This document shows positions 1 through 64,000 of a stretch of 64,000 nucleotides of DNA, in pieces. How positions within the stretch are numbered: the first letter of the stretch is position 1; each line of letters starts with the position of its first letter. Under the pieces are notes generated by a model, which had not been told where the DNA came from, searched no databases, and saw only the letters and a list, made by a program, of their open reading frames with translations. A program made the translations under genes and the position numbers. Origin of the DNA: Escherichia phage phiWec172; the sequence record LC739530.1; one strand, 5' to 3'.

Positions 1-47
1 CCCCCCCCCCCGTTGATTGACAATTTACAGATTTTTATCAGGCTTGT

Positions 48-281
48 CTAGTCTTTTTCAATGATAATCTCATATTGTCCATCAACACTGTCGAAATAGA
101 TTCCTTCGTCATCTTCTGTCTTAAAGTAACATTGTATATCATCACTTGCGGGATAGTCTTGCCTTGCTATCTGGCAAACTTGAACAGCATTCTCTTTACT
201 CCCTGTAAACTCCTCAAGCCCTTTAAAATCGCATGAATGGCCATTACAAATTGAGAGGATGAGATAAACGGTTGTTAGCAT
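48..281 (-). CDS. hypothetical protein
   Basis: 77-aa ORF from track; no recognisable motif. Confidence 0.3.
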   Translation of the reverse strand: MLTTVYLILSICNGHSCDFKGLEEFTGSKENAVQVCQIARQDYPASDDIQCYFKTEDDEGIYFDSVDGQYEIIIEKD

Positions 282-346
282 GATTTAAGCCCTCTAAAAG
301 CCCCTGTAAGGGGCTGATTAGTGTTTATAAGGTGATTGTATAGGTT

Positions 347-889
347 TTAAAAAAAGCTCTTTAAGTCTCTCTCTGTGATGTTTCCCGTTAGTGTATCCAT
401 GATGTCACAAAAAACCTGAATACTGTCCGACTGTTGAACACTTTTAGCGAGAAGCTCCAGAGACTCATCAAGATAGTTCATATTTGGGTTATCCAGTGAA
501 GGAAGACAAAAAGGCGAATACATCGCATTAAATTCTGTTACGTAAACCTTTTTAATCCAACTTACATCAAAGTACTCTGTAAAACTTGCTACACTCGACA
601 TATTATCACAAGAATAATCATCGTTTAGCTCATCCTCTGGAATATCGAGTTCTAAGATAACAATATTTTGAGTCTTCATCTGAAAAGCTGCGGTGATAGT
701 GGCATTGCCTAGAGCTTGTTGGATACCTTCGGCTGTTATCTCTTCCTCATCGTCGCCATAGATTTTATTTTCTGGATAAACGTAAAAATTGCCGTCCATA
801 TCCGAACAATTCCATGCGCCCGATGGTTTATCACCGTTATTAATCAGGTTGATAAAGTTTTCTTGAGTAGTACCATGAAAGCATTTCAT
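347..889 (-). CDS. hypothetical protein
   Basis: 180-aa ORF, followed upstream (890-974) by a conserved cassette and RBS. Confidence 0.4.
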   Translation of the reverse strand: MKCFHGTTQENFINLINNGDKPSGAWNCSDMDGNFYVYPENKIYGDDEEEITAEGIQQALGNATITAAFQMKTQNIVILELDIPEDELNDDYSCDNMSSVASFTEYFDVSWIKKVYVTEFNAMYSPFCLPSLDNPNMNYLDESLELLAKSVQQSDSIQVFCDIMDTLTGNITERDLKSFF

Positions 890-974
890 TTTTGAATCTC
901 CAGTTTAGGATTTAGTGGTAAAGCTCTTTATCTGGGGCTTAAGATACCAACTTTTAAGCCCCTTGTAAAGTACT
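890..974 (-). promoter_or_regulatory. Repeated intergenic cassette type A (hairpin GGGGCTTAA-11nt-TTAAGCCCC plus conserved leader with GGAGA RBS)
   Basis: Near-identical copies at 1684-1769, 2756-2843, 3240-3311; sits between stop of upstream gene and ATG of 347..889. Confidence 0.5.
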
Positions 975-1178
975 TTATTTGTTATTTTTGACAACTTTTA
1001 AAACTGCACGGTAACCTAAGCAATAAGAATCACCGAAGAGTGACCGGCCCATGAAAGATTCTTCTGTAATATCTTTCGCCGTGACAGTTTTTTCTACGCC
1101 GTGAAAGAGAACTATATCACCAACTTTAATATCTTTGATGTGAGTTGTTTCAATGTGTAAGCCGTTGATAATAGCCAT
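975..1178 (-). CDS. hypothetical protein
   Basis: 67-aa ORF directly preceded by type B cassette. Confidence 0.35.
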   Translation of the reverse strand: MAIINGLHIETTHIKDIKVGDIVLFHGVEKTVTAKDITEESFMGRSLFGDSYCLGYRAVLKVVKNNK

Positions 1179-1278
1179 TTTAGAATCTCCAGTTTAGGAC
1201 TTTATTTAGTGGGGAGGTTATCGCCTCCCCGTTGATGTGTAATTTAACCTATCTAAAAATCAGTGTCAACAAAATTTT
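1179..1278 (-). promoter_or_regulatory. Repeated intergenic cassette type B with sigma70-like promoter (TTGACA-17-TAAATT), hairpin GGGGAGG-6nt-CCTCCCC and conserved RBS leader
   Basis: Minus-strand TTGACA at about 1264-1269, TAAATT at about 1241-1246, hairpin about 1213-1232; related copies at 2043-2132 and 3693-3770. Confidence 0.4.
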
Positions 1279-1683
1279 TTAGAGTTCTGCATAAATTGCA
1301 TCACAGACATCACGAAAATCGTGATTTGTCAAATTACGTTGTAACCAAGTGGCAAAGAAATCAGCGATTGCAAAATTAGCGTCATACTCGACGGATAGCC
1401 ATACTTTAACAGCAAATCTAAACATTTTCAAATCTAACTCCCTATTCATTACCTTAGATTTGCCTAGCATATCAATCATTTCATATTGCGCACCGTCTAG
1501 CGTGATACCTGCTGCAACGTCAGCCAATGAACTTTTTACGTTTTCAACGTCTAAAATAATACTTTGAATCTTCCCAATAATGCTGTGCAATGTTTCATCT
1601 GGTGCTGATGACGTAATAACATTAATCCGGTTAACGGTCAAACGTGCTTTTAAAATTGATAATTCACGGTTATTAATAGCCAT
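1279..1683 (-). CDS. hypothetical protein
   Basis: 134-aa ORF; stop immediately abuts cassette B. Confidence 0.4.
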   Translation of the reverse strand: MAINNRELSILKARLTVNRINVITSSAPDETLHSIIGKIQSIILDVENVKSSLADVAAGITLDGAQYEMIDMLGKSKVMNRELDLKMFRFAVKVWLSVEYDANFAIADFFATWLQRNLTNHDFRDVCDAIYAEL

Positions 1684-1769
1684 TTTTAAGTTCTCCAGTT
1701 TAGGATTGAGTGGTAAAGCTCTTTATCTGGGGCTTACTTTATCGAACTATAAGCCCCTTGTAAAGTACT
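1684..1769 (-). promoter_or_regulatory. Repeated intergenic cassette type A
   Basis: Hairpin GGGGCTTAC-11nt-GTAAGCCCC (plus-strand view) plus conserved leader ...CTAAACTGGAGAACTTAAAAATG. Confidence 0.5.
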
Positions 1770-2042
1770 TTATGCTAAATGCAGCTTTTTACCTTTTACC
1801 ATGATGTAACTTGTTGCGCTATTGCTGTATACATCTTGATAAATTCTGCGCAAACGGCCTTCGTAGTATACTTTCCAGCTAGTTGGAATCTTTTTCCCGT
1901 ATCCTGTAACAGTTTTTTGGAGTCCTGCAAGTTGCCAATCTAAAATGTGTTGTTCGGCTTGTAAATCCTCGAAGTGCATTACACCGTTCACATAGTGGCG
2001 TAGGGTTACGTTTAAAGTGCGACCGTTGTTAGTAGTATACAT
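1770..2042 (-). CDS. hypothetical protein
   Basis: 90-aa ORF flanked by cassettes. Confidence 0.4.
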   Translation of the reverse strand: MYTTNNGRTLNVTLRHYVNGVMHFEDLQAEQHILDWQLAGLQKTVTGYGKKIPTSWKVYYEGRLRRIYQDVYSNSATSYIMVKGKKLHLA

Positions 2043-2132
2043 TTTTGAATCTCCTAGTTTAAGGACTTTACTTAGTGGGGAAGTTCATTCCCTCACCGTT
2101 GATTAGTAATTTACTTGTTTTAAAAACCAAAA
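2043..2132 (-). promoter_or_regulatory. Repeated intergenic cassette type B (imperfect hairpin, TAAATT -10-like box)
   Basis: Shares ...CAACGG-hairpin-...AAAGTCCTTAAACTAGGAGATTCAAAAA leader with 1179-1278. Confidence 0.35.
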
Positions 2133-2465
2133 TCAAGAGGAATTTTTTCGTTTGCTCAATTCTTGAACAATTACAACGTAATAATCTTTTAAGTCACTGA
2201 CATTCAAAGCATTTATCAGTGAATTATAATCATCGACTAACTGAAAATCATCTTTGAAGATGTCACTTATCTGATAGGTTTTCGCTTTATATCTGAAGCT
2301 CATCTCTAGCCGCTTTATTTGCTCATCACTGAGGCGTCCTAGAAAGCTCTCTACAAGGTTATTGCTAACCTGCTGTGTGATTGCCTTATTTGCTAGATTA
2401 TAGGCTTTATATGCCTTATATAGCGCGAAAATGGCAATGATTGCAGTGATACCAGTCATTAACAC
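2133..2465 (-). CDS. hypothetical membrane protein
   Basis: 110 aa; hydrophobic N-terminus MLMTGITAIIAIFALY suggests one TM helix. Confidence 0.4.
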   Translation of the reverse strand: MLMTGITAIIAIFALYKAYKAYNLANKAITQQVSNNLVESFLGRLSDEQIKRLEMSFRYKAKTYQISDIFKDDFQLVDDYNSLINALNVSDLKDYYVVIVQELSKRKNSS

Positions 2466-2755
2466 GGTGTTTCCTCTTTACGTGATACTTTGCCACTTAC
2501 AGTTATCTCATAAGATTCTAATAAATCGCTTTTAGACTTTACAGGGCTTTTAAAAGTATCATCGTAGATATTGACTTGTAATACAGGTTTTTTATATTCC
2601 CTGCAACTATTCCATAAGCAAATTACTACACGACGGCCTTTTATTTTGCCGTGTAACCATTCCATAACATCATGACTATTCCTTGATGTTTCAATAAAAT
2701 CAATTTTGTTAAGTAACTTGCTTAGATTTTCACGGGCTTTATTTGATAGTTTCAT
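2459..2755 (-). CDS. hypothetical protein
   Basis: 98-aa ORF preceded by cassette A. Confidence 0.4.
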   Translation of the reverse strand: MKLSNKARENLSKLLNKIDFIETSRNSHDVMEWLHGKIKGRRVVICLWNSCREYKKPVLQVNIYDDTFKSPVKSKSDLLESYEITVSGKVSRKEETPC

Positions 2756-2843
2756 TTTTGAAACTCCAGTTTAGGATTGAGTGGTAAAGCTCTTTATCTG
2801 GGGCTTACTTTATCGAACTGTAAGCCCCCTGTAAAGTACTTTA
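2756..2843 (-). promoter_or_regulatory. Repeated intergenic cassette type A
   Basis: Hairpin GGGGCTTAC...GTAAGCCCC plus conserved leader. Confidence 0.5.
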
Positions 2844-3239
2844 TTAGTTAATTTTGAAAATTGTCACATAGCCGTCACTGCCGATTATTTGAGACACTCC
2901 AGCTTTTTCCACTGAATAGCCCATATTTTCAAGATGATAAACAGCATCATCATAACCATATGCGCCACCCTGATAACGTCTCTTATCGCATCTTATCAGG
3001 TTTTTACCACGTCCTGCAAGTGCATGGAGAATTGTTTTTTCACTTGAAAGAGTACCATCTAACATGGTTGCCGTGTAATGGTTGATTTTATTCCCGTTGA
3101 TATCATACTTAAAATTGAACGAGTGAACAACAATTATTTTGCCGTTAAATTTTTCATCAAGCGCCTTCTCTAATACATTACGAAAATTTTCTTTATTGAT
3201 GAATTTCGGTGCGCGGTATGCCATTTTTAAGTTCTCCAA
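2844..3239 (-). CDS. hypothetical protein
   Basis: 131-aa ORF. Confidence 0.4.
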   Translation of the reverse strand: MENLKMAYRAPKFINKENFRNVLEKALDEKFNGKIIVVHSFNFKYDINGNKINHYTATMLDGTLSSEKTILHALAGRGKNLIRCDKRRYQGGAYGYDDAVYHLENMGYSVEKAGVSQIIGSDGYVTIFKIN

Positions 3240-3311
3240 TTTAGGATTGAGTGGTAAAGCTCTTTATCTGGGGCTTAAGATACTACCTTTTTAAACCCCA
3301 TGTAAAGCACT
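3240..3311 (-). promoter_or_regulatory. Repeated intergenic cassette type A (imperfect hairpin)
   Basis: Same conserved leader GTGGTAAAGCTCTTTATCTGGGGCTTAAG... (plus-strand view). Confidence 0.45.
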
Positions 3312-3473
3312 TTATGAAATAATTTTTATAAAATCTTTCATGGTTATCTTGTCGCCATTTGTTAGGGCTATGCAGTCATTATCCATCACTGACTTGTAAA
3401 GGTAGAAAACTTTCCCAATTTTTGGGTATCCGTCTAAATCTTTGTAGCTTATTACATTGCCTTCTTTAATCAT
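3312..3473 (-). CDS. small hypothetical protein (about 53 aa), below ORF-track length cutoff
   Basis: ATG-initiated frame MIKEGNVISYKDLDGYPKIGK... read on minus strand; stop overlaps end of cassette A. Confidence 0.3.
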   Translation of the reverse strand: MIKEGNVISYKDLDGYPKIGKVFYLYKSVMDNDCIALTNGDKITMKDFIKIIS

Positions 3474-3485
3474 TGTCAAGCCCTT

Positions 3486-3692
3486 TTAAACGTCATAGTA
3501 GTAAACTGCTGTATGTCTTGTAAACTGTCTTGTGTGATTTGTCAAATAACAATCTGACCTGATTGATGTATCAACATATTTATCAAAATCCTTTTCTGAG
3601 ATACGTTGCCATACATCACAAATAAGCATAAAGAAACGGCGCTTTTTAGTCTTGTTATTGTCTACAATCATCAATTGGCGTTGATATAACAT
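3486..3692 (-). CDS. hypothetical protein
   Basis: 68-aa ORF preceded by cassette B. Confidence 0.4.
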   Translation of the reverse strand: MLYQRQLMIVDNNKTKKRRFFMLICDVWQRISEKDFDKYVDTSIRSDCYLTNHTRQFTRHTAVYYYDV

Positions 3693-3770
3693 TTTAGAAT
3701 CTCCAGTTTAGGGAGTGGGCTTGCTTGCCCGTCTGATGCAAATATTACGTAAACCTGTTTTGTGTGTCAA
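3693..3770 (-). promoter_or_regulatory. Cassette type B with strong sigma70-like promoter (TTGACA-17-TAATAT), hairpin GGGC-6nt-GCCC and conserved RBS leader
   Basis: Minus-strand TTGACA at about 3765-3770, TAATAT at about 3742-3747, hairpin about 3717-3730. Confidence 0.45.
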
Positions 3771-4165
3771 TAGTTTTTATTAAATATTTTTGTAAGTTTG
3801 GGAGAGGAACGGGCGCGCACGACTACCACAAAACAGAACTACAATCAAGAATTATTTTTCAATCCGCTACAAATTTTTCTGTTGACTTTTCTTTTTAGAT
3901 GTGGTAGCCTTGTGAGAAATGGCGACATCCCCACCTACACCCACCTACCTGCACAATTCTAAAATGATTTTTCTTGCCCGACCTGATTTTTCTCTGCACG
4001 TTTTGAAAATGATTTTTCTATCCGGCGATGAGATTTTTTGGGATATCTGTACAGACCCCTCCAGATACCTGCACAAATTGAAAATGAAAAAGGCCGCCTT
4101 ACCTTAAATTTTTCAATGGGTTAGGCAGCCTTCTTAGATGATTTGTAGATACTGTGAAGTACTAA
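3771..4165. repeat. About 400-bp non-coding region with iteron-like direct repeats
   Basis: Three copies of CTGCAC(A/G)-N5-(A/G)AAAATGA at about 3949, 3995, 4069; tandem CACCTAC; GC island GGGCGCGC; no ORF with coding character (track ORF 3919..4107 looks spurious). Confidence 0.4.
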
Positions 4166-4945
4166 TCAGCTTATGAATTTGAACTTTTTAGAATACAGCA
4201 AGTAGTGAACTTCATCCTGATTTGTTGTGTAGATGTACGCTGCTGGGTAGTTATCAAAGAATACACCTTCATATCTTCCAAACGGGTCAACTGGGAACAT
4301 TTCACTGTTACACATACCCATCTCACTAACCAGAGGGTAACTAACCTCAACCTTGCCATCAACAAGCTGATAGAGGGTAACTTGATTAGTCTTCCCGTCA
4401 CTTAGCACGACACCATCATAGAATTGTGGTGCTGAGGTAGCATACTTAGTGGTAACTACACTTGCCATTGCTTCATCATAGACGTATAGGTACACATCAA
4501 CGTTATACATAACACTATTAATGAGGCTTTTCACAGCTTGTGCATCTAAACCGCCTATACCTGCCCCAATCATGGGTAAACCAATCTTACGAATGTTGTG
4601 CAGCCAGCAAAATTTACGGAGTTTTTCTAGTGACTCCACTAAGTATCGGTATGATGCACACTTCCCAACATCCAACTGTGTATATAGGTTAAAAATGTAA
4701 CCATACTCCGTTCGAGCATGTGACACCTCACCAGCCATCTGGTATCCGATATCATGGGCACTGTAGCCAAACTTTTTATGGAACTTCCGGTCAGCTTCTT
4801 CAGCTTTTGGGAAAATCTTAGCAATTTTTTGAGCGATTCCAGCACCCATGAGGTTACGACAGTTGCAACCATGAGCAATTAACTCAATGTCTGTGTTTTT
4901 GAAGGCAGCTAGTAAGTTACCTTTTACAACTTTTACAATACCCAT
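4166..4945 (-). CDS. Macro-domain (ADP-ribose-binding/processing) protein with C-terminal extension
   Basis: N-terminus VVKGNLLAAF..DIELIAHGCNCRNLMGAGIAQKIAKIFP resembles macro-domain core (compare YmdB [32 protein letters not shown]); about 90 extra C-terminal residues. Confidence 0.5.
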   Translation of the reverse strand: MGIVKVVKGNLLAAFKNTDIELIAHGCNCRNLMGAGIAQKIAKIFPKAEEADRKFHKKFGYSAHDIGYQMAGEVSHARTEYGYIFNLYTQLDVGKCASYRYLVESLEKLRKFCWLHNIRKIGLPMIGAGIGGLDAQAVKSLINSVMYNVDVYLYVYDEAMASVVTTKYATSAPQFYDGVVLSDGKTNQVTLYQLVDGKVEVSYPLVSEMGMCNSEMFPVDPFGRYEGVFFDNYPAAYIYTTNQDEVHYLLYSKKFKFIS

Positions 4946-5182
4946 TTAACATCTCTCCCAAGATTCTTTATCTTCTGAAGGCTTTACACGTTGCCCTTCG
5001 TGGTCTACCCAGATACATCCACAACCTTCACAGATTACTGGCATTGCATAGCCAGCTTTAAAGTCATCTTCAGTGATAAGACCTTTTAAGTCACCTGTAT
5101 CACGTCCGAACATTTCGATAGCACAATCTTTGCAGAAGTCAGCCATGAATAATTGCCTCTTGGATGATGATGCCTTCGCCAC
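4946..5182 (-). CDS. Small Cys-rich putative zinc-binding protein
   Basis: 78 aa with FCKDCA ... CEGCGC cysteine clusters. Confidence 0.4.
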   Translation of the reverse strand: MAKASSSKRQLFMADFCKDCAIEMFGRDTGDLKGLITEDDFKAGYAMPVICEGCGCIWVDHEGQRVKPSEDKESWERC

Positions 5183-5372
5183 AGCGACTTTTGAAATCTT
5201 CTAATGGTTCAGAGATGAAGCCGCGTAAACGGTCACTGAATTTACGTTTTAAACCCTTCTTATAAGTTAGCACATCTTCCCCTGCAAACGGGACGACTTC
5301 ATCTCTCCCTATGAATACTGCTGAACGTACAATCTTGCGGGTCTTTTTATCTCTGGCTAGTATTACTTTCAT
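5139..5372 (-). CDS. hypothetical protein
   Basis: 77-aa ORF; 5-prime end overlaps neighbour, true start may be internal. Confidence 0.3.
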   Translation of the reverse strand: MKVILARDKKTRKIVRSAVFIGRDEVVPFAGEDVLTYKKGLKRKFSDRLRGFISEPLEDFKSRCGEGIIIQEAIIHG

Positions 5373-5676
5373 AGTTTACCTTCTCAGTTAGCTCATACAA
5401 GTCAACATGCTCAATGCTATCAATGTTGATACCAATCTTTTTGAAGCGTTCTATCACTTCGTTGTCAGTCATCCATATCAGACACCAATGATTATGGATG
5501 GATTCTTCAAGAAGGTCAACACAGTCTTTAAAAGTTTTTGTATCACTTCTTGTTCCGACTACTGCGATTGTCCCATACAACCACTTACCATTGCCATAAG
5601 ATACTTGTGCTACGCCAACTTCTTTATCTTTCTCGTCGTAGTAAACGGCTACAAAGTCTCTTCCATTAATCTGCAT
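5347..5676 (-). CDS. hypothetical protein
   Basis: 109-aa ORF. Confidence 0.4.
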   Translation of the reverse strand: MQINGRDFVAVYYDEKDKEVGVAQVSYGNGKWLYGTIAVVGTRSDTKTFKDCVDLLEESIHNHWCLIWMTDNEVIERFKKIGINIDSIEHVDLYELTEKVNYESNTSQR

Positions 5677-5678
5677 AT

Positions 5679-5948
5679 TTACTTCCTCGTTTTAAGAACT
5701 GCTAAGATTTCTTTAGAATCTGGTAAGAACCATGTGTAGTGATTCTCTTTGATTTCTGGATGAGTGTCAACCTTTATTTTGCAGTCTTTACCAACATGCT
5801 TAAGCTGTGCTGTGACACCCTGCATAAAGATATGACACATCACATTATCCATAATGGTTGGTATGAAGTCAATTCGCATATAAGTTTCTTTTGGGCGTGG
5901 TAACAGTAAGTACCCTTCTACGTAAAAAGTATCTTCATTCTCTGTCAT
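5679..5948 (-). CDS. hypothetical protein
   Basis: 89-aa ORF. Confidence 0.4.
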   Translation of the reverse strand: MTENEDTFYVEGYLLLPRPKETYMRIDFIPTIMDNVMCHIFMQGVTAQLKHVGKDCKIKVDTHPEIKENHYTWFLPDSKEILAVLKTRK

Positions 5949-6214
5949 TGCTGTTTATTTCCTAATAAAATCATGTCAATAAGGTTGTTAGCTTTGATTG
6001 TGCACTGGTAAAAGCCGTCACGATAGGACTCAAGGGCTGCTGCTACATCACTGCCTGTGTTACCTTTGATGATATACCGTGATTCTTCTTGAGTGTACTT
6101 ATCACTCTCACTTACTTGGGAGTTTTTGAATGTACTGCTCACTTTGTTCGTTGAACACCCTGACATAGTTATCAGTAACACAAACATTATAAAACTCTGG
6201 CTTAGTTTTTTCAT
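5945..6214 (-). CDS. Putative lipoprotein; candidate outer-membrane spanin (Rz1-like) overlapping the upstream gene
   Basis: Signal peptide with lipobox LITMSGC; starts inside 6108..6455 in another frame. Confidence 0.35.
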   Translation of the reverse strand: MKKLSQSFIMFVLLITMSGCSTNKVSSTFKNSQVSESDKYTQEESRYIIKGNTGSDVAAALESYRDGFYQCTIKANNLIDMILLGNKQQ

Positions 6215-6455
6215 ATGTTAGTACCTCTTTTGTATGCTTATTCTTAGCAAGCACATCTTTCAAATCATTTTTGTAATTGGTGCTCAGTGTGACTAATCCT
6301 TCCTGATAAGCATCTTTAGCAACACTTATGAGCTTTTGATTGTTTAGCTCAGTTTCAGCAACTTGATAGTCTCTGTAAGAGTATCCTCCCCAGACACCTG
6401 CACCAACTAAGAAAACAATTATGAAAGTAGCTTGACAGAACTCTTTAAATGTCAT
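6108..6455 (-). CDS. Putative inner-membrane spanin (Rz-like): N-terminal TM helix plus periplasmic domain
   Basis: N-terminal hydrophobic segment ATFIIVFLVGAGVWGG; embedded overlapping lipoprotein gene. Confidence 0.35.
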   Translation of the reverse strand: MTFKEFCQATFIIVFLVGAGVWGGYSYRDYQVAETELNNQKLISVAKDAYQEGLVTLSTNYKNDLKDVLAKNKHTKEVLTYEKTKPEFYNVCVTDNYVRVFNEQSEQYIQKLPSK

Positions 6456-6469
6456 TTAACAATCTCCTA

Positions 6470-6497
6470 AAATGAAAAAGGCTCCCGAAGGAGCCTG
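6470..6497 (-). terminator. Intrinsic terminator (GGCUCC-UUCG-GGAGCC then U5 on minus strand)
   Basis: Perfect 6-7 bp GC stem with UUCG tetraloop followed by TTTTT in direction of transcription, downstream of 6508..6972. Confidence 0.6.
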
Positions 6498-6507
6498 TAT
6501 CTTAACC

Positions 6508-6972
6508 TTAACCGAGGACTTTAGCAAGGATATTCGCAGCCATCGAAGAAGCTTTTGCAGCAGCAACTACGCCAGCTTTGATAGTGCTATCCTTAATAGC
6601 AGATACCGTTGCAGCATCAGTAAAGAGATAAGTAGTTGTTTTAGAACCACTTGTAAAGGAAAGCATAAGAGCAGTTTCCAGATTGAAAGAGCGATACGGA
6701 GCACCTTCTTTAACAATACCTTCAGCACCTAATTCTGAAGCCATACCCATATCATAGATAGTCATCAGATTTTCTTTATGTGCTGTCGTTGAGCCAGAAC
6801 CTTTTACGTGTTTCTTAACATTCAAAAGAGCACGATACTCTCGGATGTTACCGTCTGCTTTTACATTGACAGCACGGAAGATTTTACCCTCAAAGTTGCT
6901 CTTGATAATGTTACGAACTACTTCAGATTTGTTTGCCGTAACGTCCAGTGCTACCGTAATGATATTGTTCAT
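6508..6972 (-). CDS. hypothetical protein
   Basis: 154-aa ORF. Confidence 0.45.
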   Translation of the reverse strand: MNNIITVALDVTANKSEVVRNIIKSNFEGKIFRAVNVKADGNIREYRALLNVKKHVKGSGSTTAHKENLMTIYDMGMASELGAEGIVKEGAPYRSFNLETALMLSFTSGSKTTTYLFTDAATVSAIKDSTIKAGVVAAAKASSMAANILAKVLG

Positions 6973-6982
6973 AAGTTTTCTC

Positions 6983-7678
6983 TCAATGTTTAACTAACAT
7001 GGTTTTAATGTGTGGAAGGATTCTGTTCACCTTCTGCACATTCTTCTCTGTGTCTTCTATAAAACATACTATATTAAAGTAAGGCAGAATGCAAGACTGA
7101 ATTATCCTCACTTTCAAACTTTCTGCACTTATAGAGTTAGTCCCAAAACCACGCATAAAAAGCATGTAGTCATGCTCTGTGTTATGCCTTAAAAACATCT
7201 CAGTAGGTATTCTCTGAGATTCACCTCTCGCTGTCAAGAGTCCAACAGCAGCATGATTAGCAATTGCATCAATGATATTGAAAACATACGTCGGCTTTGC
7301 TCTTACAGAATCAAGAAGATTGGTATACTGCGAGAATGAACCGTCGGTCAATTCCGTTGAGCAATCTTCGTGATTAAAATTTGTAAGAACACCATCAATA
7401 TCTGCTAAGATGAGATTCCCTTTTTCTACAAGGTCTTTATTGACTATGACTAAGCTATCACGACTCACACCTATAGTTTGTCCAGTCTCTTTATCTACAA
7501 CATTCACAATTGGCTCTGATGTGTGGAACTCTTCGAGTGAACATACAACTTCTCTTGCGGTGTCTTCAAAATCCCTACACTGTTCTGGAGTCCATATGTC
7601 AGAATCAAGACCTAACTCATGAGGATGCAAGTCATAAGCATGGCACAGTACTTCATCAGACTTTCTTAATTTTTTCAT
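6983..7678 (-). CDS. HAD-superfamily phosphatase (possible nucleotidase)
   Basis: Motif LILADIDGVLTNF (DxDGT-type HAD motif I). Confidence 0.4.
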   Translation of the reverse strand: MKKLRKSDEVLCHAYDLHPHELGLDSDIWTPEQCRDFEDTAREVVCSLEEFHTSEPIVNVVDKETGQTIGVSRDSLVIVNKDLVEKGNLILADIDGVLTNFNHEDCSTELTDGSFSQYTNLLDSVRAKPTYVFNIIDAIANHAAVGLLTARGESQRIPTEMFLRHNTEHDYMLFMRGFGTNSISAESLKVRIIQSCILPYFNIVCFIEDTEKNVQKVNRILPHIKTMLVKH

Positions 7679-8204
7679 GATTTACCTTAGAAATGTTTGT
7701 TGCAAATTCACATTGAGCGATAACTTTCATGTTGTTATAGACATCTTGAGAATATTTCTTAGCTTTAGGGATTCTGTACGAATACCCAGCATTATATGAT
7801 GCTAAAACTTTTTGTAAAATCTTCTTTGACTTTGGCTGACCATGCACCTTTGTCCAAAACTCAAGTTCTTTGTGCGTTTCCTTCGCAGCATAGTCAAAGT
7901 CTTTTAAGAGTTTCTTTTTAGCCACATTAGGACTAATTTTGTTACGCTTTACAACAGTCTTCAAGTGATTCTGGAAAATACCATAATCATGTGTCTTTTT
8001 ATTCTCTACCTTCAGACCTAACTCTGACTCTTGTAAGGCTATAGCAGCTAGAGTGATACCCCAACCTTTACCCATGTTATTCTCACCATACTGGTAAGCT
8101 TTTAACATGTTTACTTTTTGGCTAATTGATAGCTCTGGGCAGTCAACTGCATAAGATAAGTGTGCTGTAAACATTAAGCACAAACCTAGAATCAATTTCT
8201 TCAT
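7656..8204 (-). CDS. Secreted lytic transglycosylase-like protein (SLT domain)
   Basis: N-terminal signal peptide MKKLILGLCLMFTAHLSYA; motifs QESELG, YGIFQ, SYNAGYSY resemble SLT E-S / GLMQ / AYNAG. Confidence 0.45.
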   Translation of the reverse strand: MKKLILGLCLMFTAHLSYAVDCPELSISQKVNMLKAYQYGENNMGKGWGITLAAIALQESELGLKVENKKTHDYGIFQNHLKTVVKRNKISPNVAKKKLLKDFDYAAKETHKELEFWTKVHGQPKSKKILQKVLASYNAGYSYRIPKAKKYSQDVYNNMKVIAQCEFATNISKVNHEKIKKV

Positions 8205-8235
8205 TGGTTCTCCTGTTTAGTTTATCGTGACAACA

Positions 8236-8266
8236 ATTATACAGCACTCTGCACAAAATACAAATA
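8236..8266 (-). promoter_or_regulatory. Candidate extended -10 promoter (TGTATAAT) for 7656..8204
   Basis: Minus-strand TGTATAAT at about 8236-8243, weak -35; strong SD AGGAGA upstream of ATG. Confidence 0.3.
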
Positions 8267-8293
8267 AAAAAGGCCGCCGAAGCAGCCTTTTAA
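8266..8293 (-). terminator. Intrinsic terminator downstream of rIIB (stem with one mismatch, UUCG loop, U-run)
   Basis: AAAGGCCGC-CGAA-GCAGCCTTT palindrome; T-run on minus strand. Confidence 0.45.
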
Positions 8294-8304
8294 GAAATTA
8301 CTTA

Positions 8305-9414
8305 TTAGATTTCACGTTTACGCTGAGAGATAAGTTCTCCAGCAGTACCAACGATGACATGAAAAGCTTCAGTCTTGCCATCCCATGCTTTCAGTACTTT
8401 ACGTTGATTATCAACGATTGCTGCAACTTCATAACGAGACGAGCGCATCTTCATATCGTTGTAATCAGTTGGAACAGATACAACATCTCGTGGATGAACA
8501 CGAACCTTCAGAATTGTATCACCTGAGAAGCAACGAACATAATCCCAAGCACCAACATGAAGACCCTGAGAGCAAGTCACGTTACGGTTATTATCAACCA
8601 TCCAACGTGGCATTTCTACAATATTACCTAAATCATTAGGTACTCTGTAGGTGTGGGAGTCAACCAGCTTGCCTTCACGAGTGGATACTTTCTTCCAACC
8701 AATGATGTAGCCTTCTTCATCAATTTCAACATCAAGGTGAGATACGAAGCCCCAAAGTTGTTCTACAGAATCTTTAGATGGGTTTTCCATCAGTTTTTCG
8801 AAGAACATTACAAGTCGTTCAAAACCTTTATCACCAGTCTTCATCATGTGAAGAATACGGTCAACCAGAGTAGAACGCATCTCAACAGCACCGTAGAATA
8901 GCTTGTCACCTTTGATTGTGATAGCCCCCTGAGTGAAGTTTTCGATAGACTTACGAATGTTCATCAGTTCAAAGGCTTTCTTAAACTCACCTTTCACAAC
9001 ATGAACTACAATCTCTTGATAGTTCGGATGAGTAGATTCAACAATTTCAGACTCTGAACCGTAAGTCATAATTACAGAGTCACCAGTAATCATGTACTCA
9101 ATCTTGTCATCTTTCTGCATAGCTTCATGCAGTTTATTTACCGGAGCTTTCTGTACAGCATCTTTAACAACCTTTTCAACTGGTTTGCCAGCTTTCTTTT
9201 TAAAGGTCTTAGCAACTTGCTTCAAAGTCTTCGTAGCTGGTGTAGAAGTCACCTTCTTATTTCCTTTTAAGGTTGCTTCATGACGCTCTACAGCACGACC
9301 AACTGAACGGGTTGAAGTATTAAATCTCTGTGCAATAGCTGTTTTAGTCAGCTTGCCATCTTTAACCAGTTTGTAAATTTCTGCGTCAATCTGTGATTTA
9401 GTTTTAGTAGTCAT
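8305..9414 (-). CDS. rIIB: rIIB-like protein
   Basis: C-terminal motifs VEMPR, CSQGLHV, VHPRDVVSVPTDYNDMKMR match T4 rIIB as recalled. Confidence 0.65.
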   Translation of the reverse strand: MTTKTKSQIDAEIYKLVKDGKLTKTAIAQRFNTSTRSVGRAVERHEATLKGNKKVTSTPATKTLKQVAKTFKKKAGKPVEKVVKDAVQKAPVNKLHEAMQKDDKIEYMITGDSVIMTYGSESEIVESTHPNYQEIVVHVVKGEFKKAFELMNIRKSIENFTQGAITIKGDKLFYGAVEMRSTLVDRILHMMKTGDKGFERLVMFFEKLMENPSKDSVEQLWGFVSHLDVEIDEEGYIIGWKKVSTREGKLVDSHTYRVPNDLGNIVEMPRWMVDNNRNVTCSQGLHVGAWDYVRCFSGDTILKVRVHPRDVVSVPTDYNDMKMRSSRYEVAAIVDNQRKVLKAWDGKTEAFHVIVGTAGELISQRKREI

Positions 9415-9493
9415 CTTATTACTCTCTCTTGTTAGTTAATAAATCATTTTGTGAGGATATTCTAAGGGGCTTTGAAGCCCCTTGTCAAACACT

Positions 9494-11860
9494 TTAATCG
9501 TAAATTGTAGTCCCTTCTGGAACACACTTCACATCAAAGCCCAAGAACTTACTCACTTCGATGGGTGACACTTTATTCCAATCTAAATGAGAAAGCAAGA
9601 AGTTTTCTTGTTTTCTTTTTGAGAAGTAGTTTGTCACCTTAATAAACATACGGTCACCAGCTTTCTTAATTTTCTTGTAAAGCTTTGTATCATTATCAAG
9701 ACACCTTTTCAAATCTTGCAACACACTAATAGTGTAAGTGTATGCAAATTGTGCAGCAACGTATTGGATTTTACCGAACATTGCCTCAACAGCATCTTCA
9801 TTACCTTCTAGGAAGATAGTTTTGTTTGTGTCCCGTGAATAGCAATAACCATCAGAAATCTTCCTGTTATTGAACGTAAAGTTTCTGGTAATAATCCAAC
9901 AGCTTGTAAGGTTAAGGACACCACGCATACAGATGCGTGTCATATACCTGTTATGATTAATCCAATGAACATCAGTTAAGCTGTCGTTCAAGAGCTTCTC
10001 ATCTACTTCAATCCAGTCTTCTGGTATCTTTTTCCAATTTGCTTTTCGGAAAACATAGACTGTCTTCCCTATAACATTAGCAACTGACTTAGCTACATCT
10101 TCTGGAGATGAGCAAAAACATTCACCATCAACTGTGTCGCCAACTGCCTTAATGTAAAGCTGAGGTTCTTCAATTGTGTCTAAGTCTTCTGACACCTCTG
10201 TGTATGAGGCTACACCTTCTGCTGGAACAGCTTTCCAGAGTTTTACAACACCTCTTACAGCTTCTTTACGCTGATAGTGATGTTCCTTATCAGACATCTT
10301 CACAATCTTTAACAAGCTTTTATCAAGTTTGTGTAGGTTGATTAAGTCATCTAGCTCTTTTTCAGTCGAGAATACAAACACAATACCATTATATCTGTGA
10401 AACAGACTTGACTCACTGGCGTAATCTCGACATGCACCACGCAGAATCTGATTGCGGCCTACAGTCTTCTCAGTGCCATTTTTATTACGACGGTCATTAA
10501 TCACGAACAAAAACTGTTCAATTTGGCTTTTACGCATTGCACCAAAGATATTGAACATACTTGCCTCTTGAGTGTAGGAAAGTGCTGTTGCACGAATCTT
10601 ACTCTCTAAAGAGTTGAACTTGACATAAGCAACTGGATTATAAAGATAATCCACTTTAGGGATATTGTTCCCGTTCCTATCAACCTTGATATTACCTTTA
10701 CCGTCACGTTCATAAATGACTGAGCCGTCTTCTGCGTAGATAATCCCACGACGGATGTTTAGTAATTCTACTTCCAGAGAATCAAGCTTAACGCCTCCCC
10801 ACTCTAGCTTTGGACACACAACATTAAACATCTCTCGTGAGTTCAAACGTAACTCAGCATAAGCCTGTGCAGCATCCATGAGTGTAGGTTGGCTGTTAAC
10901 TTTCTTGATAACATCCTTTGTAATGGCTTCAGTTATCTTTTTAGTAGCCTCAATGATAACATTTTTTGTCGTATCATTCATCTGCAATGCTTCACGAGAA
11001 GCTGCAATAGCAACTGAACCAATAGGCATGTAAATGTTTACAAGGTCTACGCTCCTACGGAAAAACTCTGGCAAGACTTTGAAGAAATCATCACCAAGTA
11101 ATGCTTCCATATTAACTGGATAGGCAATATTACCCATCACCACATTAAACTCTGTCCTGTTACCACTAGAACGCCAGCTTTGCTTATGAATCATAGCGTC
11201 ATAAACACCTTCTTCACGAGCAATGACATTCATGTCTGCTAACACGTCATCATATACAATATTACTTTCTGGTTTTACAGCAAAGTATGAGTATACGTGA
11301 CCAGCCTCTTCAAAGAACTTTGAAATACGGTGGTCAGCAACTGCCACACGTACAGCTAAACCATTAGGTTCTTTTGTTGGGTTAGTGGTCAGCTTAGTTA
11401 CTTGAGGGATACCATTCTCAAGGTAAACAGAGTACTTATTAACAACACCATCAACATAGCTAGATACTGTGAATGACTGAGCAATTGCAAATGGAGATTT
11501 TGAACCGATACCCATTGCACCAATGTAATCATTAGAGTCATTCTTCGTAGAAGCCCCGTAGTTTAGGTACAAACTCATAACTTTATCATGAGTCAATCCA
11601 GTTCCAAAATCACGGACTTCAAAGTAAGGCTCAAAACGAGTAGGTAAATGCACATGGAACGGGATATTCTCTTTTCCAGCTTCTTTCTGAGCATCTACTG
11701 CGTTACATGACAGTTCACGAATCACTGCCCTTTCTTTAAAGGTATATACACCAGAACTCAAAAGGCTGAACATTTCAGGTGTCATTGTAATCTGTGCTTG
11801 AGATGTCTCCAAAGAAGTTGAACTCTTAATCACTTCTGCGTGGTCATTTACCATGCGCAT
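9494..11860 (-). CDS. rIIA: rIIA-like protein (N-terminal GHKL/HATPase-like domain)
   Basis: AVIRELSCNAVDAQ, FEVRDFGTGL, NDYIGAMGIGSKSPF match T4 rIIA N-terminal motifs; 788 aa. Confidence 0.7.
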   Translation of the reverse strand: MRMVNDHAEVIKSSTSLETSQAQITMTPEMFSLLSSGVYTFKERAVIRELSCNAVDAQKEAGKENIPFHVHLPTRFEPYFEVRDFGTGLTHDKVMSLYLNYGASTKNDSNDYIGAMGIGSKSPFAIAQSFTVSSYVDGVVNKYSVYLENGIPQVTKLTTNPTKEPNGLAVRVAVADHRISKFFEEAGHVYSYFAVKPESNIVYDDVLADMNVIAREEGVYDAMIHKQSWRSSGNRTEFNVVMGNIAYPVNMEALLGDDFFKVLPEFFRRSVDLVNIYMPIGSVAIAASREALQMNDTTKNVIIEATKKITEAITKDVIKKVNSQPTLMDAAQAYAELRLNSREMFNVVCPKLEWGGVKLDSLEVELLNIRRGIIYAEDGSVIYERDGKGNIKVDRNGNNIPKVDYLYNPVAYVKFNSLESKIRATALSYTQEASMFNIFGAMRKSQIEQFLFVINDRRNKNGTEKTVGRNQILRGACRDYASESSLFHRYNGIVFVFSTEKELDDLINLHKLDKSLLKIVKMSDKEHHYQRKEAVRGVVKLWKAVPAEGVASYTEVSEDLDTIEEPQLYIKAVGDTVDGECFCSSPEDVAKSVANVIGKTVYVFRKANWKKIPEDWIEVDEKLLNDSLTDVHWINHNRYMTRICMRGVLNLTSCWIITRNFTFNNRKISDGYCYSRDTNKTIFLEGNEDAVEAMFGKIQYVAAQFAYTYTISVLQDLKRCLDNDTKLYKKIKKAGDRMFIKVTNYFSKRKQENFLLSHLDWNKVSPIEVSKFLGFDVKCVPEGTTIYD

Positions 11861-11872
11861 AATACTTTCCTC

Positions 11873-12064
11873 TTAGTTTACTGTTAAATTACTTATTAAA
11901 CATTTTACCAGAACCACCACACATAGGGCAACAACCTGCTCTTGTATACCCTTCCCATTGCAGTAATCACACTTCTTGTACTCTGCATAGTACTTGCAAA
12001 GAAGGTAAACAAAAACTGCTACACTACTAAGTGACAGTAAAATTTCTATCCAATATGCTTGCAT
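11873..12064 (-). CDS. hypothetical small membrane protein
   Basis: 63 aa, hydrophobic N-terminus. Confidence 0.3.
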   Translation of the reverse strand: MQAYWIEILLSLSSVAVFVYLLCKYYAEYKKCDYCNGKGIQEQVVALCVVVLVKCLISNLTVN

Positions 12065-12381
12065 GACTCACCTCTCATATTTTTGTAAAGGATAAAGCTT
12101 CTGTCATGGACGATACTTGTAGATACTGCAAAGTTACTTTCAAGCATCTGTTTGTTTGGATTGTAGAAGCTTTCTTTAAACTCGTCAAGCGCAAATTGGT
12201 GATGTTGTGGAAGACCTTTTATACATATTTTTATTGTGATTGCTGCTGCAATCTTGCCAGTCAGTTCTTCTTTAGCTGCTACTAAAATTTTGTTAAGGAA
12301 CTTATGACCATTTTCAGGTTTCTTAATGTTCTCCCAACGTTCTTCTAAGACAATGTTGATATTCATCTCTTTGATTTTCAT
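12046..12381 (-). CDS. hypothetical protein
   Basis: 111-aa ORF; RBS GGAGAAAAC upstream. Confidence 0.4.
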   Translation of the reverse strand: MKIKEMNINIVLEERWENIKKPENGHKFLNKILVAAKEELTGKIAAAITIKICIKGLPQHHQFALDEFKESFYNPNKQMLESNFAVSTSIVHDRSFILYKNMRGESCKHIG

Positions 12382-12394
12382 AGTTTTCTCCAGA

Positions 12395-12422
12395 AATTAA
12401 AAAGGCTCCCGTAGGAGCCTCT
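12395..12422 (-). terminator. Intrinsic terminator after nadV (GGCUCC-UACG-GGAGCC then U5)
   Basis: GC stem with UNCG-type tetraloop and T-run on minus strand. Confidence 0.55.
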
Positions 12423-12434
12423 TATCATATACTT

Positions 12435-14216
12435 TTAAAGCTGCTTGTCAATATTATTTCGAATATCACCAAGAGATGTGTAACCGTACTGCTCAGAGTC
12501 ACTAAAGACTAAACGTAAAGCACAAGCTGGGTGGTCAAGTGCATCTGCAAAGCTCTGGAATCCATAGCCATCTACAGCTTTCAACTTATCACCATCCCAC
12601 ATAGGTGCTACACCACCAAAAGCAGACTTCTTAACACCACTATCTGTTTTAGGGTCTTTTGCAAGCATAATCTCTTTACCACCAATGCTTGCAAGAGTTG
12701 CTTTAACAGCAAATGCAAAGGTGTCACGAGTCATGTACTGGTAAGTGTAAGAGCCTACGCCAAACACTACGTTAGAGCTTGCAAAACCCATTTCATACAG
12801 ACGCTTCAGGATTTCGTTTGCACGTTCCAGCGTGATAGAGTCACCATAGATAAGGCCGATATGCTCATCCAGTACCTTAAACCCTTTAGAGTTAATAGTT
12901 CCCCCAAAGATGTTATACAGTGTCTTGATAGCTCCATCAATCTCCGCTACAGGACGTGTTACAACGTTTGCAGAACCAACCATATAAGCATTTTTCAACA
13001 GCACTGTATCAGCAACTTCAAAGTCTTCTCTGTCAACAACCATTTCGTAGCCTTCTGACAGTAGCCATCCAGCAATACCATAATTGATGTTTTCAAGCTT
13101 CATGTTCAGGACAGAGTTCAGCATTGTGTCACTTGCCTCTAGCTTGCTTAGGTGCTCGTAATAAGCCTTCTTAGCACACTCTAAGTGAATTGCTTTATAA
13201 CCTGTGACAATATGTACAGGGTCTCCAGAGTCAGGGCGAATTACCAGTTTGCCATCACGTTCCATAATTTCTTTACGGAGTGCTGGTAAGATTTCTGACA
13301 CAGTTCTCCAGAAGTTGTAAGTATCTGAAACAATACTTGCAATACCAGTTGGGTAAGTTTCTGTTAAGAAACGACGGAAGGTTTGTAACTCACCTTTAAA
13401 GCGTCTTTCTTCTTCAATCAACTCATTACCACCTTCCCAAGCAATGTTTGCACACATTACAGAGTGTTCAGTGGCTGGTACAGAGTTACCAATATCAGAG
13501 ATTGGGTAGGACTGACCGTAGATGCGTTTAGCTGTATAAACAGCAGGGAAACTATCAGTTCCTTTAAAGCTGGTTAAGTGACCTACAGCGTTAAATGCGT
13601 CATCAGTAAAGCCGGACATACCACGCATAGCAAAGTCATGGCACTGATAGGGTAGATGCAAGTCGTTGTCACAAGTAAGGTCAGCCCACTTCTTACAGAT
13701 ACGTTTGTAGTGCAATGCAATAGTTGCAATGGTACAAGCCTTCCAAATCTCAGCAGAGAAAGCATCTTCCAGATACCCAGCTACCCAATGGAAACCTGAA
13801 ATAGTGTTCTGGAAGACAATCATTGGGGCACGCATAGGGACAACTGTGCCTTCTTCTACAGCGTATACTTCAACTGGTAGATAACCTAAGTCGTTAAGTG
13901 CTTCCCAATGCTCTCGACCGATAGCATCTTTACCTAGAACACCGTTCATGACTTCTAAGATTTCGTCAATTGCTTCTTTTTTGTCACGTTCAAAGAAAGT
14001 GGCGTTCCAGTGGTCTATCAAGTAATCTTTAACAAAACGTTGAATACCAAAAGCCACTACACCGTCAATTGCTAAAGGGCTGTTAAACCATTTGTCACTA
14101 CGTGGTGTCAGGTTCAACATAAGATATTGCGTAGCATCTGGATACTGATATATATGTGATGCCTTGTAAGCATCTGCATTAAGACCTGCTGGTACTGCAT
14201 AAAGTGATTTAGTCAT
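12435..14216 (-). CDS. nadV: Nicotinamide phosphoribosyltransferase (NAMPT/NadV), with a roughly 90-aa internal insertion
   Basis: N-terminus DAYKASHIYQYP, core VIRPDSGDP and GLIYGDSI motifs match the NAMPT family; 593 aa versus about 490 typical. Confidence 0.75.
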   Translation of the reverse strand: MTKSLYAVPAGLNADAYKASHIYQYPDATQYLMLNLTPRSDKWFNSPLAIDGVVAFGIQRFVKDYLIDHWNATFFERDKKEAIDEILEVMNGVLGKDAIGREHWEALNDLGYLPVEVYAVEEGTVVPMRAPMIVFQNTISGFHWVAGYLEDAFSAEIWKACTIATIALHYKRICKKWADLTCDNDLHLPYQCHDFAMRGMSGFTDDAFNAVGHLTSFKGTDSFPAVYTAKRIYGQSYPISDIGNSVPATEHSVMCANIAWEGGNELIEEERRFKGELQTFRRFLTETYPTGIASIVSDTYNFWRTVSEILPALRKEIMERDGKLVIRPDSGDPVHIVTGYKAIHLECAKKAYYEHLSKLEASDTMLNSVLNMKLENINYGIAGWLLSEGYEMVVDREDFEVADTVLLKNAYMVGSANVVTRPVAEIDGAIKTLYNIFGGTINSKGFKVLDEHIGLIYGDSITLERANEILKRLYEMGFASSNVVFGVGSYTYQYMTRDTFAFAVKATLASIGGKEIMLAKDPKTDSGVKKSAFGGVAPMWDGDKLKAVDGYGFQSFADALDHPACALRLVFSDSEQYGYTSLGDIRNNIDKQL

Positions 14217-14231
14217 CTTTTAATCTCTCTC

Positions 14232-14723
14232 TTAGTTATGTCTTGCAAACTCACCATGAAGTTCTATTCGCTTTTTAATTACAGCTTCTTTTGCTTCTTC
14301 TACCGTTTTAAATCTTCCACAAAAGTATTCTTTACGGTAAAGCATGACTCTTGCTTTGTAAAGACCTGTTTGTTTACAAAAACTTACACCCTTCACACCA
14401 GTTTTATTATTCTTGTGTATACCCCTATTCCTCTGATTTTGTGACTTTGTGCTAAGTCTTAAATTCTCCAACTTATTATTAGCTTTATCAAGGTCTATGT
14501 GGTCTATCTCATATCCACTTGGTATCTCACCTCCAGACATAATCCATGCAATATTATGTGCATAGTACCTCTTCTTATTTATCTGGACTTGGATATAACC
14601 CTTCTTAGACCTTGTGCCAGCCACATTACCAGCAATAGCGGTACTGCAAAGGGTTACTCTCCAAATTAATAAACCTGTATCTGGTTCATATATTAGGTAT
14701 TTTTCAAAATAACCCTTATTCAT
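14232..14723 (-). CDS. HNH homing endonuclease with AP2 DNA-binding domain
   Basis: IDHIDLDKANNKLENLRLSTKSQN (HNH) and GVKGVSF..GLYKARV..GRFKTVEEAKEA (AP2-like). Confidence 0.7.
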   Translation of the reverse strand: MNKGYFEKYLIYEPDTGLLIWRVTLCSTAIAGNVAGTRSKKGYIQVQINKKRYYAHNIAWIMSGGEIPSGYEIDHIDLDKANNKLENLRLSTKSQNQRNRGIHKNNKTGVKGVSFCKQTGLYKARVMLYRKEYFCGRFKTVEEAKEAVIKKRIELHGEFARHN

Positions 14724-14731
14724 ACTGTTAC

Positions 14732-15628
14732 CTAATCAAGGTTTGCTACAGTAACTTGACTGTAATGTGTTAAGCCACGGTCTTTAGCTTCGCCTAAAGA
14801 GTTTGTAGTGTAAATATGGTCGATACCATTGTCAAGAAGGTTTTCAACATCTTTAGAGAAGATACCATGTGTTACATATAGTTCCACACGTTTTGCACCT
14901 GCTTCACGAAGATGTTTCGCTGCTTCTATGAAGGTTCGACCACCATCACAGATATCATCCAGAATCATGACGGTTTTATCTGTCAAATCAACATCATCAA
15001 GGATTCGCATACCAGTAATTTCACCAGTCTTAAGGTTACGCACTTTAGACATTGTGATGTATGGTTTATCCACCTCTTTAGCAGTCTCTGCAATCTTCTT
15101 AGCAGCACCTGCATCTGGGGCTACTAAGTAATCAATCAGTGGGTCATTTGCGTAGTGGACTGCAATCTCCTTTTGAGGAATACTCTGGAAGCAGTTAAAC
15201 AGGTTATCTGGAACGTAACTGTGAGGGTCAACTGCACAGACTGCACCAAACCCCATTGCATTTACCTGTTTAGCAAAAACCTTTAAAGCTGCTGCGTCGC
15301 CTTTAAACATGTGACGGTCATATCGTGCATTTGGTAAGTAGTAAAAGATGACAGTCTTTAAAGCATAATCATGAGGAATTAAATCATCAATTGCTTCTTT
15401 AGCAAGTGCCACAGCAAACAATGTGTCCTTATCATAACCTTTTACAATCATAATCACATTGTTGATAGATGATGCTGCATAAGCAGTGAAATCAACAAAC
15501 TCCGGTGAAAAGTGTCCACCAATCTCACCAGAAGGGAATTGGACGATGTTAAACTCTTCTTCATGAGTCCCTTTAGTTGGTGAATGAACTGTAACACGGA
15601 TAGATGTTTTCATAGTTTTCTCTCTCAA
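14732..15628 (-). CDS. prs: Ribose-phosphate pyrophosphokinase (PRPP synthetase)
   Basis: PRPP-binding motif VMILDDICDGGRTF; 298 aa. Confidence 0.7.
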   Translation of the reverse strand: MREKTMKTSIRVTVHSPTKGTHEEEFNIVQFPSGEIGGHFSPEFVDFTAYAASSINNVIMIVKGYDKDTLFAVALAKEAIDDLIPHDYALKTVIFYYLPNARYDRHMFKGDAAALKVFAKQVNAMGFGAVCAVDPHSYVPDNLFNCFQSIPQKEIAVHYANDPLIDYLVAPDAGAAKKIAETAKEVDKPYITMSKVRNLKTGEITGMRILDDVDLTDKTVMILDDICDGGRTFIEAAKHLREAGAKRVELYVTHGIFSKDVENLLDNGIDHIYTTNSLGEAKDRGLTHYSQVTVANLD

Positions 15629-15903
15629 TCAAAAGTTACGTTTGTTACTGCCATTGCAGATTTGCATTTTGCAGGGTCTACAACGTGATAAAGTACACTA
15701 CAGTTACCTGTGCTGTCTGGTACAGGCTTTACCCATTGCTGCTTTATAGTTGGCTCTCCTAAGTCTTTGTAAGAACCATCTGTAAAGTTGTTTACCATCT
15801 CAAGTGCAATTGGCTCTGGAACATGACCACGTATCATGTACATTTCACAACCATTACCTCCTTCACTGACTAATGGTAAAATCTCCCACTTTTCTTTAGC
15901 CAT
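15625..15903 (-). CDS. hypothetical protein
   Basis: 92-aa ORF. Confidence 0.4.
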   Translation of the reverse strand: MAKEKWEILPLVSEGGNGCEMYMIRGHVPEPIALEMVNNFTDGSYKDLGEPTIKQQWVKPVPDSTGNCSVLYHVVDPAKCKSAMAVTNVTFD

Positions 15904-16411
15904 TGTAAGTTGCCCTATAAACTGTCTCGAACTTCAACAGGAGAGATATTGCCAAATCTGTATAGTGGTTGTCAAGCACATCTGGCATATTATTTTTGAT
16001 ATATTTCTCTTGCTCTTCGTAGGTCATCTTAGGGGTACTTAAAAGACTATCCCCTTGCTTCTGGTTATCAAGTTTAGTCTGGATAAACCAGTTTGCACAG
16101 TGATGTTCACCACCTTTTGTAACAGGTTTGTGGTGACCTAATGTGAAGGATTGACTGCCTGTGTATCTGCAAAGTTTATTGAGTACTGTAATGGTGTTCT
16201 TCACAACAAAGCATTCATATAGGTTGTCTATGGTATAGTGTGGGTAATATCGAAATAATGCTCTTTCACGAGTACTCTCACGATTCCAGAGAATCATGTG
16301 ATTGGAGTTGGAAGGGTCGTATTGGTGAGAGTCAATGAACTCTTGACGTTCCTCAAAACTGAGTCTTAACACTGACATTGCAGCAGAACGTTTCAGATTT
16401 GACAGATACAT
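15896..16411 (-). CDS. hypothetical protein
   Basis: 171-aa ORF. Confidence 0.4.
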   Translation of the reverse strand: MYLSNLKRSAAMSVLRLSFEERQEFIDSHQYDPSNSNHMILWNRESTRERALFRYYPHYTIDNLYECFVVKNTITVLNKLCRYTGSQSFTLGHHKPVTKGGEHHCANWFIQTKLDNQKQGDSLLSTPKMTYEEQEKYIKNNMPDVLDNHYTDLAISLLLKFETVYRATYNG

Positions 16412-16462
16412 ATTATCTCCAAAATAAAAAGGGAACCTTTACAGTTCCCTTATAGTATCTGC

Positions 16463-16783
16463 TTACTGAGCTACTTTCAAGATTCTTGTGAATGGAATTT
16501 CACTTTCTTCCATTAACTCTTTAGTTTCTTTGGTAACTTTCACAAAGTTGTCTAGGCAGATAATCTTCTTATCTTTCTTACTATAGGTTAATTTAACCTT
16601 TTCAATATCTTTCTCAGAGCTTTTCTCTTCATTGAAGAGTTTTACAGCCTCTTTGAATGGGAGATATGAGCCATCATTATCACTAATGAATCCTGTACCA
16701 CAATAGTAGGAGTTATGCTCTCTAGCCATAAACTGGCACAGTAAGAAAATCTGTAATTTACGAGTGTTATAAACTTTGCTCAT
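16463..16783 (-). CDS. hypothetical protein
   Basis: 106-aa ORF. Confidence 0.4.
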   Translation of the reverse strand: MSKVYNTRKLQIFLLCQFMAREHNSYYCGTGFISDNDGSYLPFKEAVKLFNEEKSSEKDIEKVKLTYSKKDKKIICLDNFVKVTKETKELMEESEIPFTRILKVAQ

Positions 16784-16785
16784 GA

Positions 16786-17052
16786 TTATTTAGCCTTCTT
16801 ATTACGTTTACGGTTACGAGCTTTCTTAGCTGCTCGTTTAATAGCTGCTGCACCAGACGGACGGTGGGCTTGTTTCTTACCACCTTTGCCACGGCCTACA
16901 TAGATGTAAGGCTGCTGTTCAATTTGGCTTGTAAGAACCTGTGCAACCGCTGAAGCATCTACACCGACCTGCTTTCCAGTCATAGAAACAATTGCTGCTG
17001 CTTTTGCCAGTGCAGCTAAGAAACCAGCTTTCATATTACCTAAAATTCCCAT
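16786..17052 (-). CDS. hypothetical protein with highly basic C-terminal tail
   Basis: C-terminus AAIKRAAKKARNRKRNKKAK. Confidence 0.4.
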   Translation of the reverse strand: MGILGNMKAGFLAALAKAAAIVSMTGKQVGVDASAVAQVLTSQIEQQPYIYVGRGKGGKKQAHRPSGAAAIKRAAKKARNRKRNKKAK

Positions 17053-17067
17053 TTTTAGTCTCTCTCA

Positions 17068-17424
17068 TTAAAGTTTAATACAGAACTTATGAAGTTCTTC
17101 TTCAGTGATTCCTATTGGAGTGATACCCTCTCTCATGTTTTGAATCCTGTAGAAGTCTCCAAATTTATCTGACTCGTGTATGACAAAGGTGACATTCTTT
17201 ACAATCGTTGCAAGAGCACATAATGAATGTGCACCAAATTTTTCTCTTGTATAAATAATCCAGGCATCTAACTTGTTGATGTCATAAGTCCACTTGCCAG
17301 AATAATCATTCTGCTCGCCATTGACAATCGCCTTGCCACCCATACTCTTTTCTCCAGAGGTTTTGGTTATCAGAACCACGATACGGTTTAACTGTTGGTT
17401 TAGATGAATCATACTTACCATCAA
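17068..17424 (-). CDS. hypothetical protein (true start probably internal)
   Basis: 118-aa ORF overlapping 3-prime end of nrdG by about 119 nt. Confidence 0.3.
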   Translation of the reverse strand: MMVSMIHLNQQLNRIVVLITKTSGEKSMGGKAIVNGEQNDYSGKWTYDINKLDAWIIYTREKFGAHSLCALATIVKNVTFVIHESDKFGDFYRIQNMREGITPIGITEEELHKFCIKL

Positions 17425-17791
17425 TCACCACGTCAACATATTTCATCACATCTAGGTGGATTTTTTCGTGTAACTGAAAACCTGTCCAAAGCCATATAGA
17501 TTTTTCTGGGTAAACAGTTTTAATACGTTTGCATATGTTGGTGACCTCTTGAATGTTTCTGTCATCCAGAGGCTCTCCACCAAGTATTGACAACCCACTA
17601 ATGGCCTTATCATCCATTAACTTAATGATGCCGTAGAGGTTTGCATAAGTAAACTCTTTACCAGCATTAAACTTCCAAGACTCCCTGTTAAAGCAGCCTT
17701 CACAGTGATGTTTACAGCCAGCTACGAAGAGGCTTACCCGAACCCCTTCACCATTAGCTGTGTCAAATGGTCGAATCTCCATGTAATTCAT
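17306..17791 (-). CDS. nrdG: Anaerobic ribonucleotide reductase activating protein (radical SAM)
   Basis: CKHHCEGC (CxxxCxxC radical SAM) and RGSDNQ motif as in E. coli NrdG. Confidence 0.7.
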   Translation of the reverse strand: MNYMEIRPFDTANGEGVRVSLFVAGCKHHCEGCFNRESWKFNAGKEFTYANLYGIIKLMDDKAISGLSILGGEPLDDRNIQEVTNICKRIKTVYPEKSIWLWTGFQLHEKIHLDVMKYVDVVIDGKYDSSKPTVKPYRGSDNQNLWRKEYGWQGDCQWRAE

Positions 17792-17826
17792 CTAGTTACC
17801 TCACCAAGACTATTTAATTGTTTTAC

Positions 17827-18222
17827 TCATTCAAACACTACCTGACAAGGAACCTGTTTAGTAATAAATTCTTCACAGTGTTCTTTAATGAAGTTTTGTA
17901 ATGGTACACAATCTTGTGCGCAAGTCATTAGCATAATGTACTCTGGGTTCATGATGTTTTCAAGGGTGTAGAAGACAACAGCGTTAGATAGTTCATGCCC
18001 ATCTTCTTCAGACCAAGTTCCAGTGACTACAGCTAATTTGTCAAGCAATTCATTAGGCAATGCTACACCATCTTCTACAGAATCACTTAGAACATTGTCA
18101 CCGATATACAATGTGAAGGTCGTATGGAATGTTGAGTATCTTACGTGGTTCTTTTCACAAGAGCCACACTCTGAGGCGTAATCTTTAATCCACTCTAACT
18201 GTTTTTGGTTCAACTTAATCAT
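17827..18222 (-). CDS. hypothetical protein
   Basis: 131-aa ORF. Confidence 0.4.
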   Translation of the reverse strand: MIKLNQKQLEWIKDYASECGSCEKNHVRYSTFHTTFTLYIGDNVLSDSVEDGVALPNELLDKLAVVTGTWSEEDGHELSNAVVFYTLENIMNPEYIMLMTCAQDCVPLQNFIKEHCEEFITKQVPCQVVFE

Positions 18223-18419
18223 AATTTCACCTTAGTTGGTAATGCACTGAATGCTATAGCTAATCCTAAAAATGGTTTGAAGCATGACCATAAATCCATC
18301 TGACCATGATATGAGAAACTCCATTGTGGGTCTGAAAAACCCCATACCATAACGCTAACACCAAAGAAGAAGATTAGAATGTGGAGTATGTATATCAACG
18401 CTTTTGATATCTTAAACAT
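18219..18419 (-). CDS. hypothetical small membrane protein
   Basis: 66 aa, hydrophobic (ILHILIFFFGVSVMVWGF). Confidence 0.3.
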   Translation of the reverse strand: MFKISKALIYILHILIFFFGVSVMVWGFSDPQWSFSYHGQMDLWSCFKPFLGLAIAFSALPTKVKL

Positions 18420-18572
18420 TTTAACTTATCTCTCAATTCACAATAAGAGAGTCCTAAAAAGAACCCCAGTAAGACAGAACCTATGAACAACCCAATAATA
18501 CTATCTGTCATATCTAACATCCAATAAAAAGGTGATGTAAGCCTATCAAGACCCACATCACCTTGTCAAGTT

Positions 18573-19520
18573 TTACATAGAGACTCTATCACGAATCTCA
18601 GCGATTTTTGCATCGTTCATTCGGGATTCACCTTTAATCTTAGTCCATCCAAGATACCCACACACCCTGTTAATCACAGAGATATCATGTGAATGGCAAA
18701 CCTCACATTCTTCAACATCAGCCTTTGGTCTGTTACCACAATGTTCACAGATTGCTAAGTCAAAGTTAAGCCCCTGATAAAAACCTTTCAACATCCCTCT
18801 GGTAATACAACTTTTAAGTGCTGTTAAGTTTTCTGGGTTAGCTACCCTGACATACTGGATTCTCCCACCTCTACAGATATGGAAGAATGGCTCTTCTAAG
18901 TCCTGCTTCTCAAATGGTGATATGTCTGCTGCAACATTCATATGGAAACTGTTTGTAAAGTATTCCTTATCAGAAACACCTTTGATAACGCCAAACATAT
19001 CTCTGAACTGTTTTAGCTGAGTTCCGCAAAGTGATTCTGCTGGAGTACCATAGACGGCATATAAGAAGCCGTCTTCATTTTTAAACTCTTCAGTTTTCAT
19101 GTTAATGTATGCCAGAACATCGTATGTAAAACTACAGCTTCCAACTTCATGAAGCCGTTTACCTTCAGCAAGAACAGATAGCTCATCAAGCGCAGTAACC
19201 CCAAAAGAAGCTGTGAAGGACTTCACAATATCCCAACCAACCCTGTCAGTAGGATTCTTAGTTCCTTTATACAGACCACCTTGTGTAAATGCAAGAGGGT
19301 TAGAACTTGCTGGCATATTAGCAATCATTTCGTAGCGTTTCTTGTGGAAGCTGCGAATTATTTCTAGGTACTTATCAAGCTCTTTCCAGAAATCTAAACC
19401 ATTCTCTTTAGAATACTGGTAAATCATCGGTAAGTTCAAAGATACAGCACCAATGTTTGCACGACCTACATAAAACTCTTCACCATATTCGTTATAGTAT
19501 GGTGATAAAAATGCTCTACA
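18573..19520 (-). CDS. nrdD: Anaerobic ribonucleoside-triphosphate reductase NrdD, exon 2 (glycyl-radical and zinc-ribbon region)
   Basis: Glycyl-radical motif RVCGYLG, Cys cluster CEHCG..CEVC; open frame extends upstream of track start to CRAFLSPYY... Confidence 0.65.
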   Translation of the reverse strand, partial: CRAFLSPYYNEYGEEFYVGRANIGAVSLNLPMIYQYSKENGLDFWKELDKYLEIIRSFHKKRYEMIANMPASSNPLAFTQGGLYKGTKNPTDRVGWDIVKSFTASFGVTALDELSVLAEGKRLHEVGSCSFTYDVLAYINMKTEEFKNEDGFLYAVYGTPAESLCGTQLKQFRDMFGVIKGVSDKEYFTNSFHMNVAADISPFEKQDLEEPFFHICRGGRIQYVRVANPENLTALKSCITRGMLKGFYQGLNFDLAICEHCGNRPKADVEECEVCHSHDISVINRVCGYLGWTKIKGESRMNDAKIAEIRDRVSM

Positions 19521-20262
19521 CTTGTTGTTCAGGTAAGTTCGCTAAGCTTACCCCGCTTTATTCAAGCTGCTTACTGTCGCCAGTAAGTCCAGACTATATC
19601 TTCTACTTATTTCTAAGTAGCGTACCATTTCGAGTCGCTTGACCCTACACCGCTACATTCATCACGGTTAGTCGTTCGGCATTTAGATGTATTCAAACTC
19701 ATACTCAAAGTTATTATGCTCTTTCACACCCTTCAATATTGAAGAGATGGTCTTGCGATTGTGTCCAAGTATATTGGATAACTCTCGTATTGACTTAGCA
19801 ACAATAACTTCCTTTGTCACTTTGTGTGTGGCTTTCACGGCATATGAACGCTTTTGGAACTTGTAGCATCCGTTCTCATAACCTTCTTTAGCATTCTCAG
19901 AATGAGTACCCCATTCTAAGTTAGATGCGTGGTTATTTAGTTTGTTATCGTCCTTATGTTTTACAATTGGAAGATTATTTGGGTTAGGTACATACTTCTC
20001 AGCAACTAACCTGTGGACATACATGTCACGATTCTTCTTACCGTAAAACCTCACTTTCATATACCCAGTGTTGGATTTCCACTGCGTAAGCTCTACACCA
20101 TTTTCCCTAAAGACTTTTCCATCTTCAGTGACGTGATAGTTTGGCATGTAAGACTCCTATGTTGTATAGTTTCTTACATCGTACATCATTTAGCACAGGA
20201 TTGTCTACATATGTAGAGTTTCCCTGTTTAGGCACGTTTTAGATGAGCTATAGAGCCTGTTA
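19521..20262 (-). mobile_element. Group I intron in nrdD carrying an HNH endonuclease ORF
   Basis: Exon 1 ends in U, in-frame TAA right after; P-like AACAGGGAAAC, Q-like AAUCCUGUGC, R-like UCAAGCGACUCG, S-like AGAUAUAGUCUGG; terminal G before exon 2. Confidence 0.6.
19683..20147 (-). CDS. HNH homing endonuclease (intron-encoded)
   Basis: HKDDNKLNNHASNLEWGTHSEN HNH motif; lies inside the nrdD intron. Confidence 0.65.
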   Translation of the reverse strand: MPNYHVTEDGKVFRENGVELTQWKSNTGYMKVRFYGKKNRDMYVHRLVAEKYVPNPNNLPIVKHKDDNKLNNHASNLEWGTHSENAKEGYENGCYKFQKRSYAVKATHKVTKEVIVAKSIRELSNILGHNRKTISSILKGVKEHNNFEYEFEYI

Positions 20263-21459
20263 ACCCATCGGCGAAATAACCTTGCCAGAACGCTCAAAAG
20301 CCTCTGCTACAGCCCCATGACCAGACACACTTAAGAAATCTGGATACATTGCTTTAGAGCAACACTCAATAGCTTTACTGTACAGGTGGCATTGACAGAT
20401 ATTCTCATTATGTCTCTTCTGGTCATAAATATAAACCAGTTTAGGGAATACAACAGGTTTCTTGCTCTTACCTTGTCCATTCATACGAACATCTAGGAGA
20501 GTACTTGCAATCATATATTGCAGTCGGTTATCTTCATTGGACATATCTGAATCAAGTAACCCGAATGTCAAAGTTGTAAATGCAAAATCCCCACGACTAC
20601 AAGGTACAGTGTTTAGTTTCATTTCAAGTGACTGGAAACCTTGAGTCAGTTCAATCTGTAGCTGCTCCATGACATAATTGTGGTAATGCTCTTTAGGAAT
20701 ACCATAAGATGCTGCTTTCTCAGCATGATAGCGTAGAGACTTCTTAGCATACGGTACAAGTACCTTATCAATCTCTGCTAAAGTAAAACCACCAAATTGC
20801 TGTGCAGTTGCTGAAAGAACTATGTCACCAATAACCTGTAAGGCCGACAGCACAGACTTTGGTTCACAGTATTCAATGCCAGACATTTCAAAGCCACCTT
20901 TCAGTACTTTACCGATGTCAAACAGACAACAGTTGATACCACCAAAAATTAGGTCTCTTAAGTCATGGATGTAGATAAACCCTTTTTCAATGGCTTCAAG
21001 TTCCTCTGGTGTTAAGTGGTACTGCTTAAAGATTTCTTTAGTCAGATAACCACGAATAATTGAACCTTTTGTAGAAATTAAACTGCTGTCAAAGTTAGCA
21101 TTCTCTCTGTCGCCTAAGAAGAGTGTATCTTTGGTCTTCTGGTAGAGTTCATCCCAATTTTGAGCAACTTCTTTACGGTAATTTCTATATGTTGAGTAAG
21201 ACTCATAAATCTCGTGATTGACTTCTGCCAAAGCACCCTCAACAATACTGTGAATATCATTTACAGAAATCAGCAAATTATTCTGCTTAGTGGACTTTAC
21301 CAGAATCCTCATAAATGCTGACTCAAGAGCTTGGGTAACATCTGGTGGGAGTTCTTTATATCCAACCCTGTTAGCTGACTTAGTTACTGCTGCTAAAACT
21401 TTTTTGATATCAGGTTCTTCAAGTGAGCCATTCTTTTTAATAATCTGTACTTTGTTCAT
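20263..21459 (-). CDS. nrdD: Anaerobic ribonucleoside-triphosphate reductase NrdD, exon 1 (ATP-cone and N-terminal core)
   Basis: ATP-cone-like N-terminus VQIIKKNGSLEEPDIKKV; ends ...GKVISPMG at 5-prime splice site. Confidence 0.65.
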
Positions 21460-21477
21460 TATTGCCCCTTTACATGC

Positions 21478-21500
21478 TAAAAAGGTCTCCGAAGAGACCC
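21478..21500 (-). terminator. Intrinsic terminator (GGUCUC-UUCG-GAGACC then U5) upstream of nrdD
   Basis: Perfect 6-bp stem, UUCG loop, T-run on minus strand. Confidence 0.5.
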
Positions 21501-21507
21501 TTTCATT

Positions 21508-21714
21508 TTAAATCTTTTTAGAAAACTTTGAAACGAGTTTTCTTAGTTTTTCAGTGATGCCTAGCTGTATCTCTAATATTTCAAAGATAACCCATAGTAA
21601 CATGGCTCCAAACAATGAACCTTGTTCAAAATCAGTAAATAGGTTAACAACAAGCATACCAATCACAATAGCTGGTGCATCAACAACCAAACCTTCCCAA
21701 AGGCGTTTAAGCAT
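21508..21714 (-). CDS. hypothetical small membrane protein
   Basis: 68 aa, hydrophobic. Confidence 0.35.
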   Translation of the reverse strand: MLKRLWEGLVVDAPAIVIGMLVVNLFTDFEQGSLFGAMLLWVIFEILEIQLGITEKLRKLVSKFSKKI

Positions 21715-21949
21715 TATTCACCTCTGTCATAAAATTCTGTAGCGTTCCAACAGGTTTTAGGTTTTGACCGTCAGTTTTCATGATGAATGGCATCTGACGA
21801 ACTGGCATCTGTGCAATATCCATCAGGTCTGGCAGTTCATAATCCTGCCCTAACATTCTCACAACATGGTCAATACCACGAGCTTTCGCAAAATTCTTTG
21901 CAGTCTCACACTGAGGGCATCCAGTTTTGGAGTAAATTACATAAGTCAT
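21707..21949 (-). CDS. nrdH: Glutaredoxin-like protein (NrdH-type redoxin)
   Basis: CPQC active site near N-terminus, 80 aa, adjacent to nrdB. Confidence 0.65.
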   Translation of the reverse strand: MTYVIYSKTGCPQCETAKNFAKARGIDHVVRMLGQDYELPDLMDIAQMPVRQMPFIMKTDGQNLKPVGTLQNFMTEVNNA

Positions 21950-23022
21950 TAAGGAACCTCTAAAAATCCACTATTCAAATCATCTACAACAGTATTCAAT
22001 AAATACGCACCGTTCTGTTGCTCCTGATTAGCATTCTGCTCTTTATCAATTTCCATCTTCTTAATCATATACTTCAAAGGTGGTTCTTTAGGAGCTACAA
22101 AATCTCTGGGAATGCCAAACATGTCATACAGTGGGGCAGCATTATAGTAAACCCACTCATGAAGAAGCTTTGTATTTAACCCAACTACAGCACGTCCTTC
22201 GGAGAAGATATAATACGACCATTTCTCTTCACTTTCAACCACTTCATCTAAGATTACTTTAATCTCTGGAAGAATTTGTTGAAAAGCTTTCTGCCACTCA
22301 TCATCTCTTAAAGTTTCTTTTAAAACTTCAATATCAATTTTAGTGTGAAGGATTTCGTCAAGCATAATTTTCTGGACAGCTTGAGCAATACCCTGAAATT
22401 TATCTTGAGCATCAAGTGCAAAAGTACATGCAAAGGATGCCATAAAAGATATACCTTCAAGTGCAGTCACTGCAAATAGACCTTTTAGAATCACTTTATG
22501 GAAGTGTAAAGGGTCTTTGTCCAGAAGTGAATCACGGACATAACTCAGTCGGTAATTTATCCCTTCATCCAGTAATTCTTCAAGAACACGATTCACAGTT
22601 TTTAATCGGTCTTGCACAGCAACATTCTGGTTAATCTCATCTAAGATTGTTTCAGGGTTTTTAATACATTGCCTTACAATCTCTGAGTAAGTAAGGGCAT
22701 GTAGGTTTTCAATCTCAGACTGCTTCATAATTGCAGTTGCATAGATGTCATCAGAGATAAAGGGTGCAAAGGCAAATGCCAAGCTCTTAGCAACTTGAGT
22801 ATCTGCTTCCCATTGCCACTTGAGAATCTCAAGCATTACACCTGACATAGATGCTGGAACACTCTCAAAATCAAGACGTGATTGTTCAAAAGGGAACTCA
22901 TCTTCTGACCAATCTTGTGCTTTTTGTTGCTTATATAGTTCAAAGATTTTTGGGTAGTGTTTATTAAGTGAGTCAAAAGTTTTTCTCTCACCACCTAAAA
23001 AGATTGGGTGCTGGTTAATCAT
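21949..23022 (-). CDS. nrdB: Ribonucleotide reductase class I small subunit
   Basis: Start adjusted to internal ATG (MINQHPIF...) giving ATGA overlap with upstream gene; track ORF extends to 23082 from a TTG. Confidence 0.7.
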   Translation of the reverse strand: MINQHPIFLGGERKTFDSLNKHYPKIFELYKQQKAQDWSEDEFPFEQSRLDFESVPASMSGVMLEILKWQWEADTQVAKSLAFAFAPFISDDIYATAIMKQSEIENLHALTYSEIVRQCIKNPETILDEINQNVAVQDRLKTVNRVLEELLDEGINYRLSYVRDSLLDKDPLHFHKVILKGLFAVTALEGISFMASFACTFALDAQDKFQGIAQAVQKIMLDEILHTKIDIEVLKETLRDDEWQKAFQQILPEIKVILDEVVESEEKWSYYIFSEGRAVVGLNTKLLHEWVYYNAAPLYDMFGIPRDFVAPKEPPLKYMIKKMEIDKEQNANQEQQNGAYLLNTVVDDLNSGFLEVP

Positions 23023-23360
23023 AATGTGATTTCTCCTTTCTTTATCATTTCTAAGGCTTGTTTTCTGTCTAAAACTTCCCAATTTTCTTTGTTAAACATC
23101 TCATAAGGTCTTGCGTAGATTTTACAATCTGCTGTAGAGATGTAAGAGATACCAGCAACCCATGAGTCATCATTTTGTTTTATCATCATGTCTGTGCTAC
23201 TCACATAGTACATCGTTTTCCGAGGCTTGTGGAGCAAGTATATAGGTCGCTTATGTTTTTCTATTAAATCTTTCATGGTCTCTCCAAAGTTATTTTTAGA
23301 GGGTCTTTTACGACCCTCATAGTTGTTAAAACTAAACACCACAACCCTCGCAATAAGCAT
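23019..23360 (-). CDS. hypothetical protein between nrdA and nrdB
   Basis: 113-aa ORF. Confidence 0.4.
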   Translation of the reverse strand: MLIARVVVFSFNNYEGRKRPSKNNFGETMKDLIEKHKRPIYLLHKPRKTMYYVSSTDMMIKQNDDSWVAGISYISTADCKIYARPYEMFNKENWEVLDRKQALEMIKKGEITL

Positions 23361-25566
23361 CTTGCAGTGCGGATTTACCTACACCAATGCGGCTGTTAAG
23401 GTAGTACATGGTTTTCATACCTACCGAGTTGGCATAAATCATGTACTTCAAAGCTTGAGCCAATGATACCTTCTTAGCTTTTGCGTAGTCAACATAGAAA
23501 TCTGAAGAGATAGCTTGACCAGTGAACTTTTGAACAATTGCATAACAATCAATCAGGTCAAAGGTGTCAATACCCCAAGCAATCTCATAGACATACTTCA
23601 ACTCTTCATAATCTGGAACAATAAACAGTACGTTACCAGTTGCAGATTTTTTAGTTAAAATAAAGTCACGAATTGGGTACAAGCCATTTGTCGTATTAGT
23701 TGCTAGTGAAGAACTCTCATTAGGCATGTAAGCTTCTAATACAGAGTTTCGGATTCCACCATTTTCTTTGATACGTTGTGCTAAGTCATCCCAATCATAT
23801 CGTAGTTTTGCATCATGCTTTTCATCAATCTTCTTGTTAGCTGTCTTTGGAGGAACCCAGCCTTCAGGGTACTTAGTGAACTTCATGTACTCTGGAACAC
23901 CACGCTCTTTAGCAAGTCTCAGAGAGGCTTCATGCAGATAGTAAGAGTGCATCTCTGCAAGTTCATGAAGTTTCGTTTTACCTGCTCGTGAAGAGTAGTT
24001 CACGTAGTTCTTCGCAAGGTAATGAGCCACATTTGTAAGGCCAATCCCAACAGAACGACGCTTCTGAACATGGTTACGCATCGACGGATACGGATAATCC
24101 ATAAGGTCAATAACGGAGTCAACCATTGCAAGAGCATAATAAGCAACGTCAGCGTATTCATCTTCTGAAATTCTCCCTGCAACCAAACTAGCTAGGAAGC
24201 AAAGAGCCACCTCACCATCCTCTTTCACAGCATCATCTCTGTAAAGGTCTGTCTCTTTCTCAAAACCATACACTGGCAACACAACTTCCATACAAAGATT
24301 TGACATCTTCAATGGTTCTTTAAATGGTGTATGTGTGTTCGCATTGTTAGTGAAGAATGGATACACACGACCTGTAGCATAACGCTGTTGAATAAACAGC
24401 TTAGCAATTTCACGAGCCTTGACTCGTCTATGTTTAACACCTGAATGTACTGCATGACCAACTGCCATAGCAAACTCATCAGCAGATGCTGTGTAGAACA
24501 TGTCATAGAGTTTTGGTGCATCTTTGTAAGAGAATAGCAACCAATCTGTATCATACTGAACACACTGCCAGAAATAATCGTTTGTGCCGAATGAGTAGTC
24601 CATCTCGTTAATGCGTTTAGAAGGAACCGTTGTAGGGTGCTTCAAACGCAGTAAATCTTCAATCTGCGGGTCTAGAGCAGTGTAGAAGTTATTAGCTGAA
24701 CCACCACGACTCTTCTGTTTATTTGCCTCTACAGATGAACGTACAAGCTTGTAATAAGGTAGCTTACCCATGTGCTCAATAGTATTTTGACGGATACCAT
24801 CACCAATAGTGCGAGTCTCCATCAGCATACCAATACCAGCTTGCTTTGTAGTCATATCATAAGCAACCTTTGCAGCAATACCAAGTGATTCAGCAGTATC
24901 ATTTGCCTTAATCAAACAGCATGACGCATAACCTGATTTAGTAGCTCTTAAACCATTTAAATAAGGTGTAGGAGCGTTAATCTTCAGGTCAGATAGGTAA
25001 GTGTACAGCTTGATAACATCTTGCAGTCTACGGTGCTTTGGTTGCTTCTCAAAGGCTTTCATAGCCATACCCATAAACATAAATTGTGGTGACTCAAAAA
25101 GTCTTCCCGTTTTAATATCACGGATACCATACTTGTCTCTGAACTGTTTCAAGACTGCATAACCGTAAGAGATATCTTTTGAGTGCACGATGTAACCTTG
25201 CAGGTATTCAAGCTCTTCCTGTGAGTAATCCATCTTCTCCCAAAGTCCTGCTCTCTCCATATTTTTAACGAAGGTAATCAGCGTAGGAACCTTAGTAAAG
25301 CCTCCAAAGGCTTCTTTGTAGATAATCCCCAGAAGTAGCCGTCCAGCCATATCTGAGTACTCTTGAGTTTGTTTATCAACACAAACATCAATCATGGCTT
25401 GGTGCATCTCTTTTGTAGTGCAACCCTCATAGACACGTTTCATAGCTTCCATAGTGACTTCTGACCAGATAATTCCACGCTTATCTGCCCATGATGCCCA
25501 CTTATTCAGTCTTTCTGGGTCAAAGTTTACTACTGTACCATTTGATTTTTTAATTGTCTTAATCAT
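23332..25566 (-). CDS. nrdA: Ribonucleotide reductase class I large subunit
   Basis: 744 aa; N-terminal ATP-cone-like region, C-terminal CEGCGV cysteine pair. Confidence 0.8.
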   Translation of the reverse strand: MIKTIKKSNGTVVNFDPERLNKWASWADKRGIIWSEVTMEAMKRVYEGCTTKEMHQAMIDVCVDKQTQEYSDMAGRLLLGIIYKEAFGGFTKVPTLITFVKNMERAGLWEKMDYSQEELEYLQGYIVHSKDISYGYAVLKQFRDKYGIRDIKTGRLFESPQFMFMGMAMKAFEKQPKHRRLQDVIKLYTYLSDLKINAPTPYLNGLRATKSGYASCCLIKANDTAESLGIAAKVAYDMTTKQAGIGMLMETRTIGDGIRQNTIEHMGKLPYYKLVRSSVEANKQKSRGGSANNFYTALDPQIEDLLRLKHPTTVPSKRINEMDYSFGTNDYFWQCVQYDTDWLLFSYKDAPKLYDMFYTASADEFAMAVGHAVHSGVKHRRVKAREIAKLFIQQRYATGRVYPFFTNNANTHTPFKEPLKMSNLCMEVVLPVYGFEKETDLYRDDAVKEDGEVALCFLASLVAGRISEDEYADVAYYALAMVDSVIDLMDYPYPSMRNHVQKRRSVGIGLTNVAHYLAKNYVNYSSRAGKTKLHELAEMHSYYLHEASLRLAKERGVPEYMKFTKYPEGWVPPKTANKKIDEKHDAKLRYDWDDLAQRIKENGGIRNSVLEAYMPNESSSLATNTTNGLYPIRDFILTKKSATGNVLFIVPDYEELKYVYEIAWGIDTFDLIDCYAIVQKFTGQAISSDFYVDYAKAKKVSLAQALKYMIYANSVGMKTMYYLNSRIGVGKSALQDAYCEGCGV

Positions 25567-25583
25567 TTTTGAATCCTACAGAT

Positions 25584-25607
25584 GAAAAGAGCCTCCGAAG
25601 AGGCTCC
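25584..25607 (-). terminator. Intrinsic terminator (GAGCCUC-UUCG-GAGGCUC) upstream of nrdA
   Basis: 7-bp stem with UUCG loop; short T-run. Confidence 0.45.
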
Positions 25608-25612
25608 CTAGT

Positions 25613-25951
25613 TTAAATCTTGAAAATTTGCTCATTCTGCCACATATCGTAAAACTTATCACTTACTTTTGTGACTGAAGAAGTGTGCATACAATTCAGG
25701 GAGAACCATGATGATGTATTATCATCCATAAGTGTTTCAAGTTTTTGTGTAACATTCACATCCATGTCTGCAACAACGTAATTGCCTCGCATCTTGCAAA
25801 CAATTCTTCCAAACAAGATTGCACTTCTGCCTCTTTGGTCATCACAGTACATAACTGTGTCTCCGTGCTTAACATCTTGTCCGATACTGTCAACACCTAA
25901 TTTAGCACCTGAGATAATGTCATCATAAGATAGCTTTTTTGCTTTAGACAC
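25613..25951 (-). CDS. hypothetical protein
   Basis: 112-aa ORF. Confidence 0.4.
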   Translation of the reverse strand: MSKAKKLSYDDIISGAKLGVDSIGQDVKHGDTVMYCDDQRGRSAILFGRIVCKMRGNYVVADMDVNVTQKLETLMDDNTSSWFSLNCMHTSSVTKVSDKFYDMWQNEQIFKI

Positions 25952-26276
25952 GGTATTTCTCCAAGTTTCTTTTTAGATACAACCAACCATCGTCAGTTCT
26001 TTCTACACCCATAAAGAGGGGGGCCATCACAACTTTCCCAAAAGTATTTCTGTGTTGGCAGATTTCAAAGGAATACTCTTTCTCAATATCAATCCCGTAT
26101 TTGTACAGGACTGCTTTTAAAACTTGTTCATTGTCCAGAAGTGTATCTGGAGTCTCACCATACTTTTCAAGTAACGGGTCATTCATAAACACCGTCATAG
26201 AAATATTGTAGTTTGAGAAGTGGCTCTTCTGAGCCACACCCTCTTTATTAATGTTCTGTGAATCCATTATAACCAA
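25944..26276 (-). CDS. hypothetical protein
   Basis: 110-aa ORF. Confidence 0.4.
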   Translation of the reverse strand: MVIMDSQNINKEGVAQKSHFSNYNISMTVFMNDPLLEKYGETPDTLLDNEQVLKAVLYKYGIDIEKEYSFEICQHRNTFGKVVMAPLFMGVERTDDGWLYLKRNLEKYRV

Positions 26277-27003
26277 CCCCTTTTAACCAGCACTTCAGGT
26301 TATTAGCATCATAATTCAGTTTCGGGTATGAGGTTACATGGAACTGCTCACCATCATAGTAGACAATATCTGCAATCCATAGTCCATTCTCTTTACAGAA
26401 GTCTTTATCTGCTTTAGAGGTAATTGGATTAACTTCTACAAAACCATCTACACCCAAATCCTTTAAGCTACCTACAAGACCTTTGCAGATAACGCATGTC
26501 TCAGATACTACCACAAAAAGTTCTTGGCTTTCAAGTTCTACAATGTATTCACCAAGCTGTACTTTAGGGAGATTCGATTGCTTCATAATCTTCCCATCTG
26601 CTGCACGAACAATTGCATACCACTCTTTACCATCAACTACTGACATTCTGATAATACACTCTTGACCAGTACGCTTTTCAATGTCTGCAAGACGCTTTAA
26701 AGCTTCTTCATAGTCATCTGTGTACTTCAGGTCATTATTATGGCAAACAGCTTTCATAGCACCGTTATGGTCATGTTGTGACAGGTAAATCAAGCCGTCA
26801 AGAACATATTGTAAATCTGCCTGAGCATCCAGTGTCTCAATGGGGTCTTTCTCTTCAATTGCTTTTACAAGCTCTTTTGCTTCTTCAAGCATACACAGAG
26901 ATTGAGATTTTAAAGATTCCCAATACTCATCACTGTAAGGTTGCTTTTGAGTGTTTCCACAACGAAGGTTCCAGTTTTTTACTGATTCTCTTGAGTTAAA
27001 CAT
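26248..27003 (-). CDS. hypothetical protein
   Basis: 251-aa ORF. Confidence 0.45.
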   Translation of the reverse strand: MFNSRESVKNWNLRCGNTQKQPYSDEYWESLKSQSLCMLEEAKELVKAIEEKDPIETLDAQADLQYVLDGLIYLSQHDHNGAMKAVCHNNDLKYTDDYEEALKRLADIEKRTGQECIIRMSVVDGKEWYAIVRAADGKIMKQSNLPKVQLGEYIVELESQELFVVVSETCVICKGLVGSLKDLGVDGFVEVNPITSKADKDFCKENGLWIADIVYYDGEQFHVTSYPKLNYDANNLKCWLKGVGYNGFTEH

Positions 27004-27242
27004 TCGGACTCCTTAAAATATTTGTTAACCTTTAGCTCTCGTGTTTCAATATATTCTAGATGTTCACGTAGCTCTTGACGTTTAAGCATTAGGTGCTGCA
27101 TTTGAGATTCAACAGCTTCAACTTCTTTAATTATTGACTCTTTAGCATTTGCAAGAATGCGCTCAAGTTCTTCAATCTTGCTGTCAACTTTTGCTACATG
27201 ACTTACAGCTTTACTTTTGTTAAACATTTTATTCTCTCTCAA
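26979..27242 (-). CDS. hypothetical coiled-coil protein
   Basis: 87 aa, charged heptad-like sequence. Confidence 0.35.
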   Translation of the reverse strand: MRENKMFNKSKAVSHVAKVDSKIEELERILANAKESIIKEVEAVESQMQHLMLKRQELREHLEYIETRELKVNKYFKESECLTQENQ

Positions 27243-27248
27243 TAGTTA

Positions 27249-27746
27249 TCAAGCACAATTTGCTTTCATTACCTTATGGATTCTTTTTTCAGCATCTTCA
27301 TAAGTTTCTTTAGTAATAAACTTAATTGCTGCAATATTGGCATTGTAGAAGAGTCTGAGCTTCGAGTCAATCCTTTTTGTCATTACATCGAACTTATGTT
27401 GAAGGTTTGCTTCACCATAAACTAGGCCACCTTTTGTGTAGTAGGTTTGGATAATGTAAAAGTCAAAAAATTCTTTTCCAAAACTCTCAATATCTTTTTT
27501 AATATACTCAGAAGAAGTCTCGTAAGTCATCCAATCACTTTCCTTAGTGACTATTTTCTTCCGAGTCTTACCAGCAACTTTTCTTTTGGTCACGCTATTA
27601 AACTGTTTCCTTCCGATATAATATTGTCCAGTCTTCTTACAGTGTACTAAATAGATAAAGCCAAAATGTTTAGTGGGGTCAACTTCCCCACATAAAGATA
27701 CCCAATGACCATAGGTAGGGTAATTACCAAATCCTTTAATCTTCAT
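27249..27746 (-). CDS. GIY-YIG homing endonuclease
   Basis: GFIYLVHCKKTGQYYIGRKQ (GIY...YIG motif) near N-terminus; free-standing between DNA-metabolism genes. Confidence 0.6.
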   Translation of the reverse strand: MKIKGFGNYPTYGHWVSLCGEVDPTKHFGFIYLVHCKKTGQYYIGRKQFNSVTKRKVAGKTRKKIVTKESDWMTYETSSEYIKKDIESFGKEFFDFYIIQTYYTKGGLVYGEANLQHKFDVMTKRIDSKLRLFYNANIAAIKFITKETYEDAEKRIHKVMKANCA

Positions 27747-28776
27747 TCATACAAGGCTCCCAATTATATTTCTTAAAAGTAAAATCGTCTTTCTTGTTTC
27801 TTTCCTGATAAGCTAAGAAAAAGTGTTGCTGCATTAACTCTAAAGGTGTTCTGGTAATTGTTTGACCATCCCACGAGACATAAGTGTATGACTCTTTCTT
27901 AGCATAAAGTTCATAGATAGCATCAAGACACTCTTTGTAAGTGGTTTTACCTTCAAGGGCTTTCATTATAGTAGCCTTACCAACACCCTTTAAACCAAAA
28001 TAATTATCCGCATTATCACCAGCCACAGCTTGGTAACAAAGGAATTTAAAACCTACCCCAACTGTCTTCTTAGCTTTTGGTGTCGATTTTATTGGACAAT
28101 CCCAAATTTCACCAACGTTGTTATCAGCAATGAAAATCAAAGGTGACTTTTCATAGGTCATATCAATACAGTAAGTCCCTTCAGCTTGGCGAAGGTCTTT
28201 ATCAATACTCATTAAGGCAGCCTTTTTTCCCATCTTTTCAGCTTTAGCAATAACGATAGAGTCAGCTTCAAATCCATCAAGAATCAATTTGAACTCTGGT
28301 CTTGACAGAAGATATTCACGACAAGCAACTAAGTGTGTTGGTGTGACAGCATCTTTACGGTTACCTTGATATTGGTGCTCAAGACCTTTAATGTCTTTGT
28401 GTTTATGCACACCTTTCTCTGTTAAATAACCTACCCAAGTTCTCTCTTTACCAACAACCTTAAGCCATTCCTGAAGCACCTGTTGAGTAGCCATGATAGC
28501 TTCTTTTTCACTCTTAGCTTCTTTCCAAGTCTGTCTTTCCCATTCATCTTCATCAAATGTCAGGCCAAGTTCTTCCACAAGGATTCTCTGGTCTGCTAAC
28601 CATCTTGCAGCATCTTTCGCATTATCAAATGGCTCAGATTCTTCTGCTGTGAGTTTATTGACATATTTATATTTTGCTTTCTCAACTACACAAGCACCTT
28701 TGTAGGCAATACTGTCAGAGTCAATAAAAACATGTGTAACTGAATCGGGAAGTTTTGTTAATGTGTACTTCTCCAT
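27736..28776 (-). CDS. 5-prime to 3-prime exonuclease / flap endonuclease (RNase H-like)
   Basis: N-terminal acidic motif VFIDSDSIAYKGA and H3TH-like AGDNADNYFGLKGVGKATIMKAL. Confidence 0.65.
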   Translation of the reverse strand: MEKYTLTKLPDSVTHVFIDSDSIAYKGACVVEKAKYKYVNKLTAEESEPFDNAKDAARWLADQRILVEELGLTFDEDEWERQTWKEAKSEKEAIMATQQVLQEWLKVVGKERTWVGYLTEKGVHKHKDIKGLEHQYQGNRKDAVTPTHLVACREYLLSRPEFKLILDGFEADSIVIAKAEKMGKKAALMSIDKDLRQAEGTYCIDMTYEKSPLIFIADNNVGEIWDCPIKSTPKAKKTVGVGFKFLCYQAVAGDNADNYFGLKGVGKATIMKALEGKTTYKECLDAIYELYAKKESYTYVSWDGQTITRTPLELMQQHFFLAYQERNKKDDFTFKKYNWEPCMNED

Positions 28777-28780
28777 TATG

Positions 28781-28812
28781 GCTCTCCATATGAAAAAGCC
28801 CCATACTGAGTA
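28781..28812 (-). terminator. Candidate terminator after putative SSB gene
   Basis: Imperfect hairpin AGCCCTGTAC/GTATGGGGCT followed by TTTTT on minus strand. Confidence 0.3.
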
Positions 28813-28838
28813 CAGGGCTTTAAAGTAACTTTTAGAGA

Positions 28839-29705
28839 TTAGTCTTCTGTATCGAAGTCTTCATCTTCTTCGTCATCTGGGTCTGGCAAATCTTCATCAT
28901 CACCGTCATCAGAATCATCAGAATCATTCGAAGGTTTGTGGTCTGTTGCGTCTTCTTCAGTGATTTCACCGTTATCTTCAACACCATCAAGACCAAGCAT
29001 AGCCAGTTCATCTTCATCCAGTTCAGGTTCACCATTAGCACCGTTACCACCAGTGTAAGGTACAAGAGTATCAATGATAAACTGTTCCTGAATAGGTTTT
29101 GTCAGAACATTGTTCTCAAAAGTGTAGAAGTGAGTAGAAAGAATCACACTACCAAAAGAACCGTTACCAACTGCGATATCTGGATGAATTACATCATAGT
29201 TCTTATCATCTTCATGTTTATCAGATGCTTGAGCTTTGATTTTCTTCATCGGTTGTTTAACAGCTACACGCTTACCATTTACTTCTTCAATAAGCATAAC
29301 AGGGAATGACTGTTTAGCTGTCCATACAGCACCATCTTTATAAGCTGCTGCACGACTTACTTTCAAGATGTAGTAAGTGTCTGCTTCAAATGGTGGTTTG
29401 CAGCCAAACTTCTCTTCGAAGTCATCTGCATCAACTGCTTCAGTAGTAACTTTATCCCAACCTTCTGGGTTCTTCTTAGACTTAGTAAACTCTTTAAAGA
29501 GCTTGTTACCATCTTCTGCCAGAATTGAAACACTGTAGTTGCAGTCTTTTCCTGGGAATTTCTTGTCAATAGATTTACCTTTACCCGGACGTGGTGAAGT
29601 GTTCAGGTAATAAAACCAGACATCTTTCAGCAGGTAACGCAGAGTTTGACGTTCAGTACCATTGTATTTCTCTACCGGAGCTTTCATTTTAACAACTTTA
29701 GACAT
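28839..29705 (-). CDS. Putative single-stranded DNA-binding protein with acidic C-terminal tail
   Basis: C-terminus DSDDSDDGDDEDLPDPDDEEDEDFDTED typical of phage SSBs; placement among replication genes. Confidence 0.4.
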   Translation of the reverse strand: MSKVVKMKAPVEKYNGTERQTLRYLLKDVWFYYLNTSPRPGKGKSIDKKFPGKDCNYSVSILAEDGNKLFKEFTKSKKNPEGWDKVTTEAVDADDFEEKFGCKPPFEADTYYILKVSRAAAYKDGAVWTAKQSFPVMLIEEVNGKRVAVKQPMKKIKAQASDKHEDDKNYDVIHPDIAVGNGSFGSVILSTHFYTFENNVLTKPIQEQFIIDTLVPYTGGNGANGEPELDEDELAMLGLDGVEDNGEITEEDATDHKPSNDSDDSDDGDDEDLPDPDDEEDEDFDTED

Positions 29706-29777
29706 TATTTAAACCTCTATCTCAATTTATGAAGAGTACCAATTCTAATTTGTTGATACTCTATTGTCAAATACTAA

Positions 29778-29927
29778 TTACTGGAAGTTGTGCTTATCTT
29801 TAGAAGCTGCTTTACGTGCAGTTTTTCCAGTTCTTACACGTTTTTCTTCATAGTATTTTGCTGGTTTTCCAGCAGTGGCTTTTAAGGAATCCCCAAAAAC
29901 TTTTTCAAATGCTTTAGAGTGTTTCAT
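29778..29927 (-). CDS. small basic hypothetical protein (about 49 aa), below track cutoff
   Basis: ATG with GGAGAA RBS; ATGA overlap with stop of 29924..30217. Confidence 0.3.
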   Translation of the reverse strand: MKHSKAFEKVFGDSLKATAGKPAKYYEEKRVRTGKTARKAASKDKHNFQ

Positions 29928-30217
29928 GATATTCTCCGATATACTTGATATTCAAACACATTTTCTTTAATTATAAACAGCCAACTAATATTATGCTGAG
30001 GCAGCGCAACGATGACTGTAATCATGCTTTGGTGGAAATCTTCTTTTATCTCAACTTCTCCATCGCATTTCATAAGGAGCATTCTATAGAACCTATCAAT
30101 CTTTGTCAAACACTCTTCCTGAAATTTATTTAAACTTTTTTCTTCAAAGAAGGGTGTGAACCCCTCTCTTTTATAACTATCACTCAGTTTCGAATGGGCA
30201 GTCATCTGCATCCTCAC
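29924..30217 (-). CDS. hypothetical protein
   Basis: 97-aa ORF. Confidence 0.4.
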   Translation of the reverse strand: MRMQMTAHSKLSDSYKREGFTPFFEEKSLNKFQEECLTKIDRFYRMLLMKCDGEVEIKEDFHQSMITVIVALPQHNISWLFIIKENVFEYQVYRRIS

Positions 30218-32171
30218 TTAATACAGGTGGAATCGTTGAGCTTTGACGCTGTTCTTCAGTATAGACTTCACCAGTCTCACGGTCAAACACTTCATCCTCA
30301 TAATGTGGCAAAGAGTCATCGTAATGGTCTTCAGCTTCACCAATACCAAACTGTTGGCGAATATTTTCTGCTGCGCCATCAATGTCAACTCCACAACCAG
30401 ATGCTTTGATGAGGCGTCCTGTATCTGGATTGTACCAAGTATGACCAGCAATACCCGTTGACTTACCATGACGACGACACTTAGTTAACTTGATTTTTGT
30501 CAAGTTTTTCTTAACAGGGTCTGGGTCAACCTTGTTACGCATTAACAGAATGTTGTTCATAGAAATCTGGAAATACGCACCAGAGCCTTTAATATCCTCT
30601 TCAGAGATATCTCCACCTTCAGAGTTAGCCTTCTGACCACCTGCACTCTTACGAACGTGACAGACGTTCACCTGTGCATACTGGTAGCGTTTGCAACGGC
30701 GCAATAGCTCAGACAAAACTTCCTCTTCATCCGTATCTGAACGTGACAGAGCCAACGTAATAGGGTCAAGAATAATAATCTTACAGTCTAAACTGTTAAC
30801 AAGATAGTCAACAAATTCCAGCAGGTTATCTTGGTCAATTGCACCTTGATGGTCAACGATGTGGATACGACGACATTTAGACAGTTCTGCATGTGCTTCC
30901 TTCAATTCATCCCAATCACGTTCGTCATAAGGAATCTCAGAAATCTGCTTGCTCAGGTGGATTGCACAGAGCATCTCCATCAACTCTTCATATGTATCTT
31001 CGACAGGAATTACACCAATATTGTAATCAGTATCTTTCCAAGCAGTGTAAATCATTTCACGAGTGTATGCAGATTTACCCACTGAAGATGGTGCTGCCAG
31101 AGTTGTAATCTCACCTAAACCATAACCGCCATAAGTCAGCCTGTTCAAATCTCCGAAAGATTCTGGGAAAGGAATCAATGGAATCTGACCACGATTCTTC
31201 ATTGCCTCAAAACCATCTGCGAAGTTCTTGATACCAGCAGGACAGTAACGAGGTGCATTGTAGATACGCTGCTTAAATCCTTCCAGAACTGTATCTTTCT
31301 CTTTATAGAACTTTGTCCACCATTCGTTAAGGTCTTTTACACCCTCTGGATACTGGAATAAACGAACCTTCTCAATAGGTAGGATACCAGCAGCCTCTTT
31401 AGTAGCTTTAGCACCTGCTTCATCGTTATCAAAGCACAAGTAAATCTCATCAAATGATGTGATGTACTGATAGTTGTCTTTGATAGACTTAATGTTTGCA
31501 CCTGACGGAACAGATACGTGACAGTAATTCTTACGACGAGACTTATCTTTAATCGCCAAAGAAGTCATGTAGATTGCTGTCGCACATTCCATCTCACCTT
31601 CCCAGATGAATAGACGGTTACCACCTTCTGGAGCAATCCATGAACCGAACATTGCCAGTTCACCTTTAATGTCTCCAACACCACCAGAAAAGTCTTTTAG
31701 CTTACCACGTAGGTGCTCTTTTGGATGGTCTTCTGGGTAACGGTGACGAACACGGTAACCAACATGTTCTAGCTTACCATCTTCATTACGTTTGTAAGTT
31801 GGATAGAAATGTGCGTCAATTTCACCATCACTGTCAATGTCAACCTTGATACCTAAGCGTTCAAGGACTTTTGCAGGAATCTTCCTATCTTTCAAGTCCA
31901 TTGCTTCTAGGTTTTCTTTCACATCGTCTAAATCCATTCCACGGAAAGTACGGTTTTTATTGTCTGAACCAGTAGAATAAGTGCTCACGATTTGTCCTTT
32001 ATCAAAATCCCACTCTGGGAAACCTTTGTTACAACTAAAGCAAGTCATCGAATAAGAATCATCGTCATGATGATAGATTGAACCAGCATCTGATGAACCA
32101 CAACGTGGACATGCACAATGACCAATAAACTGACCAGCCTCTTTCAATTTACGACCTTTAGACATTAGCAC
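30180..32171 (-). CDS. Bifunctional DNA primase-helicase (zinc ribbon, TOPRIM and DnaB-like helicase)
   Basis: N-terminal CxxC..CxxC zinc ribbon (CPRCGS...CFSC), Walker A GLGEITTLAAPSSVGKS; 663 aa. Confidence 0.7.
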   Translation of the reverse strand: MLMSKGRKLKEAGQFIGHCACPRCGSSDAGSIYHHDDDSYSMTCFSCNKGFPEWDFDKGQIVSTYSTGSDNKNRTFRGMDLDDVKENLEAMDLKDRKIPAKVLERLGIKVDIDSDGEIDAHFYPTYKRNEDGKLEHVGYRVRHRYPEDHPKEHLRGKLKDFSGGVGDIKGELAMFGSWIAPEGGNRLFIWEGEMECATAIYMTSLAIKDKSRRKNYCHVSVPSGANIKSIKDNYQYITSFDEIYLCFDNDEAGAKATKEAAGILPIEKVRLFQYPEGVKDLNEWWTKFYKEKDTVLEGFKQRIYNAPRYCPAGIKNFADGFEAMKNRGQIPLIPFPESFGDLNRLTYGGYGLGEITTLAAPSSVGKSAYTREMIYTAWKDTDYNIGVIPVEDTYEELMEMLCAIHLSKQISEIPYDERDWDELKEAHAELSKCRRIHIVDHQGAIDQDNLLEFVDYLVNSLDCKIIILDPITLALSRSDTDEEEVLSELLRRCKRYQYAQVNVCHVRKSAGGQKANSEGGDISEEDIKGSGAYFQISMNNILLMRNKVDPDPVKKNLTKIKLTKCRRHGKSTGIAGHTWYNPDTGRLIKASGCGVDIDGAAENIRQQFGIGEAEDHYDDSLPHYEDEVFDRETGEVYTEEQRQSSTIPPVLSEDADDCPFETE

Positions 32172-32358
32172 CTCTTCGTTGTAGTTCTGCCTTCAATCCG
32201 TTTTCAATCTTGTCCAGTTCATGAATTTCATCTGCAATCTCTTTCCTTCGTGATTCAACTCTCTTAAGACGTTCAATCATTACCTCATTGGAAAGAGATG
32301 AGAGTTCCACTAAACGGTGGTCAATAACTTTAAAATTGTCTTTTACTCTCATCTTCAT
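32158..32358 (-). CDS. hypothetical protein
   Basis: 66-aa charged ORF. Confidence 0.35.
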   Translation of the reverse strand: MKMRVKDNFKVIDHRLVELSSLSNEVMIERLKRVESRRKEIADEIHELDKIENGLKAELQRRGANV

Positions 32359-32366
32359 TCTCTCTT

Positions 32367-33110
32367 TTAAACTTTAATGATGGCTCTTAGCTTGTTCTCA
32401 AGGTCTGCAAGAGTACCATTATTATGAATAATGTCACGCTCATATTTTGTAGAAATCCCATTTTCTGAAACATGTGATGAAACTTTGTCCACATTGTCTC
32501 TTTTTACTTCAATAGTTTGGTGTGCAAATCTACTCAGCCATTCAGCTTCAGAGTCAAATCTTAAATCACTGATTAAGACAAAACCATATTGGTTTCTAAG
32601 TGAGCACATTTCATGGAATCTAACCATTCTTTTTTCAAGGTCTTTAGACCAGAACTTGTCGCCCATTACTTTACGGACAACTTCAGTACCCCAAACCTGT
32701 TGAATTTGTCTTGATGAGAATTTATACTTTTTACTAAACCCCAGACGTGTCAATAGAGTCGGTTTAGCAACCTTCTTAAGCTCCATGATTAATCGTCCGG
32801 TTAACTCTGACATAAGCTTGAAGTCCATATGGTAACGTTCATCTCTGAAGGTGAACTCCATAGCTTCCGTAACTTTAAACATCAGTTCAGAGTATGATAA
32901 GTCAAAAACCTGTGGAGTCTCTTTAGTTTCACCGTACAGGTCATTCCAAGTCAAGTCAAATATCTTTGATGCAGATAGTTTAAGGTTGTCTGCAAAGGCC
33001 ATTACAGCAACATTGTAGCCATACTCATCCTCTAAGATGTTCTTCACAATAGAACATGAGGTGTCTTTTCCAGAACGTGCCTTTCCAGTAAATGCGATAA
33101 TATTACTCAT
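32367..33110 (-). CDS. Deoxynucleoside monophosphate kinase
   Basis: N-terminus IIAFTGKARSGKDT resembles T4 gp1 dNMP kinase (LIFLSGVKRSGKDT). Confidence 0.55.
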   Translation of the reverse strand: MSNIIAFTGKARSGKDTSCSIVKNILEDEYGYNVAVMAFADNLKLSASKIFDLTWNDLYGETKETPQVFDLSYSELMFKVTEAMEFTFRDERYHMDFKLMSELTGRLIMELKKVAKPTLLTRLGFSKKYKFSSRQIQQVWGTEVVRKVMGDKFWSKDLEKRMVRFHEMCSLRNQYGFVLISDLRFDSEAEWLSRFAHQTIEVKRDNVDKVSSHVSENGISTKYERDIIHNNGTLADLENKLRAIIKV

Positions 33111-33171
33111 TTTATCTCCCTTAATTACTAAAAAGCCCCCAACTAAGGAGGCTTGTAAGATTTATAAAGAC

Positions 33172-33972
33172 TTAGTGCAGTTGCTCAGCAGACTCTTTTT
33201 CAGCCATAGCTGAGATTTGCTTCACAAAATCATCACCGAAGTTAATGCGTAGTTTCTCTTCAATGATTGAAGCACCAATGTTCACCAAAACATCATTGAT
33301 TGCTTGCATACTAACGCCACCAGTCATTTCCTCAATGAACTCAATACTCACACCCATCATCTGTGACAGTTGGATTAGTGCAACGATATTCATCATCGTA
33401 GATATAGCTGGAATCATCAGTGCAACTTTCACCTGAAGTGGTTCAATGTCAGCTACAGAGTCATTTTCAACAGCTTCTTCCAAAGACTCTTTAGTTTGCT
33501 GGATAATCTCTTTGATTCGTGGGTTTAATTCTTCTACGCCCCAATCAAGTTTTTCATATCGTGAAAGTTTCTCTTCCATACGCTTCTCAAGAACAGCCAT
33601 AACAGCACTCGTTGATGAGATAAGTGTATCAATAATGAAATCAGTGTCCTTAGTCAGCAACAGTTCCTTATCTTCGTCTGACATCCTGATATAGTCATTC
33701 TTTTGCATTTCATAAAAAATGAACTCAGCAAGTGCATCAACACCAACCGCAATAGATGCCAGAGCAAGTGTAGTGTCTGTCAACATCATATTAACCTGTT
33801 CTGCAAAAGCACCGTTATCAGACTTGTCTTCAGGCAAGTTATAGCTTGCAGGCATAAACTGTTCTGTGTAGTTGTTGCCACGAAGAATCATAGCCATGCT
33901 TTCTACGGCATTGATTAAGAATGCTTCATCAACACCTTTCTCTTCAAGCATCTTTTCTACATCGATATTCAT
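33172..33972 (-). CDS. hypothetical protein
   Basis: 266-aa ORF. Confidence 0.45.
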   Translation of the reverse strand: MNIDVEKMLEEKGVDEAFLINAVESMAMILRGNNYTEQFMPASYNLPEDKSDNGAFAEQVNMMLTDTTLALASIAVGVDALAEFIFYEMQKNDYIRMSDEDKELLLTKDTDFIIDTLISSTSAVMAVLEKRMEEKLSRYEKLDWGVEELNPRIKEIIQQTKESLEEAVENDSVADIEPLQVKVALMIPAISTMMNIVALIQLSQMMGVSIEFIEEMTGGVSMQAINDVLVNIGASIIEEKLRINFGDDFVKQISAMAEKESAEQLH

Positions 33973-33973
33973 A

Positions 33974-34396
33974 TTATTTCTCTCTCAGTTGGTTAAGTTT
34001 CTTTCTAGAACATTTTAAGTTTTCGGATGAAGAAAAGTCAAGTGTCTTTTCAGAACGTGGATAATAGTGCCTATCCCAAGAAGTTTCAACATCGTTAATC
34101 AGTGATGCTAGATTACACAGGTCTGTACCACTTTGCAACCTCTTTTTAAGAGAATCTAGTAAAGCAACTGTGTCTTTAGCTTTACGTCTCGCTGTAGCAA
34201 CATCTTTCATATGCTCAAATACAGAGCATTTTAAGTCATCTTCATAGTCTTCAGACAACTCTATTTCATGTTGTATATCAACCATTCTCCTGTGATGGTG
34301 AGCATATTCCCGTTGAGCAGCAATGTCAAGTTCTTCCAACTTCTGCAAAGCTCTAACAAAGTCAGCTATGTCTGGGTGAACAAACATTTTCTGCAT
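33974..34396 (-). CDS. hypothetical protein
   Basis: 140-aa ORF; first gene of the minus-strand block. Confidence 0.45.
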   Translation of the reverse strand: MQKMFVHPDIADFVRALQKLEELDIAAQREYAHHHRRMVDIQHEIELSEDYEDDLKCSVFEHMKDVATARRKAKDTVALLDSLKKRLQSGTDLCNLASLINDVETSWDRHYYPRSEKTLDFSSSENLKCSRKKLNQLREK

Positions 34397-34654
34397 GTAA
34401 GCCTCTTTTAAGTAGCTATTAAGTTTTAATCTTTTATCTTAACGTATTCTATACGTTATACTTTAAAGCTTTTTAAAAGCTATTAAATAATCTTTTAAGA
34501 GTTTTAAAGTATCTGTATAGTTAAACTGTTAAGTAACCTTTTAAGTAAAAACCCACTTCGCAAAGATTAACACCTTGTCAAGTACATTGTCAACTTGCTT
34601 TTTATAATTTTTTGCAGTAATGTATGAAGTTAACGGTTTTAGAGGGAGTAAAAA
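34397..34654. promoter_or_regulatory. AT-rich divergent control region (strand switch) with perfect TATAAT and strong RBS for DNA polymerase
   Basis: TATAAT at about 34603-34608 on plus strand; GGGAG SD 8 nt before ATG at 34655; genes diverge from this region. Confidence 0.4.
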
Positions 34655-36797
34655 ATGGAAAACGTAGATTTTAAGAACTTACATTTGGTTGGTGATACAG
34701 AAACTGATGGTTTACTCCTTGAGTTCACTAAAGTGCACGTAATGGCTTTCGCAGACTATAAATCTGACGATGAAGAGCCACCTGTATGGGTCTTTACAGA
34801 TGAGCCTATCCTCGGTCACAAGTATACCAAGTACATTAAGGGTGGTTTACGTGAAGGTGTTGAATTTGCGTTAAAGGCAAAACGTCTTTGCATCCATAAC
34901 GGTCTCGGTTATGACTGGTGGGTCTTCAATCACATTGCACCTGATTTATGGAACTTTGATAATCCAAAATGTAAGCCGTGGAGTAATTTCTTTCAGGATT
35001 CTCTTATCCAGTCTCGTGTTCAGTGGATGGATAGACCAACTCCAAAGGGTTATAAAGGTGCTCATGGTTTGGCTGCATGGGGTGCTCGTGTTGGTGTTCG
35101 TAAGCCAGAGATTGAACATTGGGGTGTGTGGAATGCAGAAATCTTCACTCGTGTTGTAGAAGATATCCGTATTAACGCCAAAACTAAACGGGCACTTGAT
35201 AACGAGTATCTCAAGCTTAAGAAGTGTGGTATAGACACTTATGAAACTTACATGCGAGCTAAAGAAACATCTTTCTGGATGAGTCAACAAGCTATCAATG
35301 GTTGGAAAGCTGATAAAGAGCTTATGGAGTTCCATGTAAAGGAACTTGACAAGTTGACTAATGAGCTTGCTTCAGAGGTTGAACCACATCTACCTCCAAC
35401 TATTAAGACCAAAGGTAAAGTGACTGGAGAAGAGTTTGCAAAAGCTTGGAATGAGTATGTTGAAACATTTGGTCATGCAGATGGACTGAAAAGAATTACC
35501 AAGTACCCTAAAACAAAGTATCGTCAGCAGGTGCGTAACGGTGAGATGCAGACATACGAAATCAAGCCATTTGGTAAGCCAACTACAAAGATTTTTAACA
35601 TTGAAAAAAGAAATTGCTATACACCAACCAACTCTGTAACTGGTGAAGAGTACAAGGAAGGTTTTGTAGCAATGAAGGATGCTCGTGCAATTTGCAATGA
35701 GTTGAATGCAAAGATTGGTAAGAAGTGCAAAGACTGGAAGCCAGTAAAAACAGTCAAAACTGTGAAGTACTATAACAGCCACGTTGTTAACCACTTTGAA
35801 CTTGAGTCAAGTCGCTACACAGGTTTGATTGATGCACCATATACACCAATTGAGTTCGAAGTTTCTCGCATGACTCAGGTAGCAGTTGTTAAAGACTACT
35901 TGAAATCAGTTGGTTGGATTCCAGATGACTGGAACTACAAGAAAGACTCAGACGGTCGCCCTGTCAAAGTTTGTCGTTTCAAAGACAATAAAAAGATGAT
36001 TACAAAGCATCCTAAGTGGCAGGAAATGGTTGAGCGGTGTGGTTTGAGCTATGTTGAGCATGAAGGTGTACAGTACATTGAGCATAACTGGTCTGTGAAG
36101 AAATACACAGATTTGCTTGAGCCTTGCTTAATCCGTACTTCACCAAAACTTACTGAGTCATCTTATGATACGATTGAAGGTGAGCTTGGACAGAAGATTG
36201 CTAAGTACTATACTTTGATGCACCGACGCAGAACTATTGAGAACTCAAAGGATGATGAAAAAGGTTGGTTGAACCAGATTCGTCCTGATGGTCGCCTTAG
36301 TGCTGGTGCAATGGTGTTTGGCACTTCAACTGGACGTATGACACAATATGGTATTGTAAACGTACCATCTGGTGCTGCTGTCTATGGAGCGCCTATGAGG
36401 GAGGTGTGGATTTGTGAGGAAGGGACTAATATCGTTTCAGTTGACCAGAACTCTGCACAGCTTGTTTTACTGTGTAACTTTATGGGTGATAAAGACTTCA
36501 CCAAAGCGGTAACTGAAGGTAAAGAGTTTGTAGAGTTCACTAAACAGGATGATGGACGATACTACTGCAAGCATCTTGATAAGTACCTAAATCCAGAGGC
36601 TGATAAATATTGTCGTTACGATGCTGATAATGATTTGTATGAAGTCTACACAGGTACTGATGCGCATACACTTAACAGTATTTACTTTGGTCTGAACAAG
36701 GAAGAAGATATTGTTCGTTGTAGGGAGACACAGGATGAGGAACTTCTTCATGAGATTACAAAAGGTCGTAAGAAGAGCAAAAATGGCATTTATGCGT
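34655..36797 (+). CDS. DNA polymerase (family A), exon 1: 3-prime-5-prime exonuclease and N-terminal polymerase region up to motif B
   Basis: Exo motif GDTETDG; ends ...KKSKNGIYA within motif B; track ORF runs to stop at 36838 inside the intron. Confidence 0.7.
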
Positions 36798-37065
36798 CAG
36801 TGGCGCATGTAAAACGTTGTGAATTGCTGGAAGCCTAAGTCTGTAAAGATATGGTAATCAGCAGCGAAGCCTCTTAAGAGGAACGTTCAGAGACTATCGA
36901 AAAGCATACTTAACGTATGAACTGAGTAGAGTAGGGTGGTAAGCTAATGACCATCCCCAAGTGCAACGGTAGTATTACTACTACGTGATATAGTCCGACA
37001 CTCCGTAGAAATGCGGAGAAGTTCATAAGAGAACTGGTACACCTTGCGAGTGTATTGACCAGATG
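36798..37065 (+). ncRNA. ORF-less group I intron (about 268 nt) interrupting DNA polymerase motif B
   Basis: P1: exon AUGCGU pairs with intron GCGCAU (U.G at splice site); P AAUUGCUGGAAG, Q AAUCAGCAGC, R GUUCAGAGACUA, S GAUAUAGUCC; terminal G; splice restores ...GIYALLFGAGDEK... Confidence 0.75.
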
Positions 37066-37622
37066 TATTGTTCGGGGCTGGAGACGAGAAGTTTGCAAAA
37101 ACTATCAAGGCATCATCTACGGAAGAAGGTGCATTGACTAAACAAACTTACTATATGCGTCTGCCAAAGATTAAGAAGTTACTTGATAGCTTAGAAGCCG
37201 ATTTTAAGGCGTCTAAAAAGGCTCTGGAAGAGGTTTTTGGGAAGAATTCTTCAATTGCTAAAGGTGGTTATATCAGGGTCGCTGGAGCATGGATATGGTG
37301 CAAATCTCCACATAAACTACTGAACTACCTCCTGATGAGTTCGGAAGCACAGATTCAGAATGAGGCCATCAACCTTGCAGCAAGAAAAGCCTGTGAAGAT
37401 GGCCTGACAAAACTGAATGCTCGAAAACCAGCTATCGGAGCAAGGTTGCTTCTGGCATATCACGATGAAAATAGTTGGGAATGTCCAGAGGGTATGACAC
37501 AGGATATGAAAGCAATTGCTGACTGGATGTATGGACAAGCTTCAAAAAACTTAGGTTTGAGGAAAGAAACACTTGTAACTGGTACAGCAAAGGTTGGTAA
37601 GTCGTGGTATGAGGTACATTGA
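37066..37622 (+). CDS. DNA polymerase (family A), exon 2: motif B C-terminal half and motif C
   Basis: FGAGDEK(F) matches T7 YGAGDEK; motif C LLLAYHDENSWE. Confidence 0.7.
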
Positions 37623-38134
37623 TGAGAGATTGTGGATTCACACATGAACAGTTAAAATCTTGGTTAGATTATGACCCCGAAACAGGGGTCTTAACATGGA
37701 TTGGTAGACCTCCACACAGTAGTAGGGTGGTTATTGGAAGCCAAGCCGGAGCAATTAAGCGCACAAGGTCTGGTGTGTATATGCACACACAGATTTTAGG
37801 ATACAGGACAGGCAATCACCGAATTGCTTGGTTCTGGATGACAGGCAAGTGGCCTGATAAGCAAATTGACCACAAAGATGGAGATGGTTTGAATAACGCT
37901 TGGGACAATCTAAGAGAGGCCACAAAAGAACAGAACATGTCTAATAGGAGACAACCTAGAACATCAAAAAACTTAAAAGGTACAAGTAGAAGTAAGTCTG
38001 GTAAGTGGAAAGCCCAGATTAACCATAATGGCAAGACTATACATATAGGGACATACACAACAGAAGAAGAAGCCCATAAAGCTTACTGTGAAGCTGCTAT
38101 TAAACTCCACGGAGAGTTTGCAAAACTAAGTTGA
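37619..38134 (+). CDS. HNH homing endonuclease with AP2 domain (free-standing, abutting polymerase exon 2)
   Basis: IDHKDGDGLNNAWDNLREATKEQN (HNH); GKWKAQINHNGKTIHIGTYTTEEEAHKAY (AP2); start overlaps polymerase stop (TGATG). Confidence 0.7.
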   Translation: MMRDCGFTHEQLKSWLDYDPETGVLTWIGRPPHSSRVVIGSQAGAIKRTRSGVYMHTQILGYRTGNHRIAWFWMTGKWPDKQIDHKDGDGLNNAWDNLREATKEQNMSNRRQPRTSKNLKGTSRSKSGKWKAQINHNGKTIHIGTYTTEEEAHKAYCEAAIKLHGEFAKLS

Positions 38135-38185
38135 CAAGGTGCTCAGGGAAGAGTACCTTATACTGTATCTTATATAGGAGGGCTT

Positions 38186-38395
38186 ATGAGCCATCGTGGA
38201 AGAACCCATGCAGCAATGATGAAAGGTGCTTCAAAGGAAACTATCAAGAACCGTAAGCAGAAGTTGTTTGAGAGAATGAACAGGTTAATTGACAATTCAT
38301 CTCTTTCTGGTTCTGAGAAGGTTTTCTTGAAAGGTAATCTGAAAAGCATTGCACAAGAACTTATTGACATTGAGTATTGGAGACATCAAAAATGA
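38186..38395 (+). CDS. hypothetical protein
   Basis: 69-aa ORF. Confidence 0.35.
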   Translation: MSHRGRTHAAMMKGASKETIKNRKQKLFERMNRLIDNSSLSGSEKVFLKGNLKSIAQELIDIEYWRHQK

Positions 38396-38610
38396 CACTT
38401 GCAGACGTTATTCAGCAACTTCACGACAATTGCTATACTCCAGAGTTGATTCAGGAGATGTGTATTGTAGTGATGCCTAGCAAGTTCGTAAAAGCCTTTA
38501 ACAGTGACACTTTAAGGTCTGCACACATTCTTATTGTTGAAGGGAAGATTGCAAAAGACCGTACTGGAGTCCTTAAGGGTGAACGTATTAATATTGACTT
38601 ATCCTTTTAA
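38377..38610 (+). CDS. hypothetical protein
   Basis: 77-aa ORF. Confidence 0.35.
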   Translation: METSKMTLADVIQQLHDNCYTPELIQEMCIVVMPSKFVKAFNSDTLRSAHILIVEGKIAKDRTGVLKGERINIDLSF

Positions 38611-38619
38611 GGGGAAACG

Positions 38620-38826
38620 ATGGAAGTCCTAGTAAACTATATCTATCGTTATGATGTTGTTCACTCCACTACAACCGTAGCTCAACGTAACCCAATCGTC
38701 CCACGAGAAGGTGAGTTTGTTCGCATTGATGGTTGTACTTACACTGTGGAAAGCATCATTCATAAGTTTGATGTTGCTGGCGATGTTCAAGTTATCGACG
38801 TAGAGATTGGTGGTAAGAGAAAATGA
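38620..38826 (+). CDS. hypothetical protein
   Basis: 68-aa ORF. Confidence 0.35.
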   Translation: MEVLVNYIYRYDVVHSTTTVAQRNPIVPREGEFVRIDGCTYTVESIIHKFDVAGDVQVIDVEIGGKRK

Positions 38827-39923
38827 CAACACTGTACAAACAAAATAAAGATGGTTCCTTCAACGTTTGGTCATGTGTTGCTGTAGGTGACAAAGTTATT
38901 ACAACCTACGGTAAAGAAAATGGCAAGATGATGTTTGAAGAGTATACAGCAGAACCGAAGAACATCGGTAAAAAGAATGAGCGTAATGCTGAACAGCAAG
39001 CTCTCTTTGAAGTTGCTGCTAAGTATAAAAAGCAAGTTGACCGTAAAGGTTATGCTTACACAAAAGAATCTGCACAGAATACTGAGAAGGTAGGTGTACA
39101 GCTTGCTCATGATGCTGCAAAGGTTAGTCATGCAAAGTATCTGAAGTTCCCTGCTGATGCTCAACCAAAACTTGATGGTGTCCGTTGTAGAATTTCAAGA
39201 GATACTGATTCAGTTAGTTTCACAGCTTATTCTCGTGAGAATACTGTTTACAACGTTCCAGCAGAACTAATCCCAGACTTACTTTTGTTGCTTAAATTAC
39301 ATCCGCAAGTTGAAGACTTTGATGGAGAGATTTATGCTCATGGTTGGGACTTAGAAGATATTGTGTCTATGATTAAGAATGCTGACAATCCAGACCGTCA
39401 CCTTCTTAAATTCTACTGGTATGATATCTGTGACAATTCAAAATCTTGGCCTGAGCGTCGTGAAGTTATTGATAGTTCACCTCTCGTTCAGCTTGGGGAT
39501 ACCTGTAGAGTGGTTCCTGTACAGACTATCCGTGTAAATTCTTGGGAAGAGTTTGATGAAGCTCATGATAAGTGGGTTGAAGCTAAGTTTGAAGGTGCAA
39601 TGTACCGTTCAATCTCTGAAGACTCCTTCTATGAGTGTTGTCACCGTTCATACTTCTTGATTAAGCACAAGAAGATGCACACTGAAGAGTTTAAAGTGAC
39701 TGGTGTAAAGACCGATAAGCGTGGTCATGGTAAGTTCGTTGTAGAGACTCTTCCTAACGTCTTTGTAGATGTCTCATGGAAGACTACTCATGAGAAGAAA
39801 CAGTATCTTGCTGAGCATCCTGAAGAGTTTATCGGGAAGCCTTTAACGGTTCAGTTCCAGAAGATGACTCGTAAGGGTTCTTTACAGTTCCCTGTTGGCC
39901 TAGTTATTAGGGATTACGAATAA
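38823..39923 (+). CDS. ATP-dependent DNA ligase
   Basis: Adenylation motif I KLDGVR; 366 aa; ATGA overlap with upstream ORF. Confidence 0.65.
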   Translation: MTTLYKQNKDGSFNVWSCVAVGDKVITTYGKENGKMMFEEYTAEPKNIGKKNERNAEQQALFEVAAKYKKQVDRKGYAYTKESAQNTEKVGVQLAHDAAKVSHAKYLKFPADAQPKLDGVRCRISRDTDSVSFTAYSRENTVYNVPAELIPDLLLLLKLHPQVEDFDGEIYAHGWDLEDIVSMIKNADNPDRHLLKFYWYDICDNSKSWPERREVIDSSPLVQLGDTCRVVPVQTIRVNSWEEFDEAHDKWVEAKFEGAMYRSISEDSFYECCHRSYFLIKHKKMHTEEFKVTGVKTDKRGHGKFVVETLPNVFVDVSWKTTHEKKQYLAEHPEEFIGKPLTVQFQKMTRKGSLQFPVGLVIRDYE

Positions 39924-39946
39924 AAAGTTGTTGACATAGAAAATTT

Positions 39947-39986
39947 GGTGAGTATGCTGAGCAGCATAAACCAACGGGTACTCACC
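39947..39986 (+). other. Large inverted repeat GGTGAGTA-24nt-TACTCACC with nested palindrome, downstream of ligase
   Basis: 8-bp perfect stem; inner TGCTGAGCAGCA palindrome; no U-run, so not a canonical terminator. Confidence 0.3.
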
Positions 39987-40205
39987 AGCATCACTTAAGA
40001 GTCTTCTAAGAGGGTTTTAAGTAATGTATTGCACGGTAAGGTGATGTGAAGTCTGGTCTGGCATGGTGTAGTCTGGTATGGAAGGATGGCAGTAGCCTTA
40101 TAAAAAATCTGCCAAATAAGCTATAAAGTCTGTTGACAAGTCAGGTGTTATAGCTTATTTTTATACTCAATGTAATACAAAATTTAATATAACTTTGAGG
40201 TCATT

Positions 40206-40589
40206 ATGAAAAAGATTTTATTAGCTGCTGCAATGGTTATGGCAATGAATTTACCAGTCAATGCAACAGAACTTCCAAATGTGGACTTGTCAGGTGTTCC
40301 AGAAGATACTTGCCAGATTGTAAAAGGTGTTGCTCTATCTAAAGGTGAGTTACTTAAACCAATCTCTGAAGAATCTTTGACAGAGATGACTGATAAGGTG
40401 ACTGACTACCAGTATCGCGTTCTTGCAGAGTATTTCCTGCAATCTGCAAATATTAAAGAGAAACACCATGATGATATTGATGTACAGGTTATGCTCAATC
40501 ATCGTATCCAGTTTAAAGAAGATTTGATGCAAAAAGCTATGTATGGTGTTGAGTATTTCTTAGAAAACAGAAGCTGCACAGGTATTTGA
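40206..40589 (+). CDS. Secreted or periplasmic hypothetical protein
   Basis: Signal-peptide-like N-terminus MKKILLAAAMVMAMNLPVNA; GAGG RBS. Confidence 0.45.
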   Translation: MKKILLAAAMVMAMNLPVNATELPNVDLSGVPEDTCQIVKGVALSKGELLKPISEESLTEMTDKVTDYQYRVLAEYFLQSANIKEKHHDDIDVQVMLNHRIQFKEDLMQKAMYGVEYFLENRSCTGI

Positions 40590-40590
40590 T

Positions 40591-40803
40591 ATGGCTCTTA
40601 AAAAGTTACATCCCAGAAGCGGTTATGGTAAGATAATTGACGATACAGACGGCTTTACAGTCTTTACAGTTATCTGTCAAGATGATTCACAGATTGAAAA
40701 GGTTCTTGATGATTATCTTAATGATGAACGTGAAAAGGTTAGGGCTACAAACATAGATTCATTGATTGACACTTCACGCAAACGGAAGAAGAAAGATGAA
40801 TGA
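40591..40803 (+). CDS. hypothetical protein
   Basis: 70-aa ORF. Confidence 0.35.
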   Translation: MALKKLHPRSGYGKIIDDTDGFTVFTVICQDDSQIEKVLDDYLNDEREKVRATNIDSLIDTSRKRKKKDE

Positions 40804-41095
40804 AGCTTTTGACCCTTATGCCCCACAAGATGATTGGGAGGCTGACAGAGAGGCTGAAATGGAGAGTTATATTTGTCCAATGGATGTAGACGAAATGAGG
40901 GACTTCGTTGCACATCGTTTTAAGAGAGAGATTAAATCCAGAGGTCTTTCTCAAGAGCAAGTCGCTAAAATTTGTGGTATCTCTCAGGCTCGTGTATCCA
41001 ACATAATCCACCTCACTGGGAATGTCTCTCTTGAGTATATGTTGGGAGTATGTGAAAAATTTGGTGTTAATTTTAATTTAAGGTTGGCAGATTAA
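40766..41095 (+). CDS. Putative helix-turn-helix DNA-binding protein
   Basis: SQEQVAKICGISQARVSNIIHLTGN resembles an HTH motif. Confidence 0.35.
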   Translation: MTLHANGRRKMNEAFDPYAPQDDWEADREAEMESYICPMDVDEMRDFVAHRFKREIKSRGLSQEQVAKICGISQARVSNIIHLTGNVSLEYMLGVCEKFGVNFNLRLAD

Positions 41096-41096
41096 T

Positions 41097-41456
41097 ATGA
41101 AACGTGAAAACATTATCCATTCTGAAAACTTCGCATTAGGCTTTTATGGCGTACCCACTCACCTTGAAAAGTATTATGGTGTGAAGATTCTTTCCAATCT
41201 CATTATGGCTTACAAAGATGGTAAGATTAAGCACACTGAGAAGAAACGTGTCATGGGTTATATGGCTGTAGGTTCAGCAATCTCGAACATTAAGTTGGAA
41301 ACAACTAGCAGTCAGATTGTAAAAGACCACTTCATCAAAGAGCTTTACCAAAATCTTGATGGTGTAGATGCTCAGGCTGTTTGGCTAGATGTTGATGGTC
41401 ACAACTACACAAGTTTCGTTTTCAAAAACGATGACATTAAGTGTCTGTTCCCATAA
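41097..41456 (+). CDS. hypothetical protein
   Basis: 119-aa ORF. Confidence 0.4.
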   Translation: MKRENIIHSENFALGFYGVPTHLEKYYGVKILSNLIMAYKDGKIKHTEKKRVMGYMAVGSAISNIKLETTSSQIVKDHFIKELYQNLDGVDAQAVWLDVDGHNYTSFVFKNDDIKCLFP

Positions 41457-41469
41457 TAGGTGATTAACG

Positions 41470-41985
41470 ATGATTGATATCTACTTACAAGATGCTCATG
41501 CAGATTTCCTTAAAGAGATGCTTAAAAAGTTTATGGCTTCACAGTATGAGAATGAAGCATCTTTTAAAATAGTTACATGTGGCGACGAAGCTGGTTTTGT
41601 TGAGATTGAACATGAAGGTACTGGAAAGACTGTTTGTAAGTTACCTGATAGTATGTTCTCTAATACATTCTTAACAAAGACTAGTATAAATGTTAAGCTT
41701 GTTCCTCAGATTGAAACATACTCTGGTACAGATTACCCTAAAGGTTTTAAGTCATTGATGAAGTACTTCTTAGATGACTTTGTGGGTAATCTTCTGAGGG
41801 AGGTAAAAGAAAGTCGTACAGTGTTAACTGTAGAGAACATTGGAGGAACTATCAGGGTCACTTCTGACTGTTTTGTTATGAGCCTCTTCGACTTCGTTCC
41901 TAAGAACTTTGATGGTATTCTGGATGAAGAAGATGACTGTGTAGACTTTATATTGGTTCTTGAGCCAGTTTTTGAGGTTAAATAG
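41470..41985 (+). CDS. hypothetical protein
   Basis: 171-aa ORF. Confidence 0.4.
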   Translation: MIDIYLQDAHADFLKEMLKKFMASQYENEASFKIVTCGDEAGFVEIEHEGTGKTVCKLPDSMFSNTFLTKTSINVKLVPQIETYSGTDYPKGFKSLMKYFLDDFVGNLLREVKESRTVLTVENIGGTIRVTSDCFVMSLFDFVPKNFDGILDEEDDCVDFILVLEPVFEVK

Positions 41986-42246
41986 ATGAAAATTGAACAC
42001 TGCTATGAGTCTGATGGAACACCTATCCGATGTCCACATTGTGGGTGTACAGACTTACAAGGTGAGGTAAGTGAAATAGTCAACGGTCATATTGCTGAAG
42101 AAAGTACCCGATGCACAGGGTGTAATGAAATTATCGCTTTCTGGGCTTATGGTTCATACCAACCCTCTCCACATTTTATCTACCATCGTAGTAAAGTTGT
42201 GAAGAGTGTCATCAACTGGTTCATTAAGAAAGGGTTTACAAAATGA
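41986..42246 (+). CDS. hypothetical zinc-ribbon protein
   Basis: CPHCGC ... CTGCNE cysteine pairs. Confidence 0.4.
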   Translation: MKIEHCYESDGTPIRCPHCGCTDLQGEVSEIVNGHIAEESTRCTGCNEIIAFWAYGSYQPSPHFIYHRSKVVKSVINWFIKKGFTK

Positions 42247-42788
42247 TTAAGCTAATATTTGCAAGTGGTGAAAACGGTGAATTTGGTACTCCAACTGGTA
42301 TGCCGTGGCCTCGACATAAACAGGACATGCAAGAGTTTAAGAGACTCACTAAAAACAACTTAGTAGTGATGGGGAATGAGACTTTCAAGACTCTGGGTAG
42401 TAAACCTTTACCAGAACGTGCAAACCTCATCTTAACAAACTCTGTACCATACTTAGGCATAGACTTTGGCAAAGATGAGGTAATGTATGCTAAGGCCAGC
42501 AAAGAATCCTTTGGAGCATTTTTGAAGTATCTTGATAGCTCTATTGATGAAGATGTCTTTGTAATTGGTGGTGCAGGTGTCCTTGTCAATGCTTTACCGT
42601 ATGCTGGTGTAGTTTTCCATACAGTTTTCCATAAAGTTACTGAAGAGGCCACTGTGCATTTACCTTTTGAAAACTTCTTTGAGAAGCTGTATGATAACCG
42701 TGTATTTACAAAGGTACAGTCAAAACCATCAGAGGATGGTAAAGCAACTTTTGAAATTTATGTTCCACAAGTAAAAGGACACTTTTGA
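42243..42788 (+). CDS. frd: Dihydrofolate reductase
   Basis: N-terminus IKLIFASGENGEFGTPTGMPWPRHKQDMQEFK typical of DHFR; directly upstream of thymidylate synthase. Confidence 0.7.
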   Translation: MIKLIFASGENGEFGTPTGMPWPRHKQDMQEFKRLTKNNLVVMGNETFKTLGSKPLPERANLILTNSVPYLGIDFGKDEVMYAKASKESFGAFLKYLDSSIDEDVFVIGGAGVLVNALPYAGVVFHTVFHKVTEEATVHLPFENFFEKLYDNRVFTKVQSKPSEDGKATFEIYVPQVKGHF

Positions 42789-42789
42789 T

Positions 42790-43689
42790 ATGTCACAAGC
42801 AGATTCAAGTTACAAAAATATCCTGAACCATGTTTTATCCGTTGGTGAACTGCGTACTACACGAACTGGAGATGTTATCTCTGCATTTGCTCCACCACAG
42901 TTTCGCTTTGATATGCGTACTGGTTTTCCACTCTTAACATCTAAACAGGTGTTTACACGGCAAGTTATTGGGGAAGCTTTATGGTTCCTGAATGGTGAGA
43001 ATAAACTTGGCGAACTCCGTTACCGTACTTGGGGTGAAAATGATGGAGAACGCTGGACTATCTGGTCAGATGATTTTAAACGCTGGTTAAGCTCTAATTA
43101 TTCTTCTGAACAAGATTGGTTAGAAGATGCAGGCGGGAGAATCTACGGTGTTCAGTGGAGAAACTTTGAAGGTCATAATGGTTGTGTTGTAGACCAGTTA
43201 GAGACCTTAGTAACGAAGATGAAGGGTGATATCACAGACCGTTACATGCTTGTTAATGCTTGGAATGCAGCAGATATTGCAGCAAACTCAATGGCTTTAG
43301 CACCTTGTCATGTTCTGTTTCAGATTTATATCACTAACGAGGGTGAAGTTGACTTACAATGGTATCAACGTTCTGTAGACACCTTTTTAGGACTTCCGTT
43401 TAACATTGCATCTTATGGTTTTATTCTGGAAGTTCTTTGCAAGATGACTGGATACACTCCACGATACTTGATAGGTGTCTTTGGGGATACTCAGATTTAT
43501 CAGAACCATATGAAGCAGGTTTATGAACTGATGAACAATAAAGAGTTCCATGCACCTACTTTTGAGATTGGTGTGCAGCTTAACACACTAAGTGACCTAA
43601 AACACCTTACTGCAAGTGATTTTATTGGTGGCATTAACAACTACCAACATGCAGGAAAGATTGAAGCACCTTTGTCAGTAGGTAAGTAG
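42790..43689 (+). CDS. td: Thymidylate synthase (ThyA-type), uninterrupted
   Basis: Motifs PPQFRFD, ALAPCHVLFQ (active-site Cys), FNIASYGF; 299 aa. Confidence 0.8.
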   Translation: MSQADSSYKNILNHVLSVGELRTTRTGDVISAFAPPQFRFDMRTGFPLLTSKQVFTRQVIGEALWFLNGENKLGELRYRTWGENDGERWTIWSDDFKRWLSSNYSSEQDWLEDAGGRIYGVQWRNFEGHNGCVVDQLETLVTKMKGDITDRYMLVNAWNAADIAANSMALAPCHVLFQIYITNEGEVDLQWYQRSVDTFLGLPFNIASYGFILEVLCKMTGYTPRYLIGVFGDTQIYQNHMKQVYELMNNKEFHAPTFEIGVQLNTLSDLKHLTASDFIGGINNYQHAGKIEAPLSVGK

Positions 43690-43696
43690 AAACAAA

Positions 43697-43722
43697 AAAG
43701 GCTCCCGTAAAAAGGAGCCTTA
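43697..43722. terminator. Bidirectional intrinsic terminator between convergent td and structural block
   Basis: AAGGCTCC-8nt-GGAGCCTT hairpin flanked by A-run upstream and T-run downstream. Confidence 0.55.
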
Positions 43723-43733
43723 AAATTTTATTT

Positions 43734-44099
43734 TCAGTGTTCTTTTGTGTTCTTCTCAGTAATAGCTTGGAGGGCTGATACTGATTGAGCCAGATTGTTC
43801 ACACTGTCAGAGAATTTGTCAAGAGTTTTGGTAAGTTTTGCGTTTTCACCCTTAACATTCTCTAACTGAACTTTCTGGTTCTCCATCCCTAGCTGAATCA
43901 GTCTCATGTCAGACTGTAAATCACGAATAGCTGAATAGTTACTTTTGGAATAATTATCTAGCTGCTGTAACTTTGTTGTGACAGACACTTCTTGCTTACC
44001 ACTTGAAACTTGCATCGTGGTATACATCCCAATAACACTAAAAATACCAACTACAATTGCACCAATATTATTTTTAAAAGCTTCCTCTAGCCACTTCAT
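43734..44099 (-). CDS. Membrane-anchored coiled-coil protein
   Basis: TM helix IGAIVVGIFSVIGMY then coiled-coil region. Confidence 0.4.
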   Translation of the reverse strand: MKWLEEAFKNNIGAIVVGIFSVIGMYTTMQVSSGKQEVSVTTKLQQLDNYSKSNYSAIRDLQSDMRLIQLGMENQKVQLENVKGENAKLTKTLDKFSDSVNNLAQSVSALQAITEKNTKEH

Positions 44100-44294
44100 T
44101 TATTTCTCCCCCTTAAAAGCTTTTTCTAAGTTATCTACGAACTCATCATCAATAGGTGTGTCTGTTTTACTCGCAAGGTATCTTGCAAGCTTAAAGAACA
44201 CTTTCTCAATCATGTATTCACTTAGAAGGGATAAAATGAGTTTCCAGAAGAAGCTACCTAGATTTTTTAGAAGAATTGCTAGGATTGTAGGCAT
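44100..44294 (-). CDS. hypothetical small protein
   Basis: 64-aa ORF. Confidence 0.35.
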   Translation of the reverse strand: MPTILAILLKNLGSFFWKLILSLLSEYMIEKVFFKLARYLASKTDTPIDDEFVDNLEKAFKGEK

Positions 44295-44373
44295 TTAATC
44301 ACCTCATCAGCCAAGATGGTGAGAATACCCATAAAGAATATTAACACCATCTTAACAATCAGTCAACAATGGA

Positions 44374-46908
44374 TTAAGCAGTTCTTACCCAAGCCATTAA
44401 CTTGTAGAACTGGTTAGTAACACTAAATGCTGAACCAGAACCTGTACCACCAGTGTCACCACTGACTGTGTGGTTGTGAGCACCAATACCTACAGAGTGG
44501 GAATGGTCGCCAGCACCGCTAGTCCAAAAAGAGAAAGTATGACTGTGGTTCCCTGACGCATAAGTTTCATGCCCACCATTCCTATATGATACAGCATATG
44601 ATGAAGTCCTATTACCACCAGTACCAGTACCGTTCCATGCCTCAACGTAGTGAGTATGCTCACCATTTGTGCTAGTAGAACCACTACCATAGTGAGCGTG
44701 ACCACCCGTAATGTTAGTTCCCTTCGTACCATAATCAAAAGATGAAGTGGTAGCAGAGAAACTATGAGTGTGTGAAGGTAAATTACCAACATCTAACGCC
44801 ACAGAATCTGAACCACCTGTTGTAGCAACATCTGAACCATTTGCTGCTGCAATTCTAATAGTCCTACCAACACCATTGTTAAGGTACGTCCAAGTTAGAC
44901 CAGGCAGTGCTGTATTAGGGTTAACATTACTGTTAAACCACGTCACAATACCTACTGGATAGATTTTGTTAAGGTCTGTAGAGTCACTAATTGCCTGTGC
45001 AATCTTCTGGTCAGTTTCACCTTTAGTGTATGCACCGATATCTGAAGGGCTTGGCTTCAAAATGCTAGTATAATAGTGAGCAATTGTCCCAGCAACATAG
45101 CCAGATGGAGAACTATCAGAAGTCTCTGGTGTCGCAAACAACTGGATTGTTGCATTATCTGATGACTGAACCCTAGCTGTCGTAGCGTTTTGATAACCAC
45201 CAACATTGCAATAAATGTCATAATTATCACCAGATGTATTGACATAACCAACTTGGTCTACAACACCATTTGGTGAGTTTTTCCATGCAACAACATTTAA
45301 TCCTTTTGGATTACCACTCCCTGTTCTAAGAACAATTTCTGTTTTACAGGCTTGGTCAATTAAGCCAAAGTTAAAACCAGACCCCCCAAACAGTTCAATC
45401 ACTGCTGTTGCTGTACCCTGCGGCATGCTGACAGTAGCAATCTTAGCCCATTTACCACCAGCATTCTTGTTAAAGTCAGTACTTCTGACTCTCAGATACC
45501 TATTATCAGCAGATGATTTGTTATAGTATCGGTCATCAATGTTAGTCCAATCAGAAGGTTGAACTTGACCAGTAATTGTGATGCTTTTGTTAAACTGAAT
45601 ATTATTTGCTCTTAGGGAGAGTTCGGTTCCTAATGCCATTTCACGGATAGTGAAGTTTCCAAATCCGTTATGTCCCATAAACCATTTTTTGTTATTTGAT
45701 GAGTCATAACCTTGTAAGAATAGTCCACCACTATCAGTCACCCCTTGTAATTTAAGACCTTCACCATCAACCATAATAACCTGACCTTGTGTGAAGGTAT
45801 TTTTGGTGTCAATCTTAGCAAGATTACTCAAAGTCCCTGCCGGAATGTATCTAGAGTCAATGTTAGTCCAATCAGAAGGTTGAACTTGACCAGTGATTCT
45901 TACATTCTTATTTAATGCTACGCCAGACGAGTTTAAGACAATAGAAGTGCCACCCTTGTAATCATAAAATGTGATATTATCATTTGCATCACCTTTACCA
46001 ATATACCACAGTTTATTGTTTTCAACGTCTTTTGCTAGGATGAACAAAGATTCATTAACAGCTTTATTTTTTAGCATGATAGCAGCAGCATTAGAGCTAA
46101 CACTAACATAGTTGCTGAAGGTGTTTAAACCACTGAAAGTATTATCCGCAGCTAACTGTGCAAATCTCTGATTAGCAACTGTCTGAGTAAAGTATCTAGC
46201 ATCTAAGTTAGAGAAGTCAGAAGGTTGAACTTGACCATTGACAGCAAGGGTTTTACTAATCTCGACACTTGTGCCTAGAGTGATGGTTGAACCTTGTTTA
46301 CTCTCGATTAGGAAATCACGGCTACCACTAATTAGATTTCCCATAGCCCAAACTTTTTCGTTGCTTGAATCTCTACCTACGATAGCAGAGAATGCACCAC
46401 TCCCACTGGTAGGGTTTATTAGCGTTAGCTGCTCTCCGTTTACTACAATAGTCTGCTGAGAGTTAAATGTGTTTCTAGCACCAAGCTTTGCATATCTTGC
46501 ATCATTCTCTTCATTAGTTCTCATGCCAAGTTCATTAGGACTTGGTTTATTCAAAGTATGATAAACAGTTGCTGACCTTGAAGCATCTGCAATAGTTAGT
46601 TTAAGACCATTTGCGTTGATTTTAAAAGTCTTTAAAACATCCCCAACAGTAATCTCAGAAGAGCCTGTAGGGTCGAATACAGCCTTACCACCATAAAGTA
46701 ACTTAACAATCCCTAAGTCACCCGTCATATTGCTACCAGCAATCTGAACAAATCTTTCTAGTTTAAAAGATGCTAAGAAGTCTTGATAGGTCATTCGACG
46801 GTCTTCATCACCCAGCATTTCAGGTCTCTTTTTAATTCTGACATGAAGAAGGTCATCTGAACGGATTGTATCGATTGAGTTTAATTCACTCAACTTGTAA
46901 TCTGCCAT
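44374..46908 (-). CDS. Tail fiber protein with three internal repeats and His-rich C-terminal domain
   Basis: Repeats (V/I)(N/T)GQVQPSD(F/W)(S/T)N(L/I)D.RY x3; C-terminal HxH clusters ([28 protein letters not shown]). Confidence 0.65.
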
Positions 46909-46954
46909 TATAAATTTTCCTCTAAAAAGGGGCTTTCAAACCCCTGTAAAGAAA

Positions 46955-48127
46955 TTAAGCTGTTCTCTGCCATACATACAGGACGAAGGATGGCTGCTCA
47001 ATATTAACCGCCTGACCTCCACCAACACTATTCGTATTGCCACTATGTGTATGCTCAGAAGAAGAAATTGCCACAGAGCCACTATGTGTATGTGAACCAA
47101 TACCGACTGTGTGGCTGTGAGCACCAATGCCAACTACGTGGCTGTGGTTACCAGATGCACCAGATGTAACGCTAAAACTGTGTGAGTGTGCACCGTCACT
47201 AGATGTCCTTGATGTTCTCCATGCACCACCACCATCAGAGTCAGCTACAGCATTACCAGTACCATCATTTTTTCTAGGGTACACATCATGGTTGTGTGTA
47301 CCATCTGTGCTTGTGTTACCTGATACGTTGTGTGTATGGTTACCTGTTGTATTAGTCTCTTTTGTTCCATAGTCGAAAGAGTTGGTAGCCTTAGTTCCAT
47401 AGTCAAAAGCTGAAATTGACACAGTTGCATTATGAGTGTGACCACCACCGCTAAGCGACACAGAGTGAGAATGCTGAGGCATATTATTAACTGATAAAGT
47501 GACAGTTGAAGCCCCAAATACAGAGCCTGCTGGTCTTGTATCAGAGTTATAACCAACCAATGCCCTACCCTTTGAAACTAACTCCCAAGTACCTCCACAA
47601 ATTAAGTATGTAGAAGGGTTTGCAGAGTTCATGGAAAGATGGATAGTACCTACTGGATAAGAAGCCTGAACAGCCTTGTACAAGTTATTTACTGCTCTTG
47701 CTGTAGCGTACTTATCTGCATCTTCGTTATAAAGGTTAGATACTGTCCAGTTCTGAACATTACTTAGACCAACCTGTGCCTTAGTTGTATTGTGTGGGTT
47801 GCTCTTGTCCTGAATATGCTGTTGAACAAGATTATTAACCTCTTCTGAAGACATAATCTGTAGATTTGCTCTTGCCTCAGCTACATTAATAATATCTGAT
47901 AAGTTATTTGCAGCAACTAACTGAAGAGCATTAATAACATTATCTAAACCAATTTGTGTTTTAGTAACACCATGAGGGTTATTTCTTAGGCTTGAGTGTG
48001 GAGCAAGTAATTGCTCAAGAGTGCATCTCTTATCCTCAATACCCTGTTTAAGATGGAAGATATCACTAAGGTCAATTGGTAAGGCTGCTTGAGGCAAGGC
48101 ACTAATTTGAATTTCACCTACTGCCAT
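46955..48127 (-). CDS. Second tail fiber protein sharing the His-rich C-terminal domain
   Basis: N-terminal NPHxxTKxQ(I/V)GL.NV repeats; C-terminal HxH clusters and ...VWQRTA end similar to 44374..46908. Confidence 0.6.
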   Translation of the reverse strand: MAVGEIQISALPQAALPIDLSDIFHLKQGIEDKRCTLEQLLAPHSSLRNNPHGVTKTQIGLDNVINALQLVAANNLSDIINVAEARANLQIMSSEEVNNLVQQHIQDKSNPHNTTKAQVGLSNVQNWTVSNLYNEDADKYATARAVNNLYKAVQASYPVGTIHLSMNSANPSTYLICGGTWELVSKGRALVGYNSDTRPAGSVFGASTVTLSVNNMPQHSHSVSLSGGGHTHNATVSISAFDYGTKATNSFDYGTKETNTTGNHTHNVSGNTSTDGTHNHDVYPRKNDGTGNAVADSDGGGAWRTSRTSSDGAHSHSFSVTSGASGNHSHVVGIGAHSHTVGIGSHTHSGSVAISSSEHTHSGNTNSVGGGQAVNIEQPSFVLYVWQRTA

Positions 48128-48129
48128 TA

Positions 48130-56160
<8,031 letters not shown>

Positions 56161-56161
<1 letters not shown>

Positions 56162-56400
56162 TACATTTTTCCTGCTCTTCTAAGTTCGTTGTAAGCAATT
56201 TCCTCTTTATACGACCTCTGAATTTCAAGAAATTGTCTCAATGATAATAAATCAGAGAATGTCATAGCAAAGAGTTGGTCAAGTGTTTCTTTACACCCTT
56301 CCATACCATAAATAGCAAGCACAAATTTCATCTCGTCTGCTTCTTCATAGGTTGCCTCTACAGCAGCATCAGTTAGTGGTGTCTGTAGAGTGTTACCCAT
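56161..56400 (-). CDS. Putative tail assembly chaperone (small)
   Basis: 79 aa directly upstream of tape measure. Confidence 0.3.
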
Positions 56401-56402
56401 GT

Positions 56403-56801
56403 TTACTGAGAAGTTAGGCTTTTGAAAATGCTTGCTTCGAAAAAACTTCCGAAGTTTGCCTCCAGCGCAAATGCTAAGTAATCAATAAACTCACCGTAGT
56501 TTGCTTGGAAGTATGTATCAATATTAAGTGGGAAGTCATCAACAGTTGCCCCTTGAAACAATAAGGTAGCCATTTCTTCAAGGTTGATTTCTTCAATTCT
56601 GTCAAAACAAGCTTCAACAAGTTCTTTAAATGGAACCATTGGAGCTTCTTTCTTATCTTTATCAGTCAGACTTGACAGCATCTGTGCAAAAGTTGGAACA
56701 ACAATTTTACCCAACTTCATAGACATCTTAATACCATCTCTTGCCCCAAGCAGAATGATATTTACTTTCTTGCCATTAATTACTCTAGATTCTGTTTTCA
56801 T
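56403..56801 (-). CDS. Putative tail assembly chaperone
   Basis: 132 aa between tube and tape measure genes. Confidence 0.35.
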   Translation of the reverse strand: MKTESRVINGKKVNIILLGARDGIKMSMKLGKIVVPTFAQMLSSLTDKDKKEAPMVPFKELVEACFDRIEEINLEEMATLLFQGATVDDFPLNIDTYFQANYGEFIDYLAFALEANFGSFFEASIFKSLTSQ

Positions 56802-56837
56802 TGTGATTCCTTAATACTTTTAAAAGAAACAAAAAAG

Positions 56838-56864
56838 GGGGAGACCTTTTAAAGTCTCCCCCTT
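56838..56864 (-). terminator. Strong intrinsic terminator after tail tube gene
   Basis: GGGGGAGAC-8nt-GTCTCCCCC (9-bp GC-rich stem) followed by T6 on minus strand. Confidence 0.65.
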
Positions 56865-56874
56865 ATAGGATTTA

Positions 56875-57321
56875 TTAAACACTTGACGCTGGAATTGTAG
56901 AAGTGTAGTCTAACTTCTCACAACCAAAAATCCAAGTTTTAGAGTTCTGGTCACGACCAAGTTCAATCTGTGGTAACTCCTGCAACCAAGCGTTAATACC
57001 AGTTGCCAGAACAGAGCCTGATGGGTCGTAGATTACGAAGTTAGAAGAGATATCTTCTTCAAGTTCCATATTGTCTTGTTTAGCTTGAATTGCAGAAAGC
57101 ATCTGGTTAGAGAGAGAAGTCTGCATTAACTCAATCTCAATAGTACCTGTCTTGTCTGCATTTCTTGTCAGAGCAACCTGACCACCCGCCCCAACAACTG
57201 GTGTCACAAGTGGTGATGTTCTCTGTAGACGCAAGAATGAGTCTGGAGCAAAGCCTTCAATAGCAATGCCGTTCCAGCTACATACAACGTCTTTAGGGGA
57301 ATATTGCTGATACATAGCCAT
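56875..57321 (-). CDS. Tail tube protein
   Basis: 148 aa immediately downstream of sheath gene; followed by strong terminator. Confidence 0.5.
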   Translation of the reverse strand: MAMYQQYSPKDVVCSWNGIAIEGFAPDSFLRLQRTSPLVTPVVGAGGQVALTRNADKTGTIEIELMQTSLSNQMLSAIQAKQDNMELEEDISSNFVIYDPSGSVLATGINAWLQELPQIELGRDQNSKTWIFGCEKLDYTSTIPASSV

Positions 57322-57336
57322 TCCAATTTACCTCTA

Positions 57337-58689
57337 TTATTCGTAAGCCACTGTACCTTTCAAGTCAACATCCAAGATAGCTCCTGCTAAGATACCTGAG
57401 AAGGTAACGTCTTTCAGGATACGTGCTTTCTTGTCTGCTAAAGCAACTTGAGAGGCTTTAGGAACATTAACTGTGTAAGATGACAGGAAGTTTCTGTTGA
57501 CTGCTCTTTGCAGAGAGGTTTCAATGACTTGACGAATACGGGTAATACCAGTATCATCATAAGTAATCTTACCACCCTTCTGATTAATTAGCAAGTCTCT
57601 CAGAGAAGTTTTCAGGTCTGATTCTAACCAGTCAACACCACGGATGATATCAATCCATTCCCCACCAGAAGTAATACCTCTACGAACCACTGGAACACCA
57701 CCATCAAGGTCAATAAAGTTACAGTGACGTGCATCTAAAGCTGACTTCTGAATACTTGTCAGAGGTCTCTTATTAGCTGGCTGTAGAGAAGCAGCTACAC
57801 CAGTTAGCTGAGCATTACCCCAAGCAATCGAGCCTGCATCATATGGAGCACCATAAGCAATGTATGCCATTTCTGGATAGTCTTCTGCTGCCGTGTGATG
57901 CCACAAGCAAACTGTGCGAGTATACATACCCTTAGCAAGCTGTGCTGGAACATCATTTGCACTGGCTAATTCTGTGCCTTGTAGGGCTGTTACATCAGAG
58001 TTAGCTGTAAAGAAAATCTTCTTACGGGATTGAATCTCAGAAGCCATTGCTAAGACAAACTGTTGAGTTCTATCTTCTGCTGCAATGAAATACCAGTCAG
58101 TAGAATAGGCTTCAATAGCTGCCAGAGCAGTTGATGCTGTATCGGCAGTTGTACTTGCAATATATACAGTCTTTGCTGTGGTTGTTACTTTCACAAAGTC
58201 ATTATCACCAGCTTTGGTAATAATCATTATGGCAGAGCCATTGCTACCAGTCACATTCACAGAAACCTTATTTTTGATTGTTGGGTCAGCTTCAATCTGT
58301 GTTTTAAACTGTTGCAAAACTTTCTCAGCAGTGTCTGATTTCAGTGCTGTGTACTGGTATGGTTGAGAAATTCCACCACCAACAGCAACAGTAATTGAGT
58401 AGTCTGTACTTTCGGTAACGGCATCAGGAATTGATACAGTGTACTGCATAGCACGTCTACCAATATAAAGCTGAGTTACTTTAGGAGTCTGACTCCAAAG
58501 TTGTTTAGCAGCCTTATATGCAGCAGACCTCTCATCGAAATCTTCAGCAACTTCAGTTAAGGAAGTGTAGCCACGGACTCTTTCTTCAAAGTTATCTGTT
58601 GAAGCTAAGAATAGTGGCAAACCAAAACCTTCTCTTGTAGTTCCTGCGGTGTTCAATGTAATATCTACATTAACAATTGGATTCCACAT
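57337..58689 (-). CDS. Tail sheath protein
   Basis: 450 aa; position upstream of tube; N-terminal sheath-like sequence. Confidence 0.6.
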   Translation of the reverse strand: MWNPIVNVDITLNTAGTTREGFGLPLFLASTDNFEERVRGYTSLTEVAEDFDERSAAYKAAKQLWSQTPKVTQLYIGRRAMQYTVSIPDAVTESTDYSITVAVGGGISQPYQYTALKSDTAEKVLQQFKTQIEADPTIKNKVSVNVTGSNGSAIMIITKAGDNDFVKVTTTAKTVYIASTTADTASTALAAIEAYSTDWYFIAAEDRTQQFVLAMASEIQSRKKIFFTANSDVTALQGTELASANDVPAQLAKGMYTRTVCLWHHTAAEDYPEMAYIAYGAPYDAGSIAWGNAQLTGVAASLQPANKRPLTSIQKSALDARHCNFIDLDGGVPVVRRGITSGGEWIDIIRGVDWLESDLKTSLRDLLINQKGGKITYDDTGITRIRQVIETSLQRAVNRNFLSSYTVNVPKASQVALADKKARILKDVTFSGILAGAILDVDLKGTVAYE

Positions 58690-59289
58690 TTATTTTACCC
58701 CTTTGGAGTCTACATCTAGATGGATAGTATATTCTGGTGGCTCTTGTCCTTCTTCGTAAACCAATTCACCATCAACAATGACACGCTCAATAATACTTCC
58801 ACGTTCATCTTTCAGGACTGAGTTTTTTACAAGAGTTACAACAAGAGGTGCAGAATTTTCGAAATCTGTATTAAGATAAGTATAGTCATTTGGGATAGCT
58901 CCAGTATCTAGAACTGTAGCTCCTGTCTCTTCAAGAATTAAATCTCTGACTGAACTCATCTCTAATCTTTGTTTAAGCTCAAGCATAATACTGTGAGCGC
59001 CTTTACCATTTACCGTAATTAATACTGGAATCTGAAAAGCAATTCTGTAGCAAACTACATCATTCTCAACAAACTTATCAAGAACCCAACCATAAGGTGT
59101 TGCAGCATCTTGACAATATACGGTAATAAATGGCTGGTCAGGTTTTAAACCTTTGTCATTTGAGTTATCAGAAGGGTAAGCTCTAATTACATTTGGTCTA
59201 TTATTTTTATCACGAGCTAGTCTGTGACCAATAACATCCACTAAGGTTCTAACTAGACCTTTTTCAAGTTCTGCTGTTTCTAACTGCAT
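58690..59289 (-). CDS. hypothetical neck/tail completion protein
   Basis: 199 aa between head and sheath genes. Confidence 0.3.
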   Translation of the reverse strand: MQLETAELEKGLVRTLVDVIGHRLARDKNNRPNVIRAYPSDNSNDKGLKPDQPFITVYCQDAATPYGWVLDKFVENDVVCYRIAFQIPVLITVNGKGAHSIMLELKQRLEMSSVRDLILEETGATVLDTGAIPNDYTYLNTDFENSAPLVVTLVKNSVLKDERGSIIERVIVDGELVYEEGQEPPEYTIHLDVDSKGVK

Positions 59290-59665
59290 TCATTTTATCC
59301 CTTCTAATAATGATATATTCATAATGGGACGTATGGGCTAATTGTTGTGACCAATCCATAGTCATAAATACTTCATACTCATGACCATCAATCATAACAA
59401 TATCAGACTCATTCCACTCTACATCATCTGAAGTTCTAAGTTTATATGTAGTATACAGGATTCTTGTATCGGTAAGCCTGATACCTTCCGGTAAAGCAAT
59501 CTGTGTACCATTCTTTACAGAACCTTTGATATATGGCTGGATATTACCTTTACAGTTAACCTCTACAATATCTTGTGAAGCTACCCAATCACCATCATCG
59601 TTATAATAACCGTCTTCAGAGACTTTACGCTTTACTACAAAGCTGTGTCTGTTTAAGAGTCTCAT
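59264..59665 (-). CDS. hypothetical neck protein
   Basis: 133-aa ORF. Confidence 0.3.
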   Translation of the reverse strand: MRLLNRHSFVVKRKVSEDGYYNDDGDWVASQDIVEVNCKGNIQPYIKGSVKNGTQIALPEGIRLTDTRILYTTYKLRTSDDVEWNESDIVMIDGHEYEVFMTMDWSQQLAHTSHYEYIIIRRDKMNAVRNSRT

Positions 59666-60144
59666 TTCTTAATACCCTTCTTAGTAGAAATTTTATAAGC
59701 AAGGTTGTCTCTTAAGTCACCTGTCTCAACAAGAGGTGCGTTAAAGCCTTTTTTCTTGACTGTGGAAGGTGCGTTAGGAGGGAGGATAGCAGAATTACCA
59801 AAGCCCCTTTTAATTGCCTTCTGAGCATTCTTTGCAAATGCTTCTAAGGTATTTGAAGGGTCTGTGTTGAGACTGCTAAGTTGCTTATATAGATTCTTCT
59901 TAGTCTGCTCTAACAAGGTCTGTTTGTTTAGCATCATAGTGATTTCAAACAACCTACGATATACTTTACCAGAAGCTGAAGGGACTCCAATAACTTCTTG
60001 TAAATACATTAAAGCAGGATAAGAAAAACCAGAGCTATGTTGACCTTGTTCTTGAAAATACCCAACTTGAGCATTAGCCGTTTGCAAGTTCTTCATAGCC
60101 CCGACTAATTTTGCTCTAGCGGGGTGAATAACCCTTTTAACCAT
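59662..60144 (-). CDS. hypothetical head-tail joining protein
   Basis: 160-aa ORF. Confidence 0.3.
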   Translation of the reverse strand: MVKRVIHPARAKLVGAMKNLQTANAQVGYFQEQGQHSSGFSYPALMYLQEVIGVPSASGKVYRRLFEITMMLNKQTLLEQTKKNLYKQLSSLNTDPSNTLEAFAKNAQKAIKRGFGNSAILPPNAPSTVKKKGFNAPLVETGDLRDNLAYKISTKKGIKK

Positions 60145-60593
60145 TATTCATCTCGCTCGATAATAAATACGCCATTAACACGGTTGCAGTAATCTCTGCC
60201 TTCGTATCTGGCAGCATCACCATATTCTGTGTATTTCTTGACAGAGCAAGGATTCTGACGACGCATGTCAATATCACACTGATTAATACCACCTGCATAG
60301 GGTAGTCCTGAAACAGAGCTTTTAACAAGGTCATCATAAACAGCTTTCAGAGATTTGAATCTGGAAGAGTTACGTAAATAAACACCACCAACCTTCTCAT
60401 CTCCCATCTTGGCTACTTGAAAGAGTAAATATTTAAGAGCTTTGATGGCTGCTTTCTTTTCATCCTTTCCAGATTCTAGATAGAACCACTCTAGCACAGA
60501 CTGCTCAATAAGAATTTCATCATTATTAGTGTCTGTGCAGAGGATTCTTACTCTATCAAGAGGGTTATTGGCTGGGTCGCCTGTATAACACAT
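60144..60593 (-). CDS. hypothetical head completion protein
   Basis: 149-aa ORF. Confidence 0.3.
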   Translation of the reverse strand: MCYTGDPANNPLDRVRILCTDTNNDEILIEQSVLEWFYLESGKDEKKAAIKALKYLLFQVAKMGDEKVGGVYLRNSSRFKSLKAVYDDLVKSSVSGLPYAGGINQCDIDMRRQNPCSVKKYTEYGDAARYEGRDYCNRVNGVFIIERDE

Positions 60594-60613
60594 TCATAAC
60601 CCCCTTAAGAATA

Positions 60614-61717
60614 TTAGCCTCTAGCGTCAGCGCGAACATCTACCAGCAACTGAGGACGAGTGCAGTATGGCAGCATGTAAGAGTGAGCTTCGAAGTCAAT
60701 ACCTTCGTCACGGTCTTTTTCGTATTCAAATACGTACAGTTCCTGACCAAGTGTATTTGCATAACCCATCTTAGGACATGGGCCATATGCCACTTCGAAG
60801 ATGTTGTTAGCTTCACCCAGCATAGATACGTTAGGGAAGGCATGACCAACACCAACAGTTGCTGCTACACCATCAATGCCCACCAGAGTGTGAACCTTAC
60901 CACGCTTGTCTTTGAACTTACCGTTGTACTGGACAAACTTAACACCACCGTAGTAGAAGGTGTTCATATGAGCCTGAACGCCGTCAGTACCACCAGTTCT
61001 CAGAGAACCAGTAATCTGTTGCCAAGCCAGCGGAGTCTGCTGTGCAAGATAGGCGTCACGAATCTTAGGGTGTTTAGTCAGCTTGCTGAAGAACACACGG
61101 TCAACAACTACGTGAATTTCTTCACCGTTGATTACAGTGCCAGTCTTAGCTTCGTCTTCCATGTGCATACGCAGTTCTTCAATAGAAGCGTCGATGTCAG
61201 CATTAGGGTTGTCAAGGTCGAAGTGGACAGTCTTCTTCTCAACGTCGAACTGCTTGTACAGGTCAGCGTACAGAGTACCACGAGCATCAACAACTTTACC
61301 CTTCAGAGCTTGCATAAACAGGAACTCACGAGTAATATCGAACTTGGTACGAATCTTCATCAGCTTCTTAGCACGTACTACAGCTTCAGTAGTCAGTTCG
61401 TTTGCAGTGCCTGGCTGACGTACACCCTGAATCTCATCAGGAGTAATGCTTTCAACTTCTTTGAAGTACATCATTGGGAAGCTGATTTGACGAACACGCT
61501 CAGGTGCGCTAGTCTCTGCTTTACGGCTATCACGGTCTACCGCATCAAGCAAGCTAACATCCCAATCAGTCAAGTCCATAAGGAAAGTGGTTTGGGTGAT
61601 TGGTGCTGAACGGAACAGACCTAAGTTGGAAATATACCCATAAGTATTTGGGATAGACTGGACTTCACCAGTCAGGTCAGCAAGGAAAAATCTGCTTTTT
61701 TCAGAATTAGTCAACAT
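60614..61717 (-). CDS. Major capsid protein
   Basis: 367 aa; locally higher GC / biased codon usage typical of a highly expressed gene; downstream of decoration and protease genes. Confidence 0.6.
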   Translation of the reverse strand: MLTNSEKSRFFLADLTGEVQSIPNTYGYISNLGLFRSAPITQTTFLMDLTDWDVSLLDAVDRDSRKAETSAPERVRQISFPMMYFKEVESITPDEIQGVRQPGTANELTTEAVVRAKKLMKIRTKFDITREFLFMQALKGKVVDARGTLYADLYKQFDVEKKTVHFDLDNPNADIDASIEELRMHMEDEAKTGTVINGEEIHVVVDRVFFSKLTKHPKIRDAYLAQQTPLAWQQITGSLRTGGTDGVQAHMNTFYYGGVKFVQYNGKFKDKRGKVHTLVGIDGVAATVGVGHAFPNVSMLGEANNIFEVAYGPCPKMGYANTLGQELYVFEYEKDRDEGIDFEAHSYMLPYCTRPQLLVDVRADARG

Positions 61718-61750
61718 TGTAAAATTCTCCAGAATGTCTTATTATTGTTA

Positions 61751-62128
61751 TTACAGGCCAGTTGGTACGAAATCAATACCTTTAGCAGCCAGAGCTTTCT
61801 TGACTTCAGCAGCATTAACGCTTGATTCAAGAGTCAGCAGGTCTTTTAGTTCTGCATCACGGTGGATACCTACCACTTTCAACTGACCATGATAAGACAG
61901 TTGCAGGTCTGCGTAGAAATTAACGATACATACAGAATCTGCTTGTGCTTCTTCTCCAGCTTGTACCTTAGTACCATCTGCTTTCAGAACTTCACCTACA
62001 CGGTATTCTGTTGAAGCAACTGGAGTGTACTCTTTACGAGAGTGGCCTGTTGGGGTAATCTGTTCCCAAAGAATGATATCATTCAGAGGTTCTCTTTTAC
62101 CTAACTTAGTAAAACCTTGATATGCCAT
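61751..62128 (-). CDS. Head decoration protein (gpD-like)
   Basis: 125 aa between protease/scaffold and major capsid. Confidence 0.45.
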   Translation of the reverse strand: MAYQGFTKLGKREPLNDIILWEQITPTGHSRKEYTPVASTEYRVGEVLKADGTKVQAGEEAQADSVCIVNFYADLQLSYHGQLKVVGIHRDAELKDLLTLESSVNAAEVKKALAAKGIDFVPTGL

Positions 62129-62139
62129 TATTGTGTTCC

Positions 62140-63486
62140 TTATTTAATAAGAGATTTTAGAGCATTCTGGAGAGCCAGTTTGCGTTGTTCAGCGGTGTCT
62201 TCGGAAGCATTTTTAGCTGGTTCTTTTTCTTCTTCAACCAAATCAGCTTCGCCGTCATTACCCACTTCTTCCATAGCGTTGGAATGTTCAAGAACAGCAC
62301 CAGCAGTTTCTTTCAGCTTGGTAATTTCTGATTCTTTTTCTTCCATTGCAGAAGCATGGGACGCGATAGTTTCATTAAGTTTCTGGTTAGCACCTTCCAT
62401 AGCATTCATAAACAGAACACTCAGAGGGTTATCAAGACCAGCACCTAAAATAGTCGTTGCAGCTTCTTTTGCATCAAACCCAAAAACTTCAGCAGAAGCA
62501 GAAATCTTATTAGTCAAATCTGACAAAGCAGCTTCCTGTTCTTTAGCTTTCATTTGAGCAACCTGAAGACGCAAAGCTTCTAGTTCTTGCTTTTCTTGTT
62601 CAGTCATTTCTTCACCTGAATTGTTAACGTTTAAACTTACAGGAGCCTCTTCAGAACCTTGTAAGTAATTTAAGAAATCATCTTGAGACATGATTGAGTT
62701 AATTAAACCAAGTTCAAGAGCTTCCTGAGCAGAATAAACATTCGCCTCAGTATTCTTTACAGCTTCTTCAGAGAGATTACGAGATTCGGCTACAAAACCT
62801 GTAAAGGTTGCGTAGGTATCATTAATTCTCTTTTGAAGTCTTTCTTTGCTTTCTTCTGAAAGTGCTTGGAATGGTGAACCCATACCTTTAAACTCACCAG
62901 CTTTGATGACGTTAATTGTTACGCCATTCTTTTCAAACGCCTTAGTTAATTCCTGATGAACCATAATTACACCAATAGAACCAACATCTGCATCTGGTGA
63001 TGCAATAATTTCTTCAGCAGAAGATGCAAGAGCGTATGCAGCGGAACAAGCGAACTCATCTACATAAGCAATAATTTTCTTTTGGCCTCTTGAAGCCATA
63101 ATGTGACGTGCTAATTCAAAGCAACCTGAAGCTTCACCACCACCAGAATCAATATGCAGAACGATAGTCTTGATTGACTCATCTGCTAAAGCTTCGTCAA
63201 AGCCTCTACGTAAACCTTCATAAGAGCTTAAACCACCTGTACACATTGCATCAATGAATGTCATACGATGAGTTAAACCACCCATAATAGGGATAATAGC
63301 AATGTCATCTCTTACTTTTAAAAGACTTCTTGCGTCACCTTTGGGTTTATCAAAGTTTACTGCTGCTTGGACATCACCCAGTAATCTGTTATTTACATAA
63401 GTTGCTGCTGAGTGAGCTAATGATTCAGTGGCTAGTAAAGGTTGGTTGAATAATCTATCAGCAAGTCTGAAGATATTCGAACTCAT
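62140..63486 (-). CDS. Prohead protease (S49/ClpP-like) fused to scaffold-like coiled-coil domain
   Basis: Protease core IVLHIDSGGGEASG ... FACSAAYALAS; C-terminal charged Ala/Glu/Lys-rich coiled coil. Confidence 0.6.
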   Translation of the reverse strand: MSSNIFRLADRLFNQPLLATESLAHSAATYVNNRLLGDVQAAVNFDKPKGDARSLLKVRDDIAIIPIMGGLTHRMTFIDAMCTGGLSSYEGLRRGFDEALADESIKTIVLHIDSGGGEASGCFELARHIMASRGQKKIIAYVDEFACSAAYALASSAEEIIASPDADVGSIGVIMVHQELTKAFEKNGVTINVIKAGEFKGMGSPFQALSEESKERLQKRINDTYATFTGFVAESRNLSEEAVKNTEANVYSAQEALELGLINSIMSQDDFLNYLQGSEEAPVSLNVNNSGEEMTEQEKQELEALRLQVAQMKAKEQEAALSDLTNKISASAEVFGFDAKEAATTILGAGLDNPLSVLFMNAMEGANQKLNETIASHASAMEEKESEITKLKETAGAVLEHSNAMEEVGNDGEADLVEEEKEPAKNASEDTAEQRKLALQNALKSLIK

Positions 63487-63497
63487 TTTTACTCACC

Positions 63498-63830
63498 CTA
63501 TTTGTTTAAATCTACAGAGACTGAAGAGATAACATAGATACCTTCTTCAGCAAAGAATTGAGGTTTGCTAAGAGCACCAGTTGCCACGCATTTATCGTTA
63601 GCATCCCACAAGCTATAGTGTGAGACCGTTGCAGAAGCTGGGACAGTAATGTTAACTGTGTCTTCTGAGGCAATTAAGCCATTATCCGGTTCAGAAAAAT
63701 AAATAGCCACTGGCTGAGTAACCTTATTTGCTGTAGGGTCTGCCGTTGGGTCTACATTGTGTAAAATAATAGTCTTTGGGGTTAGCGTGGCGAGGATTTT
63801 GTTCTTACCATCAATAGTTAATGTTCCCAT
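63498..63830 (-). CDS. hypothetical head protein
   Basis: 110-aa ORF. Confidence 0.35.
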   Translation of the reverse strand: MGTLTIDGKNKILATLTPKTIILHNVDPTADPTANKVTQPVAIYFSEPDNGLIASEDTVNITVPASATVSHYSLWDANDKCVATGALSKPQFFAEEGIYVISSVSVDLNK

Positions 63831-63844
63831 TAATTAAACCTTAC

Positions 63845-64000
63845 TTTTTGTTTAAGGACTGTTGAATGGTTACCAGATTCATCTACCACATTTACAATCA
63901 TATCATATACTTTACCTTTGACAAGTACTTTGTAATCATTTTGTGAAAAAATGTACTCAAGTCTGTTTGTTTCTTTATTAACTGTCATTGGAGATTGAAA
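63845..64000 (-). CDS. Partial CDS (C-terminal end), continues beyond window; possibly portal or other head protein
   Basis: Open minus-strand frame running off the window edge. Confidence 0.3.

What the first reader, a model, noticed from the sequence alone, without database searches (positions are those of the whole stretch)
27249..27746. GIY-YIG homing endonuclease between replication genes; four endonucleases of three families in the window
Besides the intron-encoded HNH (19683..20147) and the two HNH-AP2 genes (14232..14723, 37619..38134), a GIY-YIG endonuclease lies between the flap endonuclease and an upstream hypothetical gene. All are next to conserved DNA/nucleotide-metabolism genes (nadV/prs, nrdD, FEN, polymerase), the typical targets of endonuclease homing. 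These sites are likely recombination hotspots and differ between related phages.
Basis: partly seen in the sequence, partly recalled or inferred. Interest (0 to 1): 0.45.

Follow-up and report, generated by a model that had tools for sequence, protein, structure and literature searches.

The report
Conserved short GIY-YIG nuclease, not mobile
The gene is a real GIY-YIG nuclease, but unlike the three HNH endonuclease genes nearby it is present in every relative of this Felix O1-like phage and strongly conserved, so it looks like a fixed housekeeping nuclease and not a mobile homing endonuclease.

Summary

The "homing endonuclease that differs between related phages" reading fails for the GIY-YIG gene:
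- It occurs in 297 phage records, with the same genus counts as the neighbouring 5'-3' exonuclease (303 records).
- It keeps the same position in the five Ounavirinae lineages examined and overlaps the upstream exonuclease gene's stop codon in four of them.
- Its dN/dS is 0.04-0.09, like the exonuclease.
- It lacks the NUMOD/HTH DNA-binding tail found on the long members of its family that were scanned.

By contrast, each HNH allele is found in only about 50-60 records. The mobile element at this locus is a different HNH-AP2 gene, inserted exactly at the exonuclease|GIY-YIG junction in roughly a third of relatives but absent here.

Best reading: a fixed, domain-only nuclease co-expressed with the exonuclease. 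Its biochemical role is inferred, not shown. Ordinary to modestly interesting.

The parts
27249..27746 (-). 165-aa domain-only SegE-type GIY-YIG nuclease gene, a core gene of Ounavirinae. Databases call it either 'GIY-YIG homing endonuclease' or, wrongly, 'NAD synthetase'.
27606..27662 (-). Codons for residues 29-47, the GIY...YIG motif (G29 F30 I31 Y32 ... Y43 I44 G45 R46 K47).
   Evidence: G29, Y32, Y43, G45 and K47 are invariant in 151 diverse family members and in 80 short forms.
27537..27602 (-). Codons for residues 49-70, a lysine/arginine-rich beta-hairpin inserted after the YIG strand. It is a candidate DNA-binding surface (inferred).
   Evidence: The AF2 model has strands at 50-56 and 63-69. 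The family consensus is K/R-rich at these positions.
27342..27413 (-). Codons for E112 through N135, the presumed metal-binding Glu and the structural Asn of the GIY-YIG active site.
   Evidence: E112 and N135 are invariant in 151 sequences. Equivalence to I-TevI E75 and N90 is inferred from motif order and helix position, not from a residue-level superposition.
27736..27746 (-). 11-nt overlap between the exonuclease stop codon and the GIY-YIG start codon (translational coupling). In other phages this is the exact insertion point of an HNH-AP2 gene.
   Evidence: Coordinates. Alignment with wV8, VpaE1, Sf19 and Bas63. Equivalent overlaps occur in Kolesnikvirus, Mooglevirus and Pectobacterium phages.
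27736..28776 (-). 5'-3' exonuclease (FEN / RNase H-like) gene, immediately upstream of and co-conserved with the GIY-YIG gene.
   Evidence: PHROG 107 E=7.8e-66. Weak Pfam 5_3_exonuc hits. tblastn finds 303 records.
26979..27242 (-). 87-aa coiled-coil hypothetical gene downstream. It evolves fast (23-27% identity between genera).
   Evidence: PHROG 4442. Identities.
14232..14723 (-). Free-standing HNH-AP2 homing endonuclease gene between nadV and prs. Its distribution is sporadic.
   Evidence: Pfam HNH_3 E=5.6e-19. 61 records at >=80% coverage. Absent in allfine and Bas63.
19683..20147 (-). HNH endonuclease gene inside the roughly 820-nt insertion (probable group I intron, about 19440..20259) that splits nrdD.
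   Evidence: Pfam HNH_3. Rfam sub-threshold hits. Joined nrdD CDS in Bas63. 60 records at >=80% coverage.
37619..38134 (+). Free-standing HNH-AP2 gene directly after DNA polymerase exon 2. Other phages carry divergent alleles at the same site.
   Evidence: Pfam HNH_3 + AP2. 49 full-length and 158 partial matches.
36796..37065 (+). [quoted passage not shown] It is not part of the finding but belongs to the same set of mobile elements.
   Evidence: Rfam RF00028 63.8 bits at 36735..37018. Boundaries from blastn against the intron-less Bas63 polymerase gene.

Best explanation
The ORF encodes a catalytically intact GIY-YIG nuclease that consists of the catalytic domain alone. It carries a basic beta-hairpin insertion and a short C-terminal helix. 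It is a vertically inherited core gene of the Ounavirinae replication and nucleotide-metabolism operon and is translationally coupled to the 5'-3' exonuclease gene. It is not a currently mobile homing endonuclease.

It probably shares ancestry with seg-type homing endonucleases, because its catalytic domain is 46-50% identical to long family members, at least one of them NUMOD3-bearing. It has either lost or never had the DNA-binding tail that gives those enzymes site specificity.

Inferred mechanism, not shown: it makes nicks or breaks with little sequence specificity, binding DNA through the basic hairpin and/or by oligomerising. This would supply entry points for the co-expressed 5'-3' exonuclease, either in host-DNA breakdown for nucleotide salvage or in trimming branched replication intermediates. 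That makes it an endonuclease/exonuclease pair analogous to T7 gp3/gp6 or to T4 EndoII plus exonucleases.

The homing activity at this locus belongs to a separate HNH-AP2 gene that inserts at the exonuclease|GIY-YIG junction in other phages.
For: Shown:
- GIY-YIG identity.
- All ten residues invariant across 151 family representatives are present: G29 Y32 Y43 G45 K47 W72 Y75 S78 E112 N135.
- The gene DNA is found in 297 records, with the same genus counts as the exonuclease protein in 303 records: Escherichia 119/119, Salmonella 80/80, Erwinia 29/29, Shigella 23/23, Citrobacter 11/11, Hafnia 3/3. The Pectobacterium phages are found by protein search at 50% identity.
- The order primase - hyp - exonuclease - GIY-YIG - hyp - MazG ... 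nrdA is conserved in five lineages.
- Start/stop overlap with the upstream gene is kept in four of the five lineages (in the Hafnia phage the two genes are adjacent), also when an HNH gene is inserted.
- dN/dS is 0.044-0.092 against 0.043-0.095 for the exonuclease. Identity to Kolesnikvirus is 60%, against 55% for the exonuclease, 38% for MazG and 23% for the small hypothetical gene.
- Only 19 residues follow the domain. Of the 150 top family representatives, 81 are longer than 210 aa. All ten long ones scanned carry a hit to a NUMOD3, NUMOD-like or HTH DNA-binding module, some below Pfam's cut-off.
- There is no strong promoter of its own.

Supporting the inferred role:
- The gene sits in a block with RNR, dNMP kinase, a MazG-like pyrophosphatase and the exonuclease.
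- No Holliday-junction resolvase or other recombination nuclease is annotated in a PHROG-annotated Felixounavirus genome.
- Short homologues are widespread in cyanomyoviruses, about 400 records.
Against: - No biochemical or genetic data exist for this protein or any close relative. The role with the exonuclease rests on gene adjacency only.
- Bas63 is sensitive to several restriction systems (PMC8594841). This suggests ordinary DNA, so a non-specific nuclease would have no obvious way to spare phage DNA.
- The canonical GIY-YIG arginine (I-TevI R27) has no clear invariant counterpart. An invariant K47 is present instead.
- Phage EC6 carries the gene as two ORFs. The gene may therefore be dispensable, or that record has a sequencing error.
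- The best structural neighbour is a homing endonuclease domain (I-TevI). It is not EndoII or Slx1.
- Some 'short' family members from metagenomes may be truncated ORFs.
Confidence: 0.55

Rival explanations
1. One reading: an active free-standing GIY-YIG homing endonuclease. It would cut the allele of related phages that lacks it, near the exonuclease gene, and spread by gene conversion.
For: - The Pfam family is named after T4 SegE.
- The catalytic domain is 46-50% identical to long family members, at least one of which (P0014) carries NUMOD3.
- The position, between conserved replication genes, is typical for such genes.
- A patch of 17 mismatches in 27250..27750 against the near-identical phage allfine indicates local recombination.
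Against: - No empty allele in about 300 related genomes.
- Synteny and coupling are kept across genera at 50-60% protein identity.
- dN/dS of about 0.05-0.09 equals that of the exonuclease.
- No DNA-binding domain.
- No promoter of its own.
- The mismatch patch is better explained by the HNH-AP2 element that uses the adjacent junction in other phages.
Confidence: 0.07
2. A counter-defence or competition nuclease. It would destroy a host immune nucleic acid (for example retron msDNA), a satellite or plasmid, or the DNA of co-infecting phages. Domesticated T5orf172 nucleases such as ICP1 Odn work this way.
For: - Domesticated homing-endonuclease nuclease domains with such roles are documented (PMC10055350).
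- A PhageMaP preprint states that a Bas63 'GIY-YIG' gene, gp77, counters retron Ec67 (PMC11482910).
Against: - By locus tag, gp77 is bas63_0077, the orthologue of window 15896..16411. The orthologue of this ORF is bas63_0057.
- Accessory counter-defence genes are usually variable. This gene is universal and slow-evolving, and it is embedded in the replication operon.
- It has no targeting domain.
Confidence: 0.15
3. A nuclease-derived protein that now acts without cutting, for example as a DNA-binding or regulatory factor or as a structural partner of the exonuclease.
For: - I-TevI also acts as a repressor (established knowledge; cited in PMC10055350).
- No invariant arginine equivalent to I-TevI R27 was identified.
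- The basic hairpin could bind DNA.
Against: Every residue invariant across the family, including the presumed metal-binding E112 and N135 and both motif tyrosines, is retained in all Ounavirinae sequences. Loss of catalysis normally relaxes these positions.
Confidence: 0.08

Closest known systems
Pfam PF19835 SegE_GIY-YIG family (named after T4 SegE), long seg-type homing endonucleases
   Same: Same catalytic-domain family: 97.7 bits, and all family-invariant residues are present. It shares the N-terminal H-W strand and the basic hairpin after the YIG strand. Domain identity to long members is 46-50%.
   Different: It has no NUMOD3, NUMOD1 or HTH tail. It is universal in its phage subfamily, not sporadic. 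Pairwise BLASTP against T4 SegE and SegD themselves aligns only the 17-residue motif (E=1.1 and 1.5).
I-TevI catalytic domain (PDB 1LN0)
   Different: Sequence identity is 16%. I-TevI is intron-encoded and needs a linker plus a C-terminal DNA-binding domain. The protein here has an extra N-terminal strand, a 22-residue basic hairpin and a C-terminal helix.
T4 endonuclease II (DenA, PDB 2WSH)
   Different: It is a different GIY-YIG subfamily with no sequence-level match. T4 protects its own DNA with hydroxymethylcytosine. No such protection is evident for Felixounavirus.
T7 gene 3 endonuclease with gene 6 5'-3' exonuclease
   Same: A phage endonuclease working with a FEN-family 5'-3' exonuclease on unmodified DNA, in host-DNA breakdown and debranching (established knowledge). 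This is the functional analogy for the coupled GIY-YIG/exonuclease gene pair.
   Different: T7 gp3 has an unrelated fold. The analogy rests only on gene adjacency and co-conservation.

Membership tests
GIY-YIG nuclease superfamily | GIY and YIG motifs on two adjacent beta-strands | tested here: met
   F30-I31-Y32 and Y43-I44-G45. Y32, Y43 and G45 are invariant in 151 sequences. The strands are at 29-36 and 42-48 in the model.
GIY-YIG nuclease superfamily | Conserved metal-binding Glu and structural Asn (I-TevI E75, N90) | tested here: met
   E112 (in helix 105-118) and N135 are invariant in 151 sequences. Residue equivalence is inferred from motif order.
GIY-YIG nuclease superfamily | Conserved catalytic Arg (I-TevI R27) | tested here: inconclusive
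   No invariant Arg was found. Invariant K47 and W72/Y75/S78 occupy the region. No residue-level superposition was made.
GIY-YIG nuclease superfamily | GIY-YIG alpha/beta fold | tested here: met
GIY-YIG nuclease superfamily | Metal-dependent DNA cleavage | not testable with these tools
   Requires purified protein.
Pfam SegE_GIY-YIG (PF19835) | Score above the curated gathering threshold | tested here: met
   97.7 bits against a cut-off of 25.
Free-standing (seg-type) homing endonuclease | Sporadic presence/absence among closely related genomes | tested here: not met
   297 records carry the gene and 303 carry the neighbouring exonuclease, with identical genus counts. The three HNH genes are in 49-61 records each at >=80% coverage.
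Free-standing (seg-type) homing endonuclease | Separate DNA-binding module (NUMOD, HTH, zinc finger) that gives site specificity | tested here: not met
   Pfam finds only the catalytic domain, and 19 residues follow it. All ten long relatives scanned have a hit to a NUMOD3, NUMOD-like or HTH module, some below cut-off.
Free-standing (seg-type) homing endonuclease | Evolves as a selfish element (horizontal spread, relaxed constraint, decay) | tested here: not met
   dN/dS is 0.044-0.092. The ranking of identities across genera parallels that of the exonuclease.
Free-standing (seg-type) homing endonuclease | Cleaves the cognate allele that lacks the gene | not testable with these tools
   No empty allele was found in the phage collection.
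NAD synthetase (the database label on many orthologues) | NAD synthase / PP-loop ATPase domain | tested here: not met
   Pfam and NCBIfam return no such domain, only SegE_GIY-YIG. The label comes with PHROG 447.
T4 EndoII-like host-DNA nuclease | Sequence or close structural relationship to DenA | tested here: not met

The most novel reading that the evidence does not exclude
A homing-endonuclease-type (SegE-like) GIY-YIG domain has been stripped to its catalytic core and fixed as an indispensable housekeeping nuclease. It would work with the FEN-type exonuclease as the phage's host-DNA-degrading and/or debranching enzyme, in a subfamily that has no recognisable resolvase. Related domain-only forms may have been retained independently in cyanomyoviruses, where they are mislabelled 'NAD synthetase'.
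Probability: 0.25. Interest if true: 0.55.

Novelty: new member of a known kind. Interest (0 to 1): 0.3.

Why it matters
- Annotation. Databases label this gene either 'GIY-YIG homing endonuclease' or 'NAD synthetase', and neither fits. It is a universally conserved nuclease of unknown role in a phage group widely used for Salmonella and E. coli biocontrol.
- Comparative genomics. Separating it from the truly mobile HNH genes shows which sites drive mosaicism in these genomes: nadV|prs, the nrdD intron, the polymerase 3' end and the exonuclease|GIY-YIG junction.
- Evolution of homing endonucleases. It is a candidate case of a homing-endonuclease catalytic domain kept for the phage's own benefit, and it can be tested directly in the tractable phage Bas63.

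Tried and rejected
- Lead from the PhageMaP preprint (PMC11482910), which says a Bas63 'GIY-YIG' gene, gp77, counters retron Ec67. The preprint's g65, g79/80 and g84/85 match the locus tags, so gp77 = bas63_0077, the orthologue of window 15896..16411. That protein has no GIY-YIG signal: Pfam finds none, hhalign against the family gives probability 0.2%, and there is a weak hit to an HNH PHROG. Our ORF is bas63_0057. The lead was rejected for this gene. No supplementary fitness table was available.
- Sequence searches of the PDB, with the single sequence and with a profile, found nothing.
- The word-indexed protein search gave only 12 hits. The exhaustive profile search gave 2292.
- BLASTP against T4 SegE and SegD was not significant.
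- The promoter/terminator scan was uninformative beyond showing no strong promoter directly upstream.
- A search for further GIY-YIG paralogues in the window found none.
- Nearest-neighbour analysis asked whether short and long family members form separate clades. They do not clearly: 88 of 151 nearest neighbours are of the same class, against about 50% expected by chance.

Full report
**Identity of the window.** A 3-kb stretch around the finding is 100% identical to Escherichia phage phiWec174 (LC739531.1; window coordinate = record coordinate + 1). It is 95-99% identical to many Felixounavirus genomes. The window therefore comes from a Felix O1-like myovirus (Ounavirinae) of about 86 kb.

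**The observation.** ORF 27249..27746 on the minus strand is real: ATG start, 165 aa.
- It matches Pfam PF19835 'SegE_GIY-YIG' at 97.7 bits (cut-off 25, E=7.6e-28, residues 21-138) and nothing else.
- It matches PHROG 447 at E=1.8e-47. That PHROG carries the label 'NAD synthetase', but neither Pfam nor NCBIfam finds any NAD-synthase domain. The label is an annotation artefact.
- A first AlphaFold2 model from 11 sequences was weak in the catalytic half. A second, from an 80-sequence alignment, has pLDDT 94.7 and pTM 0.88.

The three HNH genes are also confirmed by Pfam and PHROGs. The two HNH-AP2 proteins are paralogues of each other.

**Distribution contradicts the homing reading for the GIY-YIG gene.**
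- The GIY-YIG gene's DNA is found in 297 phage records. The protein of the adjacent 5'-3' exonuclease, taken as a core marker, is found in 303.
- The genus counts are the same for both: Escherichia 119, Salmonella 80, Erwinia 29, Shigella 23, 'Felixounavirus' 14, Citrobacter 11, Enterobacteria 9, Hafnia 3. The Pectobacterium phages are picked up at protein level, at 50% identity.
- By contrast, the three HNH genes of the window are found at >=80% coverage in 60, 61 and 49 records.
- The gene order primase/helicase - hypothetical - exonuclease - GIY-YIG - small hypothetical - MazG-like ... nrdA is the same in Felixounavirus (allfine, Bas63, wV8, VpaE1), Mooglevirus (Sf19), Kolesnikvirus (vEam_PM_27, ST-3), Hafnia phage Zyzzx and Pectobacterium phage Arno162.
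- In four of these five lineages the GIY-YIG start codon overlaps the stop codon of the upstream gene (in the Hafnia phage the two genes are adjacent, not overlapping). In the window the overlap with the exonuclease gene is 11 nt.

**Selection.** Pairwise Nei-Gojobori estimates against Bas63, wV8, VpaE1, allfine and Sf19 give dN/dS of 0.044-0.092 for the GIY-YIG gene and 0.043-0.095 for the exonuclease. Against Kolesnikvirus the GIY-YIG protein keeps 60% identity, compared with 55% for the exonuclease, 38% for the MazG-like protein and 23% for the small hypothetical protein. This is the signature of a vertically inherited gene with a function. It is not that of a selfish element or a decaying remnant.

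**Architecture.**
- An exhaustive profile search of 1.84 billion cluster representatives finds 2292 relatives at E<=1e-3.
- The best 150 are bimodal in length: 69 are 201 aa or shorter and 81 are longer than 210 aa.
- Ten long ones were scanned, and all ten give a hit to a NUMOD3, NUMOD-like or HTH module behind the catalytic domain, some below Pfam's cut-off. These are the DNA-binding 'beads' of seg-type homing endonucleases.
- The window protein has only 19 residues after the domain, modelled as a single helix.
- Ten positions are invariant across 151 sequences, and all are present here: G29, Y32, Y43, G45, K47, W72, Y75, S78, E112, N135. They include both motif tyrosines, the presumed metal-binding glutamate and the structural asparagine. 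No invariant arginine equivalent to I-TevI R27 was identified.
- A family-specific 22-residue K/R-rich beta-hairpin follows the YIG strand.
- Short and long forms are interspersed and do not form separate clades. Nearest neighbours are of the same class in 88 of 151 cases, and the window protein's domain is 46-50% identical to several long forms. The tail has therefore been gained or lost repeatedly.
- Despite the Pfam name, BLASTP against T4 SegE and SegD aligns only the 17-residue motif.

**What is mobile at this locus.** In wV8 and VpaE1 (and, by annotation or coverage pattern, in FO1a, Moogle, EC6, HY02, dune, fjerdesal, Si3 and others) an HNH or HNH-AP2 gene of about 0.5 kb sits exactly between the exonuclease and the GIY-YIG gene.
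- The insertion starts in the last codons of the exonuclease gene and ends with its stop codon overlapping the GIY-YIG start. It also supplies a replacement Shine-Dalgarno sequence.
- The wV8 and VpaE1 inserts are divergent alleles. The last ~25 nt of the exonuclease gene differ between occupied and empty sites.
- In evenly spaced samples of the hit lists, about a third of Felixounavirus/Mooglevirus records have this insert: 7 of 20 rows, and about 18 of 60 rows. The second figure is partly inferred from match coordinates.
- The window's phage has the empty site.
- In the comparison with the otherwise near-identical phage allfine, 17 mismatches cluster in 27250..27750. Fourteen of them fall in the 5' half of the GIY-YIG gene, which abuts the junction. 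The flanking stretch from about 24.0 to 28.5 kb is almost identical.

This pattern is what co-conversion from homing at the junction would leave, although mosaic patches are common elsewhere in these genomes too.

**The other elements.**
- The nadV|prs HNH-AP2 (14232..14723) is precisely absent in allfine and Bas63.
- The HNH at 19683..20147 lies in an insertion of about 820 nt that splits nrdD. Rfam gives sub-threshold group I hits there (33.1 bits, E=3e-6), and the Bas63 record joins the two nrdD exons around the same gene.
- The HNH-AP2 at 37619..38134 follows DNA polymerase exon 2. Other phages carry divergent alleles at the same place.
- The polymerase gene itself is interrupted by an ORF-less 270-nt group I intron at 36796..37065. 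Rfam scores 63.8 bits there, above threshold. The boundaries come from comparison with the intron-less Bas63 gene.

**Mechanism.**
- Shown: an intact GIY-YIG active-site signature, no targeting domain, fixation in the subfamily, strong purifying selection, and co-transcription/translational coupling with the exonuclease.
- Inferred: the protein is a nuclease serving the phage itself. It would bind DNA through the basic hairpin and/or by oligomerising, as the domain-only GIY-YIG enzymes EndoII and R.Eco29kI do (established knowledge). It would create nicks or breaks that the co-expressed 5'-3' exonuclease enlarges.
- The two most likely substrates are host DNA (nucleotide salvage, fitting the surrounding RNR, dNMP-kinase and MazG genes) and branched replication intermediates. 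A PHROG-annotated Felixounavirus genome lists no resolvase or other recombination nuclease.
- The closest functional analogies are T7 gp3/gp6 and T4 EndoII. I put about 0.9 on 'fixed, non-homing nuclease' and about 0.3 on the specific partnership with the exonuclease.
- Against a non-specific nuclease: Bas63 is sensitive to restriction systems, so its DNA is probably unmodified (PMC8594841). In addition, phage EC6 carries the gene as two ORFs.

**A literature lead that did not hold.** A PhageMaP preprint reports that Bas63 'gp77', said to contain a GIY-YIG domain, counters retron Ec67 (PMC11482910). The preprint's numbering matches the GenBank locus tags for genes 65, 79, 80, 84 and 85. So gp77 is bas63_0077, whose orthologue is window 15896..16411, whereas our ORF corresponds to bas63_0057. 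The gp77 orthologue shows no GIY-YIG signal and has an HNH-like motif.

**Verdict.** Homing endonucleases in Felix O1-like phages have been known since the Felix O1 genome paper, which counted six HNH genes (PMC3185647). As a catalogue of homing endonucleases the finding is therefore ordinary. The modestly interesting residue is a universally conserved, mis-annotated, domain-only SegE-type nuclease of unknown role.

Noticed in passing
window 36796..37065 (+): An ORF-less 270-nt group I intron interrupts the DNA polymerase gene (Rfam RF00028, 63.8 bits, above threshold). It is absent from the Bas63 and FGS030 polymerase genes. Exon 2 is only 73% identical to Bas63, against 94% for exon 1, and a free-standing HNH-AP2 gene follows directly. 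The arrangement resembles an intron plus free-standing endonuclease 'collaborative homing' pair.
   Followed up: partly
window 15896..16411 (-): A 171-aa protein, orthologue of bas63_0077. This is the 'gp77' that a PhageMaP preprint calls a GIY-YIG protein and a counter to retron Ec67. Profile searches find no GIY-YIG signal here. The motif GHHKPVTKGGEHHCANW...N and a weak PHROG hit suggest an HNH-type nuclease. The gene is missing in phage FGS030.
   Followed up: partly
window 27250..27750: Seventeen mismatches against phage allfine cluster in the GIY-YIG gene, 14 of them in its 5' half next to the exonuclease junction. The surrounding stretch of about 4.5 kb is nearly identical. This looks like a local gene-conversion tract.
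   Followed up: partly
L005 1980..2504 (wV8) and L013 2998..3513 (VpaE1), corresponding to window junction 27736..27746: Two divergent HNH-AP2 alleles occupy exactly the exonuclease|GIY-YIG junction in other Felixounaviruses. Both preserve translational coupling to the GIY-YIG gene.
   Followed up: yes
Escherichia phage EC6, NC_027369.1 58566..59061: The orthologous GIY-YIG gene is annotated as two ORFs (87 and 91 aa). This is either a frameshift or a sequencing error. It is the only apparent disruption seen among the hits that were listed.
   Followed up: no
L004 3920..4387 (Synechococcus phage syn9 gp202) and about 400 other cyanophage records: Short (about 155 aa) homologues at 29-40% identity, labelled 'NAD synthetase', sit at similar genome positions in many cyanomyoviruses. 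They may be a second lineage in which a domain-only form is conserved.
   Followed up: no
window 26248..27003 (-): A MazG-like nucleotide pyrophosphohydrolase (PHROG 2144, Pfam PRA-PH) lies two genes downstream of the GIY-YIG gene. It is conserved in position but evolves much faster (38-42% identity between genera).
   Followed up: no

What the first reader, a model, noticed from the sequence alone, without database searches (positions are those of the whole stretch)
36798..37065. ORF-less group I intron splitting the DNA polymerase gene inside motif B
The family-A polymerase reading frame stops at 36838 and resumes at 37068, breaking the conserved motif B. The gap carries the hallmarks of a group I intron: exon ends in U and pairs with an internal guide sequence (AUGCGU / GCGCAU), P/Q/R/S-like elements (AAUUGCUGGAAG, AAUCAGCAGC, GUUCAGAGACUA, GAUAUAGUCC), and a terminal G. 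Splicing at these sites would restore ...KNGIYALLFGAGDEKF..., matching the T7-type motif B spacing. The intron contains no endonuclease ORF.
Basis: partly seen in the sequence, partly recalled or inferred. Interest (0 to 1): 0.8.

Follow-up and report, generated by a model that had tools for sequence, protein, structure and literature searches.

The report
Group I intron in phage polymerase
The 268-base gap in this Felix O1-like phage's DNA polymerase gene is a genuine self-splicing group I intron with no endonuclease gene, but the same intron has already been noted in a sister phage and belongs to a textbook class.

Summary
The observation and the interpretation both hold. The window is Escherichia phage phiWec174, a Felixounavirus. 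Its family-A DNA polymerase gene is interrupted at 36798-37065 (268 nt) by a group I intron.

- **RNA model:** Rfam RF00028 scores 63.8 bits against a threshold of 50 (E 7e-14).
- **Boundaries:** intron-less relatives lack exactly these 268 nt.
- **Protein:** only the spliced product passes Pfam's DNA_pol_A threshold, and the match runs straight across motif B.
- **Structure:** P1, P3-P10, P7.1/P7.2 and the terminal G can all be drawn (subgroup IA2, no P2). They hold in 100% of cells across 11 variants, with two compensatory pairs.
- **No ORF:** the intron contains no reading frame.

Relatives carry the same intron in other states. Some have an Endonuclease VII-type gene in the P6a loop, one has that gene broken, and some have it deleted (311 nt). 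The intron stays about 97% identical between phages whose polymerase exons are only about 75% identical. It has therefore spread horizontally and recently, by homing.

Novelty is low. The phage Meda genome announcement (2019) already reports an endonuclease-free intron in the polymerase gene and annotates a joined CDS. The phiWec174 record itself calls both halves "hypothetical protein". The insertion site, about E. coli Pol I codon 764, differs from the sites listed in a 2012 paper (674, 676, 881).

The parts
34655..36797 (+). DNA polymerase exon 1. It ends with U36797, the first base of the split Leu codon T|TA.
   Evidence: ORF listing; junction from intron-less alleles; weak PF00476 match alone, 17.6 bits.
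36798..37065 (+). Group I intron, 268 nt, subgroup IA2-like, no ORF, no P2.
   Evidence: RF00028 63.8 bits, E 7e-14; absent precisely in SP116, HY02 and FO1a; named structure 100% paired across 11 variants; no internal ORF.
37066..37622 (+). DNA polymerase exon 2, including the stop codon.
   Evidence: The spliced frame is 2700 nt and PF00476 scores 50.7 bits across the junction.
36792..36808 (+). P1 hairpin: exon AUGCGU (36792-36797) paired with the internal guide GCGCAU (36803-36808). U36797.G36803 is the wobble at the 5' splice site.
   Evidence: Sequence; 6 of 6 pairs in 11 of 11 variants; all 14 intron-bearing loci have TATGCGT at the junction.
36798..36802 (+). P10, 5' strand: CAGUG pairs with the first five exon-2 bases UAUUG (37066-37070).
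   Evidence: 5 of 5 pairs, 2 of them G.U. UAUUG is present in all intron-bearing alleles and in no intron-less allele.
36815..36821 (+). P3, 5' strand: CGUUGUG pairs with 36962-36968 (UGCAACG).
36825..36886 (+). P4-P6 domain. P4 is 36825-30/36858-63. P5 is 36834-35/36853-54. P5a is 36839-42/36847-50 with a GUAA loop. P6 is 36864-66/36884-86. P6a is 36870-73/36878-81 with a UUAA loop; this loop is where relatives carry the endonuclease gene.
   Evidence: The P6a base pair covaries (U-A in 6, C-G in 5). The ORF insertion point lies between intron nt 77 and 80.
36836..36838 (+). In-frame UAA that ends exon-1 translation on unspliced RNA, 13 codons into the intron.
36890..36897 (+). P7, 5' strand: G36890, bulged A36891, GACUAU 36892-97. 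It pairs with 36990-36996 (AUAGUCC), forming the pseudoknot with P3 and the presumed guanosine-binding helix.
   Evidence: The R and S elements are conserved in RF00028.
36905..36919 (+). P7.1 hairpin (CAUAC / GUAUG).
   Evidence: The crAss-like cr3_1 intron has a different but complementary stem (CAACAU/AUGUUG) between the same flanks.
36934..36957 (+). P7.2 hairpin (GGGUGGU / ACCA-U-CCC).
   Evidence: One pair varies G-C to G-U.
36969..36984 (+). P8 hairpin (GUAGUA / UACUAC).
   Evidence: A compensatory U-A to C-G change splits the variants 5 to 6.
37001..37054 (+). P9 (37001-07/37012-18, GAAA loop), P9.1 (37021-24/37031-34) and P9.2 (37038-42/37050-54).
   Evidence: In the Bas89 intron P9.1 is identical, and P9 and P9.2 differ in sequence but stay complementary.
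37065..37065 (+). Terminal guanosine (omega G) at the 3' splice site.
37619..38134 (+). Free-standing HNH_3 + AP2 endonuclease gene overlapping the polymerase stop codon. It is a possible trans-mobilising partner but not demonstrably part of the element.
   Evidence: Pfam HNH_3 E 7.7e-15 and AP2 E 3.8e-9. The slot is variable or empty in relatives regardless of intron state.

Best explanation
Bases 36798-37065 are a self-splicing group I intron (subgroup IA2 architecture, no P2, no ORF). It interrupts the single family-A DNA polymerase gene of Escherichia phage phiWec174 inside motif B (the O-helix), two codons after the tyrosine equivalent to T7 Y526.

**Splicing.** Both exons are transcribed as one pre-mRNA. 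The intron folds and binds an external guanosine in P7, which attacks after U36797 (held in P1 by the guide sequence GCGCAU). The freed exon-1 3'-OH then attacks after G37065, with exon 2 aligned by P10 (CAGUG/UAUUG). This ligates GCG-U|UA-UUG and restores ...GIYALLFGAGD... in an 899-aa polymerase. Unspliced RNA gives only a truncated product, ending at the stop at 36836-38.

**Mobility.** This copy has no mobility gene of its own. It is the endonuclease-free state of an intron that, in sister phages, carries an Endonuclease VII-type homing endonuclease gene in the P6a loop and has recently spread by homing among diverged Felixounavirus polymerase alleles. ORF-less copies like this one most likely persist by vertical inheritance. 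They may also spread through trans-mobilisation during co-infection, either by the endonuclease of ORF-bearing siblings or by a neighbouring free-standing endonuclease.

**Shown versus inferred.** Shown here: the RNA family match, the exact boundaries, the conserved and covarying structure, the restored protein, and the signature of horizontal spread. Inferred: actual catalysis and the route of mobilisation.
For: 1. **RNA model.** RF00028 scores 63.8 bits against a gathering score of 50, E 7e-14, and is the sole above-threshold Rfam hit in 64 kb.
2. **Boundaries.** Intron-less relatives SP116, HY02 and FO1a lack exactly 268 nt and encode the same GIYALLFGAGD. Across 29 loci, 14 carry the element and 15 do not.
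3. **Splice-site pairings.** All 14 intron-bearing alleles have TATGCG-T|TA-TTG, which forms P1 and P10. None of the 15 intron-less alleles has both flanks.
4. **Structure.** P1, P3-P10, P7.1 and P7.2 are 100% paired in 899 cells over 11 variants. Partners slid by 1-3 columns give only 27-48%. P6a and P8 each show a compensatory change, P7.2 shows one G-C/G-U change, and all other substitutions fall in unpaired columns. Unconstrained folding recovers P4, P5, P7.1, P7.2, P8, P9 and P9.1.
5. **Protein.** The spliced protein scores 50.7 bits for PF00476 (cut-off 34.3), with the match 703-897 crossing the junction at residue 714/715. The halves score 17.6 and 25.8. T7 gp5 residues 517-621 align across the junction.
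6. **One transcript.** There is no promoter-like or terminator-like site in 36500-37400, and no in-frame ATG or Shine-Dalgarno sequence ahead of exon 2.
7. **Horizontal spread.** In 30 pairs with exon identity below 80% (mean 75.1%; third codon positions 51%), the intron core is 97.0% identical and its unpaired columns 97.6%. The 15 nt of exon on each side of the junction are 93% identical. Against the nearest intron-less allele, exon 2 has 5 synonymous differences in its first 15 nt and then none for about 210 nt.
8. **Other states in relatives.** Intact Endonuclease_7 ORFs (PF02945, E 2e-19) sit in the P6a loop in pEP20, VSe11 and BPS15Q2. The ORF is broken in VpaE1. A 311-nt form in Mushroom and warpig retains the last codons of the ORF.
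9. **Independent recognition.** Phage Meda's polymerase CDS is annotated as a two-piece join, and its paper reports the intron.
Against: - There is no experimental evidence of splicing for this phage or any Felixounavirus in the searchable literature.
- The covariance model misplaces the 5' end (hit 36735-37018), so the boundaries rest on comparative inference.
- Within Felixounavirus the intron is so conserved that only 2 of 85 pairs covary. The structure was also drawn from one of the aligned sequences, which inflates the percent-paired statistic.
- P2 is absent. The GNRA loop of P5a is lost in one variant (SUT_S920).
- The folding energy z-score is modest (-2.09).
- The mobilisation route for the ORF-less form is untested. 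In my sample, intron presence does not correlate with the downstream HNH gene: 8 of 11 intron-bearing loci carry one versus 10 of 16 intron-less loci.
Confidence: 0.93

Rival explanations
1. Split polymerase. The two ORFs are translated separately and assemble into an active enzyme, and the intervening RNA is only an intron relic that no longer splices.
For: Most GenBank records annotate two separate polymerase CDSs. A TTG codon opens an ORF at 37068.
Against: - The break falls inside the O-helix (motif B), and neither half reaches the Pfam threshold alone.
- There is no in-frame ATG or Shine-Dalgarno sequence before exon 2.
- The intron core is conserved at about 97%, with substitutions confined to loops or compensatory. 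That indicates selection on the RNA fold.
- Every intron-bearing allele keeps the exon bases needed for P1 and P10.
Confidence: 0.03
2. The intron splices only with help from a protein cofactor (a host or phage chaperone or maturase) rather than being truly self-splicing.
For: P2 is missing and P1 is only 6 bp. The folding energy is only modestly better than shuffles (z = -2.09). No in vitro data exist.
Against: Related IA2 phage polymerase introns, including one that also lacks P2 (Pf-WMP3), self-splice in vitro (PMC3428280). All catalytic-core helices and a GNRA L9 loop are intact. There is no maturase-like ORF in or next to the intron.
Confidence: 0.1
3. The ORF-less intron is mobilised specifically by the adjacent free-standing HNH-AP2 endonuclease (37619-38134). 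This would be collaborative or trans homing, as with T4 mobE/nrdB or S-PM2 F-CphI/psbA.
For: An HNH_3+AP2 gene overlaps the polymerase stop codon, only 554 nt from the intron insertion site. Meda and FO1a show a sharp rise in divergence from about 300 nt (Meda) and even earlier (FO1a) into exon 2, consistent with endonuclease-driven exchange at this slot. Published precedents exist.
Against: - The same HNH allele (96-98% aa identity) occurs with intron-less polymerase genes (SP116, L009, L019).
- Other HNH alleles, or none, occur with the intron.
- The co-converted exon patch around the intron is only about 10-15 nt. That points to a cut at the insertion site rather than 550 nt away.
- Sibling introns carry their own Endo VII-type endonuclease gene.
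Confidence: 0.15

Closest known systems
The DNA polymerase intron of Salmonella phage Meda (MH586731; Microbiol Resour Announc 2019, PMC6486253)
   Same: It is the same element: 98.5% identical, 268 nt, same insertion point, no ORF. The Meda CDS is annotated as a join and the paper states that the intron lacks an HNH gene.
   Different: The Meda paper gives one sentence, with no intron class, structure, splice-site logic or population context. The phiWec174 record leaves both halves as 'hypothetical protein'.
Subgroup IA2 group I introns in phage family-A DNA polymerase genes (SPO1/SP82/Bastille, PhiI/W31, Pf-WMP3, phiL7)
   Same: They share the IA2 architecture with P7.1/P7.2. The endonuclease ORF, when present, sits in P6a. 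The host gene is an essential, conserved polymerase, and the insertion lies in a functionally critical finger-domain motif. Pf-WMP3 likewise lacks P2 (PMC3428280).
   Different: - **Insertion site.** The published sites are 674, 676 and 881 in E. coli Pol I numbering. This one is at about 764, two codons after the F762/T7-Y526 equivalent. That mapping comes plus textbook O-helix numbering.
- **Endonuclease family.** The endonuclease in the ORF-bearing siblings is Endonuclease VII/DHHRN-type (PF02945), not HNH.
- **This copy.** It has no ORF.
Polymerase intron of Escherichia phage KarlSchell_Bas89 (PQ850613)
   Same: It has a homologous core: the P4/P6 strands, R/S elements and P9.1 are identical, and P3, P9 and P9.2 are complementary with different sequences. 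An ORF sits in P6a. It lies in the same motif B of a family-A polymerase and is annotated as a joined CDS.
   Different: By my reading it is inserted two codons further downstream (IYAFN-Y|GAGD). It has a P2 hairpin and carries an endonuclease ORF. The host phage is an unrelated podovirus.
T4 nrdB intron with defunct I-TevIII, mobilised by mobE (trans homing); S-PM2 psbA intron with F-CphI (collaborative homing)
   Same: In both, a group I intron without a working endonuclease gene lies near a free-standing endonuclease gene in the same phage. The window has an HNH-AP2 gene abutting the polymerase gene.
   Different: No cleavage data exist here, and there is no co-occurrence of intron and HNH gene across relatives. 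Membership of either pathway is therefore unproven.

Membership tests
Group I intron (Rfam RF00028) | Covariance-model score at or above the curated gathering score | tested here: met
   63.8 bits against 50, E 7.4e-14, full model 1-253.
Group I intron (Rfam RF00028) | The 5' exon ends in U, which forms a U.G wobble with the internal guide sequence in P1 | tested here: met
   U36797.G36803. P1 AUGCGU/GCGCAU has 6 of 6 pairs in 11 of 11 variants.
Group I intron (Rfam RF00028) | Terminal guanosine at the 3' splice site, and P10 pairing with the 3' exon | tested here: met
   G37065. CAGUG (36798-802) pairs with UAUUG (37066-70). UAUUG is found only in intron-bearing alleles.
Group I intron (Rfam RF00028) | Conserved catalytic core: P3-P8 with the P3/P7 pseudoknot and the P, Q, R, S elements | tested here: met
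   All helices can be drawn and are 100% paired across the variants. P/Q/R/S align to the model consensus.
Group I intron (Rfam RF00028) | Precise excision restores the host gene; intron-less alleles exist | tested here: met
   Exactly 268 nt are absent in SP116, HY02 and FO1a. The spliced product passes PF00476 across the junction.
Group I intron (Rfam RF00028) | Guanosine-dependent self-splicing | not testable with these tools
   This needs in vitro transcription with GTP, or RT-PCR from infected cells.
Subgroup IA2 | Extra helices P7.1 and P7.2 between P7 and P3', joined by a linker containing GUA | tested here: met
   P7.1 is 36905-19 and P7.2 is 36934-57. The 14-nt linker AACUGAGUAGAGUA contains GUA. 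The criterion is as stated in PMC3428280.
Subgroup IA2 | P2 helix | tested here: not met
   Only 6 nt (GUAAAA) lie between P1 and P3. The IA2 intron of Pf-WMP3 also lacks P2, so this does not exclude IA2.
Mobile (homing) group I intron | Intron-encoded homing endonuclease gene | tested here: not met
   This copy has no ORF. Sibling copies carry an Endonuclease_7 ORF in P6a.
Mobile (homing) group I intron | Phylogenetic signature of horizontal spread with co-conversion of flanking exon | tested here: met
   The intron is 97% identical where exons are 75% identical (third codon positions 51%). The 15 nt of exon on each side are 93% identical. A 15-nt synonymous patch appears against the nearest intron-less allele.
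Mobile (homing) group I intron | The endonuclease cleaves the intron-less allele at or near the insertion site | not testable with these tools
   This requires a cleavage assay with the pEP20-type Endo VII-like protein.
Collaborative / trans homing (F-CphI-psbA, MobE-nrdB type) | A free-standing endonuclease gene close to an ORF-less intron | tested here: met
   The HNH_3+AP2 gene at 37619-38134 lies 554 nt from the insertion site.
Collaborative / trans homing (F-CphI-psbA, MobE-nrdB type) | Co-inheritance of the intron and the free-standing endonuclease gene | tested here: not met
   An HNH gene is present in 8 of 11 intron-bearing loci and 10 of 16 intron-less loci. The same allele occurs with and without the intron.
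Family A DNA polymerase (PF00476), motif B | A contiguous R..K...Y.....G O-helix motif in the mature protein | tested here: met
   GRKKSKNGIYALLFGAGD is read only after splicing. PF00476 scores 50.7 bits across it, and T7 gp5 residues 517-621 align across it.

The most novel reading that the evidence does not exclude
The Felixounavirus polymerase intron may define a previously uncatalogued insertion site for IA2 introns in family-A polymerases, in the O-helix at about E. coli Pol I codon 764. A related intron sits two codons away in the unrelated phage Bas89.

The roughly 100 sequenced carriers may also capture a complete, ongoing homing cycle: empty site, intron with an intact Endo VII/DHHRN-type endonuclease gene, broken gene, deleted gene, and minimal 268-nt intron.

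In that reading, endonuclease-free copies such as this one are actively propagated in trans during co-infection, by sibling-intron endonucleases or by the abutting HNH-AP2 gene. That would make this abundant, easily cultured phage group a natural experimental system for intron population dynamics.
Probability: 0.35. Interest if true: 0.4.

Novelty: already known. Interest (0 to 1): 0.22.

Why it matters
**Annotation.** The phiWec174 record, and most of the roughly 96 related GenBank records that carry the element, split one essential polymerase gene into two "genes" or "hypothetical proteins". They should carry a joined CDS and an intron feature.

**Biology.** The finding adds nothing new in kind. 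Self-splicing IA2 introns in phage polymerase genes have been known since SPO1 (1990), and this exact intron was mentioned for phage Meda in 2019.

**What is mildly useful:**
- The splice sites and full secondary structure are now defined.
- The insertion point in the O-helix differs from the three polymerase sites listed in a 2012 paper.
- Sequenced Felixounaviruses display every stage of the homing cycle, with very clear evidence of recent horizontal spread. That could serve as a convenient model for intron and endonuclease population dynamics.

Tried and rejected
- **Linkage to the downstream HNH-AP2 gene.** I looked for linkage between intron state and this gene, as collaborative homing would predict. 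Across 27 loci there is none: the same allele occurs with and without the intron, and some intron-bearing phages have no HNH gene. I kept this only as a low-confidence rival.
- **Covariation from distant homologues.** MAFFT misaligned the Bas89 intron through P7.1-P8, so the formal pair count used Felixounavirus variants only. Bas89 and cr3_1 were compared by eye.
- **Custom covariance model.** I did not build one. At 268-328 columns the calibration would exceed the tool's time limit.
- **IMG/VR scan.** It returned only 16 loci, too few for population statistics. GenBank loci fetched one at a time filled the gap.
- **Literature.** Searches for 'Felix O1/Felixounavirus + intron' found no structural or experimental description. 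The Felix O1 genome paper says introns are absent, which is true for Felix O1/FO1a itself.
- **Separate exon-2 expression.** I checked whether exon 2 could be expressed on its own. There is no promoter, terminator, in-frame ATG or Shine-Dalgarno sequence.
- **crAss-like cr3_1 polymerase intron.** It shares core sequence but lies in a different polymerase context, so it is not the same insertion site.
Full report
**Source.** The window is Escherichia phage phiWec174 (LC739531.1; Felixounavirus, the Felix O1 group). It is 100% identical, and window coordinate equals record coordinate plus 1. That record annotates the two polymerase pieces (34654-36837 and 37067-37621 in record coordinates) as "hypothetical protein" and has no intron feature.

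- A 727-codon ORF (34655-36838) ends at a TAA, and an ORF resumes at 37068-37622.
- An Rfam 15 scan of the whole window gives one above-threshold hit. RF00028 (group I catalytic intron) matches 36735-37018 on the + strand at 63.8 bits (gathering score 50), E 7.4e-14.
- The model misplaces the 5' end, starting 63 nt inside exon 1, and it stops before the peripheral 3' helices. It establishes the family but not the boundaries.

**Boundaries.**
- BLAST against about 50,700 phage genomes finds 176 records matching the flanking polymerase sequence. In 96 of the records matching the intron query, at least 80% of the intron is covered.
- Several close relatives span exactly 833 bp for my 1101-bp query, which is 268 bp less.
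- Aligning phiWec174 with SP116, HY02 and FO1a shows that 36798-37065 is precisely absent. The intron-less genes read GGC ATC TAC GCC CTG TTA TTT GGA GCC, or G I Y A L L F G A.
- Joining 36797 to 37066 gives GGC ATT TAT GCG T|TA TTG TTC GGG GCT, which is the same peptide. The frame is 2700 nt and 899 codons.
- The requirement for U before the 5' splice site and G as the last intron base makes this register unique.

**Protein-level test.**
- The exon-1 and exon-2 products alone score 17.6 and 25.8 bits against PF00476 (DNA_pol_A, cut-off 34.3).
- The spliced product scores 50.7 bits. Its best stretch, 703-897, crosses the junction at residue 714/715.
- T7 DNA polymerase residues 517-621 align to the stretch that contains the junction.
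- Using textbook O-helix numbering (my knowledge), T7 R518/K522/Y526 correspond to E. coli Pol I R754/K758/F762. On that basis R705, K709 and Y713 of the phage enzyme are the motif B residues.
- The intron splits the Leu715 codon in phase 1. That codon corresponds to T7 F528 and to about E. coli 764.
- A 2012 paper lists phage family-A polymerase intron sites at 674, 676 and 881 (PMC3428280). This is a different site.

**Secondary structure** (intron numbering; add 36797 for window coordinates).

| Element | Positions | Notes |
|---|---|---|
| P1 | exon -6..-1 / 6-11 | U.G wobble at the splice site |
| P10 | 1-5 / exon 2 +1..+5 | |
| P3 | 18-24 / 165-171 | |
| P4 | 28-33 / 61-66 | |
| P5 | 37-38 / 56-57 | |
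| P5a | 42-45 / 50-53 | GUAA loop |
| P6 | 67-69 / 87-89 | |
| P6a | 73-76 / 81-84 | UUAA loop |
| P7 | 93, 95-100 / 193-199 | bulged A94 |
| P7.1 | 108-112 / 118-122 | |
| P7.2 | 137-143 / 153-160 | |
| P8 | 172-177 / 182-187 | |
| P9 | 204-210 / 215-221 | GAAA loop |
| P9.1 | 224-227 / 234-237 | |
| P9.2 | 241-245 / 253-257 | |
| omega G | 268 | |

- There is no P2.
- P7.1 and P7.2, together with the P6a location of the ORF in relatives, place it in subgroup IA2. The Pf-WMP3 polymerase intron is also IA2 and also lacks P2.
- On an alignment of 11 Felixounavirus variants, the structure is paired in 100% of 899 cells. Sliding the 3' partners by 1-3 columns gives 27-48%.
- The basal P6a pair is U-A in 6 variants and C-G in 5. 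A P8 pair is U-A in 5 and C-G in 6. One P7.2 pair alternates G-C and G-U. Every other substitution lies in an unpaired column.
- The P5a loop is GUAA, GGAA or GAGA (all GNRA) in 10 of the 11 variants.
- Caveat: the structure was drawn from one of these sequences, and the set is closely related. The percent-paired figure is therefore weak evidence, and the compensatory pairs and loop-restricted variation are the informative part.
- Unconstrained folding independently recovers P4, P5/P5a, P7.1, P7.2, P8, P9 and P9.1 (z = -2.09).
- More distant homologues add covariation by eye. In the Bas89 polymerase intron, P9.1 is identical, while P3, P9 and P9.2 have different but complementary arms. In the crAss-like cr3_1 intron, P7.1 is CAACAU/AUGUUG between the same flanking sequences.

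**No coding capacity.** No + strand ORF of 20 aa or more lies inside the intron. The two antisense ORFs (62 and 54 aa, TTG starts) run into exon 2 and are mechanical. No promoter-like or terminator-like site lies between 36500 and 37400, and no in-frame ATG or Shine-Dalgarno sequence precedes exon 2. This fits one transcript and one spliced product rather than two polypeptides.

**The population context shows what this copy is.** Among 29 loci examined, 15 have an empty site and 14 carry the intron. The intron occurs in four states:
- **With an intact endonuclease gene.** About 800 nt, with a 160-161 aa Endonuclease_7 (PF02945, E 2e-19) ORF. The ORF is inserted between intron nt 77 and 80, in the loop of an extended P6a stem (UCUCUGUUAGGA/UCCUAACAGAGA). 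Seen in pEP20, VSe11 and BPS15Q2.
- **With the gene broken.** 780 nt, with the ORF split into two CDSs (VpaE1).
- **With the gene deleted.** 311 nt in Mushroom and warpig. The ORF is deleted between short CCTAA repeats, but its last codons, its stop and the distal stem remain.
- **The minimal 268-nt form.** Found here and in BPS17W1, Meda, REP7 and SUT_S920.

This is the classical homing cycle of invasion, endonuclease decay and endonuclease loss. The Endo VII/DHHRN family has been proposed as a homing-endonuclease family, including intron-embedded members (PMC6083498).

**Horizontal spread.**
- Across the 55 pairs of intron-bearing loci, the intron core is 94.8-100% identical.
- In the 30 pairs whose flanking exons (16-300 nt from the junction) are less than 80% identical, exon identity averages 75.1% and third codon positions 51%. 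The intron core averages 97.0% and its unpaired columns 97.6%.
- The Mushroom and VSe11 introns are 100% identical in the core, while their exons are 75% identical.
- The 15 nt of exon on either side of the junction are 93% identical across carriers.
- Against the closest intron-less allele (SP116), exon 2 shows five synonymous differences in the first 15 nt and then none for about 210 nt.
- All carriers have TATGCG-T|TA-TTG, which forms P1 and P10. No intron-less allele has both halves.
- The intron is therefore much younger than the polymerase alleles it sits in. It arrived with a very short co-converted exon patch, as expected if a nuclease cuts at the insertion site.

**The downstream endonuclease gene.** A free-standing HNH_3+AP2 gene (37619-38134) overlaps the polymerase stop codon. 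This resembles collaborative or trans homing (PMC3984707, PMC6083498, PMC2790892). However, the slot holds several unrelated alleles (100/97/49/45/39% aa identity) or nothing, irrespective of intron state. It is occupied in 8 of 11 carriers and 10 of 16 non-carriers, and the same allele sits next to intron-less polymerase genes. I therefore treat specific collaboration as unproven (about 0.15).

**Prior knowledge.**
- The Felix O1 genome paper reported no introns (PMC3185647). That is correct for Felix O1/FO1a.
- The SPJ41 paper mentions "two introns" from a non-coding RNA scan.
[quoted passage not shown] Its GenBank CDS is a two-piece join, and the Meda intron is 98.5% identical to this one.
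- I found no paper giving the intron class, structure, insertion-site mapping, splicing test or population analysis.
- The finding as stated is therefore real but already known, and it belongs to a well-known class.

**Verdict.** This is a functional, endonuclease-free IA2 group I intron in polymerase motif B (confidence 0.93). The mechanism is textbook. Splicing and mobility are inferred, not demonstrated. Interest is low to moderate, about 0.22. The value lies mainly in correcting annotation and in a tidy natural example of the homing cycle.

Noticed in passing
window 18573-21459 (- strand): There is a second split gene. The anaerobic ribonucleotide reductase nrdD is in two pieces (21459..20260, 399 aa; 19439..18573, 288 aa), separated by about 820 nt. 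That gap holds an HNH-like ORF (20147..19683, 154 aa) and a sub-threshold group I hit (RF00028, 19750..19570, 33.1 bits against a gathering score of 50, E 1.2e-4). The hit has a clear GAAGAUAUAGUCU element and a P9 hairpin. This is probably a second group I intron with its own endonuclease gene. Papers on relatives mention the split nrdD.
   Followed up: partly
window 37619-38134 (+): A free-standing HNH_3 + AP2-domain endonuclease gene overlaps the polymerase stop codon. The slot is hypervariable in relatives: at least four alleles at 39-100% aa identity, or empty. In Meda and FO1a, polymerase exon 2 becomes sharply divergent from about 300 nt (Meda), or earlier (FO1a), after the intron site. 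This suggests endonuclease-driven exchange at the 3' end of the polymerase gene.
   Followed up: partly
L002 2609-3091 (pEP20); L024, L026; L025 (VpaE1): Sibling introns encode an Endonuclease VII/DHHRN-type protein (PF02945, C-terminal catalytic domain) in the P6a loop. The ORF is disrupted in VpaE1 (780-nt intron, two CDSs). The 311-nt form in Mushroom and warpig is an ORF deletion that retains the last codons of the ORF.
   Followed up: yes
L032 2458-3237 (Escherichia phage KarlSchell_Bas89): A homologous IA2 intron, with P2 and an endonuclease ORF in P6a, interrupts the family-A polymerase of an unrelated podovirus. It sits in the same motif B, apparently two codons downstream (…FIYAFN-Y|GAGDAK…). 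My splice-site assignment there rests on reading frame and a weak 4-bp P1.
   Followed up: partly
L030 (vB_EcoP-ZQ2), L031 (crAss-like cr3_1), L033 (Vibrio phage 11895-B1): Introns with a closely related core (73-86% identity over P3-P7) interrupt an RNA polymerase gene, a crAss-like phage DNA polymerase gene and a terminase large-subunit gene. Each has a neighbouring or internal endonuclease ORF. Several are unannotated as introns.
   Followed up: no
L016, L017 (IMG/VR contigs 2706796097 and 2706796096, intron-less): These intron-less polymerase alleles already carry TATGCG-T at the insertion point, so the 5' flank is compatible with P1. They lack the UAUUG 3' flank. This could be a footprint of intron loss or simply a pre-adapted target.
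   Followed up: no
GenBank records MG065664 and MG065668 ('Campylobacter phage A132/A126'): Two records labelled as Campylobacter jejuni phages are 95.7% identical to this Felixounavirus polymerase region and carry the same intron at 99.3% identity. The host label looks doubtful.
   Followed up: no

Follow-up and report, generated by a model that had tools for sequence, protein, structure and literature searches.

The locus analyzed here carries two adjacent genes that both end in a histidine-rich block, one of them with internal repeats, and it raises the question of whether these are related tail-fibre genes and whether their repeats and ends serve as sites at which fibres are recombined. 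The window, that is the whole 64,000-nucleotide stretch of DNA that was analyzed, is 100% identical in nucleotide sequence to Escherichia phage phiWec174 (Felixounavirus; LC739531.1). Both genes, the short (STF) and the long (LTF) tail fibre, were found at the predicted positions, on the minus strand and with the predicted C-terminal ends (Table 1). STF is the counterpart of “Tail fiber 2” in phiWec174 (named in PMC12548472), Bas63 gp26 and VpaE1 gp74, and LTF that of “Tail fiber 1,” Bas63 gp27 and VpaE1 gp75; PHROG searches matched them to phrog_2097, a tail fibre (E 2e-135), and to the phrog_4277 tail-fibre family (E 0), respectively. Orthology to Bas63 gp26/gp27 is accompanied by synteny, with the pair lying downstream of the wedge and LTF-platform genes in the order wedge2(489)-wedge1(285)-platform(100)-STF-LTF, the same as Bas63 gp23-gp27, where gp25 serves on the baseplate wedge as the platform for LTF (PMC12609058). 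STF and LTF are the final two genes of the baseplate/tail-fibre operon in this virulent phage; two small ORFs downstream of them match PHROGs without known function. Taken as a whole, we estimate a probability of about 90% that the locus encodes a short and a long fibre with gp37-type tips, diversified by recombination at conserved linkers and motifs. Studies of VpaE1 (2015), of Bas63 by cryo-EM (2025) and of the phiWec174 receptor (2025) have already reported this architecture, together with gp37 homology and LPS-core dependence.

Table 1. Positions in the window of the two fibre genes, their parts, the neighbouring gene and the DNA similarities discussed in the text.
Feature	Position	Strand	Residues and basis
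LTF, long tail fibre gene	44374..46908	minus	844 aa; ORF, ends ...MAWVRTA
LTF N-terminal region	46513..46908	minus	aa 1-132; 91-98% mean identity to 120 listed homologues
LTF rod repeat 1	46192..46512	minus	aa 133-239, variable body 141-220; repeat alignment, relatives
LTF rod repeat 2	45847..46191	minus	aa 240-354, variable body 261-340; repeat alignment, relatives
LTF rod repeat 3	45526..45846	minus	aa 355-461, variable body 361-440; repeat alignment, relatives
LTF fourth beta-rich domain, long form	44989..45525	minus	aa 462-640; 24% identity to Bas63
LTF collar domain	44773..44988	minus	aa 641-712; 90-100% identity in relatives, nearly invariant
LTF descending needle strand	44650..44772	minus	aa 713-753, HxH 713, 737, 751; motifs, 2XGF
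LTF head (tip) subdomain	44566..44649	minus	aa 754-781; ungapped alignment to T4 gp37 932-959
LTF ascending needle strand and C-terminus	44377..44565	minus	aa 782-844, HxH 788, 802, 811; 83-100% conserved from aa 801
T4-gene-37-like cassette of LTF	44464..44748	minus	aa 721-815; 86% nt, 82% aa to T4 g37
59-nt DNA repeat copy 1	45536..45594	.	codes end of repeat 3 incl. GQVQPSDW linker
59-nt DNA repeat copy 2	45857..45915	.	end of repeat 2; 85% to copy 1
59-nt DNA repeat copy 3	46202..46260	.	end of repeat 1; 71% to copy 1
Left inter-paralogue DNA similarity, FDYGTK-coding	44713..44772	.	vs STF 47381-47440, 72% over 60 nt
Right inter-paralogue DNA similarity, “His box”-coding	44461..44513	.	vs 47102-47154, 77% over 53 nt
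STF, short tail fibre gene	46955..48127	minus	390 aa; ORF, ends ...YVWQRTA
STF N-terminal region	47708..48127	minus	aa 1-140; 81-99% identity among 49 relatives
STF collar domain (Gp10_C)	47474..47707	minus	aa 141-218; PF21939 aa 154-265, E 3e-17
STF descending needle	47288..47473	minus	aa 219-280, HxH 219, 230, 264, 278, FDYGTK duplicated; motifs, 2XGF
STF hairpin/head segment	47189..47287	minus	aa 281-313; hypervariable, 18-40% identity among relatives
STF ascending needle and C-terminus	46958..47188	minus	aa 314-390, HxH 314, 328, 337, 346, 359; motifs, relatives
Gene directly upstream of STF, Bas63 gp25 orthologue	48130..48432	minus	100 aa; phrog_4141 E 2e-62 and Bas63 synteny

Pfam and PDB matches confirmed that both are tail-fibre genes with a common, T4 gp37-like, His-rich C-terminal module. 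BLASTP with compositional matrix adjustment aligned the LTF and STF C-termini at 36% identity over 245 aa (E=8e-29), and their local alignment score of 326 compares with 75 +/- 11 in 300 composition-preserving shuffles (z=22.7). The original prediction had itself named a merely compositional likeness as what would overturn it. Both tails are indeed much enriched in H, G, S and T, and gaps fill 25% of the BLASTP alignment columns, as low-complexity tails without homology might produce; but the likeness survived compositional adjustment and shuffling, the two proteins separately matched one solved structure in the same register (PDB 2XGF, the receptor-binding tip of T4 gp37, against LTF 703-822 at E 4.3e-45 and STF 146-360 at E 2.5e-25), and both contain the ordered motifs YPVG..., FDYGTK, VGIGAHxHTV and ...W.RTA. 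Together, shuffling and the two separate matches to 2XGF refute a composition-only reading, to which we assign virtually no chance. The description of the two genes as paralogs holds for this module and not for the remainder of STF and LTF, which is not common to them. The three internal repeats of LTF were also borne out: with GQVQPSD starting at aa 225, 340 and 447, three units of 107, 115 and 107 aa, each closed by GQVQPSD..D.RY, are 33-41% identical in pairs (z=20-28 against shuffles, and still 8-15 without the shared motif), and Pfam gp37_trimer (PF20744) recognized three stretches of LTF (E 1e-43, 147.8 bits, cut-off 21.7), the best of them at aa 277-361 in repeat 2, where aa 281-346 also matched T7 gp17 (4A0T) in the PDB search (E 3e-5). 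The DNA repeats first noted at about 45547, 45868 and 46216 fall within three 59-nt copies. Direct copies spaced 321 and 345 nt apart could support unequal crossing-over, and one cassette is found at differing repeat positions in different phages, as might follow from a recent, unstable tandem duplication whose copy number shifts by slippage or unequal crossing-over and so alters fibre length and host range. We consider this highly improbable, however, since repeats that are only 33-41% identical in protein are old, and DNA similarity among them is limited to 59 nt at 71-85%. Additionally, fibre length is 837-856 aa in 116 of 120 listed homologues (of ~1000), no variant with two or four gp37_trimer repeats was seen among these 120, the 784-785-aa class differs in its fourth domain and not in repeat number, and the Bas63 paper likewise describes no variation in the number of repeats within the genus (PMC12609058). 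Because repeat number is constant among relatives, the repeats act as cassette junctions and not as an expanding and contracting array. The LTF rod would consist of three gp37_trimer-type beta domains with conserved GQVQPSD(W/F)xN(I/L)DxRY linkers, followed by a fourth, larger beta domain (AF2 pLDDT ~65-84 over 485-610) whose residues 480-630 match other tail fibres in PHROG.

By homology, each fibre would be a homotrimer that combines its own N-terminal baseplate-attachment part (in STF presumably a baseplate-binding and shaft part, by analogy with Bas63; PMC12609058) with the common receptor-binding module. This module would start with a collar, from which each chain would descend along a needle, turn around in a small head at the needle's distal end and re-ascend to the collar. 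The STF collar scored 64.3 bits against Pfam Gp10_C/PF21939 (cut-off 27) and matched the C-terminus of T4 gp10 in the PDB search (E 7e-6), whereas the LTF collar, at 25.3 bits, stayed just under the cut-off and was recognized by its alignment with the STF and T4 collars (YPVG...). The predicted likeness to gp37 therefore stands but that to gp12 does not, as the PDB matches included only a gp10-C-type collar and no gp12 chain, and neither STF nor LTF matched T4 gp12 (PDB 1H6W/1OCY) or its receptor-binding domain at E<=0.01. Multiple HxH motifs, which had been placed in metal-binding tips, do occur in both fibres, on both strands around a central hairpin (Table 1), but by homology to 2XGF and Bas63 they line the needle shaft. 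In T4 gp37 they lie at 883, 915 and 929 before the hairpin and at 966, 980, 989 and 998 after it; compared with these seven, LTF has six and STF nine. Elsewhere in the 64-kb window, ORFs of 100 aa or longer carry at most one HxH, and the number of these motifs is kept among relatives of the fibres, with six in 116 of 120 listed for LTF and nine in 44 of 50 for STF. The pairs formed by descending and ascending strands (3+3 in LTF, 4+5 in STF) would face the threefold axis and bind metal ions (Fe2+ in T4), riveting the needle; the gp37 homology and the Bas63 structure suggest an intertwined homotrimer whose sites each coordinate Fe2+ octahedrally through six His. The near-identical final residues of LTF and STF probably fold back to the collar, judging from 2XGF and Bas63, which would explain their conservation. 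Receptor binding is presumably the task of a head formed by the variable hairpin that interrupts the His-rich block at its centre (LTF 754-781, STF ~281-313). AF2 monomer models gave pLDDT <50 for LTF 614-844 and for STF 281-311, and 40-54 for STF 270-330. T4 gp37 needs the chaperone gp38, and a tblastn search of the window found no match to it at E<=0.01; folding of these fibres must therefore differ or use another factor.

A close structural reference is Bas63 (Escherichia phage JohannRWettstein), of the same genus and with the same gene order and two-fibre architecture, in which cryo-EM resolved a collar, a six-stranded HxH needle and a head in both fibres (PMC12609058). As in Bas63, an N-terminal part, presumed from that structure to bind the baseplate, is combined with a gp37-like collar, needle and head with HxH motifs, and the LTF has a rod of repeated beta domains; at the N-terminus, in the collar and at the C-terminus the two LTFs are 93-96% identical in amino acid sequence. 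The phiWec174 LTF has 844 aa as opposed to 784 in Bas63 because of its fourth rod domain, which is longer than that of Bas63 and not related to it; Bas63, VpaE1, EC106 and REP8, whose fibres have 784-785 aa, carry a shorter, unrelated form. The two phages also differ in the LTF head, which is T4-like only in phiWec174 (30% identity over 741-800), and in STF, which has seven HxH in Bas63 and nine here. Rod-repeat bodies of the two are 29-66% identical. The bodies of the rod domains are hypervariable although presumed to be purely structural, a variability that the Bas63 paper terms “unexpected” (PMC12609058). In phage vB_EcoM_VpaE1, gp37 homology of both C-termini was first reported in 2015 (PMC4690856), and its orthologous fibre pair resembles that of phiWec174 in the LTF tip (82-97% nt identical) and in STF (88-100% identical), the phage likewise being LPS-core-specific, but its LTF has the short fourth domain and other rod cassettes (R1-R3 42-70% nt identical). 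More distantly, gp52 and gp53 of Shigella phage Sf14 (Mooglevirus, Ounavirinae) are fibres of 391 and 792 aa measuring ~430 and 630 Angstrom (PMC11821841). As in phiWec174, the long fibre combines T7 gp17-like domains with a gp37-like distal tip and the short fibre includes a gp10-C-like domain, and Sf14 encodes no separate chaperone, but it belongs to another genus and its sequence identity is lower (Sf14 fibres are reported to be 52% identical to those of Bas63; PMC12609058).

That repeats and related tips could recombine and alter host range was supported in part: recombination at conserved motifs diversifies the fibres of relatives, while phiWec174 shows no trace of recent tip exchange, its LTF and STF tip DNA matching in blastn at best over 33 nt (88%) and 60 nt (72%). 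Among 121 LTF homologues, how similar two proteins were in one of the four variable cassettes was nearly uncorrelated with their similarity in the others (r 0.13-0.27), hundreds of pairs combined an identity of 90% or more in one cassette with 50% or less in another, and 9-21 cassette types per position (eleven for repeat 1 at 70% identity) gave 82 combinations in 121 proteins. Nucleotide mosaic breakpoints coincide with the conserved linkers, and repeat 1 of one relative (P0040) is 89.2% identical to repeat 3 of another (P0116) over 269 nt. Variation of the tip is confined to aa 741-800 in LTF, where the head is its most variable part, and to aa 261-320 in STF. In two metagenomic relatives (L004 and L005), the STF gene is 100% identical to the LTF gene over tracts of 282 and 278 nt; such tip gene conversion was seen only in these two contigs and not in isolate genomes or phiWec174. 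The left inter-paralogue similarity of phiWec174 corresponds to the left junction of the needle-head cassette, at the position seen in these two contigs, and the right one, which includes the 33-nt blastn match, to the right junction. Diversity would arise by homologous recombination at the sequences coding for the linkers, FDYGTK and GIGAHxH (“His-box”), and through these exchanges rod-domain bodies and needle-head cassettes would pass from phage to phage, from one repeat position to another and from one fibre gene to the other, and would be traded with T4-like gene 37. Motif-mediated cassette exchange by “His-box” recombination was reportedly described for T-even distal fibre genes by Tetart et al. 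in 1998. In both systems conserved GxHxH-coding motifs flank variable adhesin segments and act as sites of crossover, the edges here being SFDYGTK and GIGAHxH. The present system differs in that two paralogous fibre genes of one genome are also involved and in that the rod linkers (GQVQPSD..RY) form a further set of junctions, which lets a cassette sit at different repeat positions.

Both phiWec174 fibres have the collar, needle and head topology of T4 gp37 with its HxH ladders, and LTF 721-815 aligns without gaps to gp37 899-993. The corresponding nucleotides 2692-2978 of T4 gene 37 are 86.1% identical to phiWec174 and, with the same boundaries, 91.6% identical to another relative (P0011). 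The edges of this cassette are sharp, at SFDYGTK and GIGAHxH, and sequence outside it differs. Within the LTF head, G940, G942, G943, S947, Y949, N937 and G938 of T4 are identical and Y953 is kept, and the changes V755 (I933), R767 (K945) and V773 (I951) are conservative, such that, with Y953 counted as kept, 8 of the 11 mapped residues are identical and 3 conservative. Functional roles of these T4 residues have been described (PMC6957217). LTF thereby has a small head with receptor-contact residues at the hairpin, presumed to be the receptor-contacting part; it keeps all glucose-cavity and LPS-patch residues save I933, replaced by V, and would retain the terminal-glucose pocket of T4 gp37. 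At the same place STF carries a variable insert that in this phage is not homologous to the T4 head. Unlike in T4, the OmpC-patch residues of LTF are conservatively changed (K to R, I to V), OmpC dependence is not reported for phiWec174 (PMC12548472), no gp38 or gp36 homologue lies near the fibres, and each fibre is a single polypeptide and not a four-protein assembly.

The likeness to gp37 could in principle reflect vertical descent under strong purifying selection and not horizontal exchange between Felixounavirus and Tequatrovirus, as gp37-type tips are widespread in Ounavirinae and other myoviruses and the conserved LTF residues are functionally critical in T4 (PMC6957217). We regard this as quite unlikely, given that the 86-92% nt identity is confined to one sharp-edged tract of 287 nt with flanks at the random level (27-50%, ungapped register), that 80% of third-codon positions in the cassette are identical, that the T4-like version occurs in only 36 of 120 listed LTF relatives with a bimodal score distribution, and that the phiWec174 and T4 genomes are otherwise unrelated at the DNA level. 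A related question is whether the two fibres are functionally redundant, with the same tip and the same receptor. phiWec174 depends on the LPS core, its escape mutants map only to LPS-core genes, and it is not infectious on waaV, waaW and waaY mutants (PMC12548472); the mapping of escape mutants, the collar-needle module common to both fibres and the identical cassettes in the two metagenomic relatives would fit a single receptor. The head segments of phiWec174 are unrelated, however (a T4-type 28-aa head in LTF and a different 33-aa insert in STF), the needles differ in length and HxH number, the Bas63 fibres of 630 and 430 Angstrom attach at separate baseplate sites (PMC12609058), and a need for three LPS features is compatible with two specificities. 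Redundancy is therefore unlikely in our judgment. The fibres probably recognize the LPS core, although the waaV requirement could reflect O-antigen attachment instead of glucose recognition. VpaE1 is specific for the truncated core of E. coli B and restricted to it (PMC4690856), whereas phiWec174 was isolated on a smooth strain whose waaV/waaW genes indicate an R1-type core (PMC12548472). The two sites reported to be polymorphic among phiWec172, phiWec174 and phiWec177 (LTF 777 and STF 286; PMC12548472) lie in the variable head segments.

The results for STF and LTF leave current understanding unchanged, with two readings added that are not spelled out in the cited fibre literature. The presence of 9-11 discrete types per rod position, their free reassortment and the transfer between positions 1 and 3 would suggest that rod domains contact host glycans or another partner. 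Tentatively, and with considerable doubt, the LTF rod may be a combinatorial array of exchangeable beta domains under diversifying selection that laterally contacts host glycans or some other variable partner and, separately, needle-head cassettes may be homogenized by intragenomic gene conversion. If true, such homogenization would yield a phage with two fibres of unlike reach and a single specificity. Because fibre tips decide which bacteria can be infected, the module boundaries are useful for host-range engineering and for receptor prediction from sequence. For phiWec174, the map places the presumed specificity determinants in the LTF head (aa 754-781, with a T4-type glucose pocket) and in STF at ~aa 281-313, and the coding motifs SFDYGTK and GIGAHxH, together with the GQVQPSD..RY rod linkers, provide natural crossover points at which cassette swaps would be expected to change host range.

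The 3.75-kb fibre region is 100% identical over its full length to that of phiWec174 (LC739531.1; Ounavirinae, Felixounavirus), and both fibre genes, whose predicted placement matches exactly the coordinates that we found, are labelled merely 'hypothetical protein' in the GenBank record. The two genes encode the short (STF) and long (LTF) tail fibres of the virion. This pair is already known, for phiWec174 itself and for its genus: a 2025 J Virol study (PMC12548472) names its 844-aa 'Tail fiber 1' and 390-aa 'Tail fiber 2'. In VpaE1 (2015), both fibre C-termini were reported to be homologous to T4 gp37 and the phage to be specific for truncated LPS core (PMC4690856); the Bas63 cryo-EM study (2025) describes an STF, gp26, of 430 Angstrom and an LTF, gp27, of 630 Angstrom, with gp25 as the LTF platform and a rod of beta-helix repeat domains in the LTF (PMC12609058); and Sf14 has the same pair of fibres (PMC11821841). 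The fibre locus is matched at 82-88% nucleotide identity by MG065664.1 and MG065668.1 (labelled 'Campylobacter phage A132/A126') and by a record labelled 'Staphylococcus'; probably these are Felixounavirus sequences that were mislabelled or entered as contaminants. Contig L011 (GCA_013881355.1, AAUUFU010000001.1, 89,260 bp), which is complete and Felixounavirus-sized, carries both fibre genes and belongs to an NCBI assembly with a protein named Shigella sonnei; this points to a bacterial genome project in which phage was carried over or was present in a carrier state.

The fibre genes close a minus-strand structural operon that is convergent with plus-strand thyA/folA, and the genes of Bas63 from bas63_0023 to bas63_0029 stand in the same order. 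Downstream of the LTF gene, the 64-aa ORF belongs to phrog_402, with Pfam PF26925 (Phage_PM2_Gpl) found on its orthologues, and the 121-aa ORF to phrog_4038, with a hydrophobic segment near its N-terminus and a weak DivIC coiled-coil match. This ORF pair is kept at the same place in every relative examined (gp28/gp29 of Bas63, EC106, VpaE1 and the related loci L004, L005 and L009-L011) and could supply lysis or fibre-assembly factors; no homologue of T4 gp38/gp36 was found in the window. The GC skew changes sign at ~34 kb and again at ~44 kb, the latter switch coinciding with the point where the coding strand changes, between the plus-strand block that ends in folA/thyA and the minus-strand structural operon. 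The 207-aa baseplate protein ends in ...NEHTHHYYW, with an HxH at H188/H190, the same positions as a reported iron-binding di-histidine in the Bas63 puncturing-apparatus protein.

Features of the fibre locus, with the operon genes in their order of occurrence
Feature	Position (nt)	Strand	Length
Wedge protein		-	489 aa
Wedge protein		-	285 aa
Operon protein		-	100 aa
STF	46955-48127	-	390 aa
LTF	44374-46908	-	844 aa
Two small ORFs directly 3' of the LTF gene	43734-44294	-	64 aa, then 121 aa
LTF linker repeats (DNA)	45536, 45857, 46202		59 nt each
LTF fourth domain (aa 462-640)	44989-45525
Baseplate protein	51180-51803	-	207 aa

The claim of the original prediction that the two fibres share a histidine-rich C-terminal module is borne out. 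LTF residues 650-844 align with STF residues 157-390 at 36% identity (E=8e-29, BLASTP with composition-adjusted scoring), and the alignment score stands 22.7 standard deviations over composition-preserving shuffles; the similarity is therefore not only compositional. The multiplicity of HxH motifs was likewise seen, with six in the LTF and nine in the STF, and among the remaining window ORFs of 100 aa or longer none has as many as two. Pfam assigns three gp37_trimer (PF20744) stretches, Phage_fiber and a sub-threshold Gp10_C to the LTF and Gp10_C to the STF, and both proteins fall in PHROGs tail-fibre families (phrog_4277 and phrog_2097, respectively). In PDB sequence searches both C-termini matched the T4 gp37 receptor-binding tip, 2XGF (LTF, E 4e-45; STF, E 2.5e-25), while the gp10 C-terminal domain was also matched by the STF and the T7 gp17 fibre by LTF repeat 2 (E 3e-5). 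The alternative gp12-like reading of the module was rejected, as no gp12 chain occurs among the PDB sequence matches of either protein.

Using the T4 gp37 boundaries of PMC6957217 (stem 882-931 and 960-1009, tip 932-959), LTF residues 721-815 correspond to gp37 899-993 at 82% amino acid identity, ungapped. On this homology the LTF HxH motifs would lie on the descending (713, 737, 751) and ascending (788, 802, 811) strands of the needle, and residues 754-781 presumably form the receptor-contacting head, after which the chain would run back to the collar. By homology the ...W.RTA ends are at the collar end and not at the distal tip, which would explain their conservation. Thus, of the predicted 'metal-binding tips', the gp37-like His-rich module stands, but the HxH motifs would be in the needle, and the structure is better described as a needle, presumably riveted by metal, that carries a small variable head. 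The five residues of the T4 glucose cavity (G940, G942, G943, S947, Y949) all recur unchanged in the LTF, and so do N937 and G938 of the LPS patch; I933, K945 and I951 have conservative replacements, and Y953 is retained. The STF needle is longer than that of the LTF, with 4+5 HxH motifs and a duplicated FDYGTK motif, and its hairpin insert (~aa 281-313) has no relation to the T4 head.

Structure prediction, a check proposed with the original prediction, folded the repeat bodies with confidence and left both tips at low confidence, adding little beyond the sequence matches. The AF2 monomer models had mean pLDDT values of 65 (STF) and 54 (LTF). In the LTF, confident beta-rich folds (pLDDT 70-90) were limited to aa 485-610 and the bodies of the three repeats, with short helices between them; low tip values are as expected of intertwined trimers. 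In Foldseek searches of the PDB, the STF model gave no match at E<=0.001, with the gp10 C-terminus at a probability of 0.6-0.7, and the LTF model matched T7 gp17 (probability 0.98) and tailspike N-termini with very low TM-scores.

The three LTF repeats were confirmed, with GQVQPSD at aa 225, 340 and 447 and units of 107, 115 and 107 aa, and the DNA copies (85% and 71% identical to the first) agree with the positions predicted for them. The units are 33-41% identical pairwise (z=20-28, or 8-15 after removal of the shared motif), with nothing in common at the DNA level beyond the 59-nt linker. Variation in repeat number was considered and rejected: the number is stable, judging by the lengths of the listed homologues, which with few exceptions lie within 837-856 aa. 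Across 120 homologues, the N-terminus (1-140), the linkers (221-260, 341-360, 441-480), residues 481-720 and the C-terminus (801-844) are conserved, and variability lies in the bodies of the three repeats and in residues 741-800, the head region; the STF varies only at aa 261-320 (49 relatives). The sites reported to be polymorphic in the near-identical trio phiWec172/174/177 (LTF 777, STF 286; PMC12548472) are both within head segments. That study gives phiWec174 Tail fiber 1 an N777S difference from its siblings; the window LTF, with N at 777, agrees at 844/844 residues with the protein that the database names for phiWec177, so this allele assignment was not reproduced from the sequences compared.

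Across the genus the fourth rod domain comes in two or more unrelated forms, ~180 aa in the window LTF versus ~120 aa in Bas63, VpaE1, EC106 and REP8, which accounts for the 844-aa and 784-aa fibre classes (784-785 aa in these four phages). The long form matches PHROGs of non-Felixounavirus tail fibres (phrog_21552, 3299, 22609 and 11029).

The repeats and paralogous tips had been proposed as substrates for recombination. There is no sign of recent exchange within this genome, the tip-coding regions sharing no more than 33 nt (88% identity) and 60 nt (72%); among relatives, modular exchange is pervasive across homologous fibre genes. The four variable LTF cassettes have pairwise identities with almost no correlation (r 0.13-0.27); LTF pairs that agree at 90% or more in one cassette and at 50% or less in another run into the hundreds, and 9-21 cassette types per position occur in 82 combinations among 121 proteins. 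Breakpoints fall at linkers: compared with phiWec174, L004 is 95-100% identical in nucleotides over LTF aa 334-713 and 40-75% over repeats 1-2, and in EC106 identity is 93-100% for the STF and both ends of the LTF but drops to 20-47% in repeat 3 and the fourth domain. Cassettes also match across repeat positions: nt 442-710 (repeat 1) of the gene for homologue P0040 correspond to nt 1111-1379 (repeat 3) of that for P0116 at 89.2%, and repeat 1/repeat 3 pairs with at least 80% amino acid identity number 17. Identical (100%) STF/LTF tracts of 282 nt in L004 and 278 nt in L005, both metagenomic contigs, span the needle-head cassette, with an allele that differs between the contigs, and are direct evidence of gene conversion between paralogous tips. 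No isolate phage genome record searched has this duplicated cassette, so the evidence comes from two metagenomic assemblies, ERZ16021073 and ERZ28588151. The tract at nt 2692-2978 of T4 gene 37 has 86.1% identity with phiWec174 and 91.6% with homologue P0011, with the same boundaries (SFDYGTK and GIGAHxH), flanks at random-level identity and third-codon positions 80% identical; T4-like cassettes occur in only 36 of the 120 LTF and 2 of the 72 STF relatives. A comparison system for 'His box' exchange is reportedly that of Tetart 1998.

Taken together, the original prediction was essentially right, with four corrections, on needle versus tip, the absence of a gp12 link, a stable copy number and the lack of recent exchange in this genome. 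Infection requires host genes for the LPS outer core and heptose phosphate, as published work shows: phiWec174 is unable to infect waaV, waaW or waaY mutants of its host (PMC12548472). Each fibre would be trimeric, its needle stabilised by metal; the LTF head may bind a core epitope with terminal glucose via a T4-type pocket, and the STF a different LPS feature. VpaE1 fits the glucose-pocket proposal: its tip is very similar, and it infects E. coli B, whose core is glucose-terminated (PMC4690856). What is known of mosaic tail fibres, in which crossovers at conserved motif-coding sequences would give rise to new specificities, is modestly extended by the transfer of cassettes from one repeat position to another and by gene conversion between STF and LTF.
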